Made by a program: the position numbers and the translations under genes. This document shows, in pieces, positions 1 through 64,000 of a stretch of 64,000 bases of DNA (position 1 is the stretch's first letter; the number at the start of each line of letters is the position of its first letter). The DNA comes from Gammaproteobacteria bacterium. Its GTDB lineage: Bacteria > Pseudomonadota > Gammaproteobacteria > Eutrophobiales > Eutrophobiaceae. The stretch is taken from contig OZ220696.1 of NCBI GenBank assembly GCA_965116495.1, forward strand, positions 2,944,001 through 3,008,000, written 5' to 3'. Below the pieces are notes generated by a model. The model saw nothing but the letters and a program-made list of their open reading frames with translations, was not told the DNA's origin and made no database searches.

Positions 1-698
1 TCCAGTGAAAGTAAAGCCGAGCTCAGTTTTTGCCGGTTCACCAGGTCGACCTGGTCCATGGCCAGTTGCTCCTCGGGAGATGCGCGGCCGTCTTCAAGAT
101 ATCCGGCCGGGCTGAAGCCGTCGTTCTCCGGGTCACCGTCAACGGGGCCGTCGAAAGAGGCATCGAAGACATTCAGGCGCTTTTCCATTTCCATCACGTC
201 GTTGGCGCTGACCCCCAAATCCCGGGCAACCGCATTCACCTCGTCCTGGTTCATCCAGCCCAGGCGTTTTTTGCTTGACCGCAGGTTAAAGAACAGTTTG
301 CGCTGCGCCTTGGTCGTTGCGACTTTGACGATGCGCCAGTTGCGCAGGATAAATTCGTGCATTTCCGCGCGGACCCAGTGCACCGCAAAAGAGACCAGGC
401 GCACGCCCAGTTCCGGGTTAAAGCGTTTCACCGCTTTCATCAGGCCGATATTTCCTTCCTGGATCAGATCCGACTGTGACAGGCCGTAGCCGCGGTAGCC
501 GCGCGCAACCCGGACAACAAAACGAAGATGAGACATGACCAGCTGTCGTGCCGCATCAAGATCATGATTGTCATGCAGGCGTCGCGCCAGGGCCTGTTCC
601 TGTTCCGCGCTGAGCATGGGGATCTCGTTCACCGCATGGATATACGCTTCGATGGAACCGGTCGGCAGCGCCGGTTGCAGGGCTATGATGTTATTCAT
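1..698 (-). CDS. rpoH: RNA polymerase sigma-32 factor (3' end runs off the window)
   Basis: Manual translation from ATG at 698: [30 protein letters not shown]...; contains [17 protein letters not shown] and the RpoH box [15 protein letters not shown]; downstream of ftsX as usual. Confidence 0.96.
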
Positions 699-731
699 AA
701 AAATTCCTCAACATACTGACTTGATACTATT

Positions 732-758
732 TTAGCACTCTTCTTATTAGAGTGCTAA
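732..758. promoter_or_regulatory. CIRCE element (HrcA operator)
   Basis: Exact TTAGCACTC-N9-GAGTGCTAA, 33 bp upstream of the rpoH start. Confidence 0.93.
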
Positions 759-773
759 TAATTTTTGATGTTC
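747..773 (-). promoter_or_regulatory. Putative sigmaE/AlgU promoter of rpoH
   Basis: Minus strand GAACAT-N16-TCTAA versus consensus GAACTT-N16-TCTRA; rpoH has a sigmaE promoter in E. coli and Pseudomonas. Confidence 0.65.
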
Positions 774-861
774 CGGGCGCCGGGCCGCGCAACAGTGCGT
801 TATTCGGAAGGATGCGTTATTCGGGAGGAGTGGTATGGCTTCAGACCTGCCGGCCGCGCCC

Positions 862-1827
862 TTATATGGGTTCGATTGCGCGCAGGTGGCGTTTTACGGA
901 CAGCCAGGAACCGGCAAGCCCCAATCCTGCGCCTATCAGTATCAGGGTGAAAACCTCCCTGGTGCTCAGGGAGACCAGAAAAAAACGGCTGCCGTACAGA
1001 TCCGCCAACCTGGTGACCGGGTCATGCAGTAATAGCATGGAGACCTCAAGCATCAGCCATGCGAACAGGCTGCCGGCAGTACCATGGAGCATGCCCGAGT
1101 AAAGAAAGGGACGGGTAATGAATGCATCGGTCGCGCCGAATAATTTATGGATTTCAATTTCCTGGCGTCGGTTATATACGGCCATCCGGATCGTATTACC
1201 GATTATCAGGACCACGGCGCCGGCGAACAGTACCGCGACGATCATCACCGCGCGTTGAAAAACCTCGATAATCTGGTGCAACCGCTGTGCCCATTGCCAG
1301 TCGAACTGGCCGGAATCCACCTCCGGCAGGGCTTGAAGTGCGGCAAGCAGGTCTTTGTTATCTGCAGCCGTGATGGCCCTGATGCGCGGCCGGACTACGA
1401 GCACGAAGGGCAAGGGATTCTGGCCGAGTGCCTCCAGCGCCGCGGCAAAACCGGAGTTCTGTTTATACTCGACCAGGGCGTTTTCAGAGCTGATTACATC
1501 AACCTCGCCAATATCCGCACGTGCGCCCAGTTGCTGTGCCAGCTCCCGGGCGCGCGCGGCATCGATCTCGGGGGCCAGGAACAGGGATATGTGGGAGGCG
1601 GCGTCCAGGTGGGAGGTGACCCGCTGGGCATTCTCGAGGAGGGAATAAAAGCCGGCCGGCAGTGCCAGGGAAATGCCGATGACACAGGTACTTAACAATG
1701 TATCCCCCGGGTTTTTATATAACTGCCCAAGACTGAAAAAAAATGCCCGGGCGTGTTGCTGCAGCCAATGACTGATATGCCTGCCGGTTGTCGGCGCCAG
1801 CCTGTTTCCGCCGCTTTGTTTTTTCAT
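862..1827 (-). CDS. ftsX: Cell division permease FtsX
   Basis: IGNTIRMAVYNRRQEIEIHKLFGAT motif, 4-TM layout, in the ftsYEX-rpoH operon. Confidence 0.95.
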   Translation of the reverse strand: MKKQSGGNRLAPTTGRHISHWLQQHARAFFFSLGQLYKNPGDTLLSTCVIGISLALPAGFYSLLENAQRVTSHLDAASHISLFLAPEIDAARARELAQQLGARADIGEVDVISSENALVEYKQNSGFAAALEALGQNPLPFVLVVRPRIRAITAADNKDLLAALQALPEVDSGQFDWQWAQRLHQIIEVFQRAVMIVAVLFAGAVVLIIGNTIRMAVYNRRQEIEIHKLFGATDAFITRPFLYSGMLHGTAGSLFAWLMLEVSMLLLHDPVTRLADLYGSRFFLVSLSTREVFTLILIGAGLGLAGSWLSVKRHLRAIEPI

Positions 1828-1837
1828 TCCGTTCCGG

Positions 1838-2500
1838 TTAATCCGCTTCCGGGAGCAGGCAACCGTCCTGCAGGACCAGGATTTTTTTGCTCATCTTATG
1901 TATCGTGGCGAGGTCATGACTGGCTATCAGCACAGTGACGCCGACCTGGTTGAACAACTCGAACAACTTCATCGTTTCCCAGGACAGGGCCGGGTCCAGG
2001 TTCCCGGTGGGCTCGTCGCCCAGCAGCAAGGCAGGCCGATGCACCACGGCCCGGGCAATGCCCACGCGCTGTTGTTCTCCGGTGGATAAGACCGTGGGTA
2101 AAACCCGCTCTTTCGCCAGCAGGCCGACCTTTTCCAGGACGGCATGAGTGCGTTTTTTTATATCCTGGTAGCGATAACCGGCGATGGTCAACGGCAGGGC
2201 CACGTTATCAAACACGCTGCGTTCATTCAATAACCGGTGCTCCTGGAACATGAAACCGATATTGCGCCGGTAACGCGGGATGCGCCTGCCCGAGAGACGC
2301 GCCAGGTTTTGTCCGTTGACGATTACCTGGCCGCGGGAATGCCGCTCAGCGAGCGCGATCAGGCGTAACAGAGTTGTTTTTCCTGCGCCGGAATGTCCGG
2401 TCAGGTAGACCATTTCGCCCTGCTGCACATGCAGGTTGATATTTTTCAGGACATCCTTGCCGCTGCCGTAGCGCATGTAAACGTCGGTAAACCGGATCAT
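1838..2500 (-). CDS. ftsE: Cell division ATP-binding protein FtsE
   Basis: GHSGAGKT Walker A, LSTGEQQRVGIARA, DEPTGNLD. Confidence 0.96.
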   Translation of the reverse strand: MIRFTDVYMRYGSGKDVLKNINLHVQQGEMVYLTGHSGAGKTTLLRLIALAERHSRGQVIVNGQNLARLSGRRIPRYRRNIGFMFQEHRLLNERSVFDNVALPLTIAGYRYQDIKKRTHAVLEKVGLLAKERVLPTVLSTGEQQRVGIARAVVHRPALLLGDEPTGNLDPALSWETMKLFELFNQVGVTVLIASHDLATIHKMSKKILVLQDGCLLPEAD

Positions 2501-3444
2501 GCGCCTAAACCCAGTAAGGCGCGTACGAACTGGTCTGCATCGAAGGGCTGGAGGTCATCGATGGTCTCACCGACGCCGATATAGCGGATGGGCAATGCAA
2601 GCTGTTGCGCCAGCGCGAACGCCATTCCCCCTTTTGCCGTGCCGTCCAGTTTGGTCAGGGCCACGCCGGTTACCTGGGCCGCCTGTTGAAACCGCCGCGC
2701 CTGCACGATGGCGTTCATCCCGGTGCCGGCGTCCACCACCAGCAACGATTCCACCGCTATGTGCGGATCAAATTTATGGATGGCGCGATGAATTTTTTTC
2801 AATTCTTCCATCAGGTTATCCTTGTTATGCAAGCGTCCGGCAGTATCGGCAATAACGATGTCCGTGCCCCGGGCAACGGCGGACTGCAGCGCGTTGTAAA
2901 GGACTGCAGCAGCGTCCGCGCCCGGGTGTTGCGCTATCACCGGCGCGTTGACGCGGGTTCCCCAATGTTGAATCTGATCAATTGCGGCGGCCCTGAAGGT
3001 ATCCCCGGCCGCAAGCATTACCGAGTGACCGTCCTGTCGCAGCAAATGTGCCAGTTTTCCTATGGTTGTCGTCTTGCCGACGCCGTTGACGCCGACAACC
3101 AGGATGACGAAAGGTCTTTTTTTGGGAACTGCCAGGGGCTGTTCGGACGGCTTGAGGGCGGACACCATGCTGCCGTGCAGGACGGACAACACATCCCGCT
3201 GCCCGGCACTGCACTGCTTCAAGTCTTTCTCAAGATCGGACAGGATCCCGGCACAGGTTTCGACACCGATATCGGCGCTAATCAACTGCATTTCAAGCTC
3301 CTCGAGCAGCGTCCTGTCAAGGGCTTGTTTCCCTTTGACCGGTCCGCCCCTGCCGCCCAGTAATCGGTCACGGGTTTTTTTCAGCCCGTTGGCCAGGCGA
3401 TCAAAAAATTTTCCTCCCGGCCTGCTGTCTTTTGGGGTAATCAT
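2497..3444 (-). CDS. ftsY: SRP receptor FtsY (short form, essentially NG domain only)
   Basis: GVNGVGKTTT, DTFRAAA, DTAGR, TKLDGTAKGG; start placed at ATG 3444 to avoid overlap with the divergent gene. Confidence 0.93.
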   Translation of the reverse strand: MITPKDSRPGGKFFDRLANGLKKTRDRLLGGRGGPVKGKQALDRTLLEELEMQLISADIGVETCAGILSDLEKDLKQCSAGQRDVLSVLHGSMVSALKPSEQPLAVPKKRPFVILVVGVNGVGKTTTIGKLAHLLRQDGHSVMLAAGDTFRAAAIDQIQHWGTRVNAPVIAQHPGADAAAVLYNALQSAVARGTDIVIADTAGRLHNKDNLMEELKKIHRAIHKFDPHIAVESLLVVDAGTGMNAIVQARRFQQAAQVTGVALTKLDGTAKGGMAFALAQQLALPIRYIGVGETIDDLQPFDADQFVRALLGLGA

Positions 3445-3483
3445 AGATGGAACAGTATACCTGTATAAGATAACATAGGGAGC

Positions 3484-4893
3484 GTGACGAGATGGAACAC
3501 AAGTTTTTTCCACACAACAGGCAAACGTCTTTTAGCCTGTTACCTGTTGCTGTTTGCCTGGTCTCCGGTCCACGCCCAAGTCCATGAATATAATCTTGAA
3601 AACGGCCTGAAACTGCTGGTGAAAGAAGACCGGCGGGCGCCGGTTGCGGTGTCCCAAATCTGGTACCGGATCGGTTCAAGCTATGAGCATGACGGCATCA
3701 CCGGCATTTCCCACGTGCTGGAACACATGATGTTTCAGGGGACGGAAAAATATCCCGACGGGGAGTTCTCCAGGATCATTGCAGAAAACGGCGGCAACGA
3801 AAATGCATTTACCGGCAAGGATTACACCGCGTACTTTCAGATGCTGGAAAAATCCAGGCTGGACGTCAGTATCAGGCTGGAAGCGGACCGTATGCGTAAC
3901 CTGGTGTTGTCGGAGGAAGAATTCGAGAAAGAAATTGAGGTGGTGAAGGAAGAGCGGCGTCTGCGCACCGATGACAACCCGGTCGCATACCTGTATGAAA
4001 CAGCGTTTGCCACGGCATTTCAGACCGCGCCCTATCGCCATCCGATCATCGGCTGGATGGCGGACCTGGACACTTTGCGGATTGGCGACCTGAAGCTATG
4101 GTACGACCGTTGGTATGCCCCGAACAATGCCACCCTGGTAGTGGTAGGTGACGTCGAACATGAAGTGGTCCGGCAACTGGTGCAGGAACATTTCGGCCCG
4201 ATCAAGTCAAGAGTGCTGCCTGCGGCCGGGGGCCTCCCCGAAGTGACCCAGCAGGGATTGAAACGCATCTCGGTAAAGCGCCCCGCAGAACTGCCGCACC
4301 TGCTCATGGCGTATAAAACACCGGTTTTGAGCAGCGCGGCCGCAGCCCCTGCATCCTGGGAGCCGTACGCGTTGGAAGTCCTGGCCGGCGTGCTGGACGG
4401 AGGCAACAGCGCGAGGCTGGAAACCCGCCTGGTACGGGGCCAGGAAGTGGCCGCCAGCGTTGGTGTTTCCTATGACATGGCAAGCCGGCTGGACGGCCTG
4501 TTTATCATACAGGCTGTGCCTGCCCGGGAACGGACTGCCGGCGAGGTGGAGCAGGCGGTCAGGGAGCAGCTGGAAAATTTAAAAACAGGGGACATCGGAG
4601 AGCAGGAACTGGCGCGGGTGAAGGCGCAGGTCGTATCAAGCGATGTCTACGAGCGGGATTCAATGTTTTATCAGGCCATGACCCTGGGCGCGTTTGAGAC
4701 CGTGGGCCTGCCCTGGCGACTGGCAGATGAGTACGTGTCACAGATCCAGGCGATCAGCGTTGAACAGGTAAAACACGTGGCGAACAAGTATTTCCGCGAT
4801 GACGGATTGACGATAGCCGTTCTCGACCCGCAACCCATAGAAACGATACATGAGCCGCAACCGCAGGCAGGAGAGGATGCGCATGCGGGTTAA
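3484..4893 (+). CDS. M16 family zinc peptidase (catalytic subunit)
   Basis: HVLEH (HXXEH) motif, ENAFT, signal peptide; conserved position next to ftsY. Confidence 0.92.
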   Translation: MTRWNTSFFHTTGKRLLACYLLLFAWSPVHAQVHEYNLENGLKLLVKEDRRAPVAVSQIWYRIGSSYEHDGITGISHVLEHMMFQGTEKYPDGEFSRIIAENGGNENAFTGKDYTAYFQMLEKSRLDVSIRLEADRMRNLVLSEEEFEKEIEVVKEERRLRTDDNPVAYLYETAFATAFQTAPYRHPIIGWMADLDTLRIGDLKLWYDRWYAPNNATLVVVGDVEHEVVRQLVQEHFGPIKSRVLPAAGGLPEVTQQGLKRISVKRPAELPHLLMAYKTPVLSSAAAAPASWEPYALEVLAGVLDGGNSARLETRLVRGQEVAASVGVSYDMASRLDGLFIIQAVPARERTAGEVEQAVREQLENLKTGDIGEQELARVKAQVVSSDVYERDSMFYQAMTLGAFETVGLPWRLADEYVSQIQAISVEQVKHVANKYFRDDGLTIAVLDPQPIETIHEPQPQAGEDAHAG

Positions 4894-6325
4894 TGCCGTA
4901 ATGACGGCGCACCGGATAACGATCAGTACGCATCAGCGTTCTTTTCCCGGGCTCTGTCTGTACCAGCGTCGGCGCTGGAATAACATAGTCCGGCCACTGC
5001 GCAGCTTCATCCGGGCAGGATTGCCGGTACTGTTGCTGCTTGTTGCCCGGGGCGCTTGGCCGGCCCCGGTTGTGCTGGACTGGCAGACCGGGGGGGGGAG
5101 CCGGGTCTTCTTTGTTGAATCCCGTGAATTGCCGATGGTGGATATCCGCGTGCTGTTCGATGCGGGCAGCGTACGTGAGCCTGCCGGCAGGAACGGCCTT
5201 GCAGTACTGACAAACAGCTTGCTCGATGAAGGCGCCGGCGGGCTGGACTCCACTGCGATCAGCTTCGAATTCGAACGGCTGGGTGCGCGCTACAGTGCCG
5301 AATCGGGCTATGATTATGCGTCCGTAAGCCTGCGATCGTTGTCGGACCCGACGTTGCTGGCGCCTGCCCTGCGTAATTTAAGCCGGGTGATCACTGAACC
5401 GGGGTTTTCCGAAAAGGCGGTCGAAAGACAGAAACAACGCTTGCAGCTCGCTATCCGGCGCAAACAACAGGCGCCTGCAGAGATTGCCCGGGATGCGTAC
5501 CTGGCGGCCATATACCAGAATCATCCGTATGCGCTGCCCAGCGACGGTACGCTTGAAAACGTGGCCCAACTGAGCCGGCAGGATATTGTAGACTTCCATC
5601 GGGACTTTTACCATGCGGACAATGCCAGCCTGGTAATAGTCGGAAACCTGGGCAGGGAACAGGCCGCGGCGCTGGCTGAGGAATTGACGGGTGGATTGCC
5701 GCGGGGACGGGAACTGGAACCGTTGCCGGCCGTGGCGCGGTTGGAGCAGGCCCGGGAGATACGTATCGAGCATCCTTCGTCACAGGTGCACGTTCTGCTC
5801 GGCCAACCGGGCATCAAACGCGGCGATCCCGATTATTTCCCGCTGTACGTGGGCAACCATATACTGGGCGGCGGCGGCTTTGTCTCGCGCCTGTATGAAG
5901 AGATCCGGGAAAAACGCGGCCTGTCATACGGCGCGTACAGTTATTTTTCTCCGCGACGTGAAGCGGGACCGTTTACTGCAAGCGTGCAAACCCGGGGCGA
6001 GCGGCAGGAACAGGCATTACAGGTGATGCGCGATACCGTTCGCGCCTTTATCGACCGGGGGCCCACGCCTGCAGAGCTGGAAGCGGCGCAAAAAAATATC
6101 AGCGGCGGTTTTCCCCTGCGGCTGGACAGCAACAGCAAGATTCTCGGCTATATAGCCATGATTGGTTTTTATGATCTGCCTCTGAATTACCTGGATACGT
6201 TTATCAGCAAGGTAAACGCGGTGACCGTTGAAGAAATCAGGGACGCATTCAAGCGCCGCCTGCACCCGGAGCGATTCGTTACCGTCCTGGTCGGGCCGAC
6301 CGGACCCGTAGCAGAAGAGAACTGA
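4850..6325 (+). CDS. M16 family peptidase, non-catalytic partner subunit (true start probably further downstream)
   Basis: Lacks HXXEH; has SRLYEEIREKRGLSYG; paired with the previous gene. Confidence 0.88.
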   Translation: MSRNRRQERMRMRVNAVMTAHRITISTHQRSFPGLCLYQRRRWNNIVRPLRSFIRAGLPVLLLLVARGAWPAPVVLDWQTGGGSRVFFVESRELPMVDIRVLFDAGSVREPAGRNGLAVLTNSLLDEGAGGLDSTAISFEFERLGARYSAESGYDYASVSLRSLSDPTLLAPALRNLSRVITEPGFSEKAVERQKQRLQLAIRRKQQAPAEIARDAYLAAIYQNHPYALPSDGTLENVAQLSRQDIVDFHRDFYHADNASLVIVGNLGREQAAALAEELTGGLPRGRELEPLPAVARLEQAREIRIEHPSSQVHVLLGQPGIKRGDPDYFPLYVGNHILGGGGFVSRLYEEIREKRGLSYGAYSYFSPRREAGPFTASVQTRGERQEQALQVMRDTVRAFIDRGPTPAELEAAQKNISGGFPLRLDSNSKILGYIAMIGFYDLPLNYLDTFISKVNAVTVEEIRDAFKRRLHPERFVTVLVGPTGPVAEEN

Positions 6326-6379
6326 AGCCCGTCTCCCCATCCCGCAGCAGAGGCAACAAGACAGACGAATTGATGAGCT

Positions 6380-7003
6380 ATGCGGGCTGCAGGAAAAATC
6401 AGGATTATAGGCGGTCAATGGCGCGGCCGCAGGTTGCCGGTCGCACACCAGCCCGGCCTGCGCCCGACCCCTGACCGGATCAGGGAAACCCTGTTCAACT
6501 GGCTGGCGACGGCCATATCCGGGGCCCGCTGCCTTGACCTTTTTGCCGGCACCGGGGCGCTGGGGTTTGAAGCCCTATCCCGGGGCGCCCGTTGTGCGGT
6601 CATGGTGGAACAGAATATACAACTGGTGCAACGACTTGAAGAAGCCAAATCGATACTGGATGCCGGGCATGCAGAAATCATCCATGCGCAGGCAAGCAAC
6701 TGGCTGACAGGCAGGCACGAACTATTCGATGTGGTCTTTCTCGATCCGCCGTTCCACCAGCAGCAGGTGAAAAAAGCTTGTACCCTGCTGATAAACAAGG
6801 GACACCTAGCGCCTGCCGCGTACGTCTATACGGAGACCGAGCTGGACGCAGCACCCCGGTTACCGGGATTGAAGGCCTTGAAACAGGCGCGTGCGGGACA
6901 GGTTGAATACAGACTGTATCAATACGAGGCTGGAGGGCTGTCCGGGAAACTCCGAACAAGTCCATCCCGGACTTGTTCAGAACATGATAAACAAAAAACG
7001 TGA
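6380..7003 (+). CDS. rsmD: 16S rRNA m2G966 methyltransferase
   Basis: RIIGGQWRGR, LRPTPDRIRETLFNWL, DLFAGTGALG, DPPF; the last ~20 codons run through a hairpin repeat. Confidence 0.95.
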   Translation: MRAAGKIRIIGGQWRGRRLPVAHQPGLRPTPDRIRETLFNWLATAISGARCLDLFAGTGALGFEALSRGARCAVMVEQNIQLVQRLEEAKSILDAGHAEIIHAQASNWLTGRHELFDVVFLDPPFHQQQVKKACTLLINKGHLAPAAYVYTETELDAAPRLPGLKALKQARAGQVEYRLYQYEAGGLSGKLRTSPSRTCSEHDKQKT

Positions 7004-7099
7004 TTTTTGTTTATCATGTAAAATCAATGACTTATACTCATTGATTTTGACGATACATCCCTGTATCGTAAGAACCTCTGACTTAATCAGAGGTTCTTA
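6944..7099. mobile_element. Hairpin-rich MITE-like element with IS5-like ends
   Basis: Five back-to-back perfect inverted repeats (6954-6978, 6982-7019, 7020-7048, 7050-7069, 7069-7099); ends GGAAACTCCGAACAAGT / ACTTAATCAGAGGTTCTTA are imperfect inverted repeats. Confidence 0.6.
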
Positions 7100-7101
7100 A
7101 A

Positions 7102-7584
7102 ATGAACACAACGGCAATATATCCGGGCACGTTCGATCCGATCACCAATGGTCATACGGACATCGTAGAGCGGGCCGCCCGCATGTTTGACGAGGTAATC
7201 GTCGCAATCGCCGGAAGCACGGGAAAATCCACCACGTTTTCAACCGCTGAGCGTGTCGAACTGGCCCGGGAAGCCCTGGCGGGCATCGACAACGTGGAGG
7301 TGGCTAGTTTTACCGGTCTCATGACGGTTTACGCCAAACAGCGCGGGGCGCGGGTTATCGTGCGCGGGTTACGGGCCGTGTCGGATTTTGAGTACGAGTT
7401 TCAAATGGCGAGCATGAACCGGCAGTTATACGGCCAGGCAGAAACCGTATTCCTGACACCGGCTGAACACCTGAGTTATATCTCATCCAGCCTGGTGCGG
7501 GAGATCGCGACGTTGGGGGGTGACGTCACCCGGTTTGTTCACGGCGCGGTCAACGCCGCATTATCCGAAAAAATGTCTGACTGA
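7102..7584 (+). CDS. coaD: Phosphopantetheine adenylyltransferase
   Basis: [34 protein letters not shown]. Confidence 0.97.
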
Positions 7585-7599
7585 GGAGAAGGGTCCATT

Positions 7600-9327
7600 A
7601 TGACGCGCAGGATAACGATCTGCAATTATCGGGAAAAGCGGTGCCGGCGAACTGCGACCAGCGGGTTCGTCGGACTGATAGTAAGCCTGATTTTCAGCAC
7701 GGCGCCCTGCCGAGCAGAGACCGCGCCGGCCCATGCCGTTGCCAGCGCCCACCCGCTGGCGACCGCGGCCGGGGTTGAAATCTTACGGGAAGGGGGCAAC
7801 GCATTCGACGCGGCCATTGCGGTGAGTGCCGCCCTGGGTGTGGTCGAGCCATACAGTTCCGGTTTCGGCGGCGGCGGCTTCTGGCTGGTACATCGCGCCA
7901 GCGACGGCAAACAGGTAATGATCGACGGCCGGGAAACCGCGCCGGCCCTGGCTCACGAACGGATGTACCGGGACTCGCAGGATAACGTGATAAAGGATGC
8001 TTCGTTAGTCGGTCCCCTGGCAGCGGGAATCCCGGGCATGCCGGCGGGACTGGTTCACCTGGCCGAACACTACGGACGCCTGCCGTTAAGCCAATCACTG
8101 GCGCCGGCAAAACGTTACGCCGAACAGGGTTTCGCGGTGACCTCGCGTTACCATCTACTGGTTACTTTCGTTGCCGGCAGGTTACGGCAATATCCGGCCG
8201 CGGCCGGAATTTTTTTACAGGATGGTAAACCCCCGCGTATCGGCTACCTGATCCGGCAGGAGGCGCTGGCTGCAACCATTGACGCCATCGCGGAGCAGGG
8301 AATGGACGGGTTCTACCGCGGCCCGGTTGCCGAGATGATGGTACGGGAGGCGCGCAAGCACGGGGGTATCTGGAGCCTTAAGGATCTGGATGCTTATCGC
8401 GTAACAGAACGTGAGCCGATAGTCACCCACTACCGCGGCGCGCGTATTGTTTCCGCTCCGCCGCCTTCATCGGGAGGTATTGTCATGGCGCAGGCGTTGC
8501 GGATACTGGAGACATTTGACCTTGACGGTATGAGCAACGTGCAGCGCAAGCACCACATTATCGAAGCCATGCGGCGCGCTTTTCGCGACCGGGCGGTGTT
8601 TCTTGGAGACCCGGATTTCGTGGACGTTCCGGTCGCGCGCCTGCTGGACAAGTCCTACCTGGAGGGGCTGGCAATGACGATTGACCCGTCAAAATCGACC
8701 CCCAGCGATGTGGTCGGCGGCGGCCCTGCCCTGCTGCAGACGGGCACGCAGACCACCCATTTTTCCATTATGGACAAGGAAGGCAACCGCGTGGCAGGGA
8801 CGCTTAGCGTCAATACCTTGTTCGGTGCATGCTTTGTTGCAGCGGGCACGGGCGTACTGTTCAATAATGAGATGGACGACTTTTCCATCAAGCCGTTCAC
8901 GCCCAATGCCTACGGCCTGATCGGAGATGAGGCGAATGCGATAGCGCCGGGAAAACGGCCGCTGTCGAGCATGACCCCGACGTTCCTGGAACTGCCGGAC
9001 CGGATCGGCATTGTGGGAACGCCGGGCGGGAGCCGTATCATCAGCATGGTGCTGCTGGCGGCGCTGGACTTTGTGGACGGCCGGTTACCCCCGTCCTGGG
9101 TCAGCCTGCGGCGCTTCCACCACCAGTACGAACCGGACCAGGTACAGTTTGAACTGCACGGGCTGACTGAATTTGAACAGCAACGCCTCGCCGGACTGGG
9201 CCATGAGTTGAGGGAGATTTCCCGCCGTTACGGCAATATGCAGGCCATTTTGTGGGACAAAACGGAAAACCGTGTTTACAGCGCCAGCGACCCCAGGGGC
9301 GAGGGCCACGCCGTCGTCATTGAATAA
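7600..9327 (+). CDS. ggt: Gamma-glutamyltransferase
   Basis: GGNAFDAA, catalytic TTHFS, NNEMDDF, PGKRPLSSMTP, GTPGGSRI, DPR. Confidence 0.95.
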   Translation: MTRRITICNYREKRCRRTATSGFVGLIVSLIFSTAPCRAETAPAHAVASAHPLATAAGVEILREGGNAFDAAIAVSAALGVVEPYSSGFGGGGFWLVHRASDGKQVMIDGRETAPALAHERMYRDSQDNVIKDASLVGPLAAGIPGMPAGLVHLAEHYGRLPLSQSLAPAKRYAEQGFAVTSRYHLLVTFVAGRLRQYPAAAGIFLQDGKPPRIGYLIRQEALAATIDAIAEQGMDGFYRGPVAEMMVREARKHGGIWSLKDLDAYRVTEREPIVTHYRGARIVSAPPPSSGGIVMAQALRILETFDLDGMSNVQRKHHIIEAMRRAFRDRAVFLGDPDFVDVPVARLLDKSYLEGLAMTIDPSKSTPSDVVGGGPALLQTGTQTTHFSIMDKEGNRVAGTLSVNTLFGACFVAAGTGVLFNNEMDDFSIKPFTPNAYGLIGDEANAIAPGKRPLSSMTPTFLELPDRIGIVGTPGGSRIISMVLLAALDFVDGRLPPSWVSLRRFHHQYEPDQVQFELHGLTEFEQQRLAGLGHELREISRRYGNMQAILWDKTENRVYSASDPRGEGHAVVIE

Positions 9328-9335
9328 CACAAGCC

Positions 9336-9363
9336 GTCATTCCTGCGAAAGCAGGAACCCAGT
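9336..9363. repeat. REP-like palindrome (GTCATTCCTGC-GAAA-GCAGGAACCCAG)
   Basis: 7-bp stem with GAAA loop between convergent ggt and mutM; related inverted copy at 51075-51101. Confidence 0.7.
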
Positions 9364-9392
9364 AAACCATCAGTCGCCTTTGGCGACACATT

Positions 9393-10208
9393 TCAACGCT
9401 GGCACTGCGCGCAATAATACGTCGAACGCTGGCCCTGGCGGATCTGTCTGATACTCGACCGGCAGGTTTTGCAGGGTTCCCCGGCGCGATCATAAACGTC
9501 AAGTTCCAGCTTGAAGTAGCCGGGCGCGCCGTCGCCGCCGACAAAATCCCGTAACGTGGTCCCCCCTTTTGCCAGCGCCGCGTTGAGTACGCTCCTGACG
9601 GAACCGGTCAGTTCAACGTAGCGCGCCAGGGAAATATTTCCCGCCTTGCGCAACGGATGGATGCCGCTTTTGAACAAGGCTTCATTGGCATAGATATTAC
9701 CCACGCCGACCACGCTGCGGCTGTCCATGATGAAGGTCTTGATGGCTTGCGCCCTGTGCCTGGAAAGCTGGTACAAATACGCGCCGGTGAATGCCGGCCC
9801 CAGAGGTTCCGGCCCCAGGTGGCGCAACAGGTGGTGTTGCAGCGGGTCCCGGCCGGTCCAGTGGATGGAACCGAAACGCCGTGGGTCGCGAAAACGCAGG
9901 CAGGTATTGTCGCTGAATAATACGTCAACGTGGTCATGCTTGTCTGCCGGGATTGCCCGGTCCAGGATTCGGAGACTGCCGGACATACCCAGGTGCAGGA
10001 TGACGCAACCGTGTTCCAGGTAAAAAATCAGGTATTTCGCGCGCCGCCCTACCTGTGTAATGCACCGCCCGATCAGTTCGCTTCCCAAAGACACCGGAAC
10101 CGGCCAGCGTAACTGATGTTGCCTAATCACAACATCCCGAACCGTTTTGTTGACGATATGCGGGGAGATTCCGCGCCGCGTCGTCTCAACTTCAGGCAAT
10201 TCCGGCAT
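9393..10208 (-). CDS. mutM: Formamidopyrimidine-DNA glycosylase
   Basis: MPELPEVE, HLGMSG, DPRRFG, GVGNIYANE, C-terminal zinc finger. Confidence 0.98.
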   Translation of the reverse strand: MPELPEVETTRRGISPHIVNKTVRDVVIRQHQLRWPVPVSLGSELIGRCITQVGRRAKYLIFYLEHGCVILHLGMSGSLRILDRAIPADKHDHVDVLFSDNTCLRFRDPRRFGSIHWTGRDPLQHHLLRHLGPEPLGPAFTGAYLYQLSRHRAQAIKTFIMDSRSVVGVGNIYANEALFKSGIHPLRKAGNISLARYVELTGSVRSVLNAALAKGGTTLRDFVGGDGAPGYFKLELDVYDRAGEPCKTCRSSIRQIRQGQRSTYYCAQCQR

Positions 10209-10379
10209 TAGTTATATAATTTTTTCATAAGTTAAGCTGTCAAAATCATGTCCCGAGACCTACACAGACCTACACACACACCTAGCAAACCACTGGATAA
10301 TCTGGTATAATGGCTGGGCTATTATGCTCTCCTGAGCGTAAGATTTTCGAGGAATGACACTCAATTATGGGAGAATAAA

Positions 10380-13097
10380 ATGAGAATTTCACAGAAATTG
10401 GGTTGTATTTTTCTGACAGTCCTGTTCATATCACCAGTGACACTCCCGACCGTCCAGGCCCAGCAATCGGAGGCAGGGGTGATCGAGGAGATCGTCATCA
10501 TCGGCAGCAGGCGCCAGGATGGGCGCTCCCAGGTCGATTCATTAGTGCCGGTGGACGTGTTCGGCGGTGATGACCTGTCTAATATGGGCTCCACCGATAT
10601 GGATGCCATGCTGTCCAACCTGGTCCCGTCCTACAAGGTTGACACACAGGCCATCAACGACGCCGCCACCCTGGTGCGCCCGGCCACCCTGCGGGGGTTG
10701 CCGCCCGATTCCACCTTGGTGCTGGTGAACGGCAAACGCCGCCATAGAGCGGCGGTGATCACCTTCCTGGGCAACGGCGTGGCCGACGGCTCCCAGGGGC
10801 CCGACGTGTCCGTTATCCCTTCCATAGCGATCAAGCGGGTGGAAGTGCTGCGTGACGGCGCCGCCGCCCAGTACGGTTCCGACGCCATCGCCGGGGTGAT
10901 CAACTTTGAACTGAAGGATGACGCCGAAGGCGGTACTGTGGAAGCCCGCTGGGGACAGCACTACGAGGGTGACGGTGACGGTTACAACTTTGCCGGCAAT
11001 ATCGGTCTGCCGCTTACCAGCAGCGGCTTTCTCAACCTCAGCATGGAATACAAGGAGGCCGACCCCACCAGCCGCGCGGTGCAGCGATCGGATGCCCAGG
11101 CCCTTATAGACGCCGGGAACCCGTATATCGAGGACCCCAGCTATGACAGTATTTTCCATCCGACCGCGATGGTCTGGGGCGCGCCTGAATTCGAATACGA
11201 CTACAAGTTCTTCGGCAATGTCGGCATGGACCTCAGCGATAGCTTCGAGGCCTACGGCTACGGCAACTACGCCAAGCGCAAGGTTGAGGGCGGTTTCTAC
11301 TTCCGTAACCCGCACACCCGCGGCGGTGTCTTTGATGGCCCTGTTGTCGCATATGACAGCGCGACGGGCGATGTCGGTGAAGTGTTGGGCCAACAGGACG
11401 GAGAATCAGATGACGATTACGAGAAAAGAATTGAAGCAAGACTTAAAGCAGGGACTGCCATTGATACTGTCAAGGTAGCGGACATAAACGGTAGCGATGT
11501 GGGCGATAGTTGCCCGGCCATTCGCATTATAGATAACGCAGCCAGCACCGAGGATATCGCCGCGGTCGAGGCAGACCCCAACTGCGAATCTTTCATCACC
11601 CGCTTCCCCGGCGGTTTTGTGCCGCGCTTTGGCGGAGTGATGGAAGACTACAGTTTTGCTTTCGGGGTGCGCGGCGAGCTGGGTAATAACTGGCATGTGG
11701 ACGTGAGCGGGGTGTACGGCCGCCATGAGGCCGCGTTTTTCATGCGCCATACGCTGAACACGCATTTGTTGGCCAGGCCGGATATCACGGTGGCCAATAT
11801 CCCCACCGACTACCGCCCGGGTACCTACACGGAGACGGATTACACCATCAACCTGGACGTGTCCAAGCTCGTGGACATACCACTGTTCGCCTCGCCGGTG
11901 AACGTTGCCTTCGGTTTCGAGCACCGCCAGGAGGAGTTCAAGATTACTCAAGGCGGGGAAACTTCCTGGTTTGTGGATCAGAGGCCTGGAGGCCTGGGCG
12001 ATCAGGGATTTGGTCCAGGCTCAAACGGGTTTGTCGGCTTCAGCCCGCAGTATTCTGGCGCCTGGTCGCGCAACAGCTATGCCGGCTATATCGACGTGGA
12101 GGCCGAGGTTACCGACCGCCTCGTAGTGGGCGCCGCGGGACGCTATGAAGATCATAAAAACGTCGGTGATACCTGGGATTTCAAGATCAGCGCACGCGCC
12201 CAGGTTACAGACGCTCTTGCCCTGCGCGGCGCAGTCAGCACAGGTTTCCGGGCGCCGACCGTGGGGCAGACCAATGTTCTGAACGTGACGACGGCGTTTA
12301 CTGATGGCAAATTGGCAGATGAGGGCACATTTCCACCCACTCACCCAGCTTCAGAAGCGCTGGGCGCCGAGCAGTTGACGCCGGAGGAATCCACCAACTT
12401 TACCCTTGGTATGGTGTTCAATGTGGGTGATTTGGACGTGACCATAGACTACTTCAACATAGATGTGAACGATCGCATCGCCCGCAGCAGCATAATACGG
12501 CTGTCGGAAGCGCAGATACAATCGTTGGCAGCTCAGGGTTTTGACGCCAGGAGCTTAGCGGGTGTGCGTTTCTTTACCAATGATTTCGATACCACCACCC
12601 AGGGCATCGACATCGTTGCCACCCTGCCGTTTGAGATGGCCGGCGGAAATTCCAACCTCAGCTTTGCCGGGAATTGGACAGACACAGAAGTCGACAAAAG
12701 GAATAAGGGTGATTTGGAAGTCATCAGCGAAAAGCGGGTTATCCAGCTAGAGGAGAATAATCCGGAATTCCGCTTCACCACCACGCTGAACCACACCCAG
12801 GGGCCCTGGAACCTGCTGCTGCGGGGACGCTTCTATGACGGCTTCGTGGAATTTTCTACAGATGACGGAAGCGCCCGCCTGGATGCCGGCTCACGCTGGT
12901 TGATGGATGCTGAAATCGGGTATTCGCTGAACGACAACATCACGCTGGTGGCCGGCGCCGAGAATTTCGCCGACACCACCCCCACCAACCAGAGGAATAA
13001 CGCGTCGCCCTACGTGTCCGGTATGAAATACGCCGAAACCTCGCCTTACGGCTTTAACGGCGGGTTTTACTACTTCAGGGCGATCTGGGACTTCTAG
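10380..13097 (+). CDS. TonB-dependent outer-membrane receptor
   Basis: Signal peptide, TonB box EEIVIIGSR, plug motif LVLVNGKR...RVEVLRDGAAAQYGSDAIAGVIN, terminal Phe. Confidence 0.93.
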   Translation: MRISQKLGCIFLTVLFISPVTLPTVQAQQSEAGVIEEIVIIGSRRQDGRSQVDSLVPVDVFGGDDLSNMGSTDMDAMLSNLVPSYKVDTQAINDAATLVRPATLRGLPPDSTLVLVNGKRRHRAAVITFLGNGVADGSQGPDVSVIPSIAIKRVEVLRDGAAAQYGSDAIAGVINFELKDDAEGGTVEARWGQHYEGDGDGYNFAGNIGLPLTSSGFLNLSMEYKEADPTSRAVQRSDAQALIDAGNPYIEDPSYDSIFHPTAMVWGAPEFEYDYKFFGNVGMDLSDSFEAYGYGNYAKRKVEGGFYFRNPHTRGGVFDGPVVAYDSATGDVGEVLGQQDGESDDDYEKRIEARLKAGTAIDTVKVADINGSDVGDSCPAIRIIDNAASTEDIAAVEADPNCESFITRFPGGFVPRFGGVMEDYSFAFGVRGELGNNWHVDVSGVYGRHEAAFFMRHTLNTHLLARPDITVANIPTDYRPGTYTETDYTINLDVSKLVDIPLFASPVNVAFGFEHRQEEFKITQGGETSWFVDQRPGGLGDQGFGPGSNGFVGFSPQYSGAWSRNSYAGYIDVEAEVTDRLVVGAAGRYEDHKNVGDTWDFKISARAQVTDALALRGAVSTGFRAPTVGQTNVLNVTTAFTDGKLADEGTFPPTHPASEALGAEQLTPEESTNFTLGMVFNVGDLDVTIDYFNIDVNDRIARSSIIRLSEAQIQSLAAQGFDARSLAGVRFFTNDFDTTTQGIDIVATLPFEMAGGNSNLSFAGNWTDTEVDKRNKGDLEVISEKRVIQLEENNPEFRFTTTLNHTQGPWNLLLRGRFYDGFVEFSTDDGSARLDAGSRWLMDAEIGYSLNDNITLVAGAENFADTTPTNQRNNASPYVSGMKYAETSPYGFNGGFYYFRAIWDF

Positions 13098-13127
13098 CGG
13101 TTCGGATTATCATACTGCTGAAACAAT

Positions 13128-13151
13128 GGGGACGGATTTAAATCTGTCCCC
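13128..13151. repeat. 24-bp palindrome GGGGACGGATTTAAATCTGTCCCC
   Basis: Near-perfect palindrome between convergent genes; second copy at 14477-14500. Confidence 0.8.
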
Positions 13152-13161
13152 TTGCTGTTGA

Positions 13162-13935
13162 CTACTTGCCGGGCCGGGTGAACACCGGCCTGTCATCCCC
13201 TGACAGGTCTGCGTTATAGCGGTAGCCTTCCAGGTCGAAACCTTCCAGCTCCTCCGGGTCCTCCACGCGGTTGCGGATAATATAGCGGCTCATCAGGCCG
13301 CGCGCCTTTTTGGCTGTAAACGAGATAAATTTATAATCTCCGTTACGTTCTTCCTTGAACACCGGGGTGATGATGCGCGCATCAAGCTGTTCCGGCTGCA
13401 TGGATTTAAAGTATTCGTTGGACGCCAGGTTGACCAGCACGGGGTTGTCCTGTCCGGCCAGTTCCCTGTTGATGGCCGCATTGATCCGGCCGTCCCAGAA
13501 GGCATACAGGTCATCTCCGCGGCGGTTTTTCAGTTTCGTGCCCATTTCCAGCCGGTAGGGTTGCATGAGGTCGAGCGGTTTCAATACACCGTACAGGCCC
13601 GACAGGATACGCAGGTGTTCCTGGGCATATTGCAACTCTTCCGCGTTCAGGTTGTCCGCATCCAGCCCGGTATACACGTCACCCTTGAACGCCAGGACGG
13701 ACTGCTTGGCGTTGCCTGCGCTGAACGGCAAAGACCAGGCGTGGTAACGATTCGAATTCAGTTCAGCCAGCTTCGGGCTGATGCCCATCAATTCGCCCAG
13801 CCTGTGGGGTTCGAATTCCCGCAGTTCGTCGATCAGCTCCGCCGAATCATCCAGGAAGTCCGGGATGGTGAATGCCGGAACCTTGGGCGGGGTCTCAAAA
13901 TCCAGCGTTTTGGCTGGGGAAATGACAATCAGCAT
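13162..13935 (-). CDS. yaaA: Peroxide stress protein YaaA (UPF0246)
   Basis: ISPAKTLDF, LSGLYGVLKPLD..YRLEMG, NLASNEY, AKKARG. Confidence 0.95.
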   Translation of the reverse strand: MLIVISPAKTLDFETPPKVPAFTIPDFLDDSAELIDELREFEPHRLGELMGISPKLAELNSNRYHAWSLPFSAGNAKQSVLAFKGDVYTGLDADNLNAEELQYAQEHLRILSGLYGVLKPLDLMQPYRLEMGTKLKNRRGDDLYAFWDGRINAAINRELAGQDNPVLVNLASNEYFKSMQPEQLDARIITPVFKEERNGDYKFISFTAKKARGLMSRYIIRNRVEDPEELEGFDLEGYRYNADLSGDDRPVFTRPGK

Positions 13936-13957
13936 GATGCCGGGACGGGTAGCAGAA

Positions 13958-14125
13958 TTATTTGATCTTGCCTTCTTTGTAGATCACGTGTTTGCGTACC
14001 ACGGGGTCGTATTTCATAATTTCCATTTTGTCCGGGGTATTGCGTTTGTTTTTTGTGGTGGTATAAAAATGTCCGGTGCCGGCGGATGAAACCAGACGAA
14101 TTTTATCGCGTGCACTATTAGCCAT
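13958..14125 (-). CDS. rpmG: 50S ribosomal protein L33 (not in ORF track)
   Basis: Manual translation [55 protein letters not shown]; follows rpmB. Confidence 0.97.
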
Positions 14126-14134
14126 GGTGTTCTC

Positions 14135-14371
14135 CTATACTTTGATGCCGCGGGCGCGTACGTCGGCCAGCACCTGGTCGATACCCAGTTTGTCAATGGT
14201 GCGCAGTCCATTGCTGCTGACGCGCAGCTTTACCCAGCGGTTTTCGCTTTCCACCCAGAACCTGCGCTCGTGCAGGTTGGGCAGGAAGCGCCGCTTGGAT
14301 TTATTATTGGCATGGGAAACGTTGTTTCCAGACATGGGTTTTTTTCCGGTTACCTGACAGACCCGTGACAT
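14135..14371 (-). CDS. rpmB: 50S ribosomal protein L28
   Basis: [29 protein letters not shown]. Confidence 0.98.
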
Positions 14372-14476
14372 GGTAATGCTCTCTTAACTGTACAAAGGGA
14401 GGCAGATTATACACTGATCCGGTATTTGTTGACAACACACACCTCACCTCCTTGTCCTGGTTCCCTCCAGGGGAAA

Positions 14477-14500
14477 GGGGACGGATTTAAATCCGTCCCC
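14477..14500. repeat. Perfect 24-bp palindrome GGGGACGGATTTAAATCCGTCCCC
   Basis: One base different from 13128-13151; lies between radC and rpmB. Confidence 0.8.
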
Positions 14501-14558
14501 GGTCATGCTGCTGCTCCCATAGTATTACAGCAACACCCGATAACCGGGTATTTATTGA

Positions 14559-15233
14559 TTACATCAAACCCCGTTCGGCCATGGACGTCACTACCTTGTC
14601 GCCCACCACCAGGTGGTCCAGCACGCGCACGTCCAGCAGGGCCAGGGCCTGGGACAGCTTCAGGGTGATCTGCCGGTCGGCCTGGCTGGGTTCGGCGATG
14701 CCCGAAGGGTGGTTGTGGGCAAAGATGATGGCCGCGGCATTCAGTTCCAGGCAGCGTTTGACCACCTCGCGCGGGTAGACGCTGGCGCCGTCAATGGTGC
14801 CGGTAAACAGGATTTCGCTGTTGATGATGCGGTGCCGGTTGTCCAGGAACAGACAGGCGAACACCTCGTGCGGGAAGCGGCATAACCAGGCCTTGACGTA
14901 CGTCTTGGTCTTGTCCGGGTTGCTTAATACGGGTTTTGAGCGTACCTCTGCCTCCAGGTAACGGCGGCCCAGTTCCAGGGCGGCCTGTAACAGCACCCAC
15001 TTGGCTTCACCCAGCCCCTTGGTCCTGAGCAGGGTCTTACGGCTCTGTTCCAGCAACGGCCGCAGCCCCTGGGCCTTGACCAGCATGTTCCTGGCCATGT
15101 CCACGGCGCTGTGGCCGCTGTAACCCGAGCCCAGGAAGATGGCTACCAGTTCCGCATCGGACAGGCTGTGCGGGCCGTTGTTCAGCAGCTTGAAACGGGG
15201 TTGCTCGGTTTGCGGCCAGTGGCGAATTGCCAT
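14559..15233 (-). CDS. radC: RadC/JAB-domain protein (UPF0758)
   Basis: LSDAEL, YPREVVK, HNHPSG, DHLVVG; radC-rpmB-rpmG synteny. Confidence 0.95.
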   Translation of the reverse strand: MAIRHWPQTEQPRFKLLNNGPHSLSDAELVAIFLGSGYSGHSAVDMARNMLVKAQGLRPLLEQSRKTLLRTKGLGEAKWVLLQAALELGRRYLEAEVRSKPVLSNPDKTKTYVKAWLCRFPHEVFACLFLDNRHRIINSEILFTGTIDGASVYPREVVKRCLELNAAAIIFAHNHPSGIAEPSQADRQITLKLSQALALLDVRVLDHLVVGDKVVTSMAERGLM

Positions 15234-15443
15234 GGTGAACCTCCTTGTTCGGCGTGTATGGGTAAGATGTCAGCCAAGCATACAGGAGAATAATTATAAC
15301 GACAACAGCAAAAGAACCCCGGGGAAATCCTGTCCCCGTTGAGGTTGCCGGGAAGGTAGATCGCCGGGCAGGAAATTCAGCCCGGCAGGCATGAACCCGC
15401 ATGCAAAAATGCGCTCATCCCCGATATGGGCTAAAATGATTTC

Positions 15444-16685
15444 ATGCAAGCGCTTGCCAACAAACATATCCTGCTCGGCATAAGCGGGGGTATCGCCGCG
15501 TACAAAAGTGCGGAGTTGACCCGGCGCCTGCGTGATCAGGGCGCTACGGTGCGGGTGGTTATGACCCCGGCGGCGACCGAATTCATTACGCCCCTGACCC
15601 TGCAGGCCCTGTCGGGCAATCCCGTCCACACTGATTTATTGGACCATGGGGCCGAAGCCGCCATGGGGCACATTGAACTGGCGCGCTGGGCCGACATGAT
15701 CGTCATCGCGCCGGCTAGCGCGAACTTTATTGCCCGCCTGGGTAACGGGCTGGCTGACGACCTGTTATCGACCGTGTGCCTGGCGACAACGGCGCCGCTG
15801 CTGGTTGCGCCGGCAATGAACCGGCAGATGTGGCAGAACCCCGCCACGCAAGAGAACATCACCCGTTTGCAGGACAGGGGAATTACCCTGCTTGGCCCTG
15901 CCAGCGGCGCCCAGGCTTGTGGGGAGACGGGTCCCGGCCGCCTGCTTGATCCGGATGAGCTCGTACCGGCCATTATCGCCGCGGGCAGGACAAATGCGCT
16001 TACCGGCGTCAGCGTGATGGTCAGCGCCGGGCCGACCCGCGAGTTTATCGATCCGGTCCGTTATCTCAGCAACCGCAGTTCGGGGAAAATGGGCTATGCC
16101 GTTGCCCGGGCCGCCGAAGAGGCCGGTGCCGCAGTCATCCTGGTCTCAGGCCCCGTTGTGTTGACACCGCCTGCGGGTGTCCGGGTGATCGAAGTGGTTT
16201 CGGCCGCCCAGATGCACGACTCAATCCTGGAAGAAGCAACGTCCTGTGACATTTTTATATCAGCCGCCGCCGTAGCGGATTATCGCAGTCGTGAGACGGC
16301 GCTGCAGAAAATGAAAAAACAGGACGCCGGAATACTGCTGCGCCTGGAGCAAACGCCGGATATCCTGTCCGAAGTAGCCGCGCTTGCCGGTGCGCCGTTT
16401 ACCGTTGGGTTTGCTGCGGAAACGGAACATCTCGCTGACAATGCAAAACAGAAACTGGCGAATAAAAACCTGGACATGATTGCGGCAAACCGGGTAGGCG
16501 ACGGACTTGGGTTTGACAGTGACGAAAATGCCCTGGATATTTACTGGCCGGGCGGCTCACGGTCGCTGGCGACGGCATCGAAGGAGAAATTGGCCAGGCA
16601 GTTGATGGAAATAATCGTTGTGTGTTACCGGGAAAAGTCCCAGGAACAACCACAAAAGCCCATCCTGAAAGACGTTTCGGGCTGA
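15444..16685 (+). CDS. coaBC: Phosphopantothenoylcysteine decarboxylase/ligase
   Basis: GGIAAYK, HIELARWAD, APAMN, GPTREFIDPVRYLSNRSSGKMG, GFAAET. Confidence 0.97.
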   Translation: MQALANKHILLGISGGIAAYKSAELTRRLRDQGATVRVVMTPAATEFITPLTLQALSGNPVHTDLLDHGAEAAMGHIELARWADMIVIAPASANFIARLGNGLADDLLSTVCLATTAPLLVAPAMNRQMWQNPATQENITRLQDRGITLLGPASGAQACGETGPGRLLDPDELVPAIIAAGRTNALTGVSVMVSAGPTREFIDPVRYLSNRSSGKMGYAVARAAEEAGAAVILVSGPVVLTPPAGVRVIEVVSAAQMHDSILEEATSCDIFISAAAVADYRSRETALQKMKKQDAGILLRLEQTPDILSEVAALAGAPFTVGFAAETEHLADNAKQKLANKNLDMIAANRVGDGLGFDSDENALDIYWPGGSRSLATASKEKLARQLMEIIVVCYREKSQEQPQKPILKDVSG

Positions 16686-16690
16686 TCTAC

Positions 16691-18085
16691 ATGACCCAAC
16701 CCGCTGTTCCCCCTTCCATTTTCCGCGCCTATGACATACGCGGCGTGGTGGGGCGGACGTTGACCGCGGACATCGCCCACCGTATCGGACTTGGCATCAG
16801 CGCGGAAGCCCGGGACAGGGGAGAACAGACGCTCATCATCGGACGTGACGGAAGGGACTCGAGCCCGGAACTGGCTGGCGCCCTGGTTGCGGGACTGCGC
16901 GAGAGTGGGCGGGATGTCGTGGATATCGGCCTGGTTCCTACGCCGCTGTTGTATTTTGCCACGCACTGGCTGCAGGCGCGCAGCGGAGTGATGGTGACGG
17001 GCAGCCATAATGGCCCGGAATATAACGGCGTGAAACTGATCATTGGCGGACAGACCCTGTTCGGGGACGCGCTGCAGGCGATCTACCGGCGTATTGTTGC
17101 GGAAGATTTTACCCGCGGCAAAGGCGGGCTGTCATCGGCAGATGTCCGGGCCGATTATATCGCGAGAGTAACCGGCGACATTTCACCTGTGGCGAACGGC
17201 GCGGGGTTGAAGGTCGTCATTGATTGCGGCAACGGGGTGGCAGGCGATGTCGCCCCGCAACTGTTTCGCGCTCTGGGCCATCATGTGGAGGAAATGTATT
17301 GCGACGTCGATGGGGCATTTCCCAACCATCATCCCGATCCCAGTCAGCCGGAAAACATGGAGGCGCTGGTCACCCGAGTAAAACAGCAGCGGGCCGATAT
17401 CGGGCTTGCCTTTGACGGTGACGGTGACCGGCTTGGCGTTGTCGACAGTGCCGGGCATATTATCTGGCCTGACCGTCAATTGATGGTGCTGGCGAAGGAC
17501 GTGCTGTCACGTAACCGGGGCGCCAGCATCATCTACGACGTAAAGTGTTCGCGCCACTTGAAAACCGTGGTCGAGTCCAACGGCGGTGTAGCGCTGATGT
17601 GGAAGACCGGTCACTCCCTGATCAAGAGCAAGATGGAGGAAATGCAGGCGCCGCTGGCCGGTGAATTGAGCGGCCACATCTTCTTCAAGGAGCGCTGGTA
17701 CGGTTTTGACGATGCGATTTATGCCGGCGCCCGACTGCTGGAAATAGTGATCCGTAGCGGGATGAGTTCGCAAGACCTGTTTGCTGAAATGCCGGAAGGC
17801 GTCTCCACGCCTGAATTGCGGGTGAAACTGCCGGAGGATTCGCACCAGGCCTACATGCAGAAACTCAAGGACAACGTAAGTTTTCCGGACGCACAGGTCA
17901 TCAATACAGATGGTGTCAGGGTTGAATTTCAGGATGGATGGGGCCTGGTGCGCGCGTCCAATACTTCGCCTGTGCTTACGCTGCGCTTCGAAGCGGACAA
18001 CCAGACAGCCCTGGAACGGGTACAGGAGCGGTTTCGTCACCTGTTACAGGTGACTGCAGATACGGCCCTGCAGTTGCCTTTTTGA
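16691..18085 (+). CDS. algC: Phosphomannomutase/phosphoglucomutase
   Basis: IFRAYDIRG, TGSHN, DGDGDR, GELSGH, RASNT; start placed at ATG 16691. Confidence 0.93.
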   Translation: MTQPAVPPSIFRAYDIRGVVGRTLTADIAHRIGLGISAEARDRGEQTLIIGRDGRDSSPELAGALVAGLRESGRDVVDIGLVPTPLLYFATHWLQARSGVMVTGSHNGPEYNGVKLIIGGQTLFGDALQAIYRRIVAEDFTRGKGGLSSADVRADYIARVTGDISPVANGAGLKVVIDCGNGVAGDVAPQLFRALGHHVEEMYCDVDGAFPNHHPDPSQPENMEALVTRVKQQRADIGLAFDGDGDRLGVVDSAGHIIWPDRQLMVLAKDVLSRNRGASIIYDVKCSRHLKTVVESNGGVALMWKTGHSLIKSKMEEMQAPLAGELSGHIFFKERWYGFDDAIYAGARLLEIVIRSGMSSQDLFAEMPEGVSTPELRVKLPEDSHQAYMQKLKDNVSFPDAQVINTDGVRVEFQDGWGLVRASNTSPVLTLRFEADNQTALERVQERFRHLLQVTADTALQLPF

Positions 18086-18092
18086 GGACCGA

Positions 18093-18758
18093 TCAGTTCT
18101 CGCGCTGGTGCCGGATTCCCTGATCCAGCCTGTAGTTGAGGATATCCTCGAGAGGCACTGAATAGGCCGGGTCGTCTCGGAGGTATTCGACCAGGTCATC
18201 CAGGGTGATGATGGGAACGACCGGAATACCGTAGTGATGCGCTATCTCGTCAATGGCAGATGCATCCGCGTCATCCCGGCCGCGTTCCTGCCGGTCCAGG
18301 GCGATCACCACGGCAGCAGCCCGGGCGCCGTGGCGTTGTATCAGGTCGACGGAAAAATGGACCGAAGTGCCGGCCGTGATAACGTCATCGATAATCAGGA
18401 CAGAACCGTGCAGGGGCGCCCCTGCAACCGTTCCGCCTTCGCCGTGGTCTTTTTCCTCCTTGCGGTTGAAACAGTAGGGCAATGAACGGCCGCGTTCGCT
18501 CGAATAGGCGATGGCAACCGATGTCACCAGCGGGATGCCTTTATAGGCCGGACCGAACAACATATCGAATTGCAAGCCCGCGTGTTCGATGGCCTGCATG
18601 TAGAACACCCCCAACAGCCTGATACTTGCGCCGTTATTGAATAATCCGCTGTTGAAAAAATACGGACTGCTGCGGCCCGATTTCAGGGTAAAACGGCCGA
18701 ATTGCAGCACCTTGTTACGGATTGCGAAGTCGATAAATGCGGCCTGGTATTCTCTCAC
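18093..18758 (-). CDS. pyrE: Orotate phosphoribosyltransferase
   Basis: FTLKSGRSSPYFFN, GPAYKGIP, RKEEKDHGEGG, DDVITAG; GTG start at 18758. Confidence 0.96.
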   Translation of the reverse strand: MREYQAAFIDFAIRNKVLQFGRFTLKSGRSSPYFFNSGLFNNGASIRLLGVFYMQAIEHAGLQFDMLFGPAYKGIPLVTSVAIAYSSERGRSLPYCFNRKEEKDHGEGGTVAGAPLHGSVLIIDDVITAGTSVHFSVDLIQRHGARAAAVVIALDRQERGRDDADASAIDEIAHHYGIPVVPIITLDDLVEYLRDDPAYSVPLEDILNYRLDQGIRHQREN

Positions 18759-18835
18759 AGGGTTATAGACAGTCTTCCTCGGAAGTTGCAAGATGCGATT
18801 GCTTTTTCAAATATTCCGGTCAGTATACCTCAGCC

Positions 18836-19603
18836 ATGAAGATAATCACATTAAACGCCAACGGGATCCGTTCAGCAGGCAGAAAAGGTTTTTTTGACTG
18901 GATGCTGAAGCAAAATGCAGACGTGGTTTGTTTGCAGGAAATAAAGGCACAAACCGATCAACTGGATGCCCACGTGCTGCAACCGGCCGGGTATTGCGGA
19001 TTTTTCAACAGCGCCGAAAAGAAAGGTTACAGCGGTGTCGCCCTGTATTCCCGCCGGGAACCGGACAAGGTCGCGGACCGGCTGGGCTGGGATATTGCCG
19101 ACCGGGAGGGGCGCTTCCTCCAGGCAGATTATCCCGGGGTCAGTGTCGTCTCTCTCTACCTGCCTTCCGGCACCTCCGGTGAGGAACGGCAGGCGGTCAA
19201 GTACGACTTCATGGCGCGTTTTGAGGCGGTGCTGACGGCGATGCAACGCAAGCGCCGGGAATTTATCATCTGTGGTGACTGGAATATCGCGCACAAGGAA
19301 ATTGATTTGAAAAACTGGCGCAGCAACCGGAAAAATTCCGGGTTTCTGCCGGAGGAGCGGGCCTGGATGGACAAGGTATTCGGTGCGTTTGGCATGGTCG
19401 ACGCATTTCGCGTGGTGAACCGGGAGGCAGAGCAATATACCTGGTGGTCAAACCGCGGCCAGTCCTGGGTGAAAAACGTGGGTTGGCGTATCGATTACCA
19501 GGTGGTGACGCCGGGGTTGGCGGACCGCATCAAGTCAGTATCTATTTACAAACAGCAACGTTTCTCGGACCATGCCCCGCTGACCGTCGAATACGACGTA
19601 TAA
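18836..19603 (+). CDS. Exodeoxyribonuclease III / AP endonuclease (ExoA-like)
   Basis: NANGIRS, LQEIK, GDWNIAH, YTWWS, GWRIDY, SDHAP with catalytic residues intact. Confidence 0.92.
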   Translation: MKIITLNANGIRSAGRKGFFDWMLKQNADVVCLQEIKAQTDQLDAHVLQPAGYCGFFNSAEKKGYSGVALYSRREPDKVADRLGWDIADREGRFLQADYPGVSVVSLYLPSGTSGEERQAVKYDFMARFEAVLTAMQRKRREFIICGDWNIAHKEIDLKNWRSNRKNSGFLPEERAWMDKVFGAFGMVDAFRVVNREAEQYTWWSNRGQSWVKNVGWRIDYQVVTPGLADRIKSVSIYKQQRFSDHAPLTVEYDV

Positions 19604-19637
19604 AAGCCTGTCTGCGGCGCCGGTCGTAACCGGCAGG

Positions 19638-20081
19638 CTATTCGGTAAAAAACTGCTGCTTGAAGGAGAAACTCAAGGCAACGGACTCGCCTTCAGGGGT
19701 AATGCTCAGGTCAAAATCAAGGGTCTCTTCATTGTTCACGGCAGTTTCGGCGATGTAGTAAATGGACCCGTTTCCGCTTAATTCCCGGGTAGTCAGGGTT
19801 TTTAACTGCCGGGTGAGGTTGGTCGCGGTAGCTTCCACCTGCGCCTTGACCGGTTGACCCGTCGTTCCCATGACCTTCCTGAGCACTGAAATATTGAGAA
19901 TGGCCCGGTTTTTACTGCGGCGGATTTTGTAGAGCCGGGCAACCTCGGGCGACAACATATCAGTGGTAAAGGCAACGTAATGGATGGTGTAATCACCAAA
20001 CGTCTTTGATTGTTCGGCGCTGACAGTCATGCTGGCCGCCAATAACAACAATGTGATCAGGGCGGTTGCGATTCGGGGCAT
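19638..20081 (-). CDS. DUF4426-like periplasmic protein
   Basis: Signal peptide, HYVAFTTDMLSPEVARLYKI, YYIA; usual position after yggT. Confidence 0.8.
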   Translation of the reverse strand: MPRIATALITLLLLAASMTVSAEQSKTFGDYTIHYVAFTTDMLSPEVARLYKIRRSKNRAILNISVLRKVMGTTGQPVKAQVEATATNLTRQLKTLTTRELSGNGSIYYIAETAVNNEETLDFDLSITPEGESVALSFSFKQQFFTE

Positions 20082-20144
20082 CGGTTACTCCTTTCTGCTT
20101 GGGTGTTAAGAATACTATACCAGGGGCAAAACTGGCAACACGGT

Positions 20145-20726
20145 TCAGACGGCCAAGGCCCGTCCCAGCTCAGTCAGGGGTCTGACCAGCAGAATCAACG
20201 ACAGTTGCAGGAAGATGAATACCAGTATGGGGGAGAAGTCGATACCGTGGGTCGAAGGCAATAATCTGCGCGCCGGCCGCAGCAAGGGCTCGGATAATTG
20301 ATACATGAGAACCGTAATCGGGTTATAGGAGCCGGGGCTGATCCAGCTCAGGATGATCTGCACAAAGACTACGAACATGAAAATATAGATAATCAGTTTC
20401 AGCAGTTCCGCGATACTGATCAGAAGCAGGCCGATAAAGGCATAAGAAGTGCCATAGGCGATCAAGCTGATCAGGGAAAACTCAATAGCCTGGAGCGCGA
20501 CCATCAGGATGATGCAGGGCAGGTCGATCCCGCCTGACCCCGGGATGAAACGGCGCAACATGCGCAGCGGCGGGCCGGTCACCTGCAACAGGAATTGTGA
20601 GATGGGGTTACGGGAATCGGCCCGCACCGTCTGCAGCAGGAAGCGCAGCACCACAAACAGGATGTAAATGGAAAAAATTGTGTTGACCAGGTACAGCAAA
20701 GCATCGGTCAGGTAGGAACCGCTCAT
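20145..20726 (-). CDS. yggT: YggT family membrane protein
   Basis: Two YGGT repeats (NPISQF..T.P.L; IDFSP); follows proC. Confidence 0.92.
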   Translation of the reverse strand: MSGSYLTDALLYLVNTIFSIYILFVVLRFLLQTVRADSRNPISQFLLQVTGPPLRMLRRFIPGSGGIDLPCIILMVALQAIEFSLISLIAYGTSYAFIGLLLISIAELLKLIIYIFMFVVFVQIILSWISPGSYNPITVLMYQLSEPLLRPARRLLPSTHGIDFSPILVFIFLQLSLILLVRPLTELGRALAV

Positions 20727-20729
20727 CAG

Positions 20730-21551
20730 TCAGTCCCCCTGTTGTGCCAGTTCTATCGAACGGTCCCGGCTGGCAGTCAGCGCCCGGCGCAACAACTGCT
20801 CCAGCCCTCCCTCCTCGAATGCCTGCAGCGCTTTCTCGGTGGTGCCGCCCGGGGAGGTGACCCGTTGTCTCAGGGTGGCTGCATCCTCGCCGGTTTCCTT
20901 CAGCATCCTGGCCGCCCCCAATGCGGTTTCAACGCAAAGCAGGCGAGCCTGTTCCTGCGATAAACCCAGCTCTGCGGCGATCTTTGCCAGCAACTCAACG
21001 ACCAGGAAGAAATAGGCGGGACCACTGCCGGAGACGGCAGTGACGGTGTCCAGCAGGGCCTCGTCATCCAGCCAGACTGCGACGCCGACTGCTTGCATGA
21101 TGTGCGTTGCCACCCGGCGCTGGGCCGCGCTGACCTCAGCTGCCGCGTACAACCCGGTTGCACCGGCCCGTAGCAGGGCCGGCGTGTTGGGCATGGCGCG
21201 TACCACCGGGCAGGCGCCGCCGAGTGCAGCACTGATTGTCCCGGCGCGAATGCCGGCCGCAATGGACAGTATCAGGGGGCGTTTGGTTTGCAGGGCTTGT
21301 TTTACCTTGGCAAGCACCGCCCCGATCGTTTGCGGTTTGACCGCCAGGACAATAACGTCGGCGCCGGGGACACCTGCAGCGATGCTGTCTGCGCTGCGTA
21401 TAGCGTATTGTGTTTCAACCCGGCGGCGTTGATTTTCGTCCGGGTCAACGCCGAACAGGGAAGCAGTGGGATGGCCGTTGGCGATGAGTCCGCTAATGAG
21501 GCTCGTGCCCATGTTGCCGCAGCCGAGGAAGGTGATTTTCTGGTCCTGCAT
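20730..21551 (-). CDS. proC: Pyrroline-5-carboxylate reductase
   Basis: GCGNMG, LAVKPQ, RAMPNTP, SGSGPAY, VTSPGGTT; start at ATG 21551. Confidence 0.96.
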   Translation of the reverse strand: MQDQKITFLGCGNMGTSLISGLIANGHPTASLFGVDPDENQRRRVETQYAIRSADSIAAGVPGADVIVLAVKPQTIGAVLAKVKQALQTKRPLILSIAAGIRAGTISAALGGACPVVRAMPNTPALLRAGATGLYAAAEVSAAQRRVATHIMQAVGVAVWLDDEALLDTVTAVSGSGPAYFFLVVELLAKIAAELGLSQEQARLLCVETALGAARMLKETGEDAATLRQRVTSPGGTTEKALQAFEEGGLEQLLRRALTASRDRSIELAQQGD

Positions 21552-21600
21552 AACGCCGGAATCATACCAGTTCCCACCCGAACTTTCAGGGCAACGGGGA

Positions 21601-22287
21601 TCAGCGGGACCTTGGGCCGAACAGTGCTGTCCCAATTCGGACCACGGTTGCCCCTTCGGCTATGGCAGCCCGCAAGTCATTGGTCGTGCCCATGGACAAG
21701 GTGTCGAGCTGGAAGCCGCTGTCTATTAGCTGCTGCTGCAGACGGCGCAATCTCATGAAAGCGCGTCGTTGCATGGCGAAATCAGCCACGGGCGCGGGCA
21801 TCCCCATCAGACCTCTCAGTTTCAACCGGGTTAACGGAAGAACCTGTTCCGCCAGTTGTTGTACTGCATCCGGTTCAACCCCGGACTTGCTGGATTCAGC
21901 ATCAATGTTGACCTGGATACAGATATTCAGAGGGGGCATGTCCGGAGATCGCGCCGCGTTTAATCGACTGGCGATCTTGACGCGATCAACGGAGTGTACC
22001 CAGTGAAAACACCCGGCAATCTGGCGGGTCTTGTTGGACTGGATAGGACCGATGAAGTGCCAACGAAGAGAGTGCTCGCTTAATTGCTCGATTTTCGCCC
22101 GCGCCTCCTGCACGTAGTTCTCGCCGAAGTCCGATATTCCGTATTGCGCCAGAGCCAGGATATCGGCGGATTTCCTGGTTTTACTCACGGCCAGAAGTTT
22201 CACACTCCCGGCGTCCCGGCCGAACTGCTGCTCCGCTTGTACAATCTCCATGCGTAACTGCTGCAATCGATCAAACAGATTTTTCAT
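21601..22287 (-). CDS. yggS: PLP homeostasis protein YggS
   Basis: LLAVSKT, FGENYVQE, WHFIGPIQSNK, LSMG, RIGTALFG. Confidence 0.96.
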   Translation of the reverse strand: MKNLFDRLQQLRMEIVQAEQQFGRDAGSVKLLAVSKTRKSADILALAQYGISDFGENYVQEARAKIEQLSEHSLRWHFIGPIQSNKTRQIAGCFHWVHSVDRVKIASRLNAARSPDMPPLNICIQVNIDAESSKSGVEPDAVQQLAEQVLPLTRLKLRGLMGMPAPVADFAMQRRAFMRLRRLQQQLIDSGFQLDTLSMGTTNDLRAAIAEGATVVRIGTALFGPRSR

Positions 22288-22485
22288 GGGTACGGCCCGT
22301 ACGGAAAAGGGTTTCAATCAGCATTCTCCGTTTACTATAGTCAATTATGACAGACAAATAAAAAACGGCAGTCCGCATGCAACGGTTCGAAAGGAAATAT
22401 TCACCTGCTTTACCTGGTTTGATATAAGCGCCCCTGCAGAGAGACCCAGGTTCGGGCAGGCTTGACCTGCAGGATTGCAGGCAAT

Positions 22486-22512
22486 AAAAAAGGGTCCAGA
22501 GGACCCCTTTTT
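22486..22512. terminator. Bidirectional intrinsic terminator downstream of pqqA
   Basis: AAAAAA-GGGTCC-AGA-GGACCC-CTTTTT. Confidence 0.8.
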
Positions 22513-22532
22513 ATGCAACTTGTAATTATTAA

Positions 22533-22607
22533 TTACTTGTTGTTGATGTACATCGTAACTTCAAAACCGAAGCGGATGTCGCTGTATTCAGGAGTTTGCC
22601 AGTTCAT
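22533..22607 (-). CDS. pqqA: Pyrroloquinoline quinone precursor peptide PqqA (24 aa, not in ORF track)
   Basis: MNWQTPEYSDIRFGFEVTMYINNK; matches the PqqA pattern W..P...D.R.GFEVTMY with E-X3-Y; GGAG RBS upstream. Confidence 0.96.
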   Translation of the reverse strand: MNWQTPEYSDIRFGFEVTMYINNK

Positions 22608-22662
22608 TATACTTTCTCCAATTGGTTGATATTAAGGGTTAAAACTTCGCTGCCATTAATAA

Positions 22663-22678
22663 TGCAGGTTCTGTGCCA
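22663..22678 (-). promoter_or_regulatory. Sigma54 (-24/-12) promoter for pqqA
   Basis: Minus strand TGGCACAGAACCTGCA, exact GG-N10-GC spacing; IHF-like site AATCAGTTGGTTA at 22719-22731 just upstream. Confidence 0.8.
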
Positions 22679-22826
22679 AAATCAGGATTATTTTTAAATA
22701 ATAATTAATATCTTTATAAATCAGTTGGTTATAAATATATTAAGGGAAATGCGAAAATATATTGTGCGGGCGTGGTTCATATAAACTGGTTGTAATTATT
22801 CACAATTCTGGTTGTTGCCGACCATT

Positions 22827-22990
22827 TAACCCCCATTTCTCAGTGGGTGATGCGATGATCGCGCCGGATTTTTGCCCTCAGCGGGTGCCTGCGACCGAAA
22901 GCATAGCCGTAGCTATGGTTGAGAGAGCACGTGCCCGCTGAGGGCAAAAAGACAAGCGAGGGCGCGTCACCCAGTGAGAAATGGGGGTTA
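22827..22990. mobile_element. MITE, 164 bp, TA-bounded, 24-bp terminal inverted repeats
   Basis: TAACCCCCATTTCTCAGTGGGTGA ... TCACCCAGTGAGAAATGGGGGTTA (one mismatch); internal stem; homologous to 29661-30123. Confidence 0.85.
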
Positions 22991-23866
22991 GGGAAACACT
23001 TCCTCACCCTGGAACACCGGGCCGTCCACGCAGACCCGGCGCATGGAGACAGAACCGTTCTTGTAAACGGGCACCGTACAACCGGCGCAGCCCCCTACGG
23101 CGCATGCCATGTATTCTTCCAGTGAAACCTGGCATGGCAGGGAAAACTCCCTGGCCAGGCCGGCAACGGCCCGCAACATGGGTGTCGGTCCGCAACTGAA
23201 AATCTCGACCTGCCGGTGTTGTTCTGCGCCGAGCCCTGCCAGCCATTGCCGGGCCAGGTCGGTGACGAAACCATCATAACAACCGGGATAACCCTGCCTG
23301 CTGGTGAGGCGGCTGGCGATACTCCAGTCCTCCAGTAGCGGCATGCAGGCGATCGCCTCGCCCGGGACTCCCTCGACCATGATGCGTGAGGGCCTGGGGT
23401 TAAAGGGGAAAGGGATCTCGGAACCCATGATTACGAAGGGGTTCACGGTTTTTGCCTGTTTCATGATGTGCTCGGCGAGGAACACCATGGGGGGAATGCC
23501 CACCCCGCCGCCGATTAACAGGGGGATACTTCGATAACCGTGTTGTTTGAACGGGTTGCCTATGGGGCCCAGCAGGTTGATCCTGTCACCGGTCCGGGTC
23601 CCTGCCAGTTTATCCGTACCCAGGCCGTGAACCTTGTACAGAATATCAATCCATCCGGCGTCGGGGTCTGCACGCATGATCGACATGGGGCGGCGCATGG
23701 GCAGGTCTTCGTGACAACGCAGGTGGATAAAACTGCCCGGCAAGGCCCGTTGCGCCGTGTCGCCGGCTGCCAGGCGCAGGAGGTGCTGGCCGGCGCCCAG
23801 TGTCTGGTGTTGCAGGACCGCGGCGTCCTCGACAAAAATGCTGTCGCGGCTATACGGATGCGGCAT
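22988..23866 (-). CDS. pyrK: Dihydroorotate dehydrogenase B electron-transfer subunit (PyrK-like)
   Basis: RRPMSI FAD motif, GGGVGIPP, CGPTPM, MACAVGGCAGC...RVCVDGPVF [2Fe-2S] motif; last gene of the pyr operon. Confidence 0.85.
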   Translation of the reverse strand: MPHPYSRDSIFVEDAAVLQHQTLGAGQHLLRLAAGDTAQRALPGSFIHLRCHEDLPMRRPMSIMRADPDAGWIDILYKVHGLGTDKLAGTRTGDRINLLGPIGNPFKQHGYRSIPLLIGGGVGIPPMVFLAEHIMKQAKTVNPFVIMGSEIPFPFNPRPSRIMVEGVPGEAIACMPLLEDWSIASRLTSRQGYPGCYDGFVTDLARQWLAGLGAEQHRQVEIFSCGPTPMLRAVAGLAREFSLPCQVSLEEYMACAVGGCAGCTVPVYKNGSVSMRRVCVDGPVFQGEEVFP

Positions 23867-25149
23867 TACACAGTGTCCTGGAACGCCAGTTTGCCGCCGA
23901 CAATCGTATGGGTGACTTTGCCGTTCATCTCCCAGTTGTCGAAGGGTGTGTTTTTTCCGGCGCTGGCTAAATTATCCGCCTTGACGGTCCACTGCAGGTC
24001 CTCATCGAAGATGAACAGGTCGGCCCGTGCGCCGCCAGCCAGGCTCCCCGCGTCGATGCCTATGATAGACGCGGGCCGGCAGGTAAGTGCCTGCACGATT
24101 TGACCCAGGCTGAAGCCGCGGGCAGCAGCCAGGTTGAATGCCAACGGCGCCAGGACTTCCAATGTGGATGCACCGGGCTCGGTACTGCTGAAAGGTGCGG
24201 CCTTGGCGTCTTCATCGTGGGGTTGGTGGTCCGAGCAGACGGCATCGATGACGCCGGAGCGCAATCCATCCAGCAATGCCTGCCTGTCCCGGTCGGTGCG
24301 CAGGGGCGGCCACAGCCGGCATTGGGAATTGAAGCCGTCAACATCGACCTCCGAGAGATACAGGTAGGCAATGCCGGCATCCGCCGTGACCGGCAGTCCC
24401 TGTTGTTTTGCCGCGCCGATCAGTTCCACGCTACGGGCGCAGGACAAGCGGCAGAAATGCGCGCTGGTACCGGTCTGTTCGATCAGTAACAAGGCGCGGC
24501 TGATAGCTATCGTCTCCGCGGTTTCCGGGATCCCGGGTAAACCCAGGCGCGTGCTGATCCTGCCTTCGTGCATAACACCCTGGTTTCTCAGGTAACTGTC
24601 TTCCGGGTGGATAAACACGGGCAGGTCGAAACCGGCGGAGTATTCAAGCGCGCGCCGCAGTACTTCCGTGTCCACAATCGGCATATCGGCATTCGACAAA
24701 CCGACACAGCCGGCCCGTTTGAGGGCCGCCACTTCCGTTAACTGCCGGCCGTCCAGGCCCCGGGTCAGGGCGCCAAGGGGGTAGATGCGGGTTTTGTTGA
24801 GCCGGGACCGGCGCTCATGGATAAGCTCTACGACTGCCGGCGTGTCCGTGACGGGCCGGGTATTCGGCGGACAGACCATGCTGGTTACCCCGGCGCGCGC
24901 GGCCGCCTCCGATTCGGACGCGATGGTCGCCTTGTGCTCAAATCCCGGCTCGCGGGTATGTACGCTCAGGTCGACGATCCCCGGGCAAACATACTGTCCG
25001 TCCAGCGCTATTTCAATATCGGCGCTGAATCCTTCCATCCGCTTGCCGGCAGAGACGATCCTGCCGTCCGCGATGTACAGGTCGCCCTGTCCGTCAAGTT
25101 GTTGCGCGGGACAGATCAGGTGGCCGTTACTGATGGCGATACGCATCAC
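23866..25149 (-). CDS. pyrC: Dihydroorotase-like protein (probably inactive PyrC')
   Basis: [10 protein letters not shown] (first His lost), HFCRLS, SDHQPH, NTPF; follows pyrB. Confidence 0.88.
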
Positions 25150-26126
25150 TCGCTCCCCCCCGTGGCGTCGGGTGCGGTGCCCATCACCATGGCCATGACG
25201 GCCATGCGTATGGCTATGCCGTGGCTGACCTGCTGCAAAATAACCGACCTGTCCCCGTCGGCAACCTGCGAATCAATTTCTATTCCACGGTTAATCGGGC
25301 CGGGATGCATGACGATCACGTCGGGCTTGGCCACGCGCAGGCGCGCCTCGGTGAGGCCGAAACAGTGGAAGTACTCCTCCTCGCTGGGAAGGACGGCATT
25401 GTTGATGCGTTCCCGTTGCAGGCGCAGCATGGTGATGACGTCCACGTCCTGCAGCCCCTCGGTCAAATCATGAAATACCTGCACACCCAGACTTTCGATG
25501 TTTTCCGGGAGCAGGGTTTTGGGTGCAATTACGCGGATATCGCTGACCCCGAGGATATTAAGTGCATGTATTTCCGAGCGGGCAACCCGGGAGTGCGCAA
25601 TATCCCCGACAATTGCCACCCGCAGGGACTCAAAATCCGGTTTATGACGGCGGACGGTGAACATGTCCAGCATGGCCTGGGTCGGGTGGGCATGGCGTCC
25701 GTCCCCCGCGTTGACGATATGCACGTTCTCCGCCACCTGGCCGGCAATGAAATGCGCCGCGCCGCTGTTGCCGTGGCGTACCACGAACAGGTCGCAATGC
25801 ATCGCCTCCAGGGTATGCAAGGTATCCTGCAGCGTTTCGCCTTTGTTGGTGGCCGACGTGGCGATGTTGATGTTCAACACGTCGGCGGACAGGCGCTTGG
25901 CCGCCAGTTCAAACGTAGTACGGGTGCGGGTGCTTGATTCAAAAAACAGGTTGGCTACCGTCTTGCCGCGCAATAACGGCACTTTTTTAACGGCGCGTCC
26001 GCTTACGCTGGCGAAGGACTCGGCATAATCAAGGATACTTGTCAGAATTTGACGACTGAGGCCTTCCGTGGTCAGGAAATGTTTGAGGCGCCCTTGCTGG
26101 TCCAGTTGAATAGGGTGATCCGTCAT
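25146..26126 (-). CDS. pyrB: Aspartate carbamoyltransferase catalytic subunit
   Basis: [39 protein letters not shown]. Confidence 0.97.
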
Positions 26127-26632
26127 TCTGTCGTCGTGACCTCCAGCGCCAGGGGTTCCGGGCCTGAGAGTTTTACATGCTGGTTTACGTCAAGGCTGAT
26201 ATGCTTTCCTGTCACGTCAGCCTGAATGGGTAATTCCCTGCCGCTGCGGTCCACCAGTACCGCCAGGCAGATACTCGCCGCCCGGCCGTAGTCGAATAAT
26301 TCATTCATTGCCGCGCGCACGGTACGGCCGGTGTAAAGTACGTCATCAATTAAAATCACATGGCGGTCCGTGACATCGAATGGCAGGCTGGAAGGTGTGA
26401 CCCGCGGGTGCAGGCCAATCCGGCTGAAATCGTCCCGGTAGAACGCGATATTCAGTTTGCCGAGTGGCAGGGTGGAGCCGAACAGTTGGTGCAATCGTTG
26501 CGCTATCCACACGCCGCCGCTGTGGATACCGATAAACAGGGGATCATATCTGTTGTATTTTTCCAGGTATCGTTCCAGCTCGGATTTCATCGTCTGGAGC
26601 AGTTGCTCCACATCGATATTATTTGACGGCAT
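26123..26632 (-). CDS. pyrR: PyrR regulator / uracil PRTase
   Basis: [32 protein letters not shown]. Confidence 0.95.
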
Positions 26633-26650
26633 ATTTTAACTGAACGTTCT

Positions 26651-27091
26651 CTATTCACCGGTTATTGTATCATTTTTTGGCTTCATCGAGTTTTCTTGCA
26701 GCCACCCTTCCAGGATCACCTGGGCTGCGACATGATCCAGGTGCTCCTTGTTTCGTTGGCGGGTCCGGGCCTCGACAGTAGTGAGCCGTTCATCAGCGCG
26801 CAGCACGGGGAGACGGTAACGACCTTGCAGTCTTGCAGCGAATTTATCGGCGTCAGCACTGATCGGTTGGCGGCTGCCGTCAATATTCAAGGGGTTCCCC
26901 ACCAGCAGGGCCTGGGGATGCCATTGTCTGATAAGCGCACTGATCCGGTCCCAATCCGGGCGGTTGTTATGGACGGAAATGATCTCCAGAGGCGTAGCCG
27001 TATCAGTCAGTGTCTGACCTACCGCCACACCAATTCTTTTTGTACCGAAATCGAAACAGAGCAGGGTGGCGGGGCGTGATGCAGGTGTCAA
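26651..27091 (-). CDS. yqgF: Pre-16S rRNA nuclease YqgF/RuvX
   Basis: FDFGTKRIGVAVG, DERLTT, D.VAAQVILE. Confidence 0.95.
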   Translation of the reverse strand: MTPASRPATLLCFDFGTKRIGVAVGQTLTDTATPLEIISVHNNRPDWDRISALIRQWHPQALLVGNPLNIDGSRQPISADADKFAARLQGRYRLPVLRADERLTTVEARTRQRNKEHLDHVAAQVILEGWLQENSMKPKNDTITGE

Positions 27092-27657
27092 GCGTGCCCG
27101 AAACCGGTCGATATCTGGTGGTGATCGATGCCCAGCAAGGCAGTAGCCGAGGACCAGCGCAGTTCGCTGGGCGTATTGAAGATGATTTCTGAATCCGCTG
27201 ACACGTTAAGCCAAACGTTTTCCTTTATTTCCTCTTCCAATTGCCCGGCTGACCAGCCTGCGTAACCCAGGGCAATCAGGAAGTTTTGCGGCCCGGCGCT
27301 TTCCGCGATGGCAAGCAATATATCCCGGGAAGTCGTTACGCCCAGGGCACCACTCACGCTGATCGAGGAATCCCATTCCCTGCCCGGCTCGTGCAATACA
27401 AATCCCCGGTCGGTATGGACCGGCCCACCCTGGTAAACAGGCAGCTTTTCAATGGTTTCATCTTCCGGTTTCATCTGCATCTGTTCCAGGATTTCGCCCA
27501 GTTCGCAATGTGCCGGACGGTTGATCACCAGCCCCATTGCGCCTTCATCATTGTGCGCGCAGATGTAGGTAACGGTCTGGGAAAAATTGGGATCTCTCAG
27601 GCTGGGCATTGCAATGAGAAACTGATTTGTGAAGTTTGTGACAGAACTGGAAACCAT
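27088..27657 (-). CDS. yqgE: YqgE/AlgH family protein
   Basis: FLIAMP..DPNF, GGPV, LGYAGWSAGQLE. Confidence 0.95.
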   Translation of the reverse strand: MVSSSVTNFTNQFLIAMPSLRDPNFSQTVTYICAHNDEGAMGLVINRPAHCELGEILEQMQMKPEDETIEKLPVYQGGPVHTDRGFVLHEPGREWDSSISVSGALGVTTSRDILLAIAESAGPQNFLIALGYAGWSAGQLEEEIKENVWLNVSADSEIIFNTPSELRWSSATALLGIDHHQISTGFGHA

Positions 27658-27767
27658 AACTGTAATAGTATCCGTATCGGCGCCAGAAAGCCACCTGGAA
27701 ATAATAAACCGGTTAAATTAATCGTCCCCGGGCGGGATAATCGTTCCAGACAGGCTTGACAGACCGG

Positions 27768-28670
27768 CTACTTGAAAACGCGCTGATCCAGAAATTGCCA
27801 GGTCCTGGTAATGTGCAGGACGTCGGTTTCCGCGCGAATCGCATCGGGAAAAGGCGCGTACGGCGCCGCCAGCTCGACAATCCTGATTGCAGCATCATCC
27901 AGCACCTCGTGACCCGAGGAACGGCGGATTGTAATCTGGTTGATCTTGCCGTCCGGGTTCAATGCCACGTCCAGCACCAGGTCTCCGGCGAGCTTGCGTC
28001 TCCTGGCTTCCTCCGGGTAATTCAGGTTCCCCACCCGTTCCACTTTTGCGCGCCAGGCTTCCATGTAGGCGGCATATTTATATGCCCGGGTGCTGGCTGA
28101 TATGAAAGTCCTTTTCGGGCGCTTTGCCTTGCTTTCCAATTTGCGTTTTACCTCCGAACTCAAAGCTGCCATCTTCAGGCTGTTGCTGCGTAATTCGCTG
28201 GCGCTGGGGCGCTTTGTCTCGGGTTCGTCCGGGCTTTCCTCCAGTGCTTGAGGGGTTTTTTCCACCTCGACGGCCACAGGCTCCACGATTTCCTGCGCAG
28301 GCGCCGGTCCGGGGTCGGTATTGTCGGGTTCGGTGCGCGCTTCCTGCGCTTGTGTTTGCGTCGGCGCGGTAACTTCAGTTTGTTGTTCATGGGGGAGTGG
28401 CGGCACTGGTGATGCGGGGATGACCTCATCCGGGATATCCCCTCCCCCGCGCAGGTTTGCCTGCGCCAGGACGTCTGCTTCCGGCGCCGGTTCACTGGAT
28501 TGTTGTACCAGCACGATCTCCATGGATTCATAGCGCGGGTTGAGTTTATCCTCGGGCGCGAAAACGATTCCCAGGATGAGCAAGGCATGAAAGATCAAGG
28601 CAAGACAGAATGTCAGGCTCAGCCTGTCGCCAGGAGTCAGATGCGGGCGTATTGCAACAGAATCGTTCAA
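27768..28670 (-). CDS. TonB family energy transducer (TonB3-like)
   Basis: N-terminal TM, Pro/Glu-rich linker, TonB_C domain YPEEARR..SSG..LDDAA; gshB-tonB-yqgE synteny. Confidence 0.88.
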   Translation of the reverse strand: MNDSVAIRPHLTPGDRLSLTFCLALIFHALLILGIVFAPEDKLNPRYESMEIVLVQQSSEPAPEADVLAQANLRGGGDIPDEVIPASPVPPLPHEQQTEVTAPTQTQAQEARTEPDNTDPGPAPAQEIVEPVAVEVEKTPQALEESPDEPETKRPSASELRSNSLKMAALSSEVKRKLESKAKRPKRTFISASTRAYKYAAYMEAWRAKVERVGNLNYPEEARRRKLAGDLVLDVALNPDGKINQITIRRSSGHEVLDDAAIRIVELAAPYAPFPDAIRAETDVLHITRTWQFLDQRVFK

Positions 28671-28675
28671 GACGG

Positions 28676-29617
28676 TTACCGCAACTTCCCGGCTATACAG
28701 TCCATCACCTTTCCTGCAATATCATAGCTGTAGATCCGTTCCAGTTCCCTTACGCAGGTCGGGCTGGTTACGTTGATCTCGGTCAGGTAATCGCCGATAA
28801 CATCCAGACCGACGAAGACCAGTCCCAGTGCGCGCAACCGCGGTCCCACCTGTTCGCAGATCCACTGGTCGCGCTCGGACAGGTCAATTCCCTTGCCGGT
28901 GCCTCCCACGGCCAGGTTCCCGCGTATGTCACCGGATTTGGGAATGCGCGCCAGCGCATGTTCCATTGGGCGGCCGTCAACCAGCAGGATGCGTTTATCA
29001 CCCTGCGCGATTGCCGCCAGGTATTGTTGCGCCATAATAAAGCCCTGCGAGTTCCGGGTCAGGGTTTCTACGATGACGTTCCTGTTGGGGTCCTCCTTGT
29101 CAACCAGGAAAACCGAGGCGCCGCCCATGCCATCCAGGGGTTTGAGAACAACCTGCCCGTGCTGTTCCAGGAAAGCATGTATCTGCCGTGTATTACGGCT
29201 GATCAGGGTGGGAGCTATACACTGCGGAAATTGGGTGATGAAGGCTTTTTCATTGACGCTGCGCAGTGCGGCCGGGTTGTTGACGACAAGCGTGCCGCGC
29301 GCTGTCGCGTGTTCCAGGATATAGGTCATGTAGACGTATTCCATGTCAAAGGGCGGATCCTTGCGCATCAGGATCACGTCCAGATCCGAGAGAGCCAACT
29401 CAACCGAACGCTGGAATTGATACCAGTCTGACGCATCATCCGCGACCGTCATGAGGCGTGCATTTGCCCGCGCCGTGCTGCCGCTGAGATACACGTCGTC
29501 CATCTCCATGTAATGTATTTCCCATTCCCTGCGTTGAGCCGCCAGCAGCAATGCCAGGGTCGTGTCTTTTTCGACCTTGATCCCGGCAATAGGATCCATG
29601 ATTACGCCCAGTTTCAT
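28676..29617 (-). CDS. gshB: Glutathione synthetase
   Basis: MDPI, MRKDPPFD, KPLDGMGG, RGNLAVGG, EINVTSPT. Confidence 0.97.
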   Translation of the reverse strand: MKLGVIMDPIAGIKVEKDTTLALLLAAQRREWEIHYMEMDDVYLSGSTARANARLMTVADDASDWYQFQRSVELALSDLDVILMRKDPPFDMEYVYMTYILEHATARGTLVVNNPAALRSVNEKAFITQFPQCIAPTLISRNTRQIHAFLEQHGQVVLKPLDGMGGASVFLVDKEDPNRNVIVETLTRNSQGFIMAQQYLAAIAQGDKRILLVDGRPMEHALARIPKSGDIRGNLAVGGTGKGIDLSERDQWICEQVGPRLRALGLVFVGLDVIGDYLTEINVTSPTCVRELERIYSYDIAGKVMDCIAGKLR

Positions 29618-29660
29618 CTGAAAAACCCCGGCAAAGTTGAATAATTGTCGTCTACCCTGT

Positions 29661-30123
29661 TAACCCGCATATCTCACCAATTCGCTTGTTACTATCCGAA
29701 ACGTCAATATGCTGTCAATAAGTTATAGTAATATTCACACTATGTCATCATTACAGACTGCGCTTGATGCGCCCTCGCTTGTCTTTTTCCCGCCAGCGGG
29801 CACGTGTTCATTGCGTCCATCCCTGGACGCAACCCTTCGGGCGGCTATCGCCGTGCAAATCGGCTGTCCTGCCGATTTGTCCCTCAACCAGACAAATCTG
29901 CCTGGAGCAGATTTGGACGCTCGCAGAGCGCCCGCAGGGGGCGCCCCAAGGATGGGGCGCATCAACTACGGCTATGCTTTCGGTCGCAGGCACCCGCTGG
30001 CGGGACAAATCTGCCAGGAGCAGATTTGGACGTCCGCAGGACGCCTGCAGGGTGTGCGCCACGGAAGGCGCACATCTAAAATCCTGCGCGATCATCGCAT
30101 CAATTGGTGAGATATGCGGGTTA
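29661..30123. mobile_element. Composite MITE, 463 bp, perfect 22-bp TIRs, with three nested hairpin modules
   Basis: TAACCCGCATATCTCACCAATT ... AATTGGTGAGATATGCGGGTTA; backbone is the reverse complement of 22827-22990, interrupted at ~29810-29881, ~29891-29965 and ~30004-30077. Confidence 0.85.
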
Positions 30124-30310
30124 GTGTATCCAGATTGTATGAGAGGTCAAAGTCCTTATACGCGGCAGACAGGTTCGCCACAAAGCCGTCCGGTGCATTG
30201 TTGCCATTCAGGGTTTGACCGGGAAGCCGGAAACGAAGTGGCGTGCAAGGAATTTGAAGACATCCGGAGAAATAACATAACATGATGAAACTAGGGAGAA
30301 ATGCGGGTTA

Positions 30311-31246
30311 ATGGCCGGTTCAGGCCTGCGCATTGTTACAAGAGAAAGCCCCCTGGCCATGTGGCAGGCGCAATTCGTGCGCGCGCGCTTACAGGAAATG
30401 CATCCCGGCCTGCGTGTGGGGATAAAGACCGTAAAGACGACCGCCGATCGATTTTTGCACAAATCGCTGGCGGAAATGGGCGGCAAGGGCGTGTTTGTCA
30501 AGGAACTGGAGCAGGCGCTGCTGAATGACGAGGCCGACCTTGCCGTTCATTCCATGAAGGACGTGACAGTAGATCTCCCTGCCGGCCTGGCGATAACGGT
30601 AATCATGCAAAGAGAGGACCCGCGGGATGTGCTGGTGGCAAGCCGTTATCCGTCCCTGGCCGAATTGCCGGCCGGCGCCAGGGTCGGGACATCCAGTCTG
30701 CGCCGGCAGTGCCAGCTCAATGCAGCCTGTCCGGGACTTGTCCTGCAGGACATTCGCGGCAACGTGGGGAGCAGGCTGCAAAAACTGGATAACGGGACTT
30801 ATGATGCGTTGATCCTGGCGGCCGCCGGGATGAAGCGGCTCGGCAAGGAGGACCGGATCAGCGTCTACCTTGATGTGGAAGACATGTTGCCGGCTATTGG
30901 ACAGGGCGCGCTGGGGATCGAAACCAGGGCAGGTGATGCGCAGGTGTTACAGTTTGTCCAGCCCCTGAACCACGAACCGACCCGGGCGTGCGTGAGTGCG
31001 GAGAGGGCCTTGTCCCGGAAGCTCTACGGCGGCTGTCACCTGCCGCTCGCGGCCTACGCGGAGATTTCCGGCGAAGGCCTCTCCATGACTGCGCTGGCAG
31101 GTTACCCGGACGGTTCAAGGATAGTGAAAGACAGTATTGCCGGTGCCGTGGGCCAGGCCGAGCAGCTTGGGCAGGAGCTGGGGGAGCGGTTGCTGCAGCG
31201 GGGCGCGCATGAGATCCTGGTTGAGGTGATGGGCAATGCGGGATAG
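30311..31246 (+). CDS. hemC: Hydroxymethylbilane synthase
   Basis: TRESPLAMWQ, GKGVFVKELE, VHSMKD, GTSSLRR, RGNV, GGC. Confidence 0.97.
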   Translation: MAGSGLRIVTRESPLAMWQAQFVRARLQEMHPGLRVGIKTVKTTADRFLHKSLAEMGGKGVFVKELEQALLNDEADLAVHSMKDVTVDLPAGLAITVIMQREDPRDVLVASRYPSLAELPAGARVGTSSLRRQCQLNAACPGLVLQDIRGNVGSRLQKLDNGTYDALILAAAGMKRLGKEDRISVYLDVEDMLPAIGQGALGIETRAGDAQVLQFVQPLNHEPTRACVSAERALSRKLYGGCHLPLAAYAEISGEGLSMTALAGYPDGSRIVKDSIAGAVGQAEQLGQELGERLLQRGAHEILVEVMGNAG

Positions 31247-32021
31247 CGACCCGACCCTCTCGGGGAAAAAAATCTGGGTAACCAGGCCCGCGCACCAGGC
31301 TGAAGAACTCTGCAGGATGATTGAGGAGAGGAAAGGTGCGCCACTGAGTCTACCGACCCTGGTCATCCGGCCCGTCCCGGGGGAAGAACGGACAGCAGAA
31401 AACCGGCGCCGGCTGGTGGATGCGGATATCGTTGTCTTCATCAGTAAAAATGCCGTTGCCCATTGTCTGGCACTGTTCCCGCATGTTGCCGACATCTTAC
31501 AGGAAAAGATCGTTCTTGCGGTCGGCCGGACAACAGCCGGCGCGTTGCTGGCCCTGGGGCTCGAGTCGGTTGGGCACATCGACGCCGGCGGAAGCGAATC
31601 ACTGTTGCAGCTCCCGGTATTGTCCGGAACGGAATTAAGGGGTAAACGGGTCATAATTGTTCGCGGCCAGGGGGGGCGCGAGGTCTTGCGGGACAGCTTG
31701 GTTGCCCGGGGTGCCGGTGTCGATTACCTGGAAGTATACCGGCGCGACAAGCCCGGCATAAGTCAGGCAGACATGGCGAAATTCTGGCATGATGAGAGGC
31801 CGGATGCCGTGGTAATCACCAGCCTGGCAGGGCTGGATAACTTGGTCGAGTTGATGCCGGCCGGGGAACGCGGGCGCTTGTTCGGAACCGCCATGGTGGT
31901 GATGAGTGAGCGCATAAGACAACGCGCACTGGAGGCAGGATTTCAACGCATAGCCGTGGCGACGGATAACAGCGATACGGGATTGGTTGATGCCTTGATG
32001 GACATGAACGAGAGCAATTGA
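31236..32021 (+). CDS. hemD: Uroporphyrinogen-III synthase
   Basis: VTRP, FISKNAV, SESLL, RGQGGRE.L, VYRR. Confidence 0.93.
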   Translation: MRDSDPTLSGKKIWVTRPAHQAEELCRMIEERKGAPLSLPTLVIRPVPGEERTAENRRRLVDADIVVFISKNAVAHCLALFPHVADILQEKIVLAVGRTTAGALLALGLESVGHIDAGGSESLLQLPVLSGTELRGKRVIIVRGQGGREVLRDSLVARGAGVDYLEVYRRDKPGISQADMAKFWHDERPDAVVITSLAGLDNLVELMPAGERGRLFGTAMVVMSERIRQRALEAGFQRIAVATDNSDTGLVDALMDMNESN

Positions 32022-33187
32022 AAGTGAACAACAAGGTGGACGATATGGCTGAGGGTAAGGTTGCCGATGCAGCCGTTACCGGAAATGCCGGGGAGGCGGG
32101 TACCGGCGTCACTGAGGAACCCGGTTTGAATGACCCCGGGGCGGGACCTGATACGGCAGATACCCCAAACAACGACAAGCCGCGCGCGCAGGGTCGTCCC
32201 TGGGGAACCATCCTGTTTCTGGTAACACTGCTTGCCATCACTGCCGGCGTAGCGGGGTATTTTATTTTTGACCTCGACAAAGTCCGGAAAGCCGTTGATG
32301 CCGAACTTCAATCCCAGGCGGCCAGGTTGGACGAGCTGCAACAGCGCACTGCGTCCCTGGCTGAAAACACCCGGTCGCTGGATAACCGGTTGACCGGCGC
32401 CAATGAACAACTCGCCGGGATATTACACAACCTGAACAGCCTGCAGCGGCAGGGAAACAACGATTTCGCCTGGCAATTGGCGGAGTTGAGATACCTGTTC
32501 CTGATAGCCTACCACCGTCTTGCGCTGGCTGCGGATGCAGACACGGCACAGGCCATTTTGCAGTCTGCCGATGCCAGGCTCAGGGAAATCGCCGACCCGG
32601 AGCTCATTCCGGTACGCGAACAACTGATCGCGGATCTCAACCGCTTGAGCGAATTCCCGCGTACGGATTACAGCGGTCTTGCCCTGCTGCTGGGCGACCT
32701 GGCGCGCCGGGTGGACCGGCTTCCGCTGAACCTCGGCGCGAGCGGTGTACAGACAGCGGCAACAGCCGACGAAGAGACGCCCGTATCGGGAAACAACTGG
32801 CAGCGACTGGCCCGGAACCTGTGGCAGGAAATAAAATCCCTGCTCGTCATATCCCGAACGGACAAAAATAATGCCACATTCCTGGCGCCGCAGGAGCGTT
32901 ACTTTTTATACCAGAACTTGCGCTTGCAGCTTGAGGCGGCCCGCCTGGCGCTATTGAGCCGGGACGACGGCCAGTTCCGGGACTCCGTCAACGCCTGCGT
33001 GGATTGGTTGAATGAATATTTCGACAGCGATGATGAACGGGTCCGGAACGCGTTGGCTTCCCTGGAAAACGCGGCCGCAGTCGGATTGCATGGGTCTGTT
33101 CCCTCGATCGACGCAACGTTACGCGTATTTGATGAGTATCTGATGCGGCAAGGTGGAACGATAACCGGTGGCGGTGCCGAGCAGTGA
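32018..33187 (+). CDS. hemX: HemX family membrane protein
   Basis: TM plus coiled coil, WQLAE..YL, FLYQNLRLQLE.ARLALL; hemCDXY order. Confidence 0.88.
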   Translation: MKVNNKVDDMAEGKVADAAVTGNAGEAGTGVTEEPGLNDPGAGPDTADTPNNDKPRAQGRPWGTILFLVTLLAITAGVAGYFIFDLDKVRKAVDAELQSQAARLDELQQRTASLAENTRSLDNRLTGANEQLAGILHNLNSLQRQGNNDFAWQLAELRYLFLIAYHRLALAADADTAQAILQSADARLREIADPELIPVREQLIADLNRLSEFPRTDYSGLALLLGDLARRVDRLPLNLGASGVQTAATADEETPVSGNNWQRLARNLWQEIKSLLVISRTDKNNATFLAPQERYFLYQNLRLQLEAARLALLSRDDGQFRDSVNACVDWLNEYFDSDDERVRNALASLENAAAVGLHGSVPSIDATLRVFDEYLMRQGGTITGGGAEQ

Positions 33188-34053
33188 GGATTTTGTTTAC
33201 CCTGCTCACCGTGTTGCTTCTCGCAGTCGCGCTGGGGTGGTGGCTGCAGGACTCCCCGGGCGCGGTGATCTTTACCTACAAGGAGTGGATAATTCAGACC
33301 AGCCTGGTCGTATTCGCGCTTGTCTCCGGCGTCCTGTTCCTGGTGGTTTATGTTTTAGTGCGGTTGTTGACAAAGATATTACACTTGCCGGCGGATTTAC
33401 GGCGCTTGTCTGAAAGCAGGCGGCGCGGTTTGATTTCGGCGGAGCAGGCCAGGGCAAAGCAGTTGACCTTCCAGGCCGGGTTGCTGCGCCAAGCCGGGAA
33501 TGGGCAGGATCGGGTTGCGTTGAAAAATGCCTGGCGGAGTATTCCGAACAAGTTGAAAAAGGAGAGTTTCCTGATCGGCGTTTACGTAAGGGAACGCTTG
33601 CGCCAGGGGGACAGCAGTGATTGTGAGGCCTTGTTGCGGCGCGCGCTCAAGCGCCAGTGGGACCCGGAACTGGTTCGGTTGTACGGGCTGGTTGAAGGCA
33701 GAAACCTGAAACGGCAACTGGAGTTTGCCGGGAACTGGCTGTCGCAGTTCCCCCGGGATGCGGCATTGTTGCTGACCCTGGGGCGCTTGTGTAAAAAAAA
33801 TCACCTGTGGGGAAAGGCCAGAAGCTACCTGGAACAAAGCATACACGCGCGCCCGGATCCAGCAACCTGCCAGGAACTGGCAACCTTGCTTGAGCAACAG
33901 GGAGAGCACGCCGCCGCCAGGTCGTATCTCCAAGAAGGCCTGAACCTGGCAACCGGCGCGCACGAGACCGGTGAAACAGGGACGGCGCTGGTAACAGGCG
34001 AGAGAGAATCAACTGGTGAAAAATCCGGGCTAGTCGGCGTTTTGCCCGGCTGA
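33184..34053 (+). CDS. hemY: HemY-like TPR membrane protein, internally shortened
   Basis: HemY N-terminal TMs and C-terminal LLLTLGRLC...LWGKARSYLE; only 289 aa. Confidence 0.82.
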   Translation: MRILFTLLTVLLLAVALGWWLQDSPGAVIFTYKEWIIQTSLVVFALVSGVLFLVVYVLVRLLTKILHLPADLRRLSESRRRGLISAEQARAKQLTFQAGLLRQAGNGQDRVALKNAWRSIPNKLKKESFLIGVYVRERLRQGDSSDCEALLRRALKRQWDPELVRLYGLVEGRNLKRQLEFAGNWLSQFPRDAALLLTLGRLCKKNHLWGKARSYLEQSIHARPDPATCQELATLLEQQGEHAAARSYLQEGLNLATGAHETGETGTALVTGERESTGEKSGLVGVLPG

Positions 34054-34060
34054 TTTACAC

Positions 34061-34936
34061 CTACGCCGTTTCCTTGGCAGCCATTATCCGCTTGATCAGC
34101 GGCTCAATAATCAGCTGGATGGCAAAGTTGGTTTTGCCGGCAGGGATCACAATCGTATAAGGCGTGGACATGAAAGATCCATGCAGCATTTCCAGCAGGT
34201 AAAGGAAGTCGACAGCCAGCTTGTCCCGGTTGCGTACGTGGAGGACGGTAAAACTCTCGTCGCTGGAGGGAATATGCACGGCGCCGAACGGATTGGCGGT
34301 GTCGACGGTCGGTACCCGCTGCAGGTTGATATCCGTGCGGGAGAACTGCGGCGTGATATAGTGGACATAATCATACATGCGCTCCAGGATCATGTCGGTG
34401 GCGTCTTCGATACTGTAGCCGCGCACAGTCTTGTCCCGCTGTATTTTCTGGATCCATTCCAGGTTGATTATGGGCGTGATGCCGATAAGCACGTCGACGT
34501 GCCGGGCGATGTTTACTTCATCCGTGATCAGGCCGCCATGCAGTCCTTCGTAAAGCATTAAATCCGTGTGCTCCGGCAGGGCTTCCCAGGGCGTCAACGT
34601 ACCGGGGGTCCCGCCGTGATGCGCGGCATCCGCATCATTATGAATATAAAAACGCTGTTTCCCCGTGCCGTATTCGGCATACTCGCTGAATCCGGCTTCA
34701 AGTTCCGTGAACAGGTTTCCTTCAGGCCCGAAGTGGGTGATATGCCTGCCCTCGCGCATGGCCTCCCGGCCAAGCCGCTCCATTTCCTCACGGTTATAAC
34801 GGTGGTAGCTGTCTCCTTCAATTACTGCAGCCTTGATACCCTGGCGATTGAAAATCTTCTCAAACGCTTCCTTGATATTGGTCGTACCGGCCCCCGACGA
34901 GCCGGTCACGGCGATTATGGGGTGTTTTTTTGACAT
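34061..34936 (-). CDS. prkB: Phosphoribulokinase (proteobacterial type)
   Basis: HPIIAVTGSSGAGTT, EGDSYHRY, YEGLHG, NLEWIQKI.RD, QRVPTVDT.NPF. Confidence 0.92.
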   Translation of the reverse strand: MSKKHPIIAVTGSSGAGTTNIKEAFEKIFNRQGIKAAVIEGDSYHRYNREEMERLGREAMREGRHITHFGPEGNLFTELEAGFSEYAEYGTGKQRFYIHNDADAAHHGGTPGTLTPWEALPEHTDLMLYEGLHGGLITDEVNIARHVDVLIGITPIINLEWIQKIQRDKTVRGYSIEDATDMILERMYDYVHYITPQFSRTDINLQRVPTVDTANPFGAVHIPSSDESFTVLHVRNRDKLAVDFLYLLEMLHGSFMSTPYTIVIPAGKTNFAIQLIIEPLIKRIMAAKETA

Positions 34937-35045
34937 GGTTCCCCTTGCGTAAAGGATTATGGCGATTGTTTAAATCAGAAATTCAGGATGATGATACGGT
35001 ATACTTTCTCCCGGTAGGGCCGGTTACGTTAACTATTTTGCCATC

Positions 35046-36794
35046 ATGCAGCAAAAGAAACCCACTGATCTCGTACTTTACTTGCGCTTGTTGACTTATG
35101 TAAAGCCCTATCTGAGGATTTTTCTCGTGGCCGTGTTTGCCATGGCGGTACTGGCCCTGACCAGTCCGGCAATTGCCGCATTATTCAAAAACATTACGGA
35201 GGGAGTTTTCCAGCACGCCGAAGTTGACCTGATGACCCGTGTGGTGATTCCGATCATCCTGGTCTTTCTTGTAGCCGCAGTATCCTCATATATCAGCAGG
35301 TATGCCCTGGCCTGGGTTGCAGAGAGGTTGGTCATGGACCTGCGTACAGAGATGTTCAGCCGTTTGTTGCAGTTGTCCTGCGCCGGCCTGGACCGGTATA
35401 CCGCCGGCAGCCTGGTCTCTAAATTCACCTTTGACGTAACTCAATTAAAGGAAACGGCTACTAATTTAATCACCACCTTGAGCAGGGATACCCTGAGCAT
35501 TATCGGGCTGGTAGCTTGGATGGCCTATATTGACTGGCTGTTGACGCTGATTGCGTTCCTGGCCGGTCCGGTAATATTGGCGCTGTTGCTGGCCCTGCGT
35601 GTGCGCCTGCGCAAGCTGAGCAGGTTGGTACAGGGCGCCATGGCGGACTTGCACCATGTACTGAATGAAGCCATCGCCGCGCACCGGATTATCAAGATAT
35701 TTGCCGGGCGGGACCAGGAGAGCGAAAGGTTCGGGCAAACAGCCGATAGCAACCGCCGCGTGAACATGAAGTTCGTCGCAGCCTCGGCTGCAGGCACGCC
35801 CGCAATCAACGTGATTACGGCGCTGGTGCTGGGTGTGATTGTTTATGCGGCCGCGGCGCATGCGGCGGCTGGCCAGATATCCGTAGCCGAATTCAACTCC
35901 TTTTTTGCCGCATTGCTCATGTTAATGAGTCCATTACGCAGGTTGTCACGGATAAATGAAGATTTGCAAAAAGGCCTGACGGCAAGCGAAAGTGTGTTTG
36001 GCTTTATTGACCAGGCAGCAGAGGCGGACGCGGGTGATGTTTCCGGTGCCGGGCTGGTGGGACAGATTGAGTTCCGCGACGTCAGCTTTGCTTACGACGA
36101 GGCTGGCGAGACAGTGTTGGAGAATGTATCGATGACTGTTATGCCGGGACAGACTGTAGCCGTTATCGGCCCCTCAGGTAGTGGAAAGACCTCCCTGGTG
36201 AATTTGATAGCCCGGTTTTATGATACGGCAAAGGGCGAGATCCGGGTGGACGGGCATGATATTCGTACTCTTTCCCTGACCCGGCTACGGGAGAATATTG
36301 CCCTGGTGAGCCAGGACGTGGTCCTGTACAACGATACGGTGCGCAATAACATCGCCTACGGCGTAAGCCGCACTGCGGACATCGAACGGGTCCGGGCAGC
36401 AGCCCGCCAGGCCGATGCGCTGGCGTTTATTGAGGCGCTGGAAGACGGGTTCGATACGGTCATCGGCAATGACGGTTCCCGCTTGTCAGGCGGGCAACGG
36501 CAGCGCATTGCGCTGGCACGGGCGTTGTTGAAGGACGCGCCCATCCTGATCCTGGACGAGGCCACGGCAGCCCTGGACACCGAATCGGAACGCAGTATCC
36601 AACAGTCCCTGGAATCAATCAAGCAGGGCAGAACCTGTATTATCATTGCCCACCGGCTGACTACCATCGAAAAGGCGGATCACATTTTTGTCCTGGATAA
36701 AGGCCGGCTGGTCGATGCCGGGGTTCATTCCCGGCTGATTGCCCGTGACGGGGTGTATGCCCGGTTGTACGCAGGAGAAAAAGAGGCGGGTTGA
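35046..36794 (+). CDS. msbA: MsbA-like lipid A export ABC transporter
   Basis: TM domain plus GPSGSGKT, LSGGQRQRIALARALLKDAPILILDEAT. Confidence 0.8.
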   Translation: MQQKKPTDLVLYLRLLTYVKPYLRIFLVAVFAMAVLALTSPAIAALFKNITEGVFQHAEVDLMTRVVIPIILVFLVAAVSSYISRYALAWVAERLVMDLRTEMFSRLLQLSCAGLDRYTAGSLVSKFTFDVTQLKETATNLITTLSRDTLSIIGLVAWMAYIDWLLTLIAFLAGPVILALLLALRVRLRKLSRLVQGAMADLHHVLNEAIAAHRIIKIFAGRDQESERFGQTADSNRRVNMKFVAASAAGTPAINVITALVLGVIVYAAAAHAAAGQISVAEFNSFFAALLMLMSPLRRLSRINEDLQKGLTASESVFGFIDQAAEADAGDVSGAGLVGQIEFRDVSFAYDEAGETVLENVSMTVMPGQTVAVIGPSGSGKTSLVNLIARFYDTAKGEIRVDGHDIRTLSLTRLRENIALVSQDVVLYNDTVRNNIAYGVSRTADIERVRAAARQADALAFIEALEDGFDTVIGNDGSRLSGGQRQRIALARALLKDAPILILDEATAALDTESERSIQQSLESIKQGRTCIIIAHRLTTIEKADHIFVLDKGRLVDAGVHSRLIARDGVYARLYAGEKEAG

Positions 36795-36862
36795 TTACGT
36801 CTTCAGTTGATGCGAACGAAGAGCGCACCGCAAAGACATGCGCCTTCATACATGCGTATGCC

Positions 36863-38188
36863 TCACTCCCCTGCAATAGTCATGTTTTCGACCAGCACCG
36901 AGCCGGTTTTGATATTGCCCCGGTTGTCCACGTCGTTACCGATGCTGACGATGTTCCGGAACATGTCTTTCAGGTTGGCAGCCACGGTGATCTCCTCAAC
37001 GGGATACTGGATTTCGCCCCGTTCAATCCAGAAGCCTGACGCGCCCCGGGAATAATCACCGGTGACCTGGTTCACGCCGAAGCCGATCATGTCGGTGATC
37101 AGCAGGCCGGTATCCATTTGCATCAGCAGGGCATTCAGGTCCTGTTCGCTGTTCTGCAACACCAGGTTATGTACCCCCCCGGCATTCCCGGTGGGGGTCA
37201 TCCCCAGTTTGCGCGCGGAGTAGGCGCTCAGAGCGTAGCTTTCCAGGACACCGTCCCTGACCAGGTATTTGCGCCGGGTCGCCATGCCGTCGTCGTCAAA
37301 CGGGGCGCTGCCCAGTTGTTTGGGCAAGTGGGGTTGTTCTTCGATCTGTACCTGTGGTGCAAACACCTGCGCGCCGAGCTTGTCCAGCAGGAACGAGGCG
37401 CGCCGGTACAGGGCGCCGCCCGCGATGGCCCCGAGGAATGCGGAAAACAGGCCCCGGGCGACCGGCGCCTCGAACACGACCGGCGCTGAGCGCGTGGATA
37501 ATTTGCGCGCATTCAGGCGGGACAAGGTACGGCGGGCAGCCTCTTTTCCCACGCTCTCGACGTTATCAAGGTCGCGCGGGTCCCGTGCCTTGGTATGCCA
37601 GCCGTCACGCTGCATTTTGCCGTTTTCCTCGGCTATGACCGTGCAGTCAATGCTGTGGGACGACCAGTCCCAGCCGTTGATAAAGTGGTGGGAGTTGCCG
37701 TACAGGTGTGAACCGGTATAGGTTGCGACCAGTGCCCCGTCGGAATTGGTCAGGCGCGGGTCCGCCTGCCGCGCCGCGTCTTCACATTCGATGGCGAGGT
37801 CGATAGCCGCCCGGGGAGCTATCTCCCAGCCATGGCACAGGTCCAGGTCCGGGACCTCATTTGCCAGGTATTCAGGATCAATCAGACCGGCACAATCATC
37901 CACGCTGGCGTTCCGGGCAATGGTACAGGCTGCGTTGACCGTGGCTTCCACGGCGGCGGCGGAAAAATCCGTTGTGGACGCGGAGCCTTTGCGGCCGCCG
38001 ATGTAGACCGTCACGCCCAGGCCCTTATCGCGTTGATGTTCTACAGTCTCGACCTGGCCCATGCGCACGTTGACCGACAGGCCGTGACCTGTGTTGATAT
38101 CGGCCTCCGCGGCATCGGCTCCCAGTTTGCGGCAGCGCGACAGGGTGCGGTCAATTAAGGTGCGGGCGTCTTCGTGTTGGGCTTGCAT
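36863..38188 (-). CDS. pmbA: Metalloprotease PmbA/TldE
   Basis: GGALYRRASFL, SAPFDDDG, YSARKLG..TGNAGG, GDYSRGASGFW. Confidence 0.93.
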   Translation of the reverse strand: MQAQHEDARTLIDRTLSRCRKLGADAAEADINTGHGLSVNVRMGQVETVEHQRDKGLGVTVYIGGRKGSASTTDFSAAAVEATVNAACTIARNASVDDCAGLIDPEYLANEVPDLDLCHGWEIAPRAAIDLAIECEDAARQADPRLTNSDGALVATYTGSHLYGNSHHFINGWDWSSHSIDCTVIAEENGKMQRDGWHTKARDPRDLDNVESVGKEAARRTLSRLNARKLSTRSAPVVFEAPVARGLFSAFLGAIAGGALYRRASFLLDKLGAQVFAPQVQIEEQPHLPKQLGSAPFDDDGMATRRKYLVRDGVLESYALSAYSARKLGMTPTGNAGGVHNLVLQNSEQDLNALLMQMDTGLLITDMIGFGVNQVTGDYSRGASGFWIERGEIQYPVEEITVAANLKDMFRNIVSIGNDVDNRGNIKTGSVLVENMTIAGE

Positions 38189-38251
38189 TGTTTTTCCCTG
38201 TGGGGTCAAAGGCGGCTATTCTAACACTGTTACACAGAGTACAATTAACGG

Positions 38252-40405
38252 ATGGACGTTTCAGGTGTGTTAGACGGGTTGAATGAGGCACAACGCGAGG
38301 TTGTCGCGGCGCCGGCGGGCAATATCCTGGTGCTGGCCGGCGCCGGCAGCGGCAAAACCCGGGTGCTGGTGCACCGCATCGCCTGGTACCTGCAGACGGA
38401 ACAGGCTGCACCCTTCGGCATACTTGCAGTCACCTTTACCAACAAGGCCGCCGCGGAGATGCGCGCCCGTATCGAAACCTTGTTGAAACGGCCTGTCGGC
38501 GGCATGTGGGTGGGCACCTTCCACGGTCTGGCGCACCGGATTTTACGCCTGCACTGGCAGGAAGCGGGCCTGCCCGACAGTTTTCAGATCCTGGACAGTG
38601 ATGACCAGTTGCGCACTTTGCGGCGGGTAATCCGGGGCCTGAACCTGGATGAAAACCAGTACTCCGCCCGCGACGCGCAATGGTTTGTCAATGGGCACAA
38701 GGATGATGGTCTGAGGCCGCAACACATTGACCCGCACGGCGACCCGATACAGGAACGGATGGTCGAAATTTACCGCCGTTACCAGCAGGCCTGCGAACGC
38801 TCAGGGCTGGTTGATTTTGCCGAGTTGTTGTTGAAAACCCATGAGTTGTTCCGTGATCAGGACAGGCTGCTGGCGCATTATCAACAGCGCTTTCGCCATA
38901 TTCTAGTGGACGAATTCCAGGACACCAACACATTGCAGTATGCCTGGCTGCGCCTGCTGGCGGGGCCGGACAACCACCTGTTCGCAGTCGGCGATGACGA
39001 TCAGTCCATTTACAGTTTTCGCGGCGCCCGCATGGAAAATATGCAACGGTTCCAGCAGGATTTCCGGGAGCCGGTCCTGCACCGGCTGGAACAGAACTAT
39101 CGCTCGACCACCAATATATTGAACGCCGCCAATGCCCTGATTGCCAATAATACGACCCGGCTGGGCAAGAACCTGTGGGCGGAAGGCATGGCGGGGGACA
39201 AACTGGAACTGTACGCAGCCTATAACGAACACGACGAGGCCCGTTTCGTGGTGGAACGGATCAGTAGCGCCCGGCACGACAACATCCTGCTTCAGGATAA
39301 CGCGATCCTGTACCGGGTCAGCGCCACCTCGCGGGTACTGGAGGAGGCGTTGATGCAGGCCCAGGTGCCTTATCGCGTGTTCGGCGGGGTACGCTTTTAC
39401 GAGCGCATGGAAATCAAGGATGCACTGGCTTACCTGCGTCTCGCCGTCAACCGGGATGATGATGCATCCTTCGAGCGCATCGTCAATACGCCGCCCCGGG
39501 GCATCGGACCGCGCAGCCTGGAAGAAATCCGCAGCCGCGCCAGGCAGGAAAACAAGCCGTTATGGCGGGCTGCCGGGGAACTGGTGACGGACAGGCTGAT
39601 GGCGGCCAGGGCCGTGTCCGCACTGGGCCGGTTTCTCGGTCTGATTGAACAGCTGGCGCAGTCTATCCGCGACAAGGGCCTGGATGAGGCCATGGATACC
39701 GTCATCAAGGCCAGCGCACTGGTTGAGCATTACCGCAAGGAGAAAGGTGAACGGGGTCTTGCTCGTGTTGAAAACCTGGAAGAACTGGTCAGCGCGGCGG
39801 GACAATTCGAGGTGGACCGGGACGTACACGGCGATGTGGAACCGCTCACCGCATTTTTATCCCAGACCGCGCTGGAGGCAGGAGAGACCCAGGCCGATGC
39901 CCACACCGACGCGGTCAGCCTGATGACCCTGCATACGGCCAAGGGGCTGGAGTTCGAACGGGTCTACCTGGTCGGTATGGAGGAAGGCCTGTTCCCGCAC
40001 CAGCGCAGTTCCGGTGACCTGGCGCAACTGGAGGAAGAACGGCGGCTTTGCTACGTGGGCATTACCCGGGCGCGCAGCAAACTGACCCTGAGTTACGCCC
40101 GGCACCGGCGTATGTACGGAGCGGAATTCTATCCGCAACCATCCCGCTTTCTGGGCGAAATTCCGGCACAATTCATCGATGATATTCGCCTGGGCGGTGC
40201 AGCAACCCACGCGGGTTTCGACCACGGGGCGCTGCCTGCCGATGCACCCTTCGGCCCCGGCCAGCGGGTGCTACATGAACGCTTCGGCGAAGGCACGGTG
40301 TTGAACCTGGAAGGCCAGGGCAGCCACACCCGGGTACAGGTCAATTTTGAGACATCAGGCGCAAAATGGCTGGTGCTGGCCTATGCGAACCTGCAACCTG
40401 CCTGA
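38252..40405 (+). CDS. uvrD: DNA helicase II
   Basis: LAGAGSGKTRVL, VDEFQDTN, VGDDDQSIY, LEQNYRS, EEERRLCYVGITRA, KWLV..YA. Confidence 0.96.
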   Translation: MDVSGVLDGLNEAQREVVAAPAGNILVLAGAGSGKTRVLVHRIAWYLQTEQAAPFGILAVTFTNKAAAEMRARIETLLKRPVGGMWVGTFHGLAHRILRLHWQEAGLPDSFQILDSDDQLRTLRRVIRGLNLDENQYSARDAQWFVNGHKDDGLRPQHIDPHGDPIQERMVEIYRRYQQACERSGLVDFAELLLKTHELFRDQDRLLAHYQQRFRHILVDEFQDTNTLQYAWLRLLAGPDNHLFAVGDDDQSIYSFRGARMENMQRFQQDFREPVLHRLEQNYRSTTNILNAANALIANNTTRLGKNLWAEGMAGDKLELYAAYNEHDEARFVVERISSARHDNILLQDNAILYRVSATSRVLEEALMQAQVPYRVFGGVRFYERMEIKDALAYLRLAVNRDDDASFERIVNTPPRGIGPRSLEEIRSRARQENKPLWRAAGELVTDRLMAARAVSALGRFLGLIEQLAQSIRDKGLDEAMDTVIKASALVEHYRKEKGERGLARVENLEELVSAAGQFEVDRDVHGDVEPLTAFLSQTALEAGETQADAHTDAVSLMTLHTAKGLEFERVYLVGMEEGLFPHQRSSGDLAQLEEERRLCYVGITRARSKLTLSYARHRRMYGAEFYPQPSRFLGEIPAQFIDDIRLGGAATHAGFDHGALPADAPFGPGQRVLHERFGEGTVLNLEGQGSHTRVQVNFETSGAKWLVLAYANLQPA

Positions 40406-40488
40406 GCCCGGCCCATCATGGGGTTCCTGAAAACCACAAGTACACAGAGAAAACAGTGAAAAAAAATATCCACGCCTCCTTGATTCTG

Positions 40489-41571
40489 ATGGTGACAAAA
40501 CGATTATTTTGTCTGATATTGGCTGTGCTGCTTGGCGCCTGCGGTAACGATACCCCGGTTACGGGCGGAACCGCAGTTATCGATGCCGGGAAGATCCATC
40601 GCTGGAAGATGGTGACGACCTGGCCGGCGAATTTCCCGGTTTTCCAGGAAGCCCCGGAGATGTTTGCGGAAAACGTCCGGATCATGAGCAATGGAAGACT
40701 GGATATCAAGGTTTTTGCCGGCTCGGAGCTGGTCCCTGCCTTGCAGGTGTTTGACGCCGTTTCCCAGGGCGCCGTGGAAATGGGGCACGGGGCCGCGTAT
40801 TACTGGGCTGGCAAGGTCCCGGCCGCCCAGTTTTTCTCCACGGTACCCTTCGGCATGGAGCAAAAAGGCGTGGAGGCCTGGTTGTACCACGGCGGTGGCC
40901 TCGAATTATGGAACGAACTGTACGAGCCGTTCAACGTCATTGCCCTGCCCATCGGTAATACCGGGGTGCAGATGGGTGGCTGGTTCAACAAGAAAATAGA
41001 GACAATTGCCGACCTGAAAGGCTTGCGTATGCGCATCCCCGGCCTCGGCGGCAAGGTGCTGGACCGGGCCGGCGGTAATCCCATATTAATGTCGGCGGGA
41101 GAGGTTTACACGGCCCTGGAACGCGGCACCATTGATGCTACGGAATGGGTCGGTCCCCTGCACGACCTGCGCCTGGGACTGAACCGGGCGGCAACCTATT
41201 ATTATTACCCCGGCTGGCATGAGCCGGGCACGGAGCTGGAACTGCTGATTAACAGGGCGCGCTGGGACATGCTGCCGGCAGACCTTCAGAAGATCGTCAG
41301 GCAGGCCTCCGCGGCGACCAGCGCATGGACCTTCAGCGCACTGGAATACCGTAACAGCCAGGCGCTGAAGGAGTTGTCAACAAAAAAGAACGTAACAGTA
41401 TTGCCGTTTCCGCCGGACGTCATGGAGGAACTGCGCGTTATCACCACACAGACTCTGGAGGAAGAAGCCGGGAAGGACGCTGATTTCAGGCGCGTGTATG
41501 AAGCCTATAAGTCATTTCAGGATACGTATCACCCCTGGCACCGGCTCACATCACAGGCATTGGAAAACTGA
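40489..41571 (+). CDS. TRAP transporter substrate-binding protein (TakP-like, lipoprotein)
   Basis: Lipobox LGAC, WKMVTTWP, GNTGVQMGGWFNK, LRMRIPGLGG, YYPGWHEPG; start uncertain (GTG 40456 possible). Confidence 0.88.
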   Translation: MVTKRLFCLILAVLLGACGNDTPVTGGTAVIDAGKIHRWKMVTTWPANFPVFQEAPEMFAENVRIMSNGRLDIKVFAGSELVPALQVFDAVSQGAVEMGHGAAYYWAGKVPAAQFFSTVPFGMEQKGVEAWLYHGGGLELWNELYEPFNVIALPIGNTGVQMGGWFNKKIETIADLKGLRMRIPGLGGKVLDRAGGNPILMSAGEVYTALERGTIDATEWVGPLHDLRLGLNRAATYYYYPGWHEPGTELELLINRARWDMLPADLQKIVRQASAATSAWTFSALEYRNSQALKELSTKKNVTVLPFPPDVMEELRVITTQTLEEEAGKDADFRRVYEAYKSFQDTYHPWHRLTSQALEN

Positions 41572-41586
41572 TGCGGTGACGCAGGT

Positions 41587-42486
41587 TCAGGCGTGGCTGC
41601 TGTCCTTTCTGTGCCGGTAAAAAAAATAAAACGCCACGCAGAATACCAGCAGCCAGGCAGAGGCTAAATCACCCATGAACTGGTCGTAACGGTTTACCAG
41701 ATGGGCATGAGGGTTGTGAGGAACAAAACCGGCAACGGACTGGATGACTTTTCCCCCGGTTACCAGTCCCGCATGAATACCGATACAAGCCAGGAGGTTG
41801 CCGGTCAGGAGGCGCACCAGGCCCAGCAACAGACCCAGGAAAAACAGGGTCAGCATGGCATCGTATCTCACCGGTTCGGCAAACTGGAACAATGCCGCGG
41901 GCAACATTGCTACGCCAGTGTACCAGTTAACAACCGTGTCCGCCGGCAGGTCGCGGAATTTCAGATAATGTACGGCGGCATAGACCAGGCTGACCGTGAC
42001 CAGTGCGACTGCCGTGTTGGCGCGCCGGCTCAATCCGCCCAACAGGGCGCCCCGGAAGATAAGCTCTTCAACGAGGCCTACCAGCAACCCGGTGATCAAG
42101 CCCTTGAGTAACAACCGGCATATGGCGCCGAGCGAGAAAATTTGTTCTTTATCGAGATCATGGATGCCCAGGAAAAGGAGATTGGCTTCAATGATCGCCA
42201 TGATCGCGATACCGGCTGCCAGTCCCTGGAGAAGCCGGATGTGGGCATCGTGAAAGCGGATGCCGATTTGGCGGAATGAAAGTCCGCAGGCGTAATGGAA
42301 ATAAATCAGGCTGAACAGCAGCCCGCTGACCAGCGTCGACCGGGAAACTGTTTTTCTGAACGGGATTTCCGCGAATTCAGAAAAAATCACATGGATGGGA
42401 AATGCAAGAAGAACGCCGAACAGGATGGCGCTTATGAAAACAGTGAAAAATACAAGCAGGGCGTGTATTGCAGGCCGAAAGGACAT
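41587..42486 (-). CDS. CPBP/Abi (CAAX protease-like) intramembrane metalloprotease
   Basis: EELIFRG, YAAVH, IGIHAG motifs; multiple TMs. Confidence 0.85.
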   Translation of the reverse strand: MSFRPAIHALLVFFTVFISAILFGVLLAFPIHVIFSEFAEIPFRKTVSRSTLVSGLLFSLIYFHYACGLSFRQIGIRFHDAHIRLLQGLAAGIAIMAIIEANLLFLGIHDLDKEQIFSLGAICRLLLKGLITGLLVGLVEELIFRGALLGGLSRRANTAVALVTVSLVYAAVHYLKFRDLPADTVVNWYTGVAMLPAALFQFAEPVRYDAMLTLFFLGLLLGLVRLLTGNLLACIGIHAGLVTGGKVIQSVAGFVPHNPHAHLVNRYDQFMGDLASAWLLVFCVAFYFFYRHRKDSSHA

Positions 42487-42518
42487 GTCACAAAACTTCT
42501 GTTTTCCCCATTCATGAA

Positions 42519-43025
42519 TTACTGGCTGTTGGCTACCATGTAGTCCACGGCAGCTTTGACTTCTTCGTCCGTCAGGTTCATGTTTCCCCCCTTGGGCGGC
42601 ATGGCAATGAGGCCGCCGTCACTGATAAATCCCTTGATGGAATGTTCATACAGCAAGACCATGCCCTGGGCGATACGGCTTTCCCAGGCGGCCTTGTCGC
42701 CGAGTTTGGGGATGTTCGGCAACCCGTTATGGCAACTGATGCAGAGTCCCATGTAAACCCGCTTGCCCATGTCTACATGTTCCTCAGCGGTGGCTACCGC
42801 TGCAACGGTAGCCACATCCACATCTTCTGCTGTTTCATCAAGCACGTTCACCACGCCTACCGGAACGGTATTCGCGGATACTTTGGTTGATTGTTTAAGC
42901 GCAACGGCGTCCTCATCAACGCCAAGATACAGCGCCAGCACCAGAAATATGATGATCATCACGGCCAGAAGGCCGATCACAATAGAATAGTTATAGAAAA
43001 ACACCTTATCCTTTTTCGAGTTCAT
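42519..43025 (-). CDS. Membrane-anchored cytochrome c5
   Basis: N-terminal TM, CISCH, GDKAAW..RIAQG, MPPKGG..LTDEEVKAAVDYM. Confidence 0.9.
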   Translation of the reverse strand: MNSKKDKVFFYNYSIVIGLLAVMIIIFLVLALYLGVDEDAVALKQSTKVSANTVPVGVVNVLDETAEDVDVATVAAVATAEEHVDMGKRVYMGLCISCHNGLPNIPKLGDKAAWESRIAQGMVLLYEHSIKGFISDGGLIAMPPKGGNMNLTDEEVKAAVDYMVANSQ

Positions 43026-43127
43026 GGTTAACACCTCACAGTCAGTGAATGAAGGGATCTCTGATTATCAGAGTTACCTGCGGTACAGGGATGTACCTTC
43101 ACCAGGTCATTCAGCAGGACTTACGTT

Positions 43128-44021
43128 TCACCCGGTCCGGCTGCACAAAAAAGCGGACTGTATGTCGACAACCCGCCGGGCGATATCATACCACAGTGAG
43201 TCGTTGACGGGGTCCGCACCGGACATTTCTGCGGCGCTGATTTTTGCTTTGCGGTAGTCTTCGATGCCCACTTTCTCCAGGACGTCCTGAAACGCGTCGT
43301 AGCGCGCGCGATCAAACGGTTTTTCCGCGCCGTACTTGTCATGCGTCGGATGGGGCGGATAGACGTGCATGACGGCCGAGTATCCGGGCGGGGTGAAGGC
43401 CTTGTTTTTTCCCAGCAGGTACGGCAACAGGTGCGTATGCGGACCGGCTTCCGTGGCGCCGCCCTGTTGCGGGATGGGAGTGCAGACTTCGATACGGCCC
43501 AGGGCCGAGACGACGACGCGCTGCGGAGAAGCGCTTTGCAGAAAACCCGCTATGGTGTGCATCTTGTCCGCCAGTGCCTGTCCGCAGAGTGAATTCAATT
43601 CTTTCACGAAACCCGGGTCACCGGACCGCACACAGAACCGAGCCTGCTCCGATCCCAGGCCCAGGTCGAATAACTGTTTGTGCCTGTCCCGGGGCCGTAC
43701 TGCTTCCCGGTCGGCGCCCAGGGCCGTTATCACCTGGTTCACGGATATCCTTGAGTACGCGTCCGGCAGGGTCAGGGCAATGGTCTGGGTCCATGAACGC
43801 GTGCAATGCGAGATTTCCTCATAGGCAAAACAAGTAAGTTCCTCAGGCAGTCTGACTGTTATGGCGCCCCGATCCGTCACGGCATGCAAGCTGTTGTCAG
43901 TTTCCCCGAAGCGGATGGTTTCGCCGGCGTCATACATGAACTCGGCGATGGCGCCGGAAATACCGTTGCTCCAGCTGCTCTCGGGGGAGCGCAGGTAGCC
44001 TTTGACCAAGTCTATGATCAT
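43128..44021 (-). CDS. Conserved hypothetical protein downstream of nitrile hydratase genes
   Basis: Long ORF with SW..G..GAIAEF, LFDLGLG, GRIEV, GPHTHLLP motifs; start placed at ATG 44021. Confidence 0.7.
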   Translation of the reverse strand: MIIDLVKGYLRSPESSWSNGISGAIAEFMYDAGETIRFGETDNSLHAVTDRGAITVRLPEELTCFAYEEISHCTRSWTQTIALTLPDAYSRISVNQVITALGADREAVRPRDRHKQLFDLGLGSEQARFCVRSGDPGFVKELNSLCGQALADKMHTIAGFLQSASPQRVVVSALGRIEVCTPIPQQGGATEAGPHTHLLPYLLGKNKAFTPPGYSAVMHVYPPHPTHDKYGAEKPFDRARYDAFQDVLEKVGIEDYRKAKISAAEMSGADPVNDSLWYDIARRVVDIQSAFLCSRTG

Positions 44022-44154
44022 TTTACTGTTATACCGGGCTGCATGGCTGGTCTTCAATGAGGAGCGATCTGTTGCCCATAATCAGGGTCAGAGTAACATC
44101 CGTTATCTGTGGTTATGGCATGAAAATCGATTAATTTACTCTTACCCTAAAATA

Positions 44155-44493
44155 TTAATGGCTGTGTCCGTGCAGGCGCTGGTGTTCCTCGCGCACCTGA
44201 TCCTTGCGCCGCGCCAGCGTTTCGGCCGTAACCAGGTCCTTGTCGGCGGCAATGCTTTCCAGTGCCGCCAGCCAGTGGTGATAGTAGGTATTGCCGAGGT
44301 CAGGATCGCCCTGGTCGCGTGCCGCGGCAATGGCCCGGTTGAGCCGTTCAGCCCACTCCGTCCAGGTAAAAAGTCCTTGTTCATGCAGTTTCAGGACCAG
44401 TGCAAAGGCCTGAGCCTGCCACGGTTCCCTGAACACCGGTCCTTCCTTATCCAGGGGTATCCCCGCCAGGGAATCAAGATCAGGCGCTTGCAT
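44155..44493 (-). CDS. Nitrile hydratase accessory protein (P14K/NhhG type)
   Basis: GPVFREPWQAQAFAL, FTWTEWA, YYHHWLAALE, His-rich C-terminus. Confidence 0.9.
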   Translation of the reverse strand: MQAPDLDSLAGIPLDKEGPVFREPWQAQAFALVLKLHEQGLFTWTEWAERLNRAIAAARDQGDPDLGNTYYHHWLAALESIAADKDLVTAETLARRKDQVREEHQRLHGHSH

Positions 44494-44504
44494 GGCCGGC
44501 CGCT

Positions 44505-45170
44505 TTACCCGGCGGGATCCATATAATCATCGAACAGGTCGATGTAGAGGGAATCGTTGGCCGGCGCCTCTTCACCCCATAATTCCCGGGCGCTGAACCT
44601 GACGTTATAGACGTGCTGCGGCTTGTCGGGACCGCCATGGGCATTAGTATCGGGCAGGAGAAAGGTGCCGTGATGCATTCCCACCACCCCGCGCCTGCCT
44701 CTGATATAACGGGGTATGCGCGTGTGGTGCAGTGGGTTTATGTTTCTGGCGATAATCTCGTCACCTGTCTTGAATTTTGGCGGGATGTCGGTATCCACAA
44801 ACACCGGGATGTGGTTATTCATGCCGTACTGCATGCGCTCCAGCGAGGCAGCCTCAATGCCCGCTGCCATTTCCGGCGCCGTTACCCTGCCTGAGTCCAG
44901 TTCATCCCGGGCAACCACGTTTTTTTGCAACATCATCTGCTCAAGGCTGTACAACCATTTTTCGTAGTAGGTGAAGGTCAGGTAGTCCCGGGGTGGAATG
45001 GTTTCCGTCATGTAGCGCACTTCATCGGTGACGAATATACCGGCGCCCATGGTAGCCAGGGTCATGGCATATACCTTCCTCTCCCAGTCATCGTGAAACA
45101 CCGGTTCATCTTTTTCGATGTCCACGGGCCCGATATTGTCCATACCGCCAATGTCGTGAATGCTGTTCAT
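44505..45170 (-). CDS. nthB: Nitrile hydratase beta subunit
   Basis: MNSIHDIGGM, YYEKWL, HTRIPRYIRG, YNVRF..ELWG. Confidence 0.95.
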   Translation of the reverse strand: MNSIHDIGGMDNIGPVDIEKDEPVFHDDWERKVYAMTLATMGAGIFVTDEVRYMTETIPPRDYLTFTYYEKWLYSLEQMMLQKNVVARDELDSGRVTAPEMAAGIEAASLERMQYGMNNHIPVFVDTDIPPKFKTGDEIIARNINPLHHTRIPRYIRGRRGVVGMHHGTFLLPDTNAHGGPDKPQHVYNVRFSARELWGEEAPANDSLYIDLFDDYMDPAG

Positions 45171-45190
45171 AACATGCTGTCCTCCATCTG

Positions 45191-45793
45191 TTATTGCTGC
45201 AGGAAGGCGAGCCCGGTGCCGACCATGGAATCACGAGTGACGATCTCCTGCAACTCCGCTTCGCTCATGTGCTCCGTTCCCTGCGGACGTCTGGGCAGTA
45301 CCAGGTACCTTATCTCGGCGTTGCTGTCCCACACCCGCACTTCGGTCTGTTCAGATAATTCCAGCCCGAATTCCTTTAACAGGCCGCGCGGGTCACGCAC
45401 CGCTTTTGCCCGGTAAGGCGTACTTTTATACCAGTTGGGGGGCAGGCCCAGCACCGGCCAGGGATAGCAGGAACAAAGCGTGCAGACGACCAGGTTATGA
45501 ATCCTGTCGGTATTTTCCACCACCACCATGTGGCTGCCTTCGATCCCGGTATATCCCAGTTCCGCCAGTGTCGCGGAGGCGTCATCCAGCAAGCGGGTCT
45601 TGAAATCAGGATCGGTCCACGCCCTGGCGACAATGCCGGCGCCGATATGCGGACCTACCTTGTTTTCAAAGTGATCGACGATACCGTCCAGCGTCTCCCG
45701 GTTGACCACGCCTTTTTCTATCAACAAGGACTCCAGTGCCCTGACCCGAAGCTGCACGTCCGATAACGGCGCGCGATGAGATGATCCTGCCAT
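45191..45793 (-). CDS. nthA: Nitrile hydratase alpha subunit, cobalt type
   Basis: [11 protein letters not shown] metal motif (Thr/Tyr, Co-type), [19 protein letters not shown]. Confidence 0.96.
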
Positions 45794-45940
45794 ATTGTTT
45801 GTCTCCTTCGATTATGATGCCTCGCCCATCACCCAACTTGCCTGAAATTGTAATAGGTTTGGGAATGCCTGTCATCCGGATAACAGCGGACACTGGGGCG
45901 TCACACCAACCCGGATTTCTCATATATGGTTCGCCAGGCC

Positions 45941-47077
45941 TCATTGTACGCTATCACCGTCCTTGAGTTGAAGTTGCTCCCAGGCGCGGATGCGCGGCAG
46001 GGCAGCGTCGAAGATACGTTTATAGTTCAGGCGCTCAACCTGGGCGCGGGTATCGGGGCCAAGACGCTCCCACAGTGGTTGGTATAACGTATGCGTCCTG
46101 GCGTATACGTCCCAGCTCGCCGGGGCTACAGAATCTGTGCCAAACAGAAACCGCGTCGGGTGTTTGCTGATCAACGCTGCCCACGCTGCTACACTCTCTT
46201 TGTCCCCAACGACGTATTTGGCGACTTCGTCCCACGAAATATCGAGTGCGACATGGTCGTAACGTGGCTCGTTGAGCATACGACCCAGAAGGTCAAGATG
46301 TTCTCTGGCCGGAGCTACGAAACGACCCAGCCCCGAGTGCGCCCAAATTATCGCGGCGCGCGGATGTGCCGCAAGGACTCGTAACAGGTCTTCGTAATGG
46401 TCCGGCTGACCGCCGGGACGCACGTTGTCGATGTCGCAATGCAGGATCGTCACCAGCCCGATCTCGGCGGCTGTGGCCAGGATGCGGTCCAGCGCGGGGT
46501 TGTGAAGACTAGCCGTATGCCCGGTAATTTTCGACGACACGAACTCCTTGTGAATACTGAACTCGCCGATACCGGAAAATACACCCGGAAAGGTAAGCAG
46601 GACGCGCTTGATATGGTCGGCAGCGTACATGTCCGTGGGATTGAACCCGGTGATCATCGGGTCCACGCGCTGTTTCTCAGCGTCAGTTAATGTCAGGTAC
46701 TCACTGGCAATCGCTGCATCGACGAAGGAATAATAGTAAAGCGCAGCATTCGAGCGCAGGTAATAATCCGGCGCTCGCTCGCCGGATACGAAGTAATCCC
46801 ACTTCTGCTGCAACGGAATGCCAAACATGGCCACTCGGCCTACCCGGTCGCCGACCAGGTCCAGATATGCGCGCGCCGTAATGCCACGCTGCACGTAGTT
46901 CAGCAAGTGGAAGTGTACATCGTTGAACCGGGGGACCGGCTCGACAGCTTCAGTAGCAGAAGTTGTGGGTGCAGCATAGGCGATGCCCGGCGGCGCGCGC
47001 CGTTGTTCTACCGCGCCATCGGTCAGGAGCAGGGTGAAAAAGAGAATCCAACCCATACACGTTAATATCCTCAGCAT
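45941..47077 (-). CDS. Amidohydrolase superfamily protein, probably exported
   Basis: DVHFH, IGEFSIHKE, HCD, IWAH, FLFGTD metal ligands; hydrophobic N-terminus. Confidence 0.82.
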   Translation of the reverse strand: MLRILTCMGWILFFTLLLTDGAVEQRRAPPGIAYAAPTTSATEAVEPVPRFNDVHFHLLNYVQRGITARAYLDLVGDRVGRVAMFGIPLQQKWDYFVSGERAPDYYLRSNAALYYYSFVDAAIASEYLTLTDAEKQRVDPMITGFNPTDMYAADHIKRVLLTFPGVFSGIGEFSIHKEFVSSKITGHTASLHNPALDRILATAAEIGLVTILHCDIDNVRPGGQPDHYEDLLRVLAAHPRAAIIWAHSGLGRFVAPAREHLDLLGRMLNEPRYDHVALDISWDEVAKYVVGDKESVAAWAALISKHPTRFLFGTDSVAPASWDVYARTHTLYQPLWERLGPDTRAQVERLNYKRIFDAALPRIRAWEQLQLKDGDSVQ

Positions 47078-47494
47078 GTAAAAAGCCTCACTCCGCGCAG
47101 GATTTCAATTGTCGTGGCCAGAATATACTCATACGTTCATATATCGAACCATTTCGGCTTTGCCGGGTTTTTCCCCGGCTGCAGGTCCGATCGATTTACG
47201 AGGTAAAGACACGCTTGACGGCGTTGGCCTGTACCACAGCAAGTACGCCGTTCTCTACCGGCAGATTGTCCAGGGTAGAACTGAATTAAGAGTATGATAC
47301 CTTTGTCATGAAATGGCTTCCAACACAAGTTCGCCAGGATGCGTTTTCATTCAATGACCGTAGATGACCGTATCAAGTTGCTCCATATAGGCGCAGGCAT
47401 CTTCTCATGAAATGGCCCTTGTAGTGGTAGCCGGTGCGGACGAGATGGGGACAAAAAGTATAACCAATCCGATATATTAGTGTAAATTCACTGA

Positions 47495-48505
47495 TCACCC
47501 CGCGTCATAAAATGCTTCGATATCTCGAATCATCAACTCCATTTGTACTGATTCTTTTTTGTGGTCGTTGAGCGATTCGACAGCTTTCCGGGCAATTTCG
47601 ACCGATTTGCGCTCTTTATCTATCCCAATGTATCGTCTTCCTTCACTGAGAGCGGCTACTGCCGTTGTTCCGCTGCCGACAAAACAATCGAGCACACAAT
47701 CACCCGGATCAGTAAAAAGCTTAATCGTTCTTCTTGGCAGCTCGACCGGGAATTTTGAATCATGATCGGAGTTACTGCGAACAGAAGAAATTTCCCAGAC
47801 ACCCCTCGAACCCCAGTTAATCCATTCCTGTTTGGACAATCTAACCCGATCTACTTTTGTAATACCTGGTTTCCAAAATATGTAGAGATATTCGGATTCA
47901 TCCACTGATCGATAAGATATCGTATGCCACTTTGAGTTTTCCCAGGCAGCGTCTTTGTGCCAGATGCGACGATCATACAGGTAAAAACCAGCCTCCAAGG
48001 CTGCTTCTTCAATAAATCCTCCGACAAGGCATACTCTTGTCTGAGACTGATATTTCCCTCCTCTTATATTATTGCCGTTAAGTCTCCTGTCTATCGTTTG
48101 CTCACTGCAATTAAAGTGTTCAGCCAGCTTGTATCTGTTCCAATCCGGATGTTTTTCTTTTACCTTGATTATCTCTTCCCTGGAGATGTCTACTCTTCTC
48201 CGGGATACGTTTTCCGCCATTATCTTTGGCATCGAATCATCCTTGAAACATAAAATGTCAGCTATGTTGATAATCAGGAATCCACCCGGTTTTATGATAG
48301 GAAAATGGGAATGGATGACCTCTTTCAGTAATGCTTTCCATTCAGCAAAAGTTAAATCCTTCTCATAATTTTTTCCGACATAGTAGGGAGGAGACCAAAC
48401 ACTTAGAGAGATAGATTCCGCTTCAATTCCTTTCAGCAATACTCTACTGTCGCCGCAATAAATATTATTGGGTTCCAGTTTTTTTGAAATGTCTATGAGC
48501 GCCAT
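47495..48505 (-). CDS. N4-cytosine/N6-adenine DNA methyltransferase (beta class) with internal HTH-like segment
   Basis: SPPY motif IV precedes DCFVGSGTT motif I; H...FP; overlaps the end of the upstream nuclease gene. Confidence 0.92.
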   Translation of the reverse strand: MALIDISKKLEPNNIYCGDSRVLLKGIEAESISLSVWSPPYYVGKNYEKDLTFAEWKALLKEVIHSHFPIIKPGGFLIINIADILCFKDDSMPKIMAENVSRRRVDISREEIIKVKEKHPDWNRYKLAEHFNCSEQTIDRRLNGNNIRGGKYQSQTRVCLVGGFIEEAALEAGFYLYDRRIWHKDAAWENSKWHTISYRSVDESEYLYIFWKPGITKVDRVRLSKQEWINWGSRGVWEISSVRSNSDHDSKFPVELPRRTIKLFTDPGDCVLDCFVGSGTTAVAALSEGRRYIGIDKERKSVEIARKAVESLNDHKKESVQMELMIRDIEAFYDAG

Positions 48506-49194
48506 GATCCTGTACACTCCTCATTTGATTCGTCATAAGTCAGTGTTTGAACCCGCCATGCTGCCTTGGATTTCAACTTGCTGAAACTGACTCTTACCCT
48601 GAAATCTTCCCCCAGTGTGGGAGCATTCCTTCCCGCTAGCCAAATACCATCATCAGCATTAGGATTATACCTTTTTTGCAACCGACCGTTGGGTATAGCA
48701 GCGATGGTGACCTCGCGTAAATGATGCACTTCATCGGCATCATCTTCATACTGAAAATGTACGAGACAAGTGGTAGTTAAATAATTTTTTCCGCCATACT
48801 CGGAAATTTCAGGGAGAGAGCCCTGTTCATTAACTTCCGTTCCCGCCCGCTGCTGTCTAGTGCACATCGAGGTCTGGGACATCTGTATTGTTGCGGAGCG
48901 GCTTTCTTTTTCCGCCTTAGAATCGATGAATAGCGCTTGTCTGATTGTTTGCTCTGGCAGGATGATATATCTTGCTTTTTTGTAATCTACCGTACCATAG
49001 ATTCTCTGTTGAACGTTAAAGCCGGAAAGTCTGTCCAGTAACTCCCTTGTGACATCTTCCGCAATGTCTTTGACATTATCCGGTGATTTAAGAAATATCT
49101 CATGAGCTTCCATACCGAAATCCAACACTGCCTGAAATACCCATCGCAATGTAAGCTTTTCTATCTCTTCGATTTCCTGCAGTGAAATATCCAT
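48493..49194 (-). CDS. SfiI-family type II restriction endonuclease
   Basis: Resembles SfiI as recalled (EK.TLR, AED.T, DYK..R, DSKA, .P..RL..RYNP, AG...P..GE..R.RV.F..LK...WR). Confidence 0.82.
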   Translation of the reverse strand: MDISLQEIEEIEKLTLRWVFQAVLDFGMEAHEIFLKSPDNVKDIAEDVTRELLDRLSGFNVQQRIYGTVDYKKARYIILPEQTIRQALFIDSKAEKESRSATIQMSQTSMCTRQQRAGTEVNEQGSLPEISEYGGKNYLTTTCLVHFQYEDDADEVHHLREVTIAAIPNGRLQKRYNPNADDGIWLAGRNAPTLGEDFRVRVSFSKLKSKAAWRVQTLTYDESNEECTGSWRS

Positions 49195-49290
49195 GAGTGT
49201 TTCTCTCCCTTAACAGAATTAATGGTTGCTTACAGTTATCATAGAGAAACAATTTATTGAGTATCAGTCAATGATACACTATCTGACAGA

Positions 49291-49515
49291 TTGTCTCTGA
49301 AACAAATATTTTCCAATATGAGATGTATATTAACCCAGGGGGATCGCCAGTTAAGGGAACCAGTCACCTCACTTGAGAATGAGAGTATCAAGTTGCAAAT
49401 TATTGACGCAGGGCTTGAGCGGGTAAGGAAGATTGCCAGGCAAAAGCGCAAGGGGCACGGCACTGTATTCGATGAATTCATTGCAGAGCGCCGGGCTGAA
49501 GCGGCGCAGGACTGA
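49291..49515 (+). pseudogene. Degenerate AbrB/MazE-type antitoxin
   Basis: C-terminus DEFIAERRAEAAQD typical of AbrB-type VapB; N-terminal fold not recognisable. Confidence 0.55.
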
Positions 49516-49517
49516 GA

Positions 49518-49600
49518 ATGGCGCAGACCATTCTTGATGCTTCCGACATGCTCGCCTAGCTGGTATAGAAAAGGATGCGGGTACAGACATCGATAAAATA
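49518..49600 (+). pseudogene. VapC (PIN) toxin remnant
   Basis: MAQTILDASDMLA then TAG at 49557, 2 nt after the antitoxin stop; end coordinate approximate. Confidence 0.55.
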
Positions 49601-49804
49601 GTTCGCGATAAGCCTGCTATTGTTACGGGGTTTTTGGCTAATGGAAGACAGTTTGCGTGTCAGGAAAAAACTACCGGCACAAAAAGGACGTATTACTATG
49701 GTTGGTATACTCTAGCTGCTAATACACCGTAACCCCCTATCTGAGATAGAAGGAAGTAGATTAAGTTCGGAAGTTTGATAGATTAGCTCTGGAATTAATT
49801 TTAC

Positions 49805-51010
49805 ATGCGCCAGTCACAATTCGTACTGCTGATGCTGGTCGGCGGCACAATCGTTGCCGTCAGCATGGGGATCCGCCAATCCTTCGGCGTGTTCCTGCAA
49901 CCGGTGGTCGCCGACCTGGAGCTTACCCGGACCGCGTTCGGGCTCACCATTGCCATTCAGAACCTTATCTGGGGACTGGCACAGCCGTTTGCCGGGATGC
50001 TGGCGGATAAATACGGCAGCTTCCGGATGTTGATCCTTTCCAGCCTGCTGTACATCGCCGGGCTGATCCTGACCGCGCATACCTCATCTGCAACCGGACT
50101 GCACCTGAGCCTGGGTATGCTGGTCGGTCTGGCAATGAGCGGAACGACGTTTACGGTGGTATTGAGCGCGGTAGGCCGGTTGGTGGCGCCGGAAAAAAGG
50201 AGCTTGGCGTTCGGCATCGTCTCCGCCGGCGGCTCCATTGGCATGTTTACCTTTGTGCCGCTGGGTCAGTTATTCATTGGCCTGTACGGCTGGTCGATCG
50301 CTTTTATTATCCTGGCGGGATGTGTCACGGTCGTGCCATTGCTGGCCCTGGTTTTTCAGCGCCAGTCAAAAGATGAATTTGGCGGACCTGATATGCCCCG
50401 GGAAACCCTGGCGCAGGTTTTGAGGAGCGCCCGGGGCCATTCCGGCTATTGGCTCTTGAACTGTGGTTTCCTCGTTTGCGGGTTCCACGTGTCTTTTATC
50501 GCCACACACCTGCCGGCATTCCTGAGTGACTCTGCCATCTCACCCATGCGCGCGGCGTTCGCGCTCGGCCTGATCGGTGTATTCAATATACTTGGTACCT
50601 ACCTGGCCGGCCTGTATGGGGGGCGTTACCGGAAAAAATACCTGTTGAGCGGTCTGTACCTGGGCCGCGCACTGGTGATTGCCCTGTTTATCGCCCTGCC
50701 CTTGAGCGACGTGACCGTGATGCTGTTTGCGGCAGCCATGGGTCTGTTATGGCTGGGTACCATACCGTTAACCAGCGGCCTGGTCGTTGAGATCTTCGGT
50801 GTCCGTTACGGCGGCACCCTGTTCGGCATCGTCTTTTTCAGCCATCAGATAGGCAGTTTCCTGGGTGCCTGGCTGGGCGGTTATTTCTTTGAGGCGACAG
50901 GGTCTTACACCCTGATGTGGCAACTGGCGATATTGCTGGGTATTGTTTCCGCTTTGCTGCATTGGCCCATCAGAGATGAACCGGTAGTTGCTCAGGCAGC
51001 GCCGGCATAA
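49805..51010 (+). CDS. MFS transporter
   Basis: About 12 TMs, GMLADKYG motif A, CGFHVSFI.THLP, FFSHQIGSFLG. Confidence 0.92.
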   Translation: MRQSQFVLLMLVGGTIVAVSMGIRQSFGVFLQPVVADLELTRTAFGLTIAIQNLIWGLAQPFAGMLADKYGSFRMLILSSLLYIAGLILTAHTSSATGLHLSLGMLVGLAMSGTTFTVVLSAVGRLVAPEKRSLAFGIVSAGGSIGMFTFVPLGQLFIGLYGWSIAFIILAGCVTVVPLLALVFQRQSKDEFGGPDMPRETLAQVLRSARGHSGYWLLNCGFLVCGFHVSFIATHLPAFLSDSAISPMRAAFALGLIGVFNILGTYLAGLYGGRYRKKYLLSGLYLGRALVIALFIALPLSDVTVMLFAAAMGLLWLGTIPLTSGLVVEIFGVRYGGTLFGIVFFSHQIGSFLGAWLGGYFFEATGSYTLMWQLAILLGIVSALLHWPIRDEPVVAQAAPA

Positions 51011-51035
51011 CGGGATTTGGCCGGAGTTACGGGCC

Positions 51036-51101
51036 GTCATTCTGGCGCACGCGAGAGCCCTGCGGAATGTCGCCCTGGGTTCCGGCGTTCGCCGGAACGA
51101 C
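51036..51101. repeat. Inverted pair of REP-like units (left copy degenerate)
   Basis: GTCATTCTGGCG... and CTGGGTTCCGGCGTTCGCCGGAACGAC, whose reverse complement matches the 9336 unit; between convergent genes. Confidence 0.65.
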
Positions 51102-51109
51102 AGTGGGTG

Positions 51110-51739
51110 TCAGCGGCGGCGTTCTTCCTGGATCAGGTGGTCCATAGCCCCAAGCATCCCCTCAAACGAGCCTGCCGAGGAGGCGGACACCAGGTACCTG
51201 CCGTTTACGATCAGGGCGGGTACACCGGTGATCCGGGCGTCGCGCGCCATTAAAAACGCCTGTTTCATCTTGACTTCGGTTTCATTTGAATCGTAGTGCC
51301 TGGCAAACTCCTCCTTGTCAAGGCCTGCCTCCGCGGCGAAATCGATCAGGCTGTCTCGGGTAAATATATTACGCCGTTTAACGTGCAACGCGTTGAACAG
51401 CGGGGTATGAAATTGTTCCAGGGCGTCCATTTTCTCTGCCGCGAAAAAGCCCCTGGCATGCACCGCCCAACGGCTGTTCAACACCCCGGGCACCTGGCGG
51501 AATACCACGTCTTCCGGTCTGGACTTAAGCCATGCCTTGATATGCGGCTCAAAGCTGAAACAGTGGGAGCAGCCGTACCAGAATATTTCGACGACCTCGA
51601 TACTGTCGCCTGACTGCGTCGGCAGGGCGGGTTTGATCTGCGTGTAGGCAGGTCCGCCGTGGGAGTGTTCCTGGACCGAAACCGGGAAAACCACAAACAG
51701 CAACAGGAATGAAAGCAGTAATCGTATTGCGCGCATCAT
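51110..51739 (-). CDS. dsbA: Thiol:disulfide interchange protein DsbA
   Basis: EVVEIFWYGCSHC, ITGVPALIVNGRY cis-Pro loop, signal peptide. Confidence 0.9.
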   Translation of the reverse strand: MMRAIRLLLSFLLLFVVFPVSVQEHSHGGPAYTQIKPALPTQSGDSIEVVEIFWYGCSHCFSFEPHIKAWLKSRPEDVVFRQVPGVLNSRWAVHARGFFAAEKMDALEQFHTPLFNALHVKRRNIFTRDSLIDFAAEAGLDKEEFARHYDSNETEVKMKQAFLMARDARITGVPALIVNGRYLVSASSAGSFEGMLGAMDHLIQEERRR

Positions 51740-52914
51740 AATTCACCATAAGAATGTAAACCGGACAGAAACATGTTGACGCCGAGGAACGCGAACAGGG
51801 TTACGAACAGGCCGACTATCGCCCAGGCAGCCATGGCCGAACCATGCCAGTTCCTGCTGATGCGCATGTGCAGCCAGGCCGCGTAATTCAACCAGACGAT
51901 CAACGCCCAGGTCTCTTTTGGGTCCCATGACCAGTATCCGCCCCAGGCCTCGGCCGCCCATAACGAACCCAGGATGGTCGCCACGGTAAAAAAGGCAAAC
52001 CCCAGGGCGATCGCCTTGTACATCATGTCGTCTATCTCCACCCGCGCCGGCAGGCGCGCCAGCAACCGACGCGGATTTGCGTCATCACCCTTGACCAGGT
52101 AAGCCAGGCCCAGCATGGCGGCGATGCTGAAGCAGCCGTAGCCGATGAAATTGGCCGGCACGTGGATCTTCATCCAGTAACTCTGCAGCGCCGGCACCAG
52201 CGGCTGGATTTCATGGGCGCCGCGGTCGAAGGTGTACCATAACAGGAAGCCGATGGCGGCGCTGATTACCAGCAGGACAAACCCGCCCAGGGCCCGCGTC
52301 CGGTAACGTTTTTCGTAATGCAGGTAGATGATCGCGGTGGTGACGCAGAACAGGATGAATACTTCATACAGGTTGCTGACCGGAATATGGCCCGTTGCCG
52401 GACTGATCAGGTAGGATTCGTACCAGCGCACCAGCAAACCGGTCAATCCCATACCCGCGCCGGTCCAGGTCAGGCCGGTGCCGACATACGCGGCAAACGC
52501 CGAACCCGTGAACAGGGAGAAGAAATAACTCAGGGTCGCCAGCACAAACAGGAAACTCATCCACATCACTGCCGATTGGCTGGCCAGGAAATACTGCAAC
52601 AGAAAACGCTGTTCGGCCTGCGCCAGGCTGGCGTTATAGAGATGGATGGAGAACAACGCCAGTGCGGCGACGATGAGCAGCAGGCGCCTGAGATCGGTCC
52701 AGGCGCTGCCGGCATATCCCAGGACCAGGGTCAGGCAGGTAAATATGATCCACTCATAGCCGTTCAGGTATTGGCGGTAATTGGCATAGACAAAGCCAAA
52801 ACCGCACAGGAGCAGTACGTACCACAGGTAATCGACCGGTCTCAACAAGGACCGGCCGGCAGCCAGACCGGTATTGCCTGTCAGGGTGTCGGATGTCATC
52901 ACATCGGTGCGCAT
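51736..52914 (-). CDS. ccsB: Cytochrome c biogenesis system II protein CcsB/ResC
   Basis: WWD domain WAAEAWGGYWSWDPKETW, HIPVSNLYE, WMKIHVP, GLHSYG. Confidence 0.95.
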   Translation of the reverse strand: MRTDVMTSDTLTGNTGLAAGRSLLRPVDYLWYVLLLCGFGFVYANYRQYLNGYEWIIFTCLTLVLGYAGSAWTDLRRLLLIVAALALFSIHLYNASLAQAEQRFLLQYFLASQSAVMWMSFLFVLATLSYFFSLFTGSAFAAYVGTGLTWTGAGMGLTGLLVRWYESYLISPATGHIPVSNLYEVFILFCVTTAIIYLHYEKRYRTRALGGFVLLVISAAIGFLLWYTFDRGAHEIQPLVPALQSYWMKIHVPANFIGYGCFSIAAMLGLAYLVKGDDANPRRLLARLPARVEIDDMMYKAIALGFAFFTVATILGSLWAAEAWGGYWSWDPKETWALIVWLNYAAWLHMRISRNWHGSAMAAWAIVGLFVTLFAFLGVNMFLSGLHSYGEL

Positions 52915-52940
52915 AGGTTGTATGACGGACGCAGGCTGAT

Positions 52941-54911
52941 TTAGTTCAGCGCAAGCAGTTGTTCTATTGTACGTGAAATCCGCACAAAATAACGACTGAA
53001 TTCGCGCGCATGGCGCGTGCGCTGGCCGGCCAGCAATACATCAGTCCCCTGTTCCCCGGATTTGACGCGCGCCCACAAACGCTGGTGGGGCACGTAGAAT
53101 AATAAAAACACCCCCGCTATCAGCAGGCAGAAGCCCAAATATACCCATTTGGTGCCCGGGGAGCGGGTGATCTGCAACCCCGACGCCTCGACATGCTCGA
53201 AACCGGTCAGTTGCAGGTAATAAGGGGAGCCGTACTGGTGCAGGGCCGACAGCGTGACGATGGCGTCGTTCAGAAACCGGATATCCCTTTCGGTTATCTC
53301 CGTAACATCCATGCCGGCATCCGCCAGCGTCGCCCTGAACGCCTGTTCCAGCCCGAAGCGCAGTATTTTCATCGACGCGCTGTTCACGGTGCGGGCGGTT
53401 TCCTCATCCATGGTGGGATCGACCTGTTGTTGCAGCATGGGGAAGCCGCCGTCCAGGAACAGGCGGACCAGCCTCAATGTTACGTTGCTCACATCCTGTT
53501 CCGACACATTTCCCCCGCTCCCCGGGAGCAGGGTTGCCTGGTTGGCGGCATAGACACGCATGAGTTTTTCTTCATCTTGCAACAGAGAAAGCAGCGCAAA
53601 AAAACGATCGGCGGACCCGTCATCGTCCACCGGGATATGCAGGAAGCGAAATTCCTCCTCCAGTGAGGAACGCACGCCGCTGAGCAGGAACTCCCGTCCT
53701 TCCACGCTGATGGGATACATGTAGTTGAGGTATTCTTTTGCCCGGCCGTCTGTACGGCGCACCTTGAAATTCACGCTGGGACCAAAGTCACGAAACTTCC
53801 TGTCCAGAGCCGGATCCTCGTTGGCAAATATATTGAACTTGCGAAATTCTTCCATTTCCAGCCGGTAGACAACGCTACTGTGCTCCAGTTCAAGGGACTG
53901 GTTCACGGTTGCCGAATAATCCAGCGTTGCCGCCGAGGCCAGGTCATGCAGCTTGAAATCCAGTTTCGAACCACCGTCACCGAAACTGGCCTGGTAGATG
54001 GTATAACCCCTGTAACTGAGCGGATGATTGACGGCAATTGTTTTTTCGATACGCCGTTCACCTTGCTGGATAACGAGGTCGCTTTCAAAGGACCTGGGCT
54101 GCCCACTGGGATAGTGTTCCACCCGGAAGTCCTCAAGTAATATGACAAAGGGCAGGGGCTGGACCAGGTATCCGGCCCCGAGGCTGATGAAGGCAGCCCC
54201 CACGGCGCGGCCTTCGGGTATGGAAACGCTGGCGCGGAAGGAGGAATTCGATACCGGCAGCTTGCTCTTGTCCGCTATCTGGCTGATGGGCAGGTCCCGG
54301 GTCTCTGCCTGCAACAGTCCCTGCATGTGCCTGATTTTCAGTGGGACGTTGCTGTCGAGAAAACCGCCGATACAGATGATCACTATTGCACAGTGCGTGA
54401 ACAGGTAACCGAAGCGGTTGCCCGCGCCTTTCATTCCCGCCAGCGTGGTGCCTCCATCCTGCCGGTTTATCCGGGTCTTGAATCCCAGTCCCCTGAAGGA
54501 GGTCGTCAATCTGGCAACCGTCTCATCGTGTGTGAGTGTGGTCCGGTACTGGCTGTGGTCCGCCAGGTTGAGCAACTGCTGTTCCTGCATGTCCTCCCGG
54601 TATTGCTTCAGGCTGGCAAGGATCCGGGGTGTGTTGCGGTAAAGGCAAATACTGGTGGAAGTCACCAGGAAGGCCAGGATCAGGATGAACCAGCCGCTTG
54701 AGTAGATATCGTACAGACCCAGTTGTTCAAAAATACCGTGCCAGAACGGGCCGAACTTGACTATGTAATTCTGGTAAGGCTCGTTTTGTTTCAGGATTGT
54801 GCCGATGACGGACGCCAGCGCCAGCGCCACGAGCAGGGTGATAGCCAGGTTCATCGAACCGAGTAACCTGAGAGCTCGGGTGGATTTGTAGCTGTTGGGA
54901 GTAGGCGCCAC
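52941..54911 (-). CDS. resB: Cytochrome c biogenesis system II protein ResB/Ccs1
   Basis: SMNLAITLL..ASVIGT, GYLFTH, VNHPL, YQASFGDGGS, SGLQITRSPG. Confidence 0.93.
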   Translation of the reverse strand: MAPTPNSYKSTRALRLLGSMNLAITLLVALALASVIGTILKQNEPYQNYIVKFGPFWHGIFEQLGLYDIYSSGWFILILAFLVTSTSICLYRNTPRILASLKQYREDMQEQQLLNLADHSQYRTTLTHDETVARLTTSFRGLGFKTRINRQDGGTTLAGMKGAGNRFGYLFTHCAIVIICIGGFLDSNVPLKIRHMQGLLQAETRDLPISQIADKSKLPVSNSSFRASVSIPEGRAVGAAFISLGAGYLVQPLPFVILLEDFRVEHYPSGQPRSFESDLVIQQGERRIEKTIAVNHPLSYRGYTIYQASFGDGGSKLDFKLHDLASAATLDYSATVNQSLELEHSSVVYRLEMEEFRKFNIFANEDPALDRKFRDFGPSVNFKVRRTDGRAKEYLNYMYPISVEGREFLLSGVRSSLEEEFRFLHIPVDDDGSADRFFALLSLLQDEEKLMRVYAANQATLLPGSGGNVSEQDVSNVTLRLVRLFLDGGFPMLQQQVDPTMDEETARTVNSASMKILRFGLEQAFRATLADAGMDVTEITERDIRFLNDAIVTLSALHQYGSPYYLQLTGFEHVEASGLQITRSPGTKWVYLGFCLLIAGVFLLFYVPHQRLWARVKSGEQGTDVLLAGQRTRHAREFSRYFVRISRTIEQLLALN

Positions 54912-54921
54912 AGCCTGTTCG

Positions 54922-55524
54922 TTAATGCAGTCCCTGGAGGTAATCGGCTACGGCCTTGATGGTGTCGTTGGACATCCTGCCGGCGATATCGCGCATGATG
55001 CCGTTGAGATCATTGGCCCGTTCCTCGGCCTTGAAGGCCTTCAGTTGAAGTTCGGTATAGGCCGCATGCTGTGCGTTGATCCGCGGGTAGTTCGCGGCGG
55101 GATTGCCTATGCCGGTAGGGCCATGGCAGGCCATGCACGCGACAAGCCCCTTTGTTACGTCACCGGCGCGATAAAGGTGAGCTCCGGGCTCCAGATTTTC
55201 CGGCCGGGCCTGTCCAATCCTGGGTTTCTGGGCAGCATAATACGCCGCGAGGTCGTCAATATCCTGGTCGCTCAGGATCATGGCCATGGGCGCCATCTGG
55301 TCGTTTTTCCGGCCTCCGGACCGGTAATCGAGCAATTGCTTTTTGATATATTCTGCATGTTGTCCGGCCAGGTTGGGCCAGGACGGGTTGCTGCTGTTGC
55401 CGTCAGGACCGTGACAAACGATACAGGTTGCCGCTTTTTGCTTGCCGGCCTCGATATTTCCCGCTGCAGTCAGGACTGTGGGCAGCAACAATAGCGCGAG
55501 GCCGCTGATCAGTTTATTCAACAT
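54922..55524 (-). CDS. Di-heme cytochrome c4
   Basis: Two CXXCH (CIVCH, CMACH), P.LAGQH..Y, signal peptide. Confidence 0.94.
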   Translation of the reverse strand: MLNKLISGLALLLLPTVLTAAGNIEAGKQKAATCIVCHGPDGNSSNPSWPNLAGQHAEYIKKQLLDYRSGGRKNDQMAPMAMILSDQDIDDLAAYYAAQKPRIGQARPENLEPGAHLYRAGDVTKGLVACMACHGPTGIGNPAANYPRINAQHAAYTELQLKAFKAEERANDLNGIMRDIAGRMSNDTIKAVADYLQGLH

Positions 55525-55629
55525 CCGGGTTAACCTTGATAAAACATATTATATTTTTGCGAATGGCGCTATCTTACAGAATAATTGGGAAAAGTGGATA
55601 GCCTTAACCGTATTATTTTGCCGGAACCT

Positions 55630-56217
55630 ATGAACAACAGCCAATATCATAAAGCCGTTTACCTCTTCAGCGCGCACCAACTGGCACAATTGCCCGCCGA
55701 TACTGGTAAGGAGATTGTCTTTGCCGGCCGGTCCAATGCCGGGAAATCGAGCGTGATCAACGCGCTCGCGCGGCAAAAGGGCCTGGCCCGGACCAGCAGG
55801 CAACCGGGCCGAACCCGGCAGCTCAATTTTTTTGCCCTGGACGCAGATGCGCGCCTCGTGGATCTGCCCGGTTACGGTTACGCCAGGGCACCGGACTCCC
55901 TGAGGCAGCATTGGGGACAACTCATCAATACATACCTGGAACGGCGCCGCTGTCTGGCCGGCCTGGTCCTGATCGTCGATATCAGGCGTTGCCTCACCGG
56001 GCTCGACCGGCAGATGCTTGACTGGTGTGAGACTAAAGCCGTGCCGGTGCATATCCTGTTGAACAAGGCAGACAAGCTTTCCCGCAGCGCTGCCGGGCAA
56101 GCTCTCGTTACGGTTGAGAATGACCTCATGGAGAACGCCAGTGTGCAACGGTTCTCGGCAGCGAAAAAACACGGCCTGGACGAATTGTACCGGGTGCTTG
56201 ATACCTGGTTGGAATAA
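55630..56217 (+). CDS. engB: GTP-binding protein EngB/YihA
   Basis: GRSNAGKSS, PGRT, DLPGYGYA, NKADKL; start at ATG 55630. Confidence 0.96.
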   Translation: MNNSQYHKAVYLFSAHQLAQLPADTGKEIVFAGRSNAGKSSVINALARQKGLARTSRQPGRTRQLNFFALDADARLVDLPGYGYARAPDSLRQHWGQLINTYLERRRCLAGLVLIVDIRRCLTGLDRQMLDWCETKAVPVHILLNKADKLSRSAAGQALVTVENDLMENASVQRFSAAKKHGLDELYRVLDTWLE

Positions 56218-56237
56218 GTTATTCCTGGCGGTAATTG

Positions 56238-56360
56238 CAAAAGGGTGGCCCCGGCGTCGTGAGGGGGAGGTAAGTCCACCGGGGCCAAGTAACCCGGTTG
56301 GGGATTACCGGGGTTCGTTTACCGTCATGCCTTGTTGACAGCGAGGAGGATTGTCCTATG
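56238..56360 (-). ncRNA. Candidate sigmaE-dependent small RNA (ErsA/Spot42 position)
   Basis: Promoter upstream, internal hairpin, terminal GGCCCCGG/CCGGGGCC stem with CU-rich loop and U-tract; convergent with engB; ends approximate. Confidence 0.6.
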
Positions 56361-56365
56361 GCTAT

Positions 56366-56392
56366 ATTGACCCGCAGGTTTTGGAAAAGTTC
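56366..56392 (-). promoter_or_regulatory. SigmaE/AlgU promoter
   Basis: Minus strand GAACTT-N16-TCAAT. Confidence 0.75.
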
Positions 56393-56596
56393 CGATTCAC
56401 CGCTGTAACGGAATTTTTATGCACAGATCAGGGATTTACCGGTGTTTTTAAGGGTTAAACACAAACAAGTAATGCAGGGGAACGTCGTATAAATTCTAAC
56501 TGTTTGAAATATATAGGTTTTGTGAAATTGTTTAAATTTTAACAATTTTGTCACAAATCCAGTATTTTTCCGTGCTTTGATGCCCGCTCACTCACT

Positions 56597-56631
56597 GTAT
56601 CCACAAAGTTATCCACAAAAAATGTGGATAA
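56597..56631. promoter_or_regulatory. Triple DnaA box (DARS-like core)
   Basis: GTATCCACA-3nt-TTATCCACA-5nt-TGTGGATAA; another box TTATGCACA at 56417-56425; AT-rich flanks. Confidence 0.75.
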
Positions 56632-56782
56632 CAAATTAACTTCAATTATGACAAGCAGTTAAGTTTTTAAAACTAGAATCCATATCAAAGACCAGCGCTA
56701 ACTTGCGAGTACAAAAATCAGCCCGGCCGCCTTGCATAACAACCGGCGGCAAGCTGTCCGGCAACAATTCCTGACCCCCGAA

Positions 56783-56983
56783 TCACAGGCTGTACTTACG
56801 CCGGAATTTGTCCACCCGGCCGGCGCTATCCAGGATCTTCTGCTTACCCGAATAGAAAGGATGGCACAGGGAACACACTTCAATGTGCAGGTCTCCCTTA
56901 TGGGTTGACTGGGTGGTGAAAATATTGCCACAACTGCAAGTGACCTTGATTTCATTATAAGTGGGATGAATCTTGGCTTTCAT
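56783..56983 (-). CDS. rpmE: 50S ribosomal protein L31 (zinc-binding form)
   Basis: [25 protein letters not shown]. Confidence 0.97.
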
Positions 56984-57127
56984 CGTCTATCTCTGTTTCG
57001 TATCCGGGCGCAGATTGTAGTGGAAACAATCAATCAGTGCAACCCGTTAACCGCTTGCATGGTTGATTTCACTGTTTGCCGAAAGCGCCTGCAGGTTACA
57101 GTTCCCTGCAGCAGCCGACGCAGGTTC

Positions 57128-57907
57128 TCACTCTCGCTGCAGTTTGAATTCGGCAACTACGGGAGTGTGGTCAGAGGGCCGCTGTTGCCGGCGCGGCTCA
57201 ATATCTATCCAGCTGTCGGTGCAGTGCCCGCTGAGCTGGTTTGACGCCAGGATGAGGTCGATGCGCAAACCGCGGTTGCGGGCAAAATCTCCGGCACGGT
57301 AATCCCACCAGGAAAAGGAATGATGCTCCTGCCCGAACAGCCGGAAGGTATCCGTCAGGCCGCGCTCAAGGAGTCCCGACAGGGCATCCCGTTCCGGTTG
57401 ACTGCAATGAATCCTGTCCCGCCATTCCTCAGGATTGTGGACATCGGCATCCGCGGGCGTGATGTTGAAATCACCGAGCAGGACGAGTTTTTCGTAGCGT
57501 TGCGACAGTTCACCTGTAAAATCATGAAGTCGTGCCAGCCAGTCGAGTTTGTAGGCAAATTTGTCCGAACCGACCTCGGAACCGTTCGGTACGTACAGGT
57601 TCAGCACGCAAATATCGTCAACCAGAGCACACAGCACGCGTCGCTGCGGGTCATCCAGGCCAGGCAGGCCGGTATGCAACACCCGGGCCGGGTTCCTGCT
57701 CGCGATAGCGACACCGTTGTAGGTTTTTTGTCCGGAAAAAACCACCTGGTAACCTGCTTCCTGAAATCCATGGGCCGGGAAATTCTCATCCTGTGTCTTG
57801 GTTTCCTGCAAGGCAAGCGCATCCGGTTTATGGGTATCCAGCCACTGCAACACCTGCGGCAGGCGCACTTTCAGGGAATTAACGTTCCAACTGGCTATGG
57901 TCCACAT
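57128..57907 (-). CDS. xth: Exodeoxyribonuclease III
   Basis: SWNVNSL, LQETK, YVPNG, GDFNI, FSWWDYR, GLRIDLIL, PSDHTP. Confidence 0.93.
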   Translation of the reverse strand: MWTIASWNVNSLKVRLPQVLQWLDTHKPDALALQETKTQDENFPAHGFQEAGYQVVFSGQKTYNGVAIASRNPARVLHTGLPGLDDPQRRVLCALVDDICVLNLYVPNGSEVGSDKFAYKLDWLARLHDFTGELSQRYEKLVLLGDFNITPADADVHNPEEWRDRIHCSQPERDALSGLLERGLTDTFRLFGQEHHSFSWWDYRAGDFARNRGLRIDLILASNQLSGHCTDSWIDIEPRRQQRPSDHTPVVAEFKLQRE

Positions 57908-57917
57908 AGACACCGCC

Positions 57918-59969
57918 TCAGGCATGGGCTGACGCTGTGATCCCCGAGTGCCTCAGCAGGGCGTCAATAACGGGTTTGCGGCCACGGAACTCAACGAACA
58001 GGTCCATGGGCTCCCGCGAGCCGCCCTGTTCCAGGATAGTGTGGAGAAAATCCCTGCCCGTGGCGGCATTGAAGATCCCGTCTTCCTCAAACCGGGAGAA
58101 GGCGTCGGCGGAAAGTACCTCGGCCCACTTGTAGCTGTAATAACCTGCGGCATAACCGCCGGCAAAGATATGACCGAAACCGTGCTGAAAACGGTTGTCG
58201 GGCGGCGCCTTGACGACAGCAACATCGCGCCTAACATCGTCCAGCAGAGCCTGTATGTCATCTGTGTCGTGGCCGCGCCGGTCATTATGCAGGCGGAAGT
58301 CGAACAGGGCCAGTTCCAGCTGCCGGACCATGTGCATGCCCGCATGGAACGTCCTGGCCTGTTGCATCTTCCCGAACAGGTCGCCCGGAAGCGGTTCCCC
58401 GTTCTCGTAATGGCGCGCGAACAGGTCCAGGGACTCCCGTTCCCAGCACCAGTTTTCCAGGAACTGGCTGGGCAGTTCCACCGCATCCCAGGGGACGCCG
58501 TTGATCCCGGCCACCGCGGCATGGTCGATCAATGTCAGCATGTGATGCAGGCCGTGGCCGAATTCATGGAACAGGGTGAGTACCTCGTCGTGGGTGAGCA
58601 GGGAGGGTTTGCCTGGGACCGGCGGGGTGAAGTTGCAGGTCAGGTAGGCAACAGGCGTCTGTACGGAGCCGTTATTCAGTCTGCGCGTGACGCATTCATC
58701 CATCCAGGCGCCGCCGCGCTTGTGCCGGCGGGCGTACAGGTCGAGGTAGAACCCGCCGCGCAGCCTCCCGCTTTCATCCTTGACCTCGAAAAACATTACG
58801 TCGGAATGCCAGGTGTCGATGCCGTCCCTGCCTGTTATACTCAGCCCATACAGTTTCTTGACTACCGAGAACAGTCCTTCGACCACCTGGCCCGCCGGAA
58901 AGTAGGGGCGCAGTTCCTCCTGGGAAAAGTCGAATTTTTTCTGCCTCAGTTTCTCCGAATAATAGGGTATGTCCCAGGCCTGCAAGTCCTTCACGCCGTA
59001 TTCCTGTGCGGCAAAATCCTCAAGAGTTGCCATTTCCTGCCGCGCCGTTGCCCCGCTGTGTGCGGCAAGGTTATGCAGGAACTCCATGACTTCGGCCGGC
59101 GTATCGGCCATTTTTGTAGCCAATGAATATTCCGCGTAGTTCCGGTATCCCAGCAATGCGGCAAGCTCCTGTCTTGTCGACAGGATCCCGGTCATCAGCG
59201 GACCGTTGTCCCATTTCCCGGCATCGGGATCCAGTTCCGAGGCGCGGGTATTATAGGCCGTGTACATTTCCCGTCTGAAGTTGCGGTCATCGGCATAGGT
59301 CATGACCGGTTGATAAGAGGGATAATCCAGCGTGAATAACCAGCCTGTCAGATCCCGTTGTCGCGCAGTCTCCGCCGCCAGTTCAATTGCAGTGTCGGGC
59401 AAACCGTCGAGCAGCGACTTGTCCACAACCGGTTTTGTCCAGGCGTGGGTGGCGTCGAGCAGGTTTTCTTCATAGCGGGTCTGCAGTTGCGAGAGCCGTT
59501 GCTGCAATTCCTTGAACCTGTCTTTTTCCTGCTGTCCCAGGTCGATACCCGACAGGTGAAAATCGCGCAAGGCGTTGTCAATAATCTTTTTCCTGGAGAT
59601 ATCCAGCCGGGAATATTGCTCACTGTCTGCCAGGGTCTTGCAGGCACGGAAAAAGTCTACATTCTGTCCCAGTTCAGTGTAGTGATCCGTCCATTTGGGC
59701 AGGCAGGCGTTATAGGCCTGGCGCAAGGCTTCGTTATCAGCCACCGAGTGCAGGTGGCTGACGGGCGACCAGGCCCGTTTCAGTTGATCCCCCTTTTCTT
59801 CCAGGGGTTGGAATAACGTTTCCCAGGTGTGTTCTCCAGGCTTATCCAGCACAGAGCGCAACAAGGTGCGGTGTTCGTCCAGCAGTTGGTCGACGGCCGG
59901 CTCTACATGTTCGGGTCTGATCCGGCCGAACACCGGTAGGGTCAGGTTTTCAAGTAACGGATTAGTCAT
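57918..59969 (-). CDS. prlC: Oligopeptidase A
   Basis: M3 motif FHEFGHGLH, WDAVELPSQ, GGYAAGYYSYKWAEVLS; start MTNPLL at 59969. Confidence 0.95.
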   Translation of the reverse strand: MTNPLLENLTLPVFGRIRPEHVEPAVDQLLDEHRTLLRSVLDKPGEHTWETLFQPLEEKGDQLKRAWSPVSHLHSVADNEALRQAYNACLPKWTDHYTELGQNVDFFRACKTLADSEQYSRLDISRKKIIDNALRDFHLSGIDLGQQEKDRFKELQQRLSQLQTRYEENLLDATHAWTKPVVDKSLLDGLPDTAIELAAETARQRDLTGWLFTLDYPSYQPVMTYADDRNFRREMYTAYNTRASELDPDAGKWDNGPLMTGILSTRQELAALLGYRNYAEYSLATKMADTPAEVMEFLHNLAAHSGATARQEMATLEDFAAQEYGVKDLQAWDIPYYSEKLRQKKFDFSQEELRPYFPAGQVVEGLFSVVKKLYGLSITGRDGIDTWHSDVMFFEVKDESGRLRGGFYLDLYARRHKRGGAWMDECVTRRLNNGSVQTPVAYLTCNFTPPVPGKPSLLTHDEVLTLFHEFGHGLHHMLTLIDHAAVAGINGVPWDAVELPSQFLENWCWERESLDLFARHYENGEPLPGDLFGKMQQARTFHAGMHMVRQLELALFDFRLHNDRRGHDTDDIQALLDDVRRDVAVVKAPPDNRFQHGFGHIFAGGYAAGYYSYKWAEVLSADAFSRFEEDGIFNAATGRDFLHTILEQGGSREPMDLFVEFRGRKPVIDALLRHSGITASAHA

Positions 59970-59980
59970 GTTCTGATACT

Positions 59981-59999
59981 GATAATGAGAATTATTTTT
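59981..59999. promoter_or_regulatory. Fur box between prlC and bfr
   Basis: GATAATGAGAATTATTTTT, 15/19 to consensus; adjacent IHF consensus AATCAATAAGTTA at 60006-60018. Confidence 0.7.
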
Positions 60000-60150
60000 A
60001 TTTAAAATCAATAAGTTATGCTTTACAACCAGAAACTGGACTGATATGATCCGGCACTGGTTTCCGCTTAAGAAAGTGAATCGCAGTACGCACTCACCGG
60101 CGGCGGGAGCCGTTTTCGATTAACTCGTTGTTTATTTACGGAGGTCTATT

Positions 60151-60615
60151 ATGCAAGGTGACGCAAAAATAATCGAGTACCTCAACCAGGTGCTCAAGAA
60201 CGAATTGACGGCAATAAACCAGTATTTTCTGCATGCACGTATGTGGAAGGACTGGGGCCTGAAGGAATTAAATGAGCATGAGTATCACGAATCCGTCGAT
60301 GAGATGAAGCATGCGGATAAGCTGATAGAACGAATACTGTTCCTGGAGGGTCTGCCTAACCTGCAGGACCTGGGACGGCTGTTCATCGGTGAAAATACTG
60401 TGGAGATGCTGGAATGCGACCTGAAACAGGAACATCTCGCTATTCCCCTGCTGCGTGAGGCCATCGCCTACTGTGAATCCGAACGTGATTACGTCAGCCG
60501 TGAGCTACTGGAAGATATCCTCGAAGACGAGGAGGAACATGTGGACTGGCTGGAGACACAGCTTGAATTGATAGAGAAGGTCGGCCTGGAGAATTACCAG
60601 CAATCCAAGATGTAA
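60151..60615 (+). CDS. bfr: Bacterioferritin
   Basis: [19 protein letters not shown] (heme Met), [11 protein letters not shown]. Confidence 0.97.
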
Positions 60616-60703
60616 CGACTAATCAATACCGGCCCCGCTATCAGGGTACAGTCTTGTAAGACGACGTTTGTCCCACCAGGGACAACGGATCAAAAAATGT
60701 GTT

Positions 60704-60722
60704 GCAAATGATTCTCATTTGT
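60704..60722. promoter_or_regulatory. Fur box upstream of bfd
   Basis: CAAATGATTCTCATTTG near-palindrome. Confidence 0.7.
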
Positions 60723-60770
60723 TCTATTGTTCGTGTTACTAGCCAATATGCGTGTAGAGAGCACTACCAG

Positions 60771-60971
60771 ATGTACGTATGTGTATGTAATGCGGTAACG
60801 GAGCGGCAAATCAGGCAAGCCATCAGCGAGGGCGCGCTGACGTCCGGCCAACTCAGGCAAAAACTGGACGCAGAACGTATGTGCGGTTCCTGCGATGACT
60901 GTCTGGATGACTATCTTGCCGAAGCCTTCATGTTCGCGTCCCCCGGTCTGAGCGCTGCAGCAGCCGAGTAA
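60771..60971 (+). CDS. bfd: Bacterioferritin-associated ferredoxin
   Basis: MYVCVCNAVTERQI...CGSC; ATG at 60771. Confidence 0.92.
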   Translation: MYVCVCNAVTERQIRQAISEGALTSGQLRQKLDAERMCGSCDDCLDDYLAEAFMFASPGLSAAAAE

Positions 60972-61124
60972 ATGCCTCCCAACGTCCAACCCCCGTCTCG
61001 ACTACTGCTGGAATTCACTGTCTGTCTCTGCATGTCATAAGCAGGTGAATGCCGGGAAGGCATTTTTTCCGATTCTCACTAAACCGCGGACCACCTCGGA
61101 CGGCGGATAAAACAGTAACCGCTT

Positions 61125-61153
61125 GCAAATGCAAATGAGAATAATTATTATTT
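61125..61153. promoter_or_regulatory. Overlapping Fur boxes upstream of TonB-dependent receptor
   Basis: GCAAATGCAAATGAGAATAATTATTATTT. Confidence 0.75.
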
Positions 61154-61226
61154 GTATCATGCCTCGTATTAATGTACTATCAACACCAGGCTCAGCACCA
61201 ATACGAATAATACAAGGAGAAATCTC

Positions 61227-63521
61227 ATGTGCGCCGCTTCCTTCTCACTGAACCGGAATCAAAACCGCAAGTCTCTCGCCAGGAATCGCCTGCAGGCAGC
61301 CACAGCGCTGTACGCGGGACTGGTCCTGGGCGCGTTCCACTATCCGGTATTCGCCGCCGATCAGGGTATAGATGAGGAAATAACCGTTATCGGCAGCCAG
61401 GACGAGGCCCGGAGGGTAGCCGGGTCGGCCCATTTCATCGGCCAGGAGGAACTTGAGAAATTTTCTTATTCCGATATCCAGCGCATCGTGCGTGAGGTGC
61501 CGGGTGTCTCGATACAGGTGGAAGACGGTTACGGCCTGCGTCCCAACATCAGCATCCGCGGCGTTGCCACCGAGCGCAGCGGCCGCATCACCCTGCTTGA
61601 AGACAACGTGCTGATTGCGCCGGCGCCCTATTCAGCGCCGTCGGCCTATTACTTCCCTACCGCGGGGCGCATGTATGCATTCGAGGTGTTGAAAGGCCCC
61701 GCCGCGATCACCCAGGGACCTTACACCATCGGCGGCGCGTTGAACATGATCTCGACACCGATCCCGGATGAACTGCAGGGCATGGTCATGGCGGAAGGCG
61801 GCGAGGATGCGACTTACCGGGTCCATGCCCACTACGGTGGCAACCTCGGTAGCGGTCTCGGTTTCCTGGCCGAAACCCACCAATGGGGCTCGGACGGTTT
61901 TCAGGATCTGGACAACGATGGCGGCGATACCGGGCTCAGGCTGGAGGACTATACGCTCAAGCTGCGTTATGCTTCAACCGATTCCCGCCACCAACTGGAC
62001 TTCAAGTTCCAATACGCAGACCAGGATTCAGAACAGAGTTACCTCGGCCTGACCGATGCGGATTTTGACAAGGACGCCTACCGCCGCTACGGCGTGTCGG
62101 AACTGGACAACATCGCCACGGAGCACTTCCAGTACATCCTGCGCTACAAGCTTGAGCTTACGGACAACCTGAACATTGCCGTGACCGGCTACAACAACGA
62201 ACACGAACGCAACTGGTTCAAGACCGAGGGTCTGGACCCGGACGGTAGTGCCAGCGCCGGGGAATTAAGCCGGACCAGCTGGTTCAATGTTATCCGGGCG
62301 GTGAATCAGGGAAATCCGGTGGGCGCTTTGACGCCGGTGGAGTTGCAGGGCCTCCTGGACGGAACGGTCGATACCGCGCCCGGCAGCATCCAGCTCAGGT
62401 CCAACGCACGCGAATACTTCTCCCGCGGCGTACAGGTAAATCTCAACTGGACCGGCGAGATCGGCGCCACCAGCCATAACCTGGAAATCGGCGTTCGCTA
62501 CCACGAAGACGAAGAGGACCGGCTGCAGCGCAACAGCAGCTACCACCAGGAAAACGGCAGGCTGGTGCTGGACGACCTGGGGATGCTTGGCAATGCCGGC
62601 AACCGCGTGCAGGAAGCGGAGGCGGTTTCCGTGCACTTCTATGACCAGATCGAGTGGGGTGACTGGGTGTTCAGTCCGGGTATACGTTACGAGGACATCG
62701 ACCAGAAACGCACCCGCTGGCGCGACCGGGGTGAGCAGGCCGGGGCGCGCAACATCTTCCGGGACAGCCGCAGGAACAAGACCGAGGTCTGGCTCCCCGG
62801 CCTGGGGATTCTCTACCGCATGAGCGACAACCTGACGCTGCTGGCAGGCGTGCACAAGGGGTTCACCGCGCCCAGTAACTCGCCGGATGTGAAAGAGGAG
62901 AAGGCAGTCAATTATGAATTGGGCCTGCGCTTCGTTAGCAACGGTCTGCACGCCGAGGTGATCGGCTTTTTGAGTGATTACGACAATATCCTCGGAGAAT
63001 GTACGTCGTCATCGGGCACCGACTGTACGGTGGGTGACGCATTCAACGGTGATGCGGCGACAGTCGCCGGCGTGGAGGCTCTGCTGTCGACCAACCTGAC
63101 CCCGAACCAGGCCTTCAACACGCCGCTCTCTTTCGTTTACACCTACATGGATTCTGAATTTGACACGGACATCGCCGATACTGACTTTTTCGGCGACGTG
63201 AGCAAAGGCGACTCCATCCCCTACATTCCAGAACACCAGTTACGCATATCAGCCGGCATCGAACAAGCGCGCTGGAACGCGTATGTCAGCGCAAATTACG
63301 TGGACGAGGTATGCATACGCGCTTCCTGCGGCGACTATGAACGCACCGACGATACGCTGACGGTGGACATCGCCGGCCGCTACCTGTTCAACGACAGGAT
63401 TTCGTTGTTCGGGCGTGTGAAGAACGTGACCGGAGAGGAAGATATTCTGGGCCGCCACCCATACGGCGCCCGGCCTAACAAAGACCGGAGCTTCACGGGA
63501 GGCGTACGCATCACGTTTTAA
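61227..63521 (+). CDS. TonB-dependent iron receptor (FecA-like)
   Basis: EEITVIG TonB box, EDGYGLRPNISIRG, APAPYSAPSAYYFP, GARP, terminal Phe; Fur box upstream. Confidence 0.9.
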   Translation: MCAASFSLNRNQNRKSLARNRLQAATALYAGLVLGAFHYPVFAADQGIDEEITVIGSQDEARRVAGSAHFIGQEELEKFSYSDIQRIVREVPGVSIQVEDGYGLRPNISIRGVATERSGRITLLEDNVLIAPAPYSAPSAYYFPTAGRMYAFEVLKGPAAITQGPYTIGGALNMISTPIPDELQGMVMAEGGEDATYRVHAHYGGNLGSGLGFLAETHQWGSDGFQDLDNDGGDTGLRLEDYTLKLRYASTDSRHQLDFKFQYADQDSEQSYLGLTDADFDKDAYRRYGVSELDNIATEHFQYILRYKLELTDNLNIAVTGYNNEHERNWFKTEGLDPDGSASAGELSRTSWFNVIRAVNQGNPVGALTPVELQGLLDGTVDTAPGSIQLRSNAREYFSRGVQVNLNWTGEIGATSHNLEIGVRYHEDEEDRLQRNSSYHQENGRLVLDDLGMLGNAGNRVQEAEAVSVHFYDQIEWGDWVFSPGIRYEDIDQKRTRWRDRGEQAGARNIFRDSRRNKTEVWLPGLGILYRMSDNLTLLAGVHKGFTAPSNSPDVKEEKAVNYELGLRFVSNGLHAEVIGFLSDYDNILGECTSSSGTDCTVGDAFNGDAATVAGVEALLSTNLTPNQAFNTPLSFVYTYMDSEFDTDIADTDFFGDVSKGDSIPYIPEHQLRISAGIEQARWNAYVSANYVDEVCIRASCGDYERTDDTLTVDIAGRYLFNDRISLFGRVKNVTGEEDILGRHPYGARPNKDRSFTGGVRITF

Positions 63522-63626
63522 TCATCTCCCCGGCAAGAGTAAAAGACCCCCGTATTACCTGGCAGGAGAAGTGGGTCAGGAAAAGGTACTTTCAAACTCT
63601 CAGCAACGTGACTCTTGTCGTATTTG

Positions 63627-63663
63627 GAGCGGGGGCGTATATTCCGTTACGCTCCCTTTTTTT
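63627..63663 (+). terminator. Possible intrinsic terminator/attenuator before the iron-binding protein gene
   Basis: GGAGCG...CGCTCC stem followed by a T run. Confidence 0.5.
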
Positions 63664-63676
63664 ACATAAGGAAAAC

Positions 63677-64000
63677 ATGAAATACATACCCCTGTTATTT
63701 TTACTTGTGGTTAGTCTGCAGACAGCACCTGCAGAAGAGGTCAATGTCTACTCCGGCCGCAAGGAGGCCCTGATAAAACCGTTGTTCGATGAATTCGCGG
63801 AACAGACGGGGATCAGGGTCAACCTGGTCACGGGCAAGGCGGATGCATTGATCAAGCGCCTGGAACTCGAAGGCGAAAATTCACCGGCAGACCTGTTGCT
63901 GACCGTGGACGCAGGGCGCCTGTTCCGGGCGAAGCAGCAAGGCCTGTTGCAGACAATCACGTCCGCCGCGCTTAACGAAACGGTGCCGGAAAACTATCGC
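63677..64000 (+). CDS. Fe3+ ABC transporter substrate-binding protein (FutA/FbpA-like), partial
   Basis: Manual translation MKYIPLLFLLVVSLQTAPAEEVNVYSGRKEALIKPLFDEF...EGENSPADLLLTVDAGRL. Confidence 0.9.
   Translation, partial: MKYIPLLFLLVVSLQTAPAEEVNVYSGRKEALIKPLFDEFAEQTGIRVNLVTGKADALIKRLELEGENSPADLLLTVDAGRLFRAKQQGLLQTITSAALNETVPENYR

Follow-up and report, generated by a model that had tools for sequence, protein, structure and literature searches.

The question raised by this locus is how a pqqA gene that stands apart from the other PQQ synthesis genes is switched on, and whether it is controlled together with them. The gene lies in a 64,000-nucleotide stretch of a gammaproteobacterial genome (genome positions 2,944,001 to 3,008,000; hereafter, the window), and positions below are those of the window unless marked as genome positions. 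A preliminary description had pictured a stand-alone pqqA unit with a sigma-54 promoter: a 24-codon gene with ribosome-binding site, -24/-12 element, IHF-like site and a terminator of its own. All of these parts were found, and the promoter anatomy of the unit is borne out by its conservation. Tallies of pqqA promoter elements below refer to 23 genus genomes (22 relatives and this one), scanned without G038 and G039.

The pqqA gene (22533-22607, minus strand) was identified as an open reading frame and by family profiles. Its 24-codon frame scored 45.1 bits with the PqqA family TIGR02107 and 39.7 bits with Pfam PqqA PF08042 (cut-offs 20 and 21.1 bits, respectively), and the encoded 24-aa PQQ precursor peptide has the E-x3-Y core and the ca. 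24-aa length of PqqA peptides. A genus-conserved ribosome-binding site, GGAGA (22615-22619, minus strand), is located 7 nt before the ATG. Upstream, pqqA is flanked by a pyrK-like gene. From the yggS-family gene on its downstream side it is separated by an intrinsic terminator hairpin whose stem is bordered by A and T tails at either end (22484-22514; arms of 14 bp each, 22484-22497 and 22501-22514), which could work in both directions. The 68-nt region of the hairpin folds with -23.5 kcal/mol (z -5.2; none of 200 shuffles was equally good), and the pattern is kept in 22 of the 23 genus genomes, the remaining one being at a contig end. A small AU-rich hairpin also spans the pqqA stop codon (22516-22542). 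On the other side, a REP-like inverted-repeat element with 40 blastn matches genome-wide (22827-22990) separates the pyrK-like gene from the enhancer region; it is not present at the same spot in many relatives, and lies outside the switch. A related copy is found near 29970-30120, copies occur in RNA contigs too, and the same intergenic spots in relatives are filled by different repeat families.

The genome, a single 4.34-Mb contig that is 99.5% complete, contains a single pqqA. No extra copies were found in this complete genome, and the suggestion that this gene might be such a copy was not borne out. All 22 relatives have pqqA, 21 of them with one match and G018 with one weak second match. 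The absence of pqqB, C, D and E from the 64-kb window, noted in the preliminary description, was confirmed, and their presence elsewhere in the genome, on which that description hinged, was established: they are located at genome 1.671-1.680 Mb, with pqqB at 1671481-1672410 (minus strand) and pqqCDE at 1677361-1679533 (plus strand), 1.29 Mb distant from pqqA. In a profile search of the genome, pqqB, pqqC and pqqE were above family cut-offs, and pqqD, an 87-aa frame between pqqC and pqqE, was assigned by position. There is no PqqA-like frame in front of pqqC, and the distance between pqqA and pqqB is at least 0.7 Mb in all 13 relatives that carry both on one contig. Molybdenum-cofactor and methanopterin-type genes lie in among pqqB and pqqCDE (L031:6894-19533, genome 1666894-1679533); pqqB is apparently transcribed together with moaD-moaE and not as part of the sigma-54 regulon. 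A tandem M16 peptidase pair between ftsY and rsmD (3484-6325), the only M16 C-domain matches in the genome, are candidates for a PqqF/G-type protease. The heavy use of PQQ enzymes that had been anticipated fits the gene content, since nine long PQQ-dehydrogenase-like frames were found, one of which, beside xoxJ/G-like genes, we take to be XoxF-type from its D-Y-D motif and its neighbours.

Upstream of pqqA, a sigma-54 -24/-12 element GG-N10-GC is located at 22663-22678 on the minus strand (GG 22677-22676, GC 22665-22664). Four matches to this pattern were observed in the window versus 1.85 expected (10 of 100 shuffles reached four), and the upstream palindrome described below, with up to two mismatches, occurs 27 times versus 25 expected. 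Since neither motif by itself exceeds chance expectation there, both were tested by conservation. The sigma-54 element precedes pqqA in all 23 genus genomes. An IHF-like 13-mer (22719-22731, plus strand), with one mismatch to the consensus WATCAAN4TTR, lies between the enhancer boxes and the promoter; a site at -52 to -54 on the opposite strand was the best match in 16 of 23 genus genomes, and was perfect in six. The genome also encodes RpoN (TIGR02395, 495.8 versus a cut-off of 277 bits). Transcription is predicted to start near 22652, 12 nt after the C of the -12 element, which would give a 5' leader of 22608-22652 (minus strand). Its segment 22643-22616, ending in the ribosome-binding site, is strongly conserved, and folding revealed no notable structure in the leader RNA (z +0.98).

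RNA from relatives (5-9% of words) was compared in seven runs, with contigs that carry no strand, start or level. In four runs from two studies, pqqA contigs of close relatives spanned only ca. 22509-22647 (from 22536 in X1), with an upstream edge at 22644-22647, that is, 5-8 nt inside the predicted start at 22652. As for individual runs, X12 covered a part of pqqA, X8 did not cover it, the X6 contig goes on into unrelated letters, the X9 contig passes through the promoter into upstream DNA, and X16, a deep run of unrecorded type, covered the entire stretch. The contig edges give a weak hint of a short, separate pqqA mRNA, and argue against a merely secondary role of the sigma-54 site, in which pqqA expression would come mainly from a sigma-70 promoter or from transcripts reading through out of the pyrK-like gene. 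The X9 contig is what read-through would leave, and sigma-70-like matches are indeed in excess in the region (five versus 1.5 expected). However, the best of these matches was rejected as a pqqA promoter, as it places its -10 element on the start codon and its transcript would begin inside pqqA; the others, located in poorly conserved AT-rich DNA, were rejected as well. We consider this route very improbable, and proceed with the sigma-54 promoter as the main one.

Further upstream, the conserved element is a tandem palindrome, TGGTT-N6-AACCA, a putative activator site judging from its sequence and conservation, which spans 22787-22824. Box A (22809-22824) has one mismatch, and 22 of 23 genus genomes keep it with no more than that. 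Box B (22787-22802) has two mismatches and follows at a pitch of 22 bp, or two helical turns; this pitch is kept in 20 of the 23 genomes, and is 23 bp in two more. In two sister genera, near-perfect box pairs with the same pitch were observed. A possible third, weaker box with two mismatches (22773-22788) is partially conserved. The boxes end 109 nt (B) and 131 nt (A) upstream of the GG of the -24 element. The promoter thus has palindromic sites within the 80-150 nt upstream range of sigma-54 promoters and an intervening IHF-like site at about -53.

The preliminary description had placed the enhancer at a TTGT-N8-ACAA dyad. This dyad is present (22790-22805) and overlaps box B, but it was rejected as the enhancer: it is kept in only four of 23 genus genomes, while the overlapping TGGTT-N6-AACCA pair is conserved. 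On sequence grounds, we regard the dyad as a chance by-product that overlaps the second real site. A TTGT-N8-ACAA-binding activator that tunes pqqA alone, apart from the biosynthetic enzymes, would agree with the physical separation of pqqA and its own terminator; given the poor conservation of the dyad and the sharing of the other box with pqqCDE and an importer gene (below), such an activator is hardly credible.

To see where else the box occurs next to a sigma-54 element, the whole genome was scanned. Among 102 intergenic sigma-54-like sites, the best boxes were those of pqqC (no mismatches), pqqA (one) and a gene for a TonB receptor at genome position 2371251 (one), which was picked out blind to its identity. 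Of the 2948 genes with 150 aa or more, only pqqC and this receptor gene have both the box and a sigma-54 element upstream. Perfect boxes at genome positions 47403, 771779, 853031 and 3854926 are inside genes, and one at 2076815 is in a stretch of overlapping frames; these five were treated as chance occurrences, and none is among the combined matches. The receptor is a homologue of PqqU (PDB 9c4o, E 2e-99; next family, E 7e-14). PqqU is called by the signature residues Y/F/W99, R304 and R365 (PMC12124388); F101, R302 and R362 of the receptor align with Y99, R304 and R365, and its Q86 aligns with Q84. With NCBIfam NF041535, the receptor scored 407 bits versus a cut-off of 1200, with that family still the best match by far; we therefore file it, from its sequence, as a predicted PqqU-type importer and not as an equivalog of the E. 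coli type.

Of 22 genus genomes, 20 have a sigma-54 element before pqqC, and 19 have a box there with no more than one mismatch. For pqqU, a box with at most two mismatches was found upstream in 14 of 19 genomes, with five lacking it, and the sigma-54 pattern in 13 of 19, with four more variants recognised by eye. Upstream of pqqB, neither a box nor a well-placed sigma-54 element was present in any of 21 genus genomes. Outside the genus, pqqU was found in six of 10 searched genomes that carry the sensor kinase described below, and in a seventh (G171). By the loose criterion of at most two mismatches, a box precedes pqqU in all seven, and GG-N10-GC, called partly by eye, in six. In another genome (G023), the box precedes a pqqBCDE operon. 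Since the box and the sigma-54 element also precede pqqCDE and the pqqU-type importer gene, pqqA is probably not tuned apart from the enzymes, as the preliminary description had proposed; judged from these shared elements, it is probably co-regulated with PQQ synthesis and uptake, and only pqqB escapes.

Four genes of the sigma-54 activator family score strongly in the genome. One of them, at genome 23086-24486, encodes a protein with a receiver domain, Walker A and Walker B motifs, a GAFTSA loop (which keeps the F and T of GAFTGA) and a Fis-type HTH, and adjoins a gene for a histidine kinase (genome 21592-23064), its predicted two-component partner and the first gene of the operon. In a comparison with family profiles, no named family fits either protein. 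The activator is below every family cut-off (NtrC, 369 versus 559 bits; AtoC, 366 versus 714 bits), no curated cut-off of the NtrC, AtoC, ZraR and PrsR orthologue groups is reached, and the kinase scored 145 bits with AtoS versus a cut-off of 646. A perfect box is located 38 nt before the kinase gene, with a TATACT -10-like hexamer closely following it. Of 21 genus genomes, 16 have this box in perfect form and four lack it, with one gap. With a matrix trained only on sites of relatives, the kinase promoter ranked first and pqqC third genome-wide, and the pqqA boxes ranked 31, 37 and 71. The activator recognition helix is conserved where the box is conserved, and G073, whose pqqA has a sigma-54 element and no box, has a different recognition helix. 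The other three activators fit worse because of their contexts or the lack of a GAFTGA loop: a XylR-type activator adjoins a monooxygenase cluster, the NtrC-type activator (ntrBC) adjoins glnA, which has its own, different sites, and the NtrX-type protein has no GAFTGA loop. With a two-component sigma-54 activator and rpoN at hand, the proposal that an enhancer-binding protein activates pqqA is likely to be right.

Several features were observed around these genes. The ntrC gene is split into frames of 122 and 375 aa by a frameshift near L034:8018 (L034:6870-8311, genome ca. 1900870-1902311), which may reflect either faulty assembly or a genuine break. The XylR/DmpR-type activator gene stands before an alcohol dehydrogenase gene and a toluene-monooxygenase-like cluster (L033:7177-14936), whose putative -12 element has GT instead of GC. 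Divergent from the kinase gene (L035:1984-4503, genome 18984-21503) are YkuD-family and MotA/ExbB-like genes and two genes for membrane proteins of 197 and 172 aa. This set of genes also adjoins the two-component system in Methylohalomonas lacus (L173) and in G414 (L205), and may form a module that energises PQQ-related uptake or takes part in the transport. A TonB-receptor-like frame with a long His/Asp/Glu repeat is located at L035:316-1971.

A sample of 400 genomes of the class was searched, and the kinase was found in 35. A pqqA gene was present in 32 of the 35 versus 32 of the 365 other genomes, and an XoxF-type gene in 29 of 35 versus 12 of 365. In 10 of the 34 other kinase-positive genomes the kinase gene is back-to-back with pqqA (eight from 29 loci that were read and two from coordinates), and in a second collection the same arrangement occurred in 16 of 23 distant loci and in none of 17 close ones. 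A composite box and sigma-54 pattern, defined on pqqA and pqqC, was found in 16 of the 35 kinase-positive genomes, directly before pqqA in 15 of the 16; in its strict form it was missing from the other 19. It occurred in 21 of 366 other genomes, never before a detected pqqA, and a reversed-pattern control matched 16 of 401 genomes, approximately the rate in kinase-negative ones. The matches linked to pqqA span nine families; related genomes are not independent in these counts, and the samples overlap. An unpublished genome, G063, is counted in the 35, 32, 10 and 16, and the conclusion does not depend on it. In the cultured Methylohalomonas lacus HMT 1, the kinase, the activator and the box are all present.

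Family f5 departs from this pattern. Two of its genomes, G358 and G222, carry the same two-component system, and the sigma-54 and box layout was found before none of the 12 pqqA genes read there; the target of the two-component system is therefore not universal. The f5 pqqA copies (L194-L201 and L210-L213) share another upstream motif, close to TCAGGAAAATCCTGA, which suggests another regulator. A two-component system without the box is also what would be expected if the palindrome were the operator of some other protein, such as a repressor, and the sigma-54 promoter were fired by the NtrC or XylR-type activator; the box is, moreover, palindromic, as are many repressor operators. However, the placement of the boxes 90-130 nt ahead of the -24 element, an IHF-like site intervening, is the geometry of enhancers, the box follows the kinase-activator operon from family to family and sits on the operon's own promoter, and NtrC-type sites were found at glnA and none at pqqA. 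We therefore regard operation by another protein as improbable.

We consider it likely that pqqA, pqqCDE and the PqqU-type importer gene are switched on together by the kinase-activator pair, acting through TGGTT-N6-AACCA. The observed starting point is the pqqA gene, the anatomy of its promoter, the shared box and their conservation. Genomic context and co-occurrence point to the activator of the operon as the protein that would bind the box. By analogy with NtrC-type systems, the phosphorylated activator would assemble on the boxes 109-131 nt upstream, IHF would bend the DNA, and the AAA+ domain would open the sigma-54 promoter. The product would be an mRNA of ca. 150 nt for pqqA alone, allowing the precursor, which is consumed, to be produced in large excess over the catalytic enzymes. 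The perfect box over the -35 region of the sigma-70-like promoter of the kinase-activator operon would result in negative autoregulation. The weakest step concerns the signal: the periplasmic part of the kinase may sense a small anion, with PQQ the leading guess.

The 260 N-terminal residues of the kinase are predicted to form a membrane helix, a four-helix periplasmic bundle, a second membrane helix and a HAMP domain (pLDDT 81). According to Foldseek, the one source of fold relatives used, the best matches of the sensor are NarQ fragments (E ca. 5e-4, 19-22% identity). No PilJ/NarX sensor Pfam was among the best 25 of 44 matches listed for 36 kinase members. Across 36 kinase sequences, conservation reaches 90% or more at residues W38, S42, E44, R47, R59, R64, Q65, F95, E107, Y118 and E157, and a set of this kind would suit an anionic ligand. 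PQQ is our leading guess because all members of the regulon serve supply and none encodes an enzyme that uses PQQ; that the signal is PQQ itself, its shortage turning the kinase on, is put forward tentatively, as a reading with well under an even chance. We know of no receptor for PQQ as a signal, and the kinase, if it is one, would be the first.

The same wiring could answer to a different signal, such as a C1 compound (methanol, formaldehyde or formate), a lanthanide or a small anion, raising PQQ supply when methanol dehydrogenase is needed; this alternative, which competes with the proposed signal only, is given a little less than an even chance. It draws on the enrichment of XoxF-type genes in kinase-positive genomes, on the proximity of the two-component system to xoxF clusters (immediately downstream in G358, nearby in G023), on the NarQ-like fold of the sensor, and on the response of known pqq regulators to substrates, as with AgmR in Pseudomonas (PMC12997753). 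However, a substrate-induced regulon would be expected to take in the enzymes, and none of the nine dehydrogenase genes of this genome, xoxF included, has an upstream box with at most one mismatch; xoxF here also lacks an upstream sigma-54 element. Returning to PQQ as the signal, the system would be a homeostat, in which low periplasmic PQQ leads one sigma-54 activator to induce precursor, synthesis and high-affinity import together. This full scheme is speculative, and we rate it as rather unlikely.

The mechanism proposed for the promoter is textbook NtrBC-like. NtrB/NtrC at glnAp2, AtoS/AtoC and ZraS/ZraR each pair a histidine kinase with a receiver-AAA+-Fis HTH activator. As in NtrBC/glnAp2, tandem palindromic sites lie ca. 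110-130 nt from a -24/-12 promoter and one site lies over the operon's own promoter; as in IHF-dependent sigma-54 promoters such as nifH, an IHF site is located between enhancer and promoter. Unlike in NtrBC, AtoSC and ZraSR, the kinase is of the membrane type, with a predicted periplasmic four-helix sensor and HAMP, the box is another one, the loop is GAFTSA and the target genes are those of PQQ supply. The predicted order of membrane helix, four-helix periplasmic sensor, membrane helix and HAMP, and a conserved arginine (R47) that closely follows the first membrane helix, are shared with NarQ/NarX (PDB 5iji, 6yue), whereas the identity is 19-22% and the partner is a sigma-54 activator instead of NarL/NarP.

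Among pqq regulators, AgmR is a LuxR-type protein. In Pseudomonas, AgmR/ErbR controls pqqFABCDE, described as one pqq operon, as well as dehydrogenase genes (PMC12997753). Here, too, one regulator would co-ordinate distant pqq genes; unlike AgmR, it would be a sigma-54 activator, with pqqA split off, uptake included and dehydrogenases apparently excluded. RpoE6 has also been reported as a pqq regulator (PMC12826043), and MxcQE/MxbDM are named for mxaF and xoxF (PMC9988556). Lone pqqA genes are already published: Methylosinus trichosporium OB3b has a stand-alone pqqA expressed ca. 40-fold above pqqB (11857 versus 306, Table 2; PMC3615186), Methylophilaceae have 3-12 pqqA copies (PMC4109929), and Hyphomicrobium denitrificans likewise has multiple copies (PMC9851590). 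In all of these, as here, the precursor gene is apart from pqqBCDE, and the consulted sections of the three papers name no sigma factor, activator or operator for it. The introduction of PMC9851590 describes the control of PQQ output as poorly understood. The receptor resembles PqqU of E. coli and P. aeruginosa in being a TonB receptor homologue with the published signature residues. The pqqU and pqq genes were taken to be generally regulated independently, as inferred from a lack of synteny (PMC12124388), and P. aeruginosa pqqU is reported to be constitutive (bioRxiv 10.64898/2026.04.27.721047); here, the unlinked pqqU, pqqA and pqqCDE share a putative operator and a promoter type. No sigma-54 two-component regulator of pqq genes was found in the portions of the open-access literature consulted; the kinase-activator pair and the three-unit PQQ-supply regulon are newly proposed and were not found in print there.

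A concrete predicted regulator, a putative operator and a list of three target units would tie PQQ synthesis to PQQ import, and most of the bacteria concerned carry XoxF-type methanol dehydrogenases. The system is open to test in a cultured organism, M. lacus HMT 1, where kinase, activator and box all occur. Should PQQ prove to be the ligand, the system would offer a natural biosensor for PQQ and a way of approaching its exchange within communities. If real, a homeostat of this kind would occur widely among uncultured gammaproteobacteria that bear XoxF, and PQQ producers could use it to turn to scavenging a shared cofactor.

Follow-up and report, generated by a model that had tools for sequence, protein, structure and literature searches.

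The interval between gshB and hemC in this gammaproteobacterial genome holds a two-level nested mobile element, a 459-bp MITE whose ends are of the IS1380 type and in which three copies of a 72-nt hairpin module are nested. The element is a strain-variable insertion. The explanation that we favor, with slightly better than even confidence, is that a gene-less MITE with IS1380 ends hosts three separate modules that likely insert by themselves and whose transcript is predicted to bind CsrA. The same degree of confidence extends to the view that the gshB-hemC copy is a passenger and not a conserved regulator of gshB or hemC.

The window is the whole 64-kb stretch of DNA that was analysed (G000:C1:2944001-3008000), and positions without a G000:C1 prefix refer to it. 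A previous sequence-only reading had described a nested repeat here, consisting of a MITE backbone with three hairpin modules between gshB and hemC. All of the hairpins and loops that it quoted were found in the sequence, and family models identified both genes. The features are:

22829..22988, minus strand: module-free deletion form of the MITE (alignment, inverted-repeat and filled/empty comparisons)
28676..29617, minus strand: gshB, glutathione synthase (443 bits, cut-off 272); start 46 nt from the MITE
29663..30121, plus strand: composite MITE, 459 bp, IS1380-type ends; TA target duplicate at 29661-29662 and 30122-30123
29663..29682, plus strand: left terminal inverted repeat (TIR), 100% complementary to the right one; the motif brackets five IS1380-family transposase genes
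29683..29764, plus strand: AT-rich segment, present in the full-length MITE and lost from the 22827 copy; blast gives 10 hits in the genome
29691..29718, minus strand: outward-facing sigma-70-like site within the MITE, facing gshB (10/12 matches, consensus match only)
29713..29725, plus strand: IHF-site-like motif, one mismatch
29789..29800, plus strand: left arm of the internal palindrome, pairing with 29993-30004 (sequence, fold); same palindrome in the 22827 copy
29808..29879, minus strand: module A, inverted, 72 nt (filled/empty copies, covariance model 86.9 bits, fold)
29893..29964, plus strand: module B, 72 nt (filled/empty copies, covariance model 87.3 bits, fold)
29993..30004, plus strand: right arm of the internal palindrome, with module C inserted at its foot
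30006..30077, plus strand: module C, 72 nt (filled/empty copies, covariance model 80.8 bits)
30102..30121, minus strand: right TIR, same motif as at the ends of five IS1380-family elements
30123..30150, minus strand: sigma-70-like site facing gshB, putative promoter (9/12 consensus matches; kept in 9/12 congener loci)
30311..31246, plus strand: hemC, hydroxymethylbilane synthase (355 bits, cut-off 164)

The 463-nt stretch has perfect inverted ends of 22 nt, and the region folds more stably than shuffled versions of itself (z = -9.8; 0 of 100 shuffles equally stable). Modules A and B sit within the internal palindrome of the MITE. Removal of all three modules leaves a 241-nt core that is 80-87% identical to six module-free genomic copies. 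As had been noted from the sequence, what is left corresponds to the 22827 element in reverse complement, with 136 identities over 158 aligned bases, plus an AT-rich segment. By alignment, the 22827 copy is a deletion form that lacks this segment, and the full form is 239-241 nt long. The IHF-like motif has its best match at a fixed offset (50-52) in 19 of 20 left arms, with 0-2 mismatches to the IHF consensus, and is a putative IHF site. The two ORFs that cross the MITE match no NCBIfam family. Solo TIR-like remnants of the MITE were identified at 30291-30310 and 34013-34032; one of these overlaps the hemC ribosome-binding region, and a MITE remnant at the congener locus L324 has the same endpoint.

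From sequence comparison the backbone is an IS1380-type MITE and not an ERIC, because its TIRs are common to full IS1380 elements and ERIC profiles gave no match. A scan of metagenomes with the TIR recovered at least 128 stretches. Among the matches listed, five elements of 1.6-1.75 kb have the TIR at each end, and all five encode IS1380-family transposases (396-414 bits, cut-off 180). The backbone would have been moved by an IS1380 transposase acting in trans; a search for the cognate transposase with one of the five elements as query gave no match in this genome. Also among the matches listed are many unrelated short metagenomic inserts (50-300 nt) that have the IS1380-type TIR on both sides (L197-L321), and this diversity points to a large set of MITE families derived from the IS1380 group.

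Other parents were considered and rejected. ERIC arm profiles, built from seven enterobacterial loci, found no match below E 0.4 in this genome, the backbone profile matches no ERIC locus, and the 127-bp consensus and terminal repeats of ERICs were not found in the element. The IS630-like and Y1 elements of this genome have no TIR in common with the backbone. An IS1634-family element (G000:C1:452726-454820 and seven more near-identical copies) has ends loosely similar to those of the MITE. It was set aside because of this loose similarity and a 4-bp YTAR duplication in 7 of its 8 copies, whereas the IS1380 elements match exactly; cross-mobilisation by IS1634 is nevertheless conceivable. We also identified a 1625-bp IS with CTAG ends in six identical copies (G000:C1:1101911-1103535 and five more).

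The backbone family is abundant across the genus, and a profile of nine module-free copies found 36 loci in this genome, fragments included. The empty site TTAG is present between gshB and hemC in 11 of 12 congener loci. In addition, joints in sequencing runs X6 and X8 skip 461 nt at this place, in spanning contigs that differ from the window by 5-14 letters over about 380. The 461 nt are accounted for exactly by the 459-bp element plus the duplicated TA. Since X6 and X8 lack them, the insertion is variable between close strains. TA flanks both sides in about 12 of 20 full MITE copies. A 4-bp target duplication was rejected for the MITE: 6 of 20 copies and 2 of 5 full IS elements agree with it, and the empty TTAG site does not.

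The MITE landed directly behind the -10 box of the sigma-70-like site at 30150-30123. If this site is the gshB promoter, the mRNA gains a hairpin leader of about 460 nt with module A in sense. The locus offers a natural comparison of filled and empty sites immediately behind this putative promoter of gshB. A conserved role at gshB-hemC is disfavored because the presence of the insertion is patchy.

Comparison of filled with empty copies elsewhere in the genome, which the sequence-only reading had proposed as a way to define the ends, gave exact limits of 72 nt for each module. Three modules are present, as had been described; the leading GA previously counted as module sequence belongs to the target. 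The hairpins first noticed are real, although each module has four of them rather than two, with a GGA loop in hairpin 1 as well. Module A has all four hairpins, and the predicted CsrA-type sites in hairpin 4 lie at 29818-29825 (A), 29947-29954 (B) and 30060-30067 (C). Joints that skip exactly the 72 nt of module C occur in four of four sequencing runs, in contigs that possibly derive from other MITE copies.

An iterated module profile yielded 65 hits in the genome, some of them overlapping or partial, of which 55 could be parsed. These are preceded by GA in 29 cases, by CA in 24 and by AA in two. The MITE has four fixed module sites, known both filled and empty, and modules stand in them in either orientation. 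Also identified were modules in a second MITE family and in duplicated tRNA-Ser 5′ halves, as well as solitary, tandem and module-in-module copies. A second MITE copy with the same three modules is identical to the one studied here at 352 of 357 positions beyond the left 100 nt and at 72 of 96 within them. Given this identity, the three modules most likely arrived at gshB-hemC together with the MITE, judging from the alignment. The difference between the two parts implies that the composite moves as a unit and recombines with sibling copies. A module inside a MITE would thereby be multiplied passively and exchanged between copies through recombination. One copy of the 1625-bp IS has the same target as this second three-module MITE, at G000:C1:2696354.

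The second MITE-like family has about 11 copies (e.g., G000:C1 971182, 2364925 and 4238759) and partial relatives at window positions 7048-7081 and 43068-43101. It carries a module variant and a separate hairpin with a ACAGGGATGT loop; CsrA-consensus hairpins with this loop number about 25 in the genome. At G000:C1:1056138-1056600, three duplicated tRNA-Ser 5′ halves lie upstream of an intact tRNA-Ser-like gene, and each half is interrupted in the D-loop region by a module, one of them by two.

The module is not confined to this genome. A blastn search with module C gave short, weak matches in 6 of 5426 E. coli genomes. Of the two that were opened, one is the rrn spacer between terminators (5S rRNA to murB) and the other an insert in an ERIC. 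Both align across the whole 72-nt module, and the spacer has the same four hairpins, the two GGA loops and GA before its start. In an alignment of 35 sequences, which includes the E. coli rows (the first link to them being the independent blastn search), the share of cells that pair is 91.7%, and in 15 of 24 pairs both sides change. Covariation reaches 0.45, against 0.134 in shuffled and at most 0.098 in slid alignments, for a consensus structure derived with RNAalifold from the same 35 sequences.

The covariance-model scan that had been suggested for this and related genomes places the module in 75 of 151 genomes of class Gammaproteobacteria (one genome per family, 32 candidates scored per genome, genome G037 included in the tally). 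A pattern in which the loops of hairpins 1 and 4 were left free matched at least 120 loci from named genomes, as well as 17 from viral contigs; loop and host counts below refer to the 124 distinct copies among the matches listed. The 80 titles among those matches comprise Gammaproteobacteria, three Desulfobacterota or deltaproteobacteria, Mariprofundus and four unclassified records, and name no alpha- or betaproteobacterium. By a rough sorting of the copies among the matches listed, 13 lie in ERICs, 20 at tRNA T-loops, 6 in 5S remnants, 7 in the MITE described here and 78 elsewhere. The module is thus not specific to this MITE, and the earlier idea that it targets the MITE is not supported. 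ERIC-borne copies occupy fixed GA sites, with one to three modules per ERIC, and their hosts match the consensus in PMC2759123 (Table 1a). In prophage contigs (L010, L011, L019-L023 and L025), modules are found at overlapping stop-start junctions and end in ATGA, by which the downstream start codon is restored. Plasmids gave five partial, weak matches with module A by blastn.

No Rfam family covers the module in 20 homologous loci, and the match to a known Rfam family that might have explained it away was absent above threshold. A sub-threshold match at 30022-30074 is to the Xanthomonas sRNA sX7 (20.6 bits, cut-off 55, E 0.2), whose 3′ end resembles the last hairpin of the module.

Several observations indicate that the module behaves, as first proposed, as a second and independent unit. 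Filled and empty sites were identified in the MITE, at the joints and in transposase genes. In the latter, 10 loci were compared: removal of the module alone reopened the frame at four of them, and at the remaining six the comparison was not informative. A 2-bp target duplication was rejected for the module, since, of the 82 copies with a callable end (among the matches listed), only 12 have the same dinucleotide on both sides, a comparison in which the A preceding the module start is fixed by the search pattern. Hairpin 2 has a C-GNA-G loop in 56 of 124 copies and a GNRA or UUCG tetraloop in none (among the matches listed, with loops free in the pattern). GNA triloops have an unusual stability in DNA that they lack in RNA. 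Dinucleotide junctions, the lack of a duplication, tandem copies and DNA-type hairpins fit HUH/Y1 chemistry; the Y1 enzymes of REPs cleave single strands at a CT or CA dinucleotide and recognise bases in hairpin loops (PMC8266576). These features suggest single-stranded-DNA transposition of the module. By analogy, the module would insert independently, behind a GA or CA and in the form of folded single-stranded DNA, with an unlinked HUH/Y1-type enzyme moving it in a peel-and-paste manner. The head-to-tail junction of tandem modules would then be the circle junction.

Scans for such an enzyme close to the module were negative. No Y1 transposase (E 1e-12) was detected in 121 hand-picked ORFs from 257 candidate module-flanking ORFs, and none of the 65 module hits adjoins the three Y1 matches of this genome. 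The GTAG (or CGTC) tag at the hairpin foot is absent from the module alignment. Short GGGGAC/GGGGTC palindromes occur at window positions 13125-13153 and 14474-14500 and at G000:C1:403440-404450, 2326508, 137576 and 3717735. Palindromes of this type have been reported on the flanks of Y1 transposases (PMC3733652). Such arms accompany one Y1 gene of this genome, and similar repeats directly adjoin three or four modules; the palindromes are a lead for the missing module enzyme.

The conservation expected of CsrA-type sites in further copies was borne out. GGA is present in hairpin 1 of 116 and in hairpin 4 of 114 of the 124 copies among the matches listed, although the pattern did not specify these loops. 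The module thus has GGA in the loops of covarying hairpins, and its host here encodes csrA, at G000:C1:2274494-2274649. The E. coli homolog is part of RrB, which binds CsrA: the RNA co-purifies with it and binds in vitro at about 100 nM, and mutation of three GGAs, among them the two loop sites, abolishes the shift (PMC8144298). By analogy, the module transcript is predicted to bind CsrA through its two GGA loops. We propose that such binding would be needed for, or would favor, persistence of the module. The Salmonella CsrA CLIP table (PMC5207318), searched with 12 motifs, contains no recognisable module peak, and repeated or rRNA-linked reads were possibly excluded from it.

A different reading of the loops, which we consider doubtful, is that they are DNA sites of the transposase or recombinase of the module, in which case the match to CsrA and the binding of RrB would be incidental and any co-occurrence with csrA would reflect shared ancestry. 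Two similar loops at the two ends would suit a dimeric HUH enzyme that reads loop bases (PMC8266576), half of the hairpin-1 loops among the matches listed lack the A of the CsrA consensus, and the RrB phenotypes are weak. For the last of these, PMC8144298 describes modest, non-opposite effects in the same direction when rrA/B/F are deleted or overexpressed in vivo. Against it, 99 of the 124 copies among the matches listed have the full CA(N)GGANG in hairpin 4 (72 CANGGANG and 27 CAGGANG), and words of this kind fill Salmonella CsrA CLIP peaks in PMC5207318.

The distribution of csrA also bears on this reading. The module is present in 70 of 130 csrA-positive and 4 of 20 csrA-negative genomes of the class (p = 0.007). 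In the order of G123, it was found in 0 of 81 genomes, in a scan that had no positive control of its own but used the covariance model that worked in the class scan; csrA was found there in 1 of 80 genomes searched, weakly. This csrA-less order counts as one evolutionary event. The split recurs in a second phylum, that of a Desulfosoma genome, with the module in 8 of 41 csrA-positive (7 of 40 without the centre genome) and 0 of 39 csrA-negative genomes (p = 0.005), which argues against this reading. Both p-values overstate the case, because the genomes are related and not independent. In favor of DNA sites, the loops are intact in the module copy read from each of the four csrA-negative holders (n=4), three of which are fragmented assemblies (430-780 contigs); the fourth, G015, has a completeness rating of 100%. 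The strongest new lead of this analysis is that the module and csrA co-occur in two phyla.

Dependence on csrA would be explained most easily through an RNA step. It may be imagined that CsrA shields a short transcript, which is returned to DNA by a borrowed reverse transcriptase or an RNA-templated reaction. The strand polarity of GGA is strict (TCC is found in 2 of 124 hairpin-1 loops among the matches listed), 26 of the 124 copies among the matches listed lie in tRNA and 5S remnants, and processing of the homolog in E. coli yields a discrete short RNA (PMC8144298). We nevertheless judge spread through RNA to be unlikely. The loops of hairpins 2 and 3 are the DNA-type GNA triloops, the copies that were read have exact ends with neither 5′ truncation nor tails, and no reverse transcriptase was detected among the 121 flanking ORFs scanned.

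Still less probable is that modules are dispersed CsrA sponges selected by the host, and that the copy here regulates gshB or hemC. This genome has 121 stem-closed CA(N)GGANG sites, of which 38 are in modules and about 25 in the second repeat, and the Rfam RsmY and RsmZ models, run without a positive control, have no match in it. Module A would be in sense in the gshB leader if 30123-30150 is the promoter. However, the site is empty in 11 of the 12 congener loci and in two near-identical strains, modules can point either way, lie far from the start codons and in places interrupt genes, and the effects of RrB are modest (PMC8144298). That the module is now immobile everywhere, with all copies going back to a small number of ancient insertions that host repeats and recombination have multiplied, is very improbable: identical modules do recur at the same MITE sites and left arms have been swapped between copies, but 78 of the 124 copies among the matches listed lie outside the four recurrent host classes, and clean insertions are found in transposase and tRNA genes that still look nearly intact.

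We therefore return to a gene-less MITE with self-inserting modules. The module is likely mobile on its own and could represent a minimal form of DNA parasite, bound up with a regulator of its host. A bolder form, which we offer only tentatively and hold to be possible rather than probable, is that of a 72-nt single-stranded-DNA micro-transposon that ranges from Gammaproteobacteria into Desulfobacterota, parasitises MITEs, ERICs, tRNA remnants and transposase genes, and could not persist without CsrA, which would bind its RNA, with RrB, the ERIC inserts and the cores of tRNA-linked repeats (TLRs) as its footprints. If true, it would be among the smallest mobile units known, and repeats would supply about half of the strong CsrA-type hairpins in this genome. 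What moves the modules, and the reason that selfish DNA keeps sites for a host RNA regulator, are made testable.

The suggestion that this is an undescribed system stands in part. A unified mobile family was found neither in Rfam nor in the literature searched, but its pieces are already in print as RrB, ERIC inserts and tRNA-linked repeats. In the open-access literature, we found no paper that unites these three as one mobile unit or links such a unit to CsrA. This analysis adds the IS1380 host, loop counts free of search bias and the co-occurrence of the module with csrA in two phyla. ERIC inserts, TLRs and the rrnB inter-terminator RNA are joined into one structured family that lacks an Rfam model.

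Insertions of about 70 bp within ERIC repeats were reportedly described by Cromie et al. and by Sharp in 1997, and insertions within ERIC repeats reportedly also by De Gregorio et al. in 2005. The nesting of a module in the MITE follows the same logic, although the host here is not an ERIC. The modules share with RrB-type sequences and ERIC inserts the full-length alignment, the four-hairpin fold, two GGA loops, insertion after GA or CA and an end of the form T(N)A. RrA, RrB and RrF of E. coli lie in rrn operons between terminators T1 and T2, and module C matches by blastn with a full 72-nt alignment. In PMC8144298, whose supplements list RrB homologs, RrB is treated as an sRNA of Enterobacterales with a fixed place, and the words ERIC and mobile are absent. 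In contrast, the module is dispersed, nested in a MITE and class-wide, and the locus studied here is a MITE between gshB and hemC, not a T1-T2 interval with a duplicated 5S end. TLRs of E. coli are described in the introduction of PMC8144298 and scored low for CsrA in that paper. Among the matches listed, 20 of 124 module copies are at tRNA T-loops or duplicated 3′ ends and 6 in 5S remnants; the 18-19-bp copy of an upstream tRNA or rRNA 3′ end that marks TLRs is seen for other module copies and is absent at gshB-hemC.

CsrB/CsrC and RsmY/RsmZ have GGA hairpin loops in common with the module. They differ from it in that the module has two sites per unit rather than many per transcript, no Rfam match, and no promoter or terminator of its own that we could find. 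RU-2 of the YPAL/RU-2 repeats also has two GGA-loop hairpins (PMC2759123, Table 1b), and YPAL makes duplications of 3-26 bp (PMC2229807). REP/REPIN sequences mobilised by TnpA-REP (RAYT), as well as non-autonomous IS200/IS605 derivatives, are likewise short hairpin DNA with dinucleotide junctions, no duplication and tandem copies (PMC8266576). The module differs from REP/REPIN-RAYT in its four hairpins, its 5′-GA/CA target, the absence of the GTAG tag and the absence of a linked Y1 gene among the ORFs scanned. At the outer level, the MITE resembles the five IS1380 elements in its 16-19-nt TIR and TA-centred target. It differs from them in lacking a transposase gene, and an internal palindrome, an IHF-like site and a cargo of modules are particular to this MITE family.
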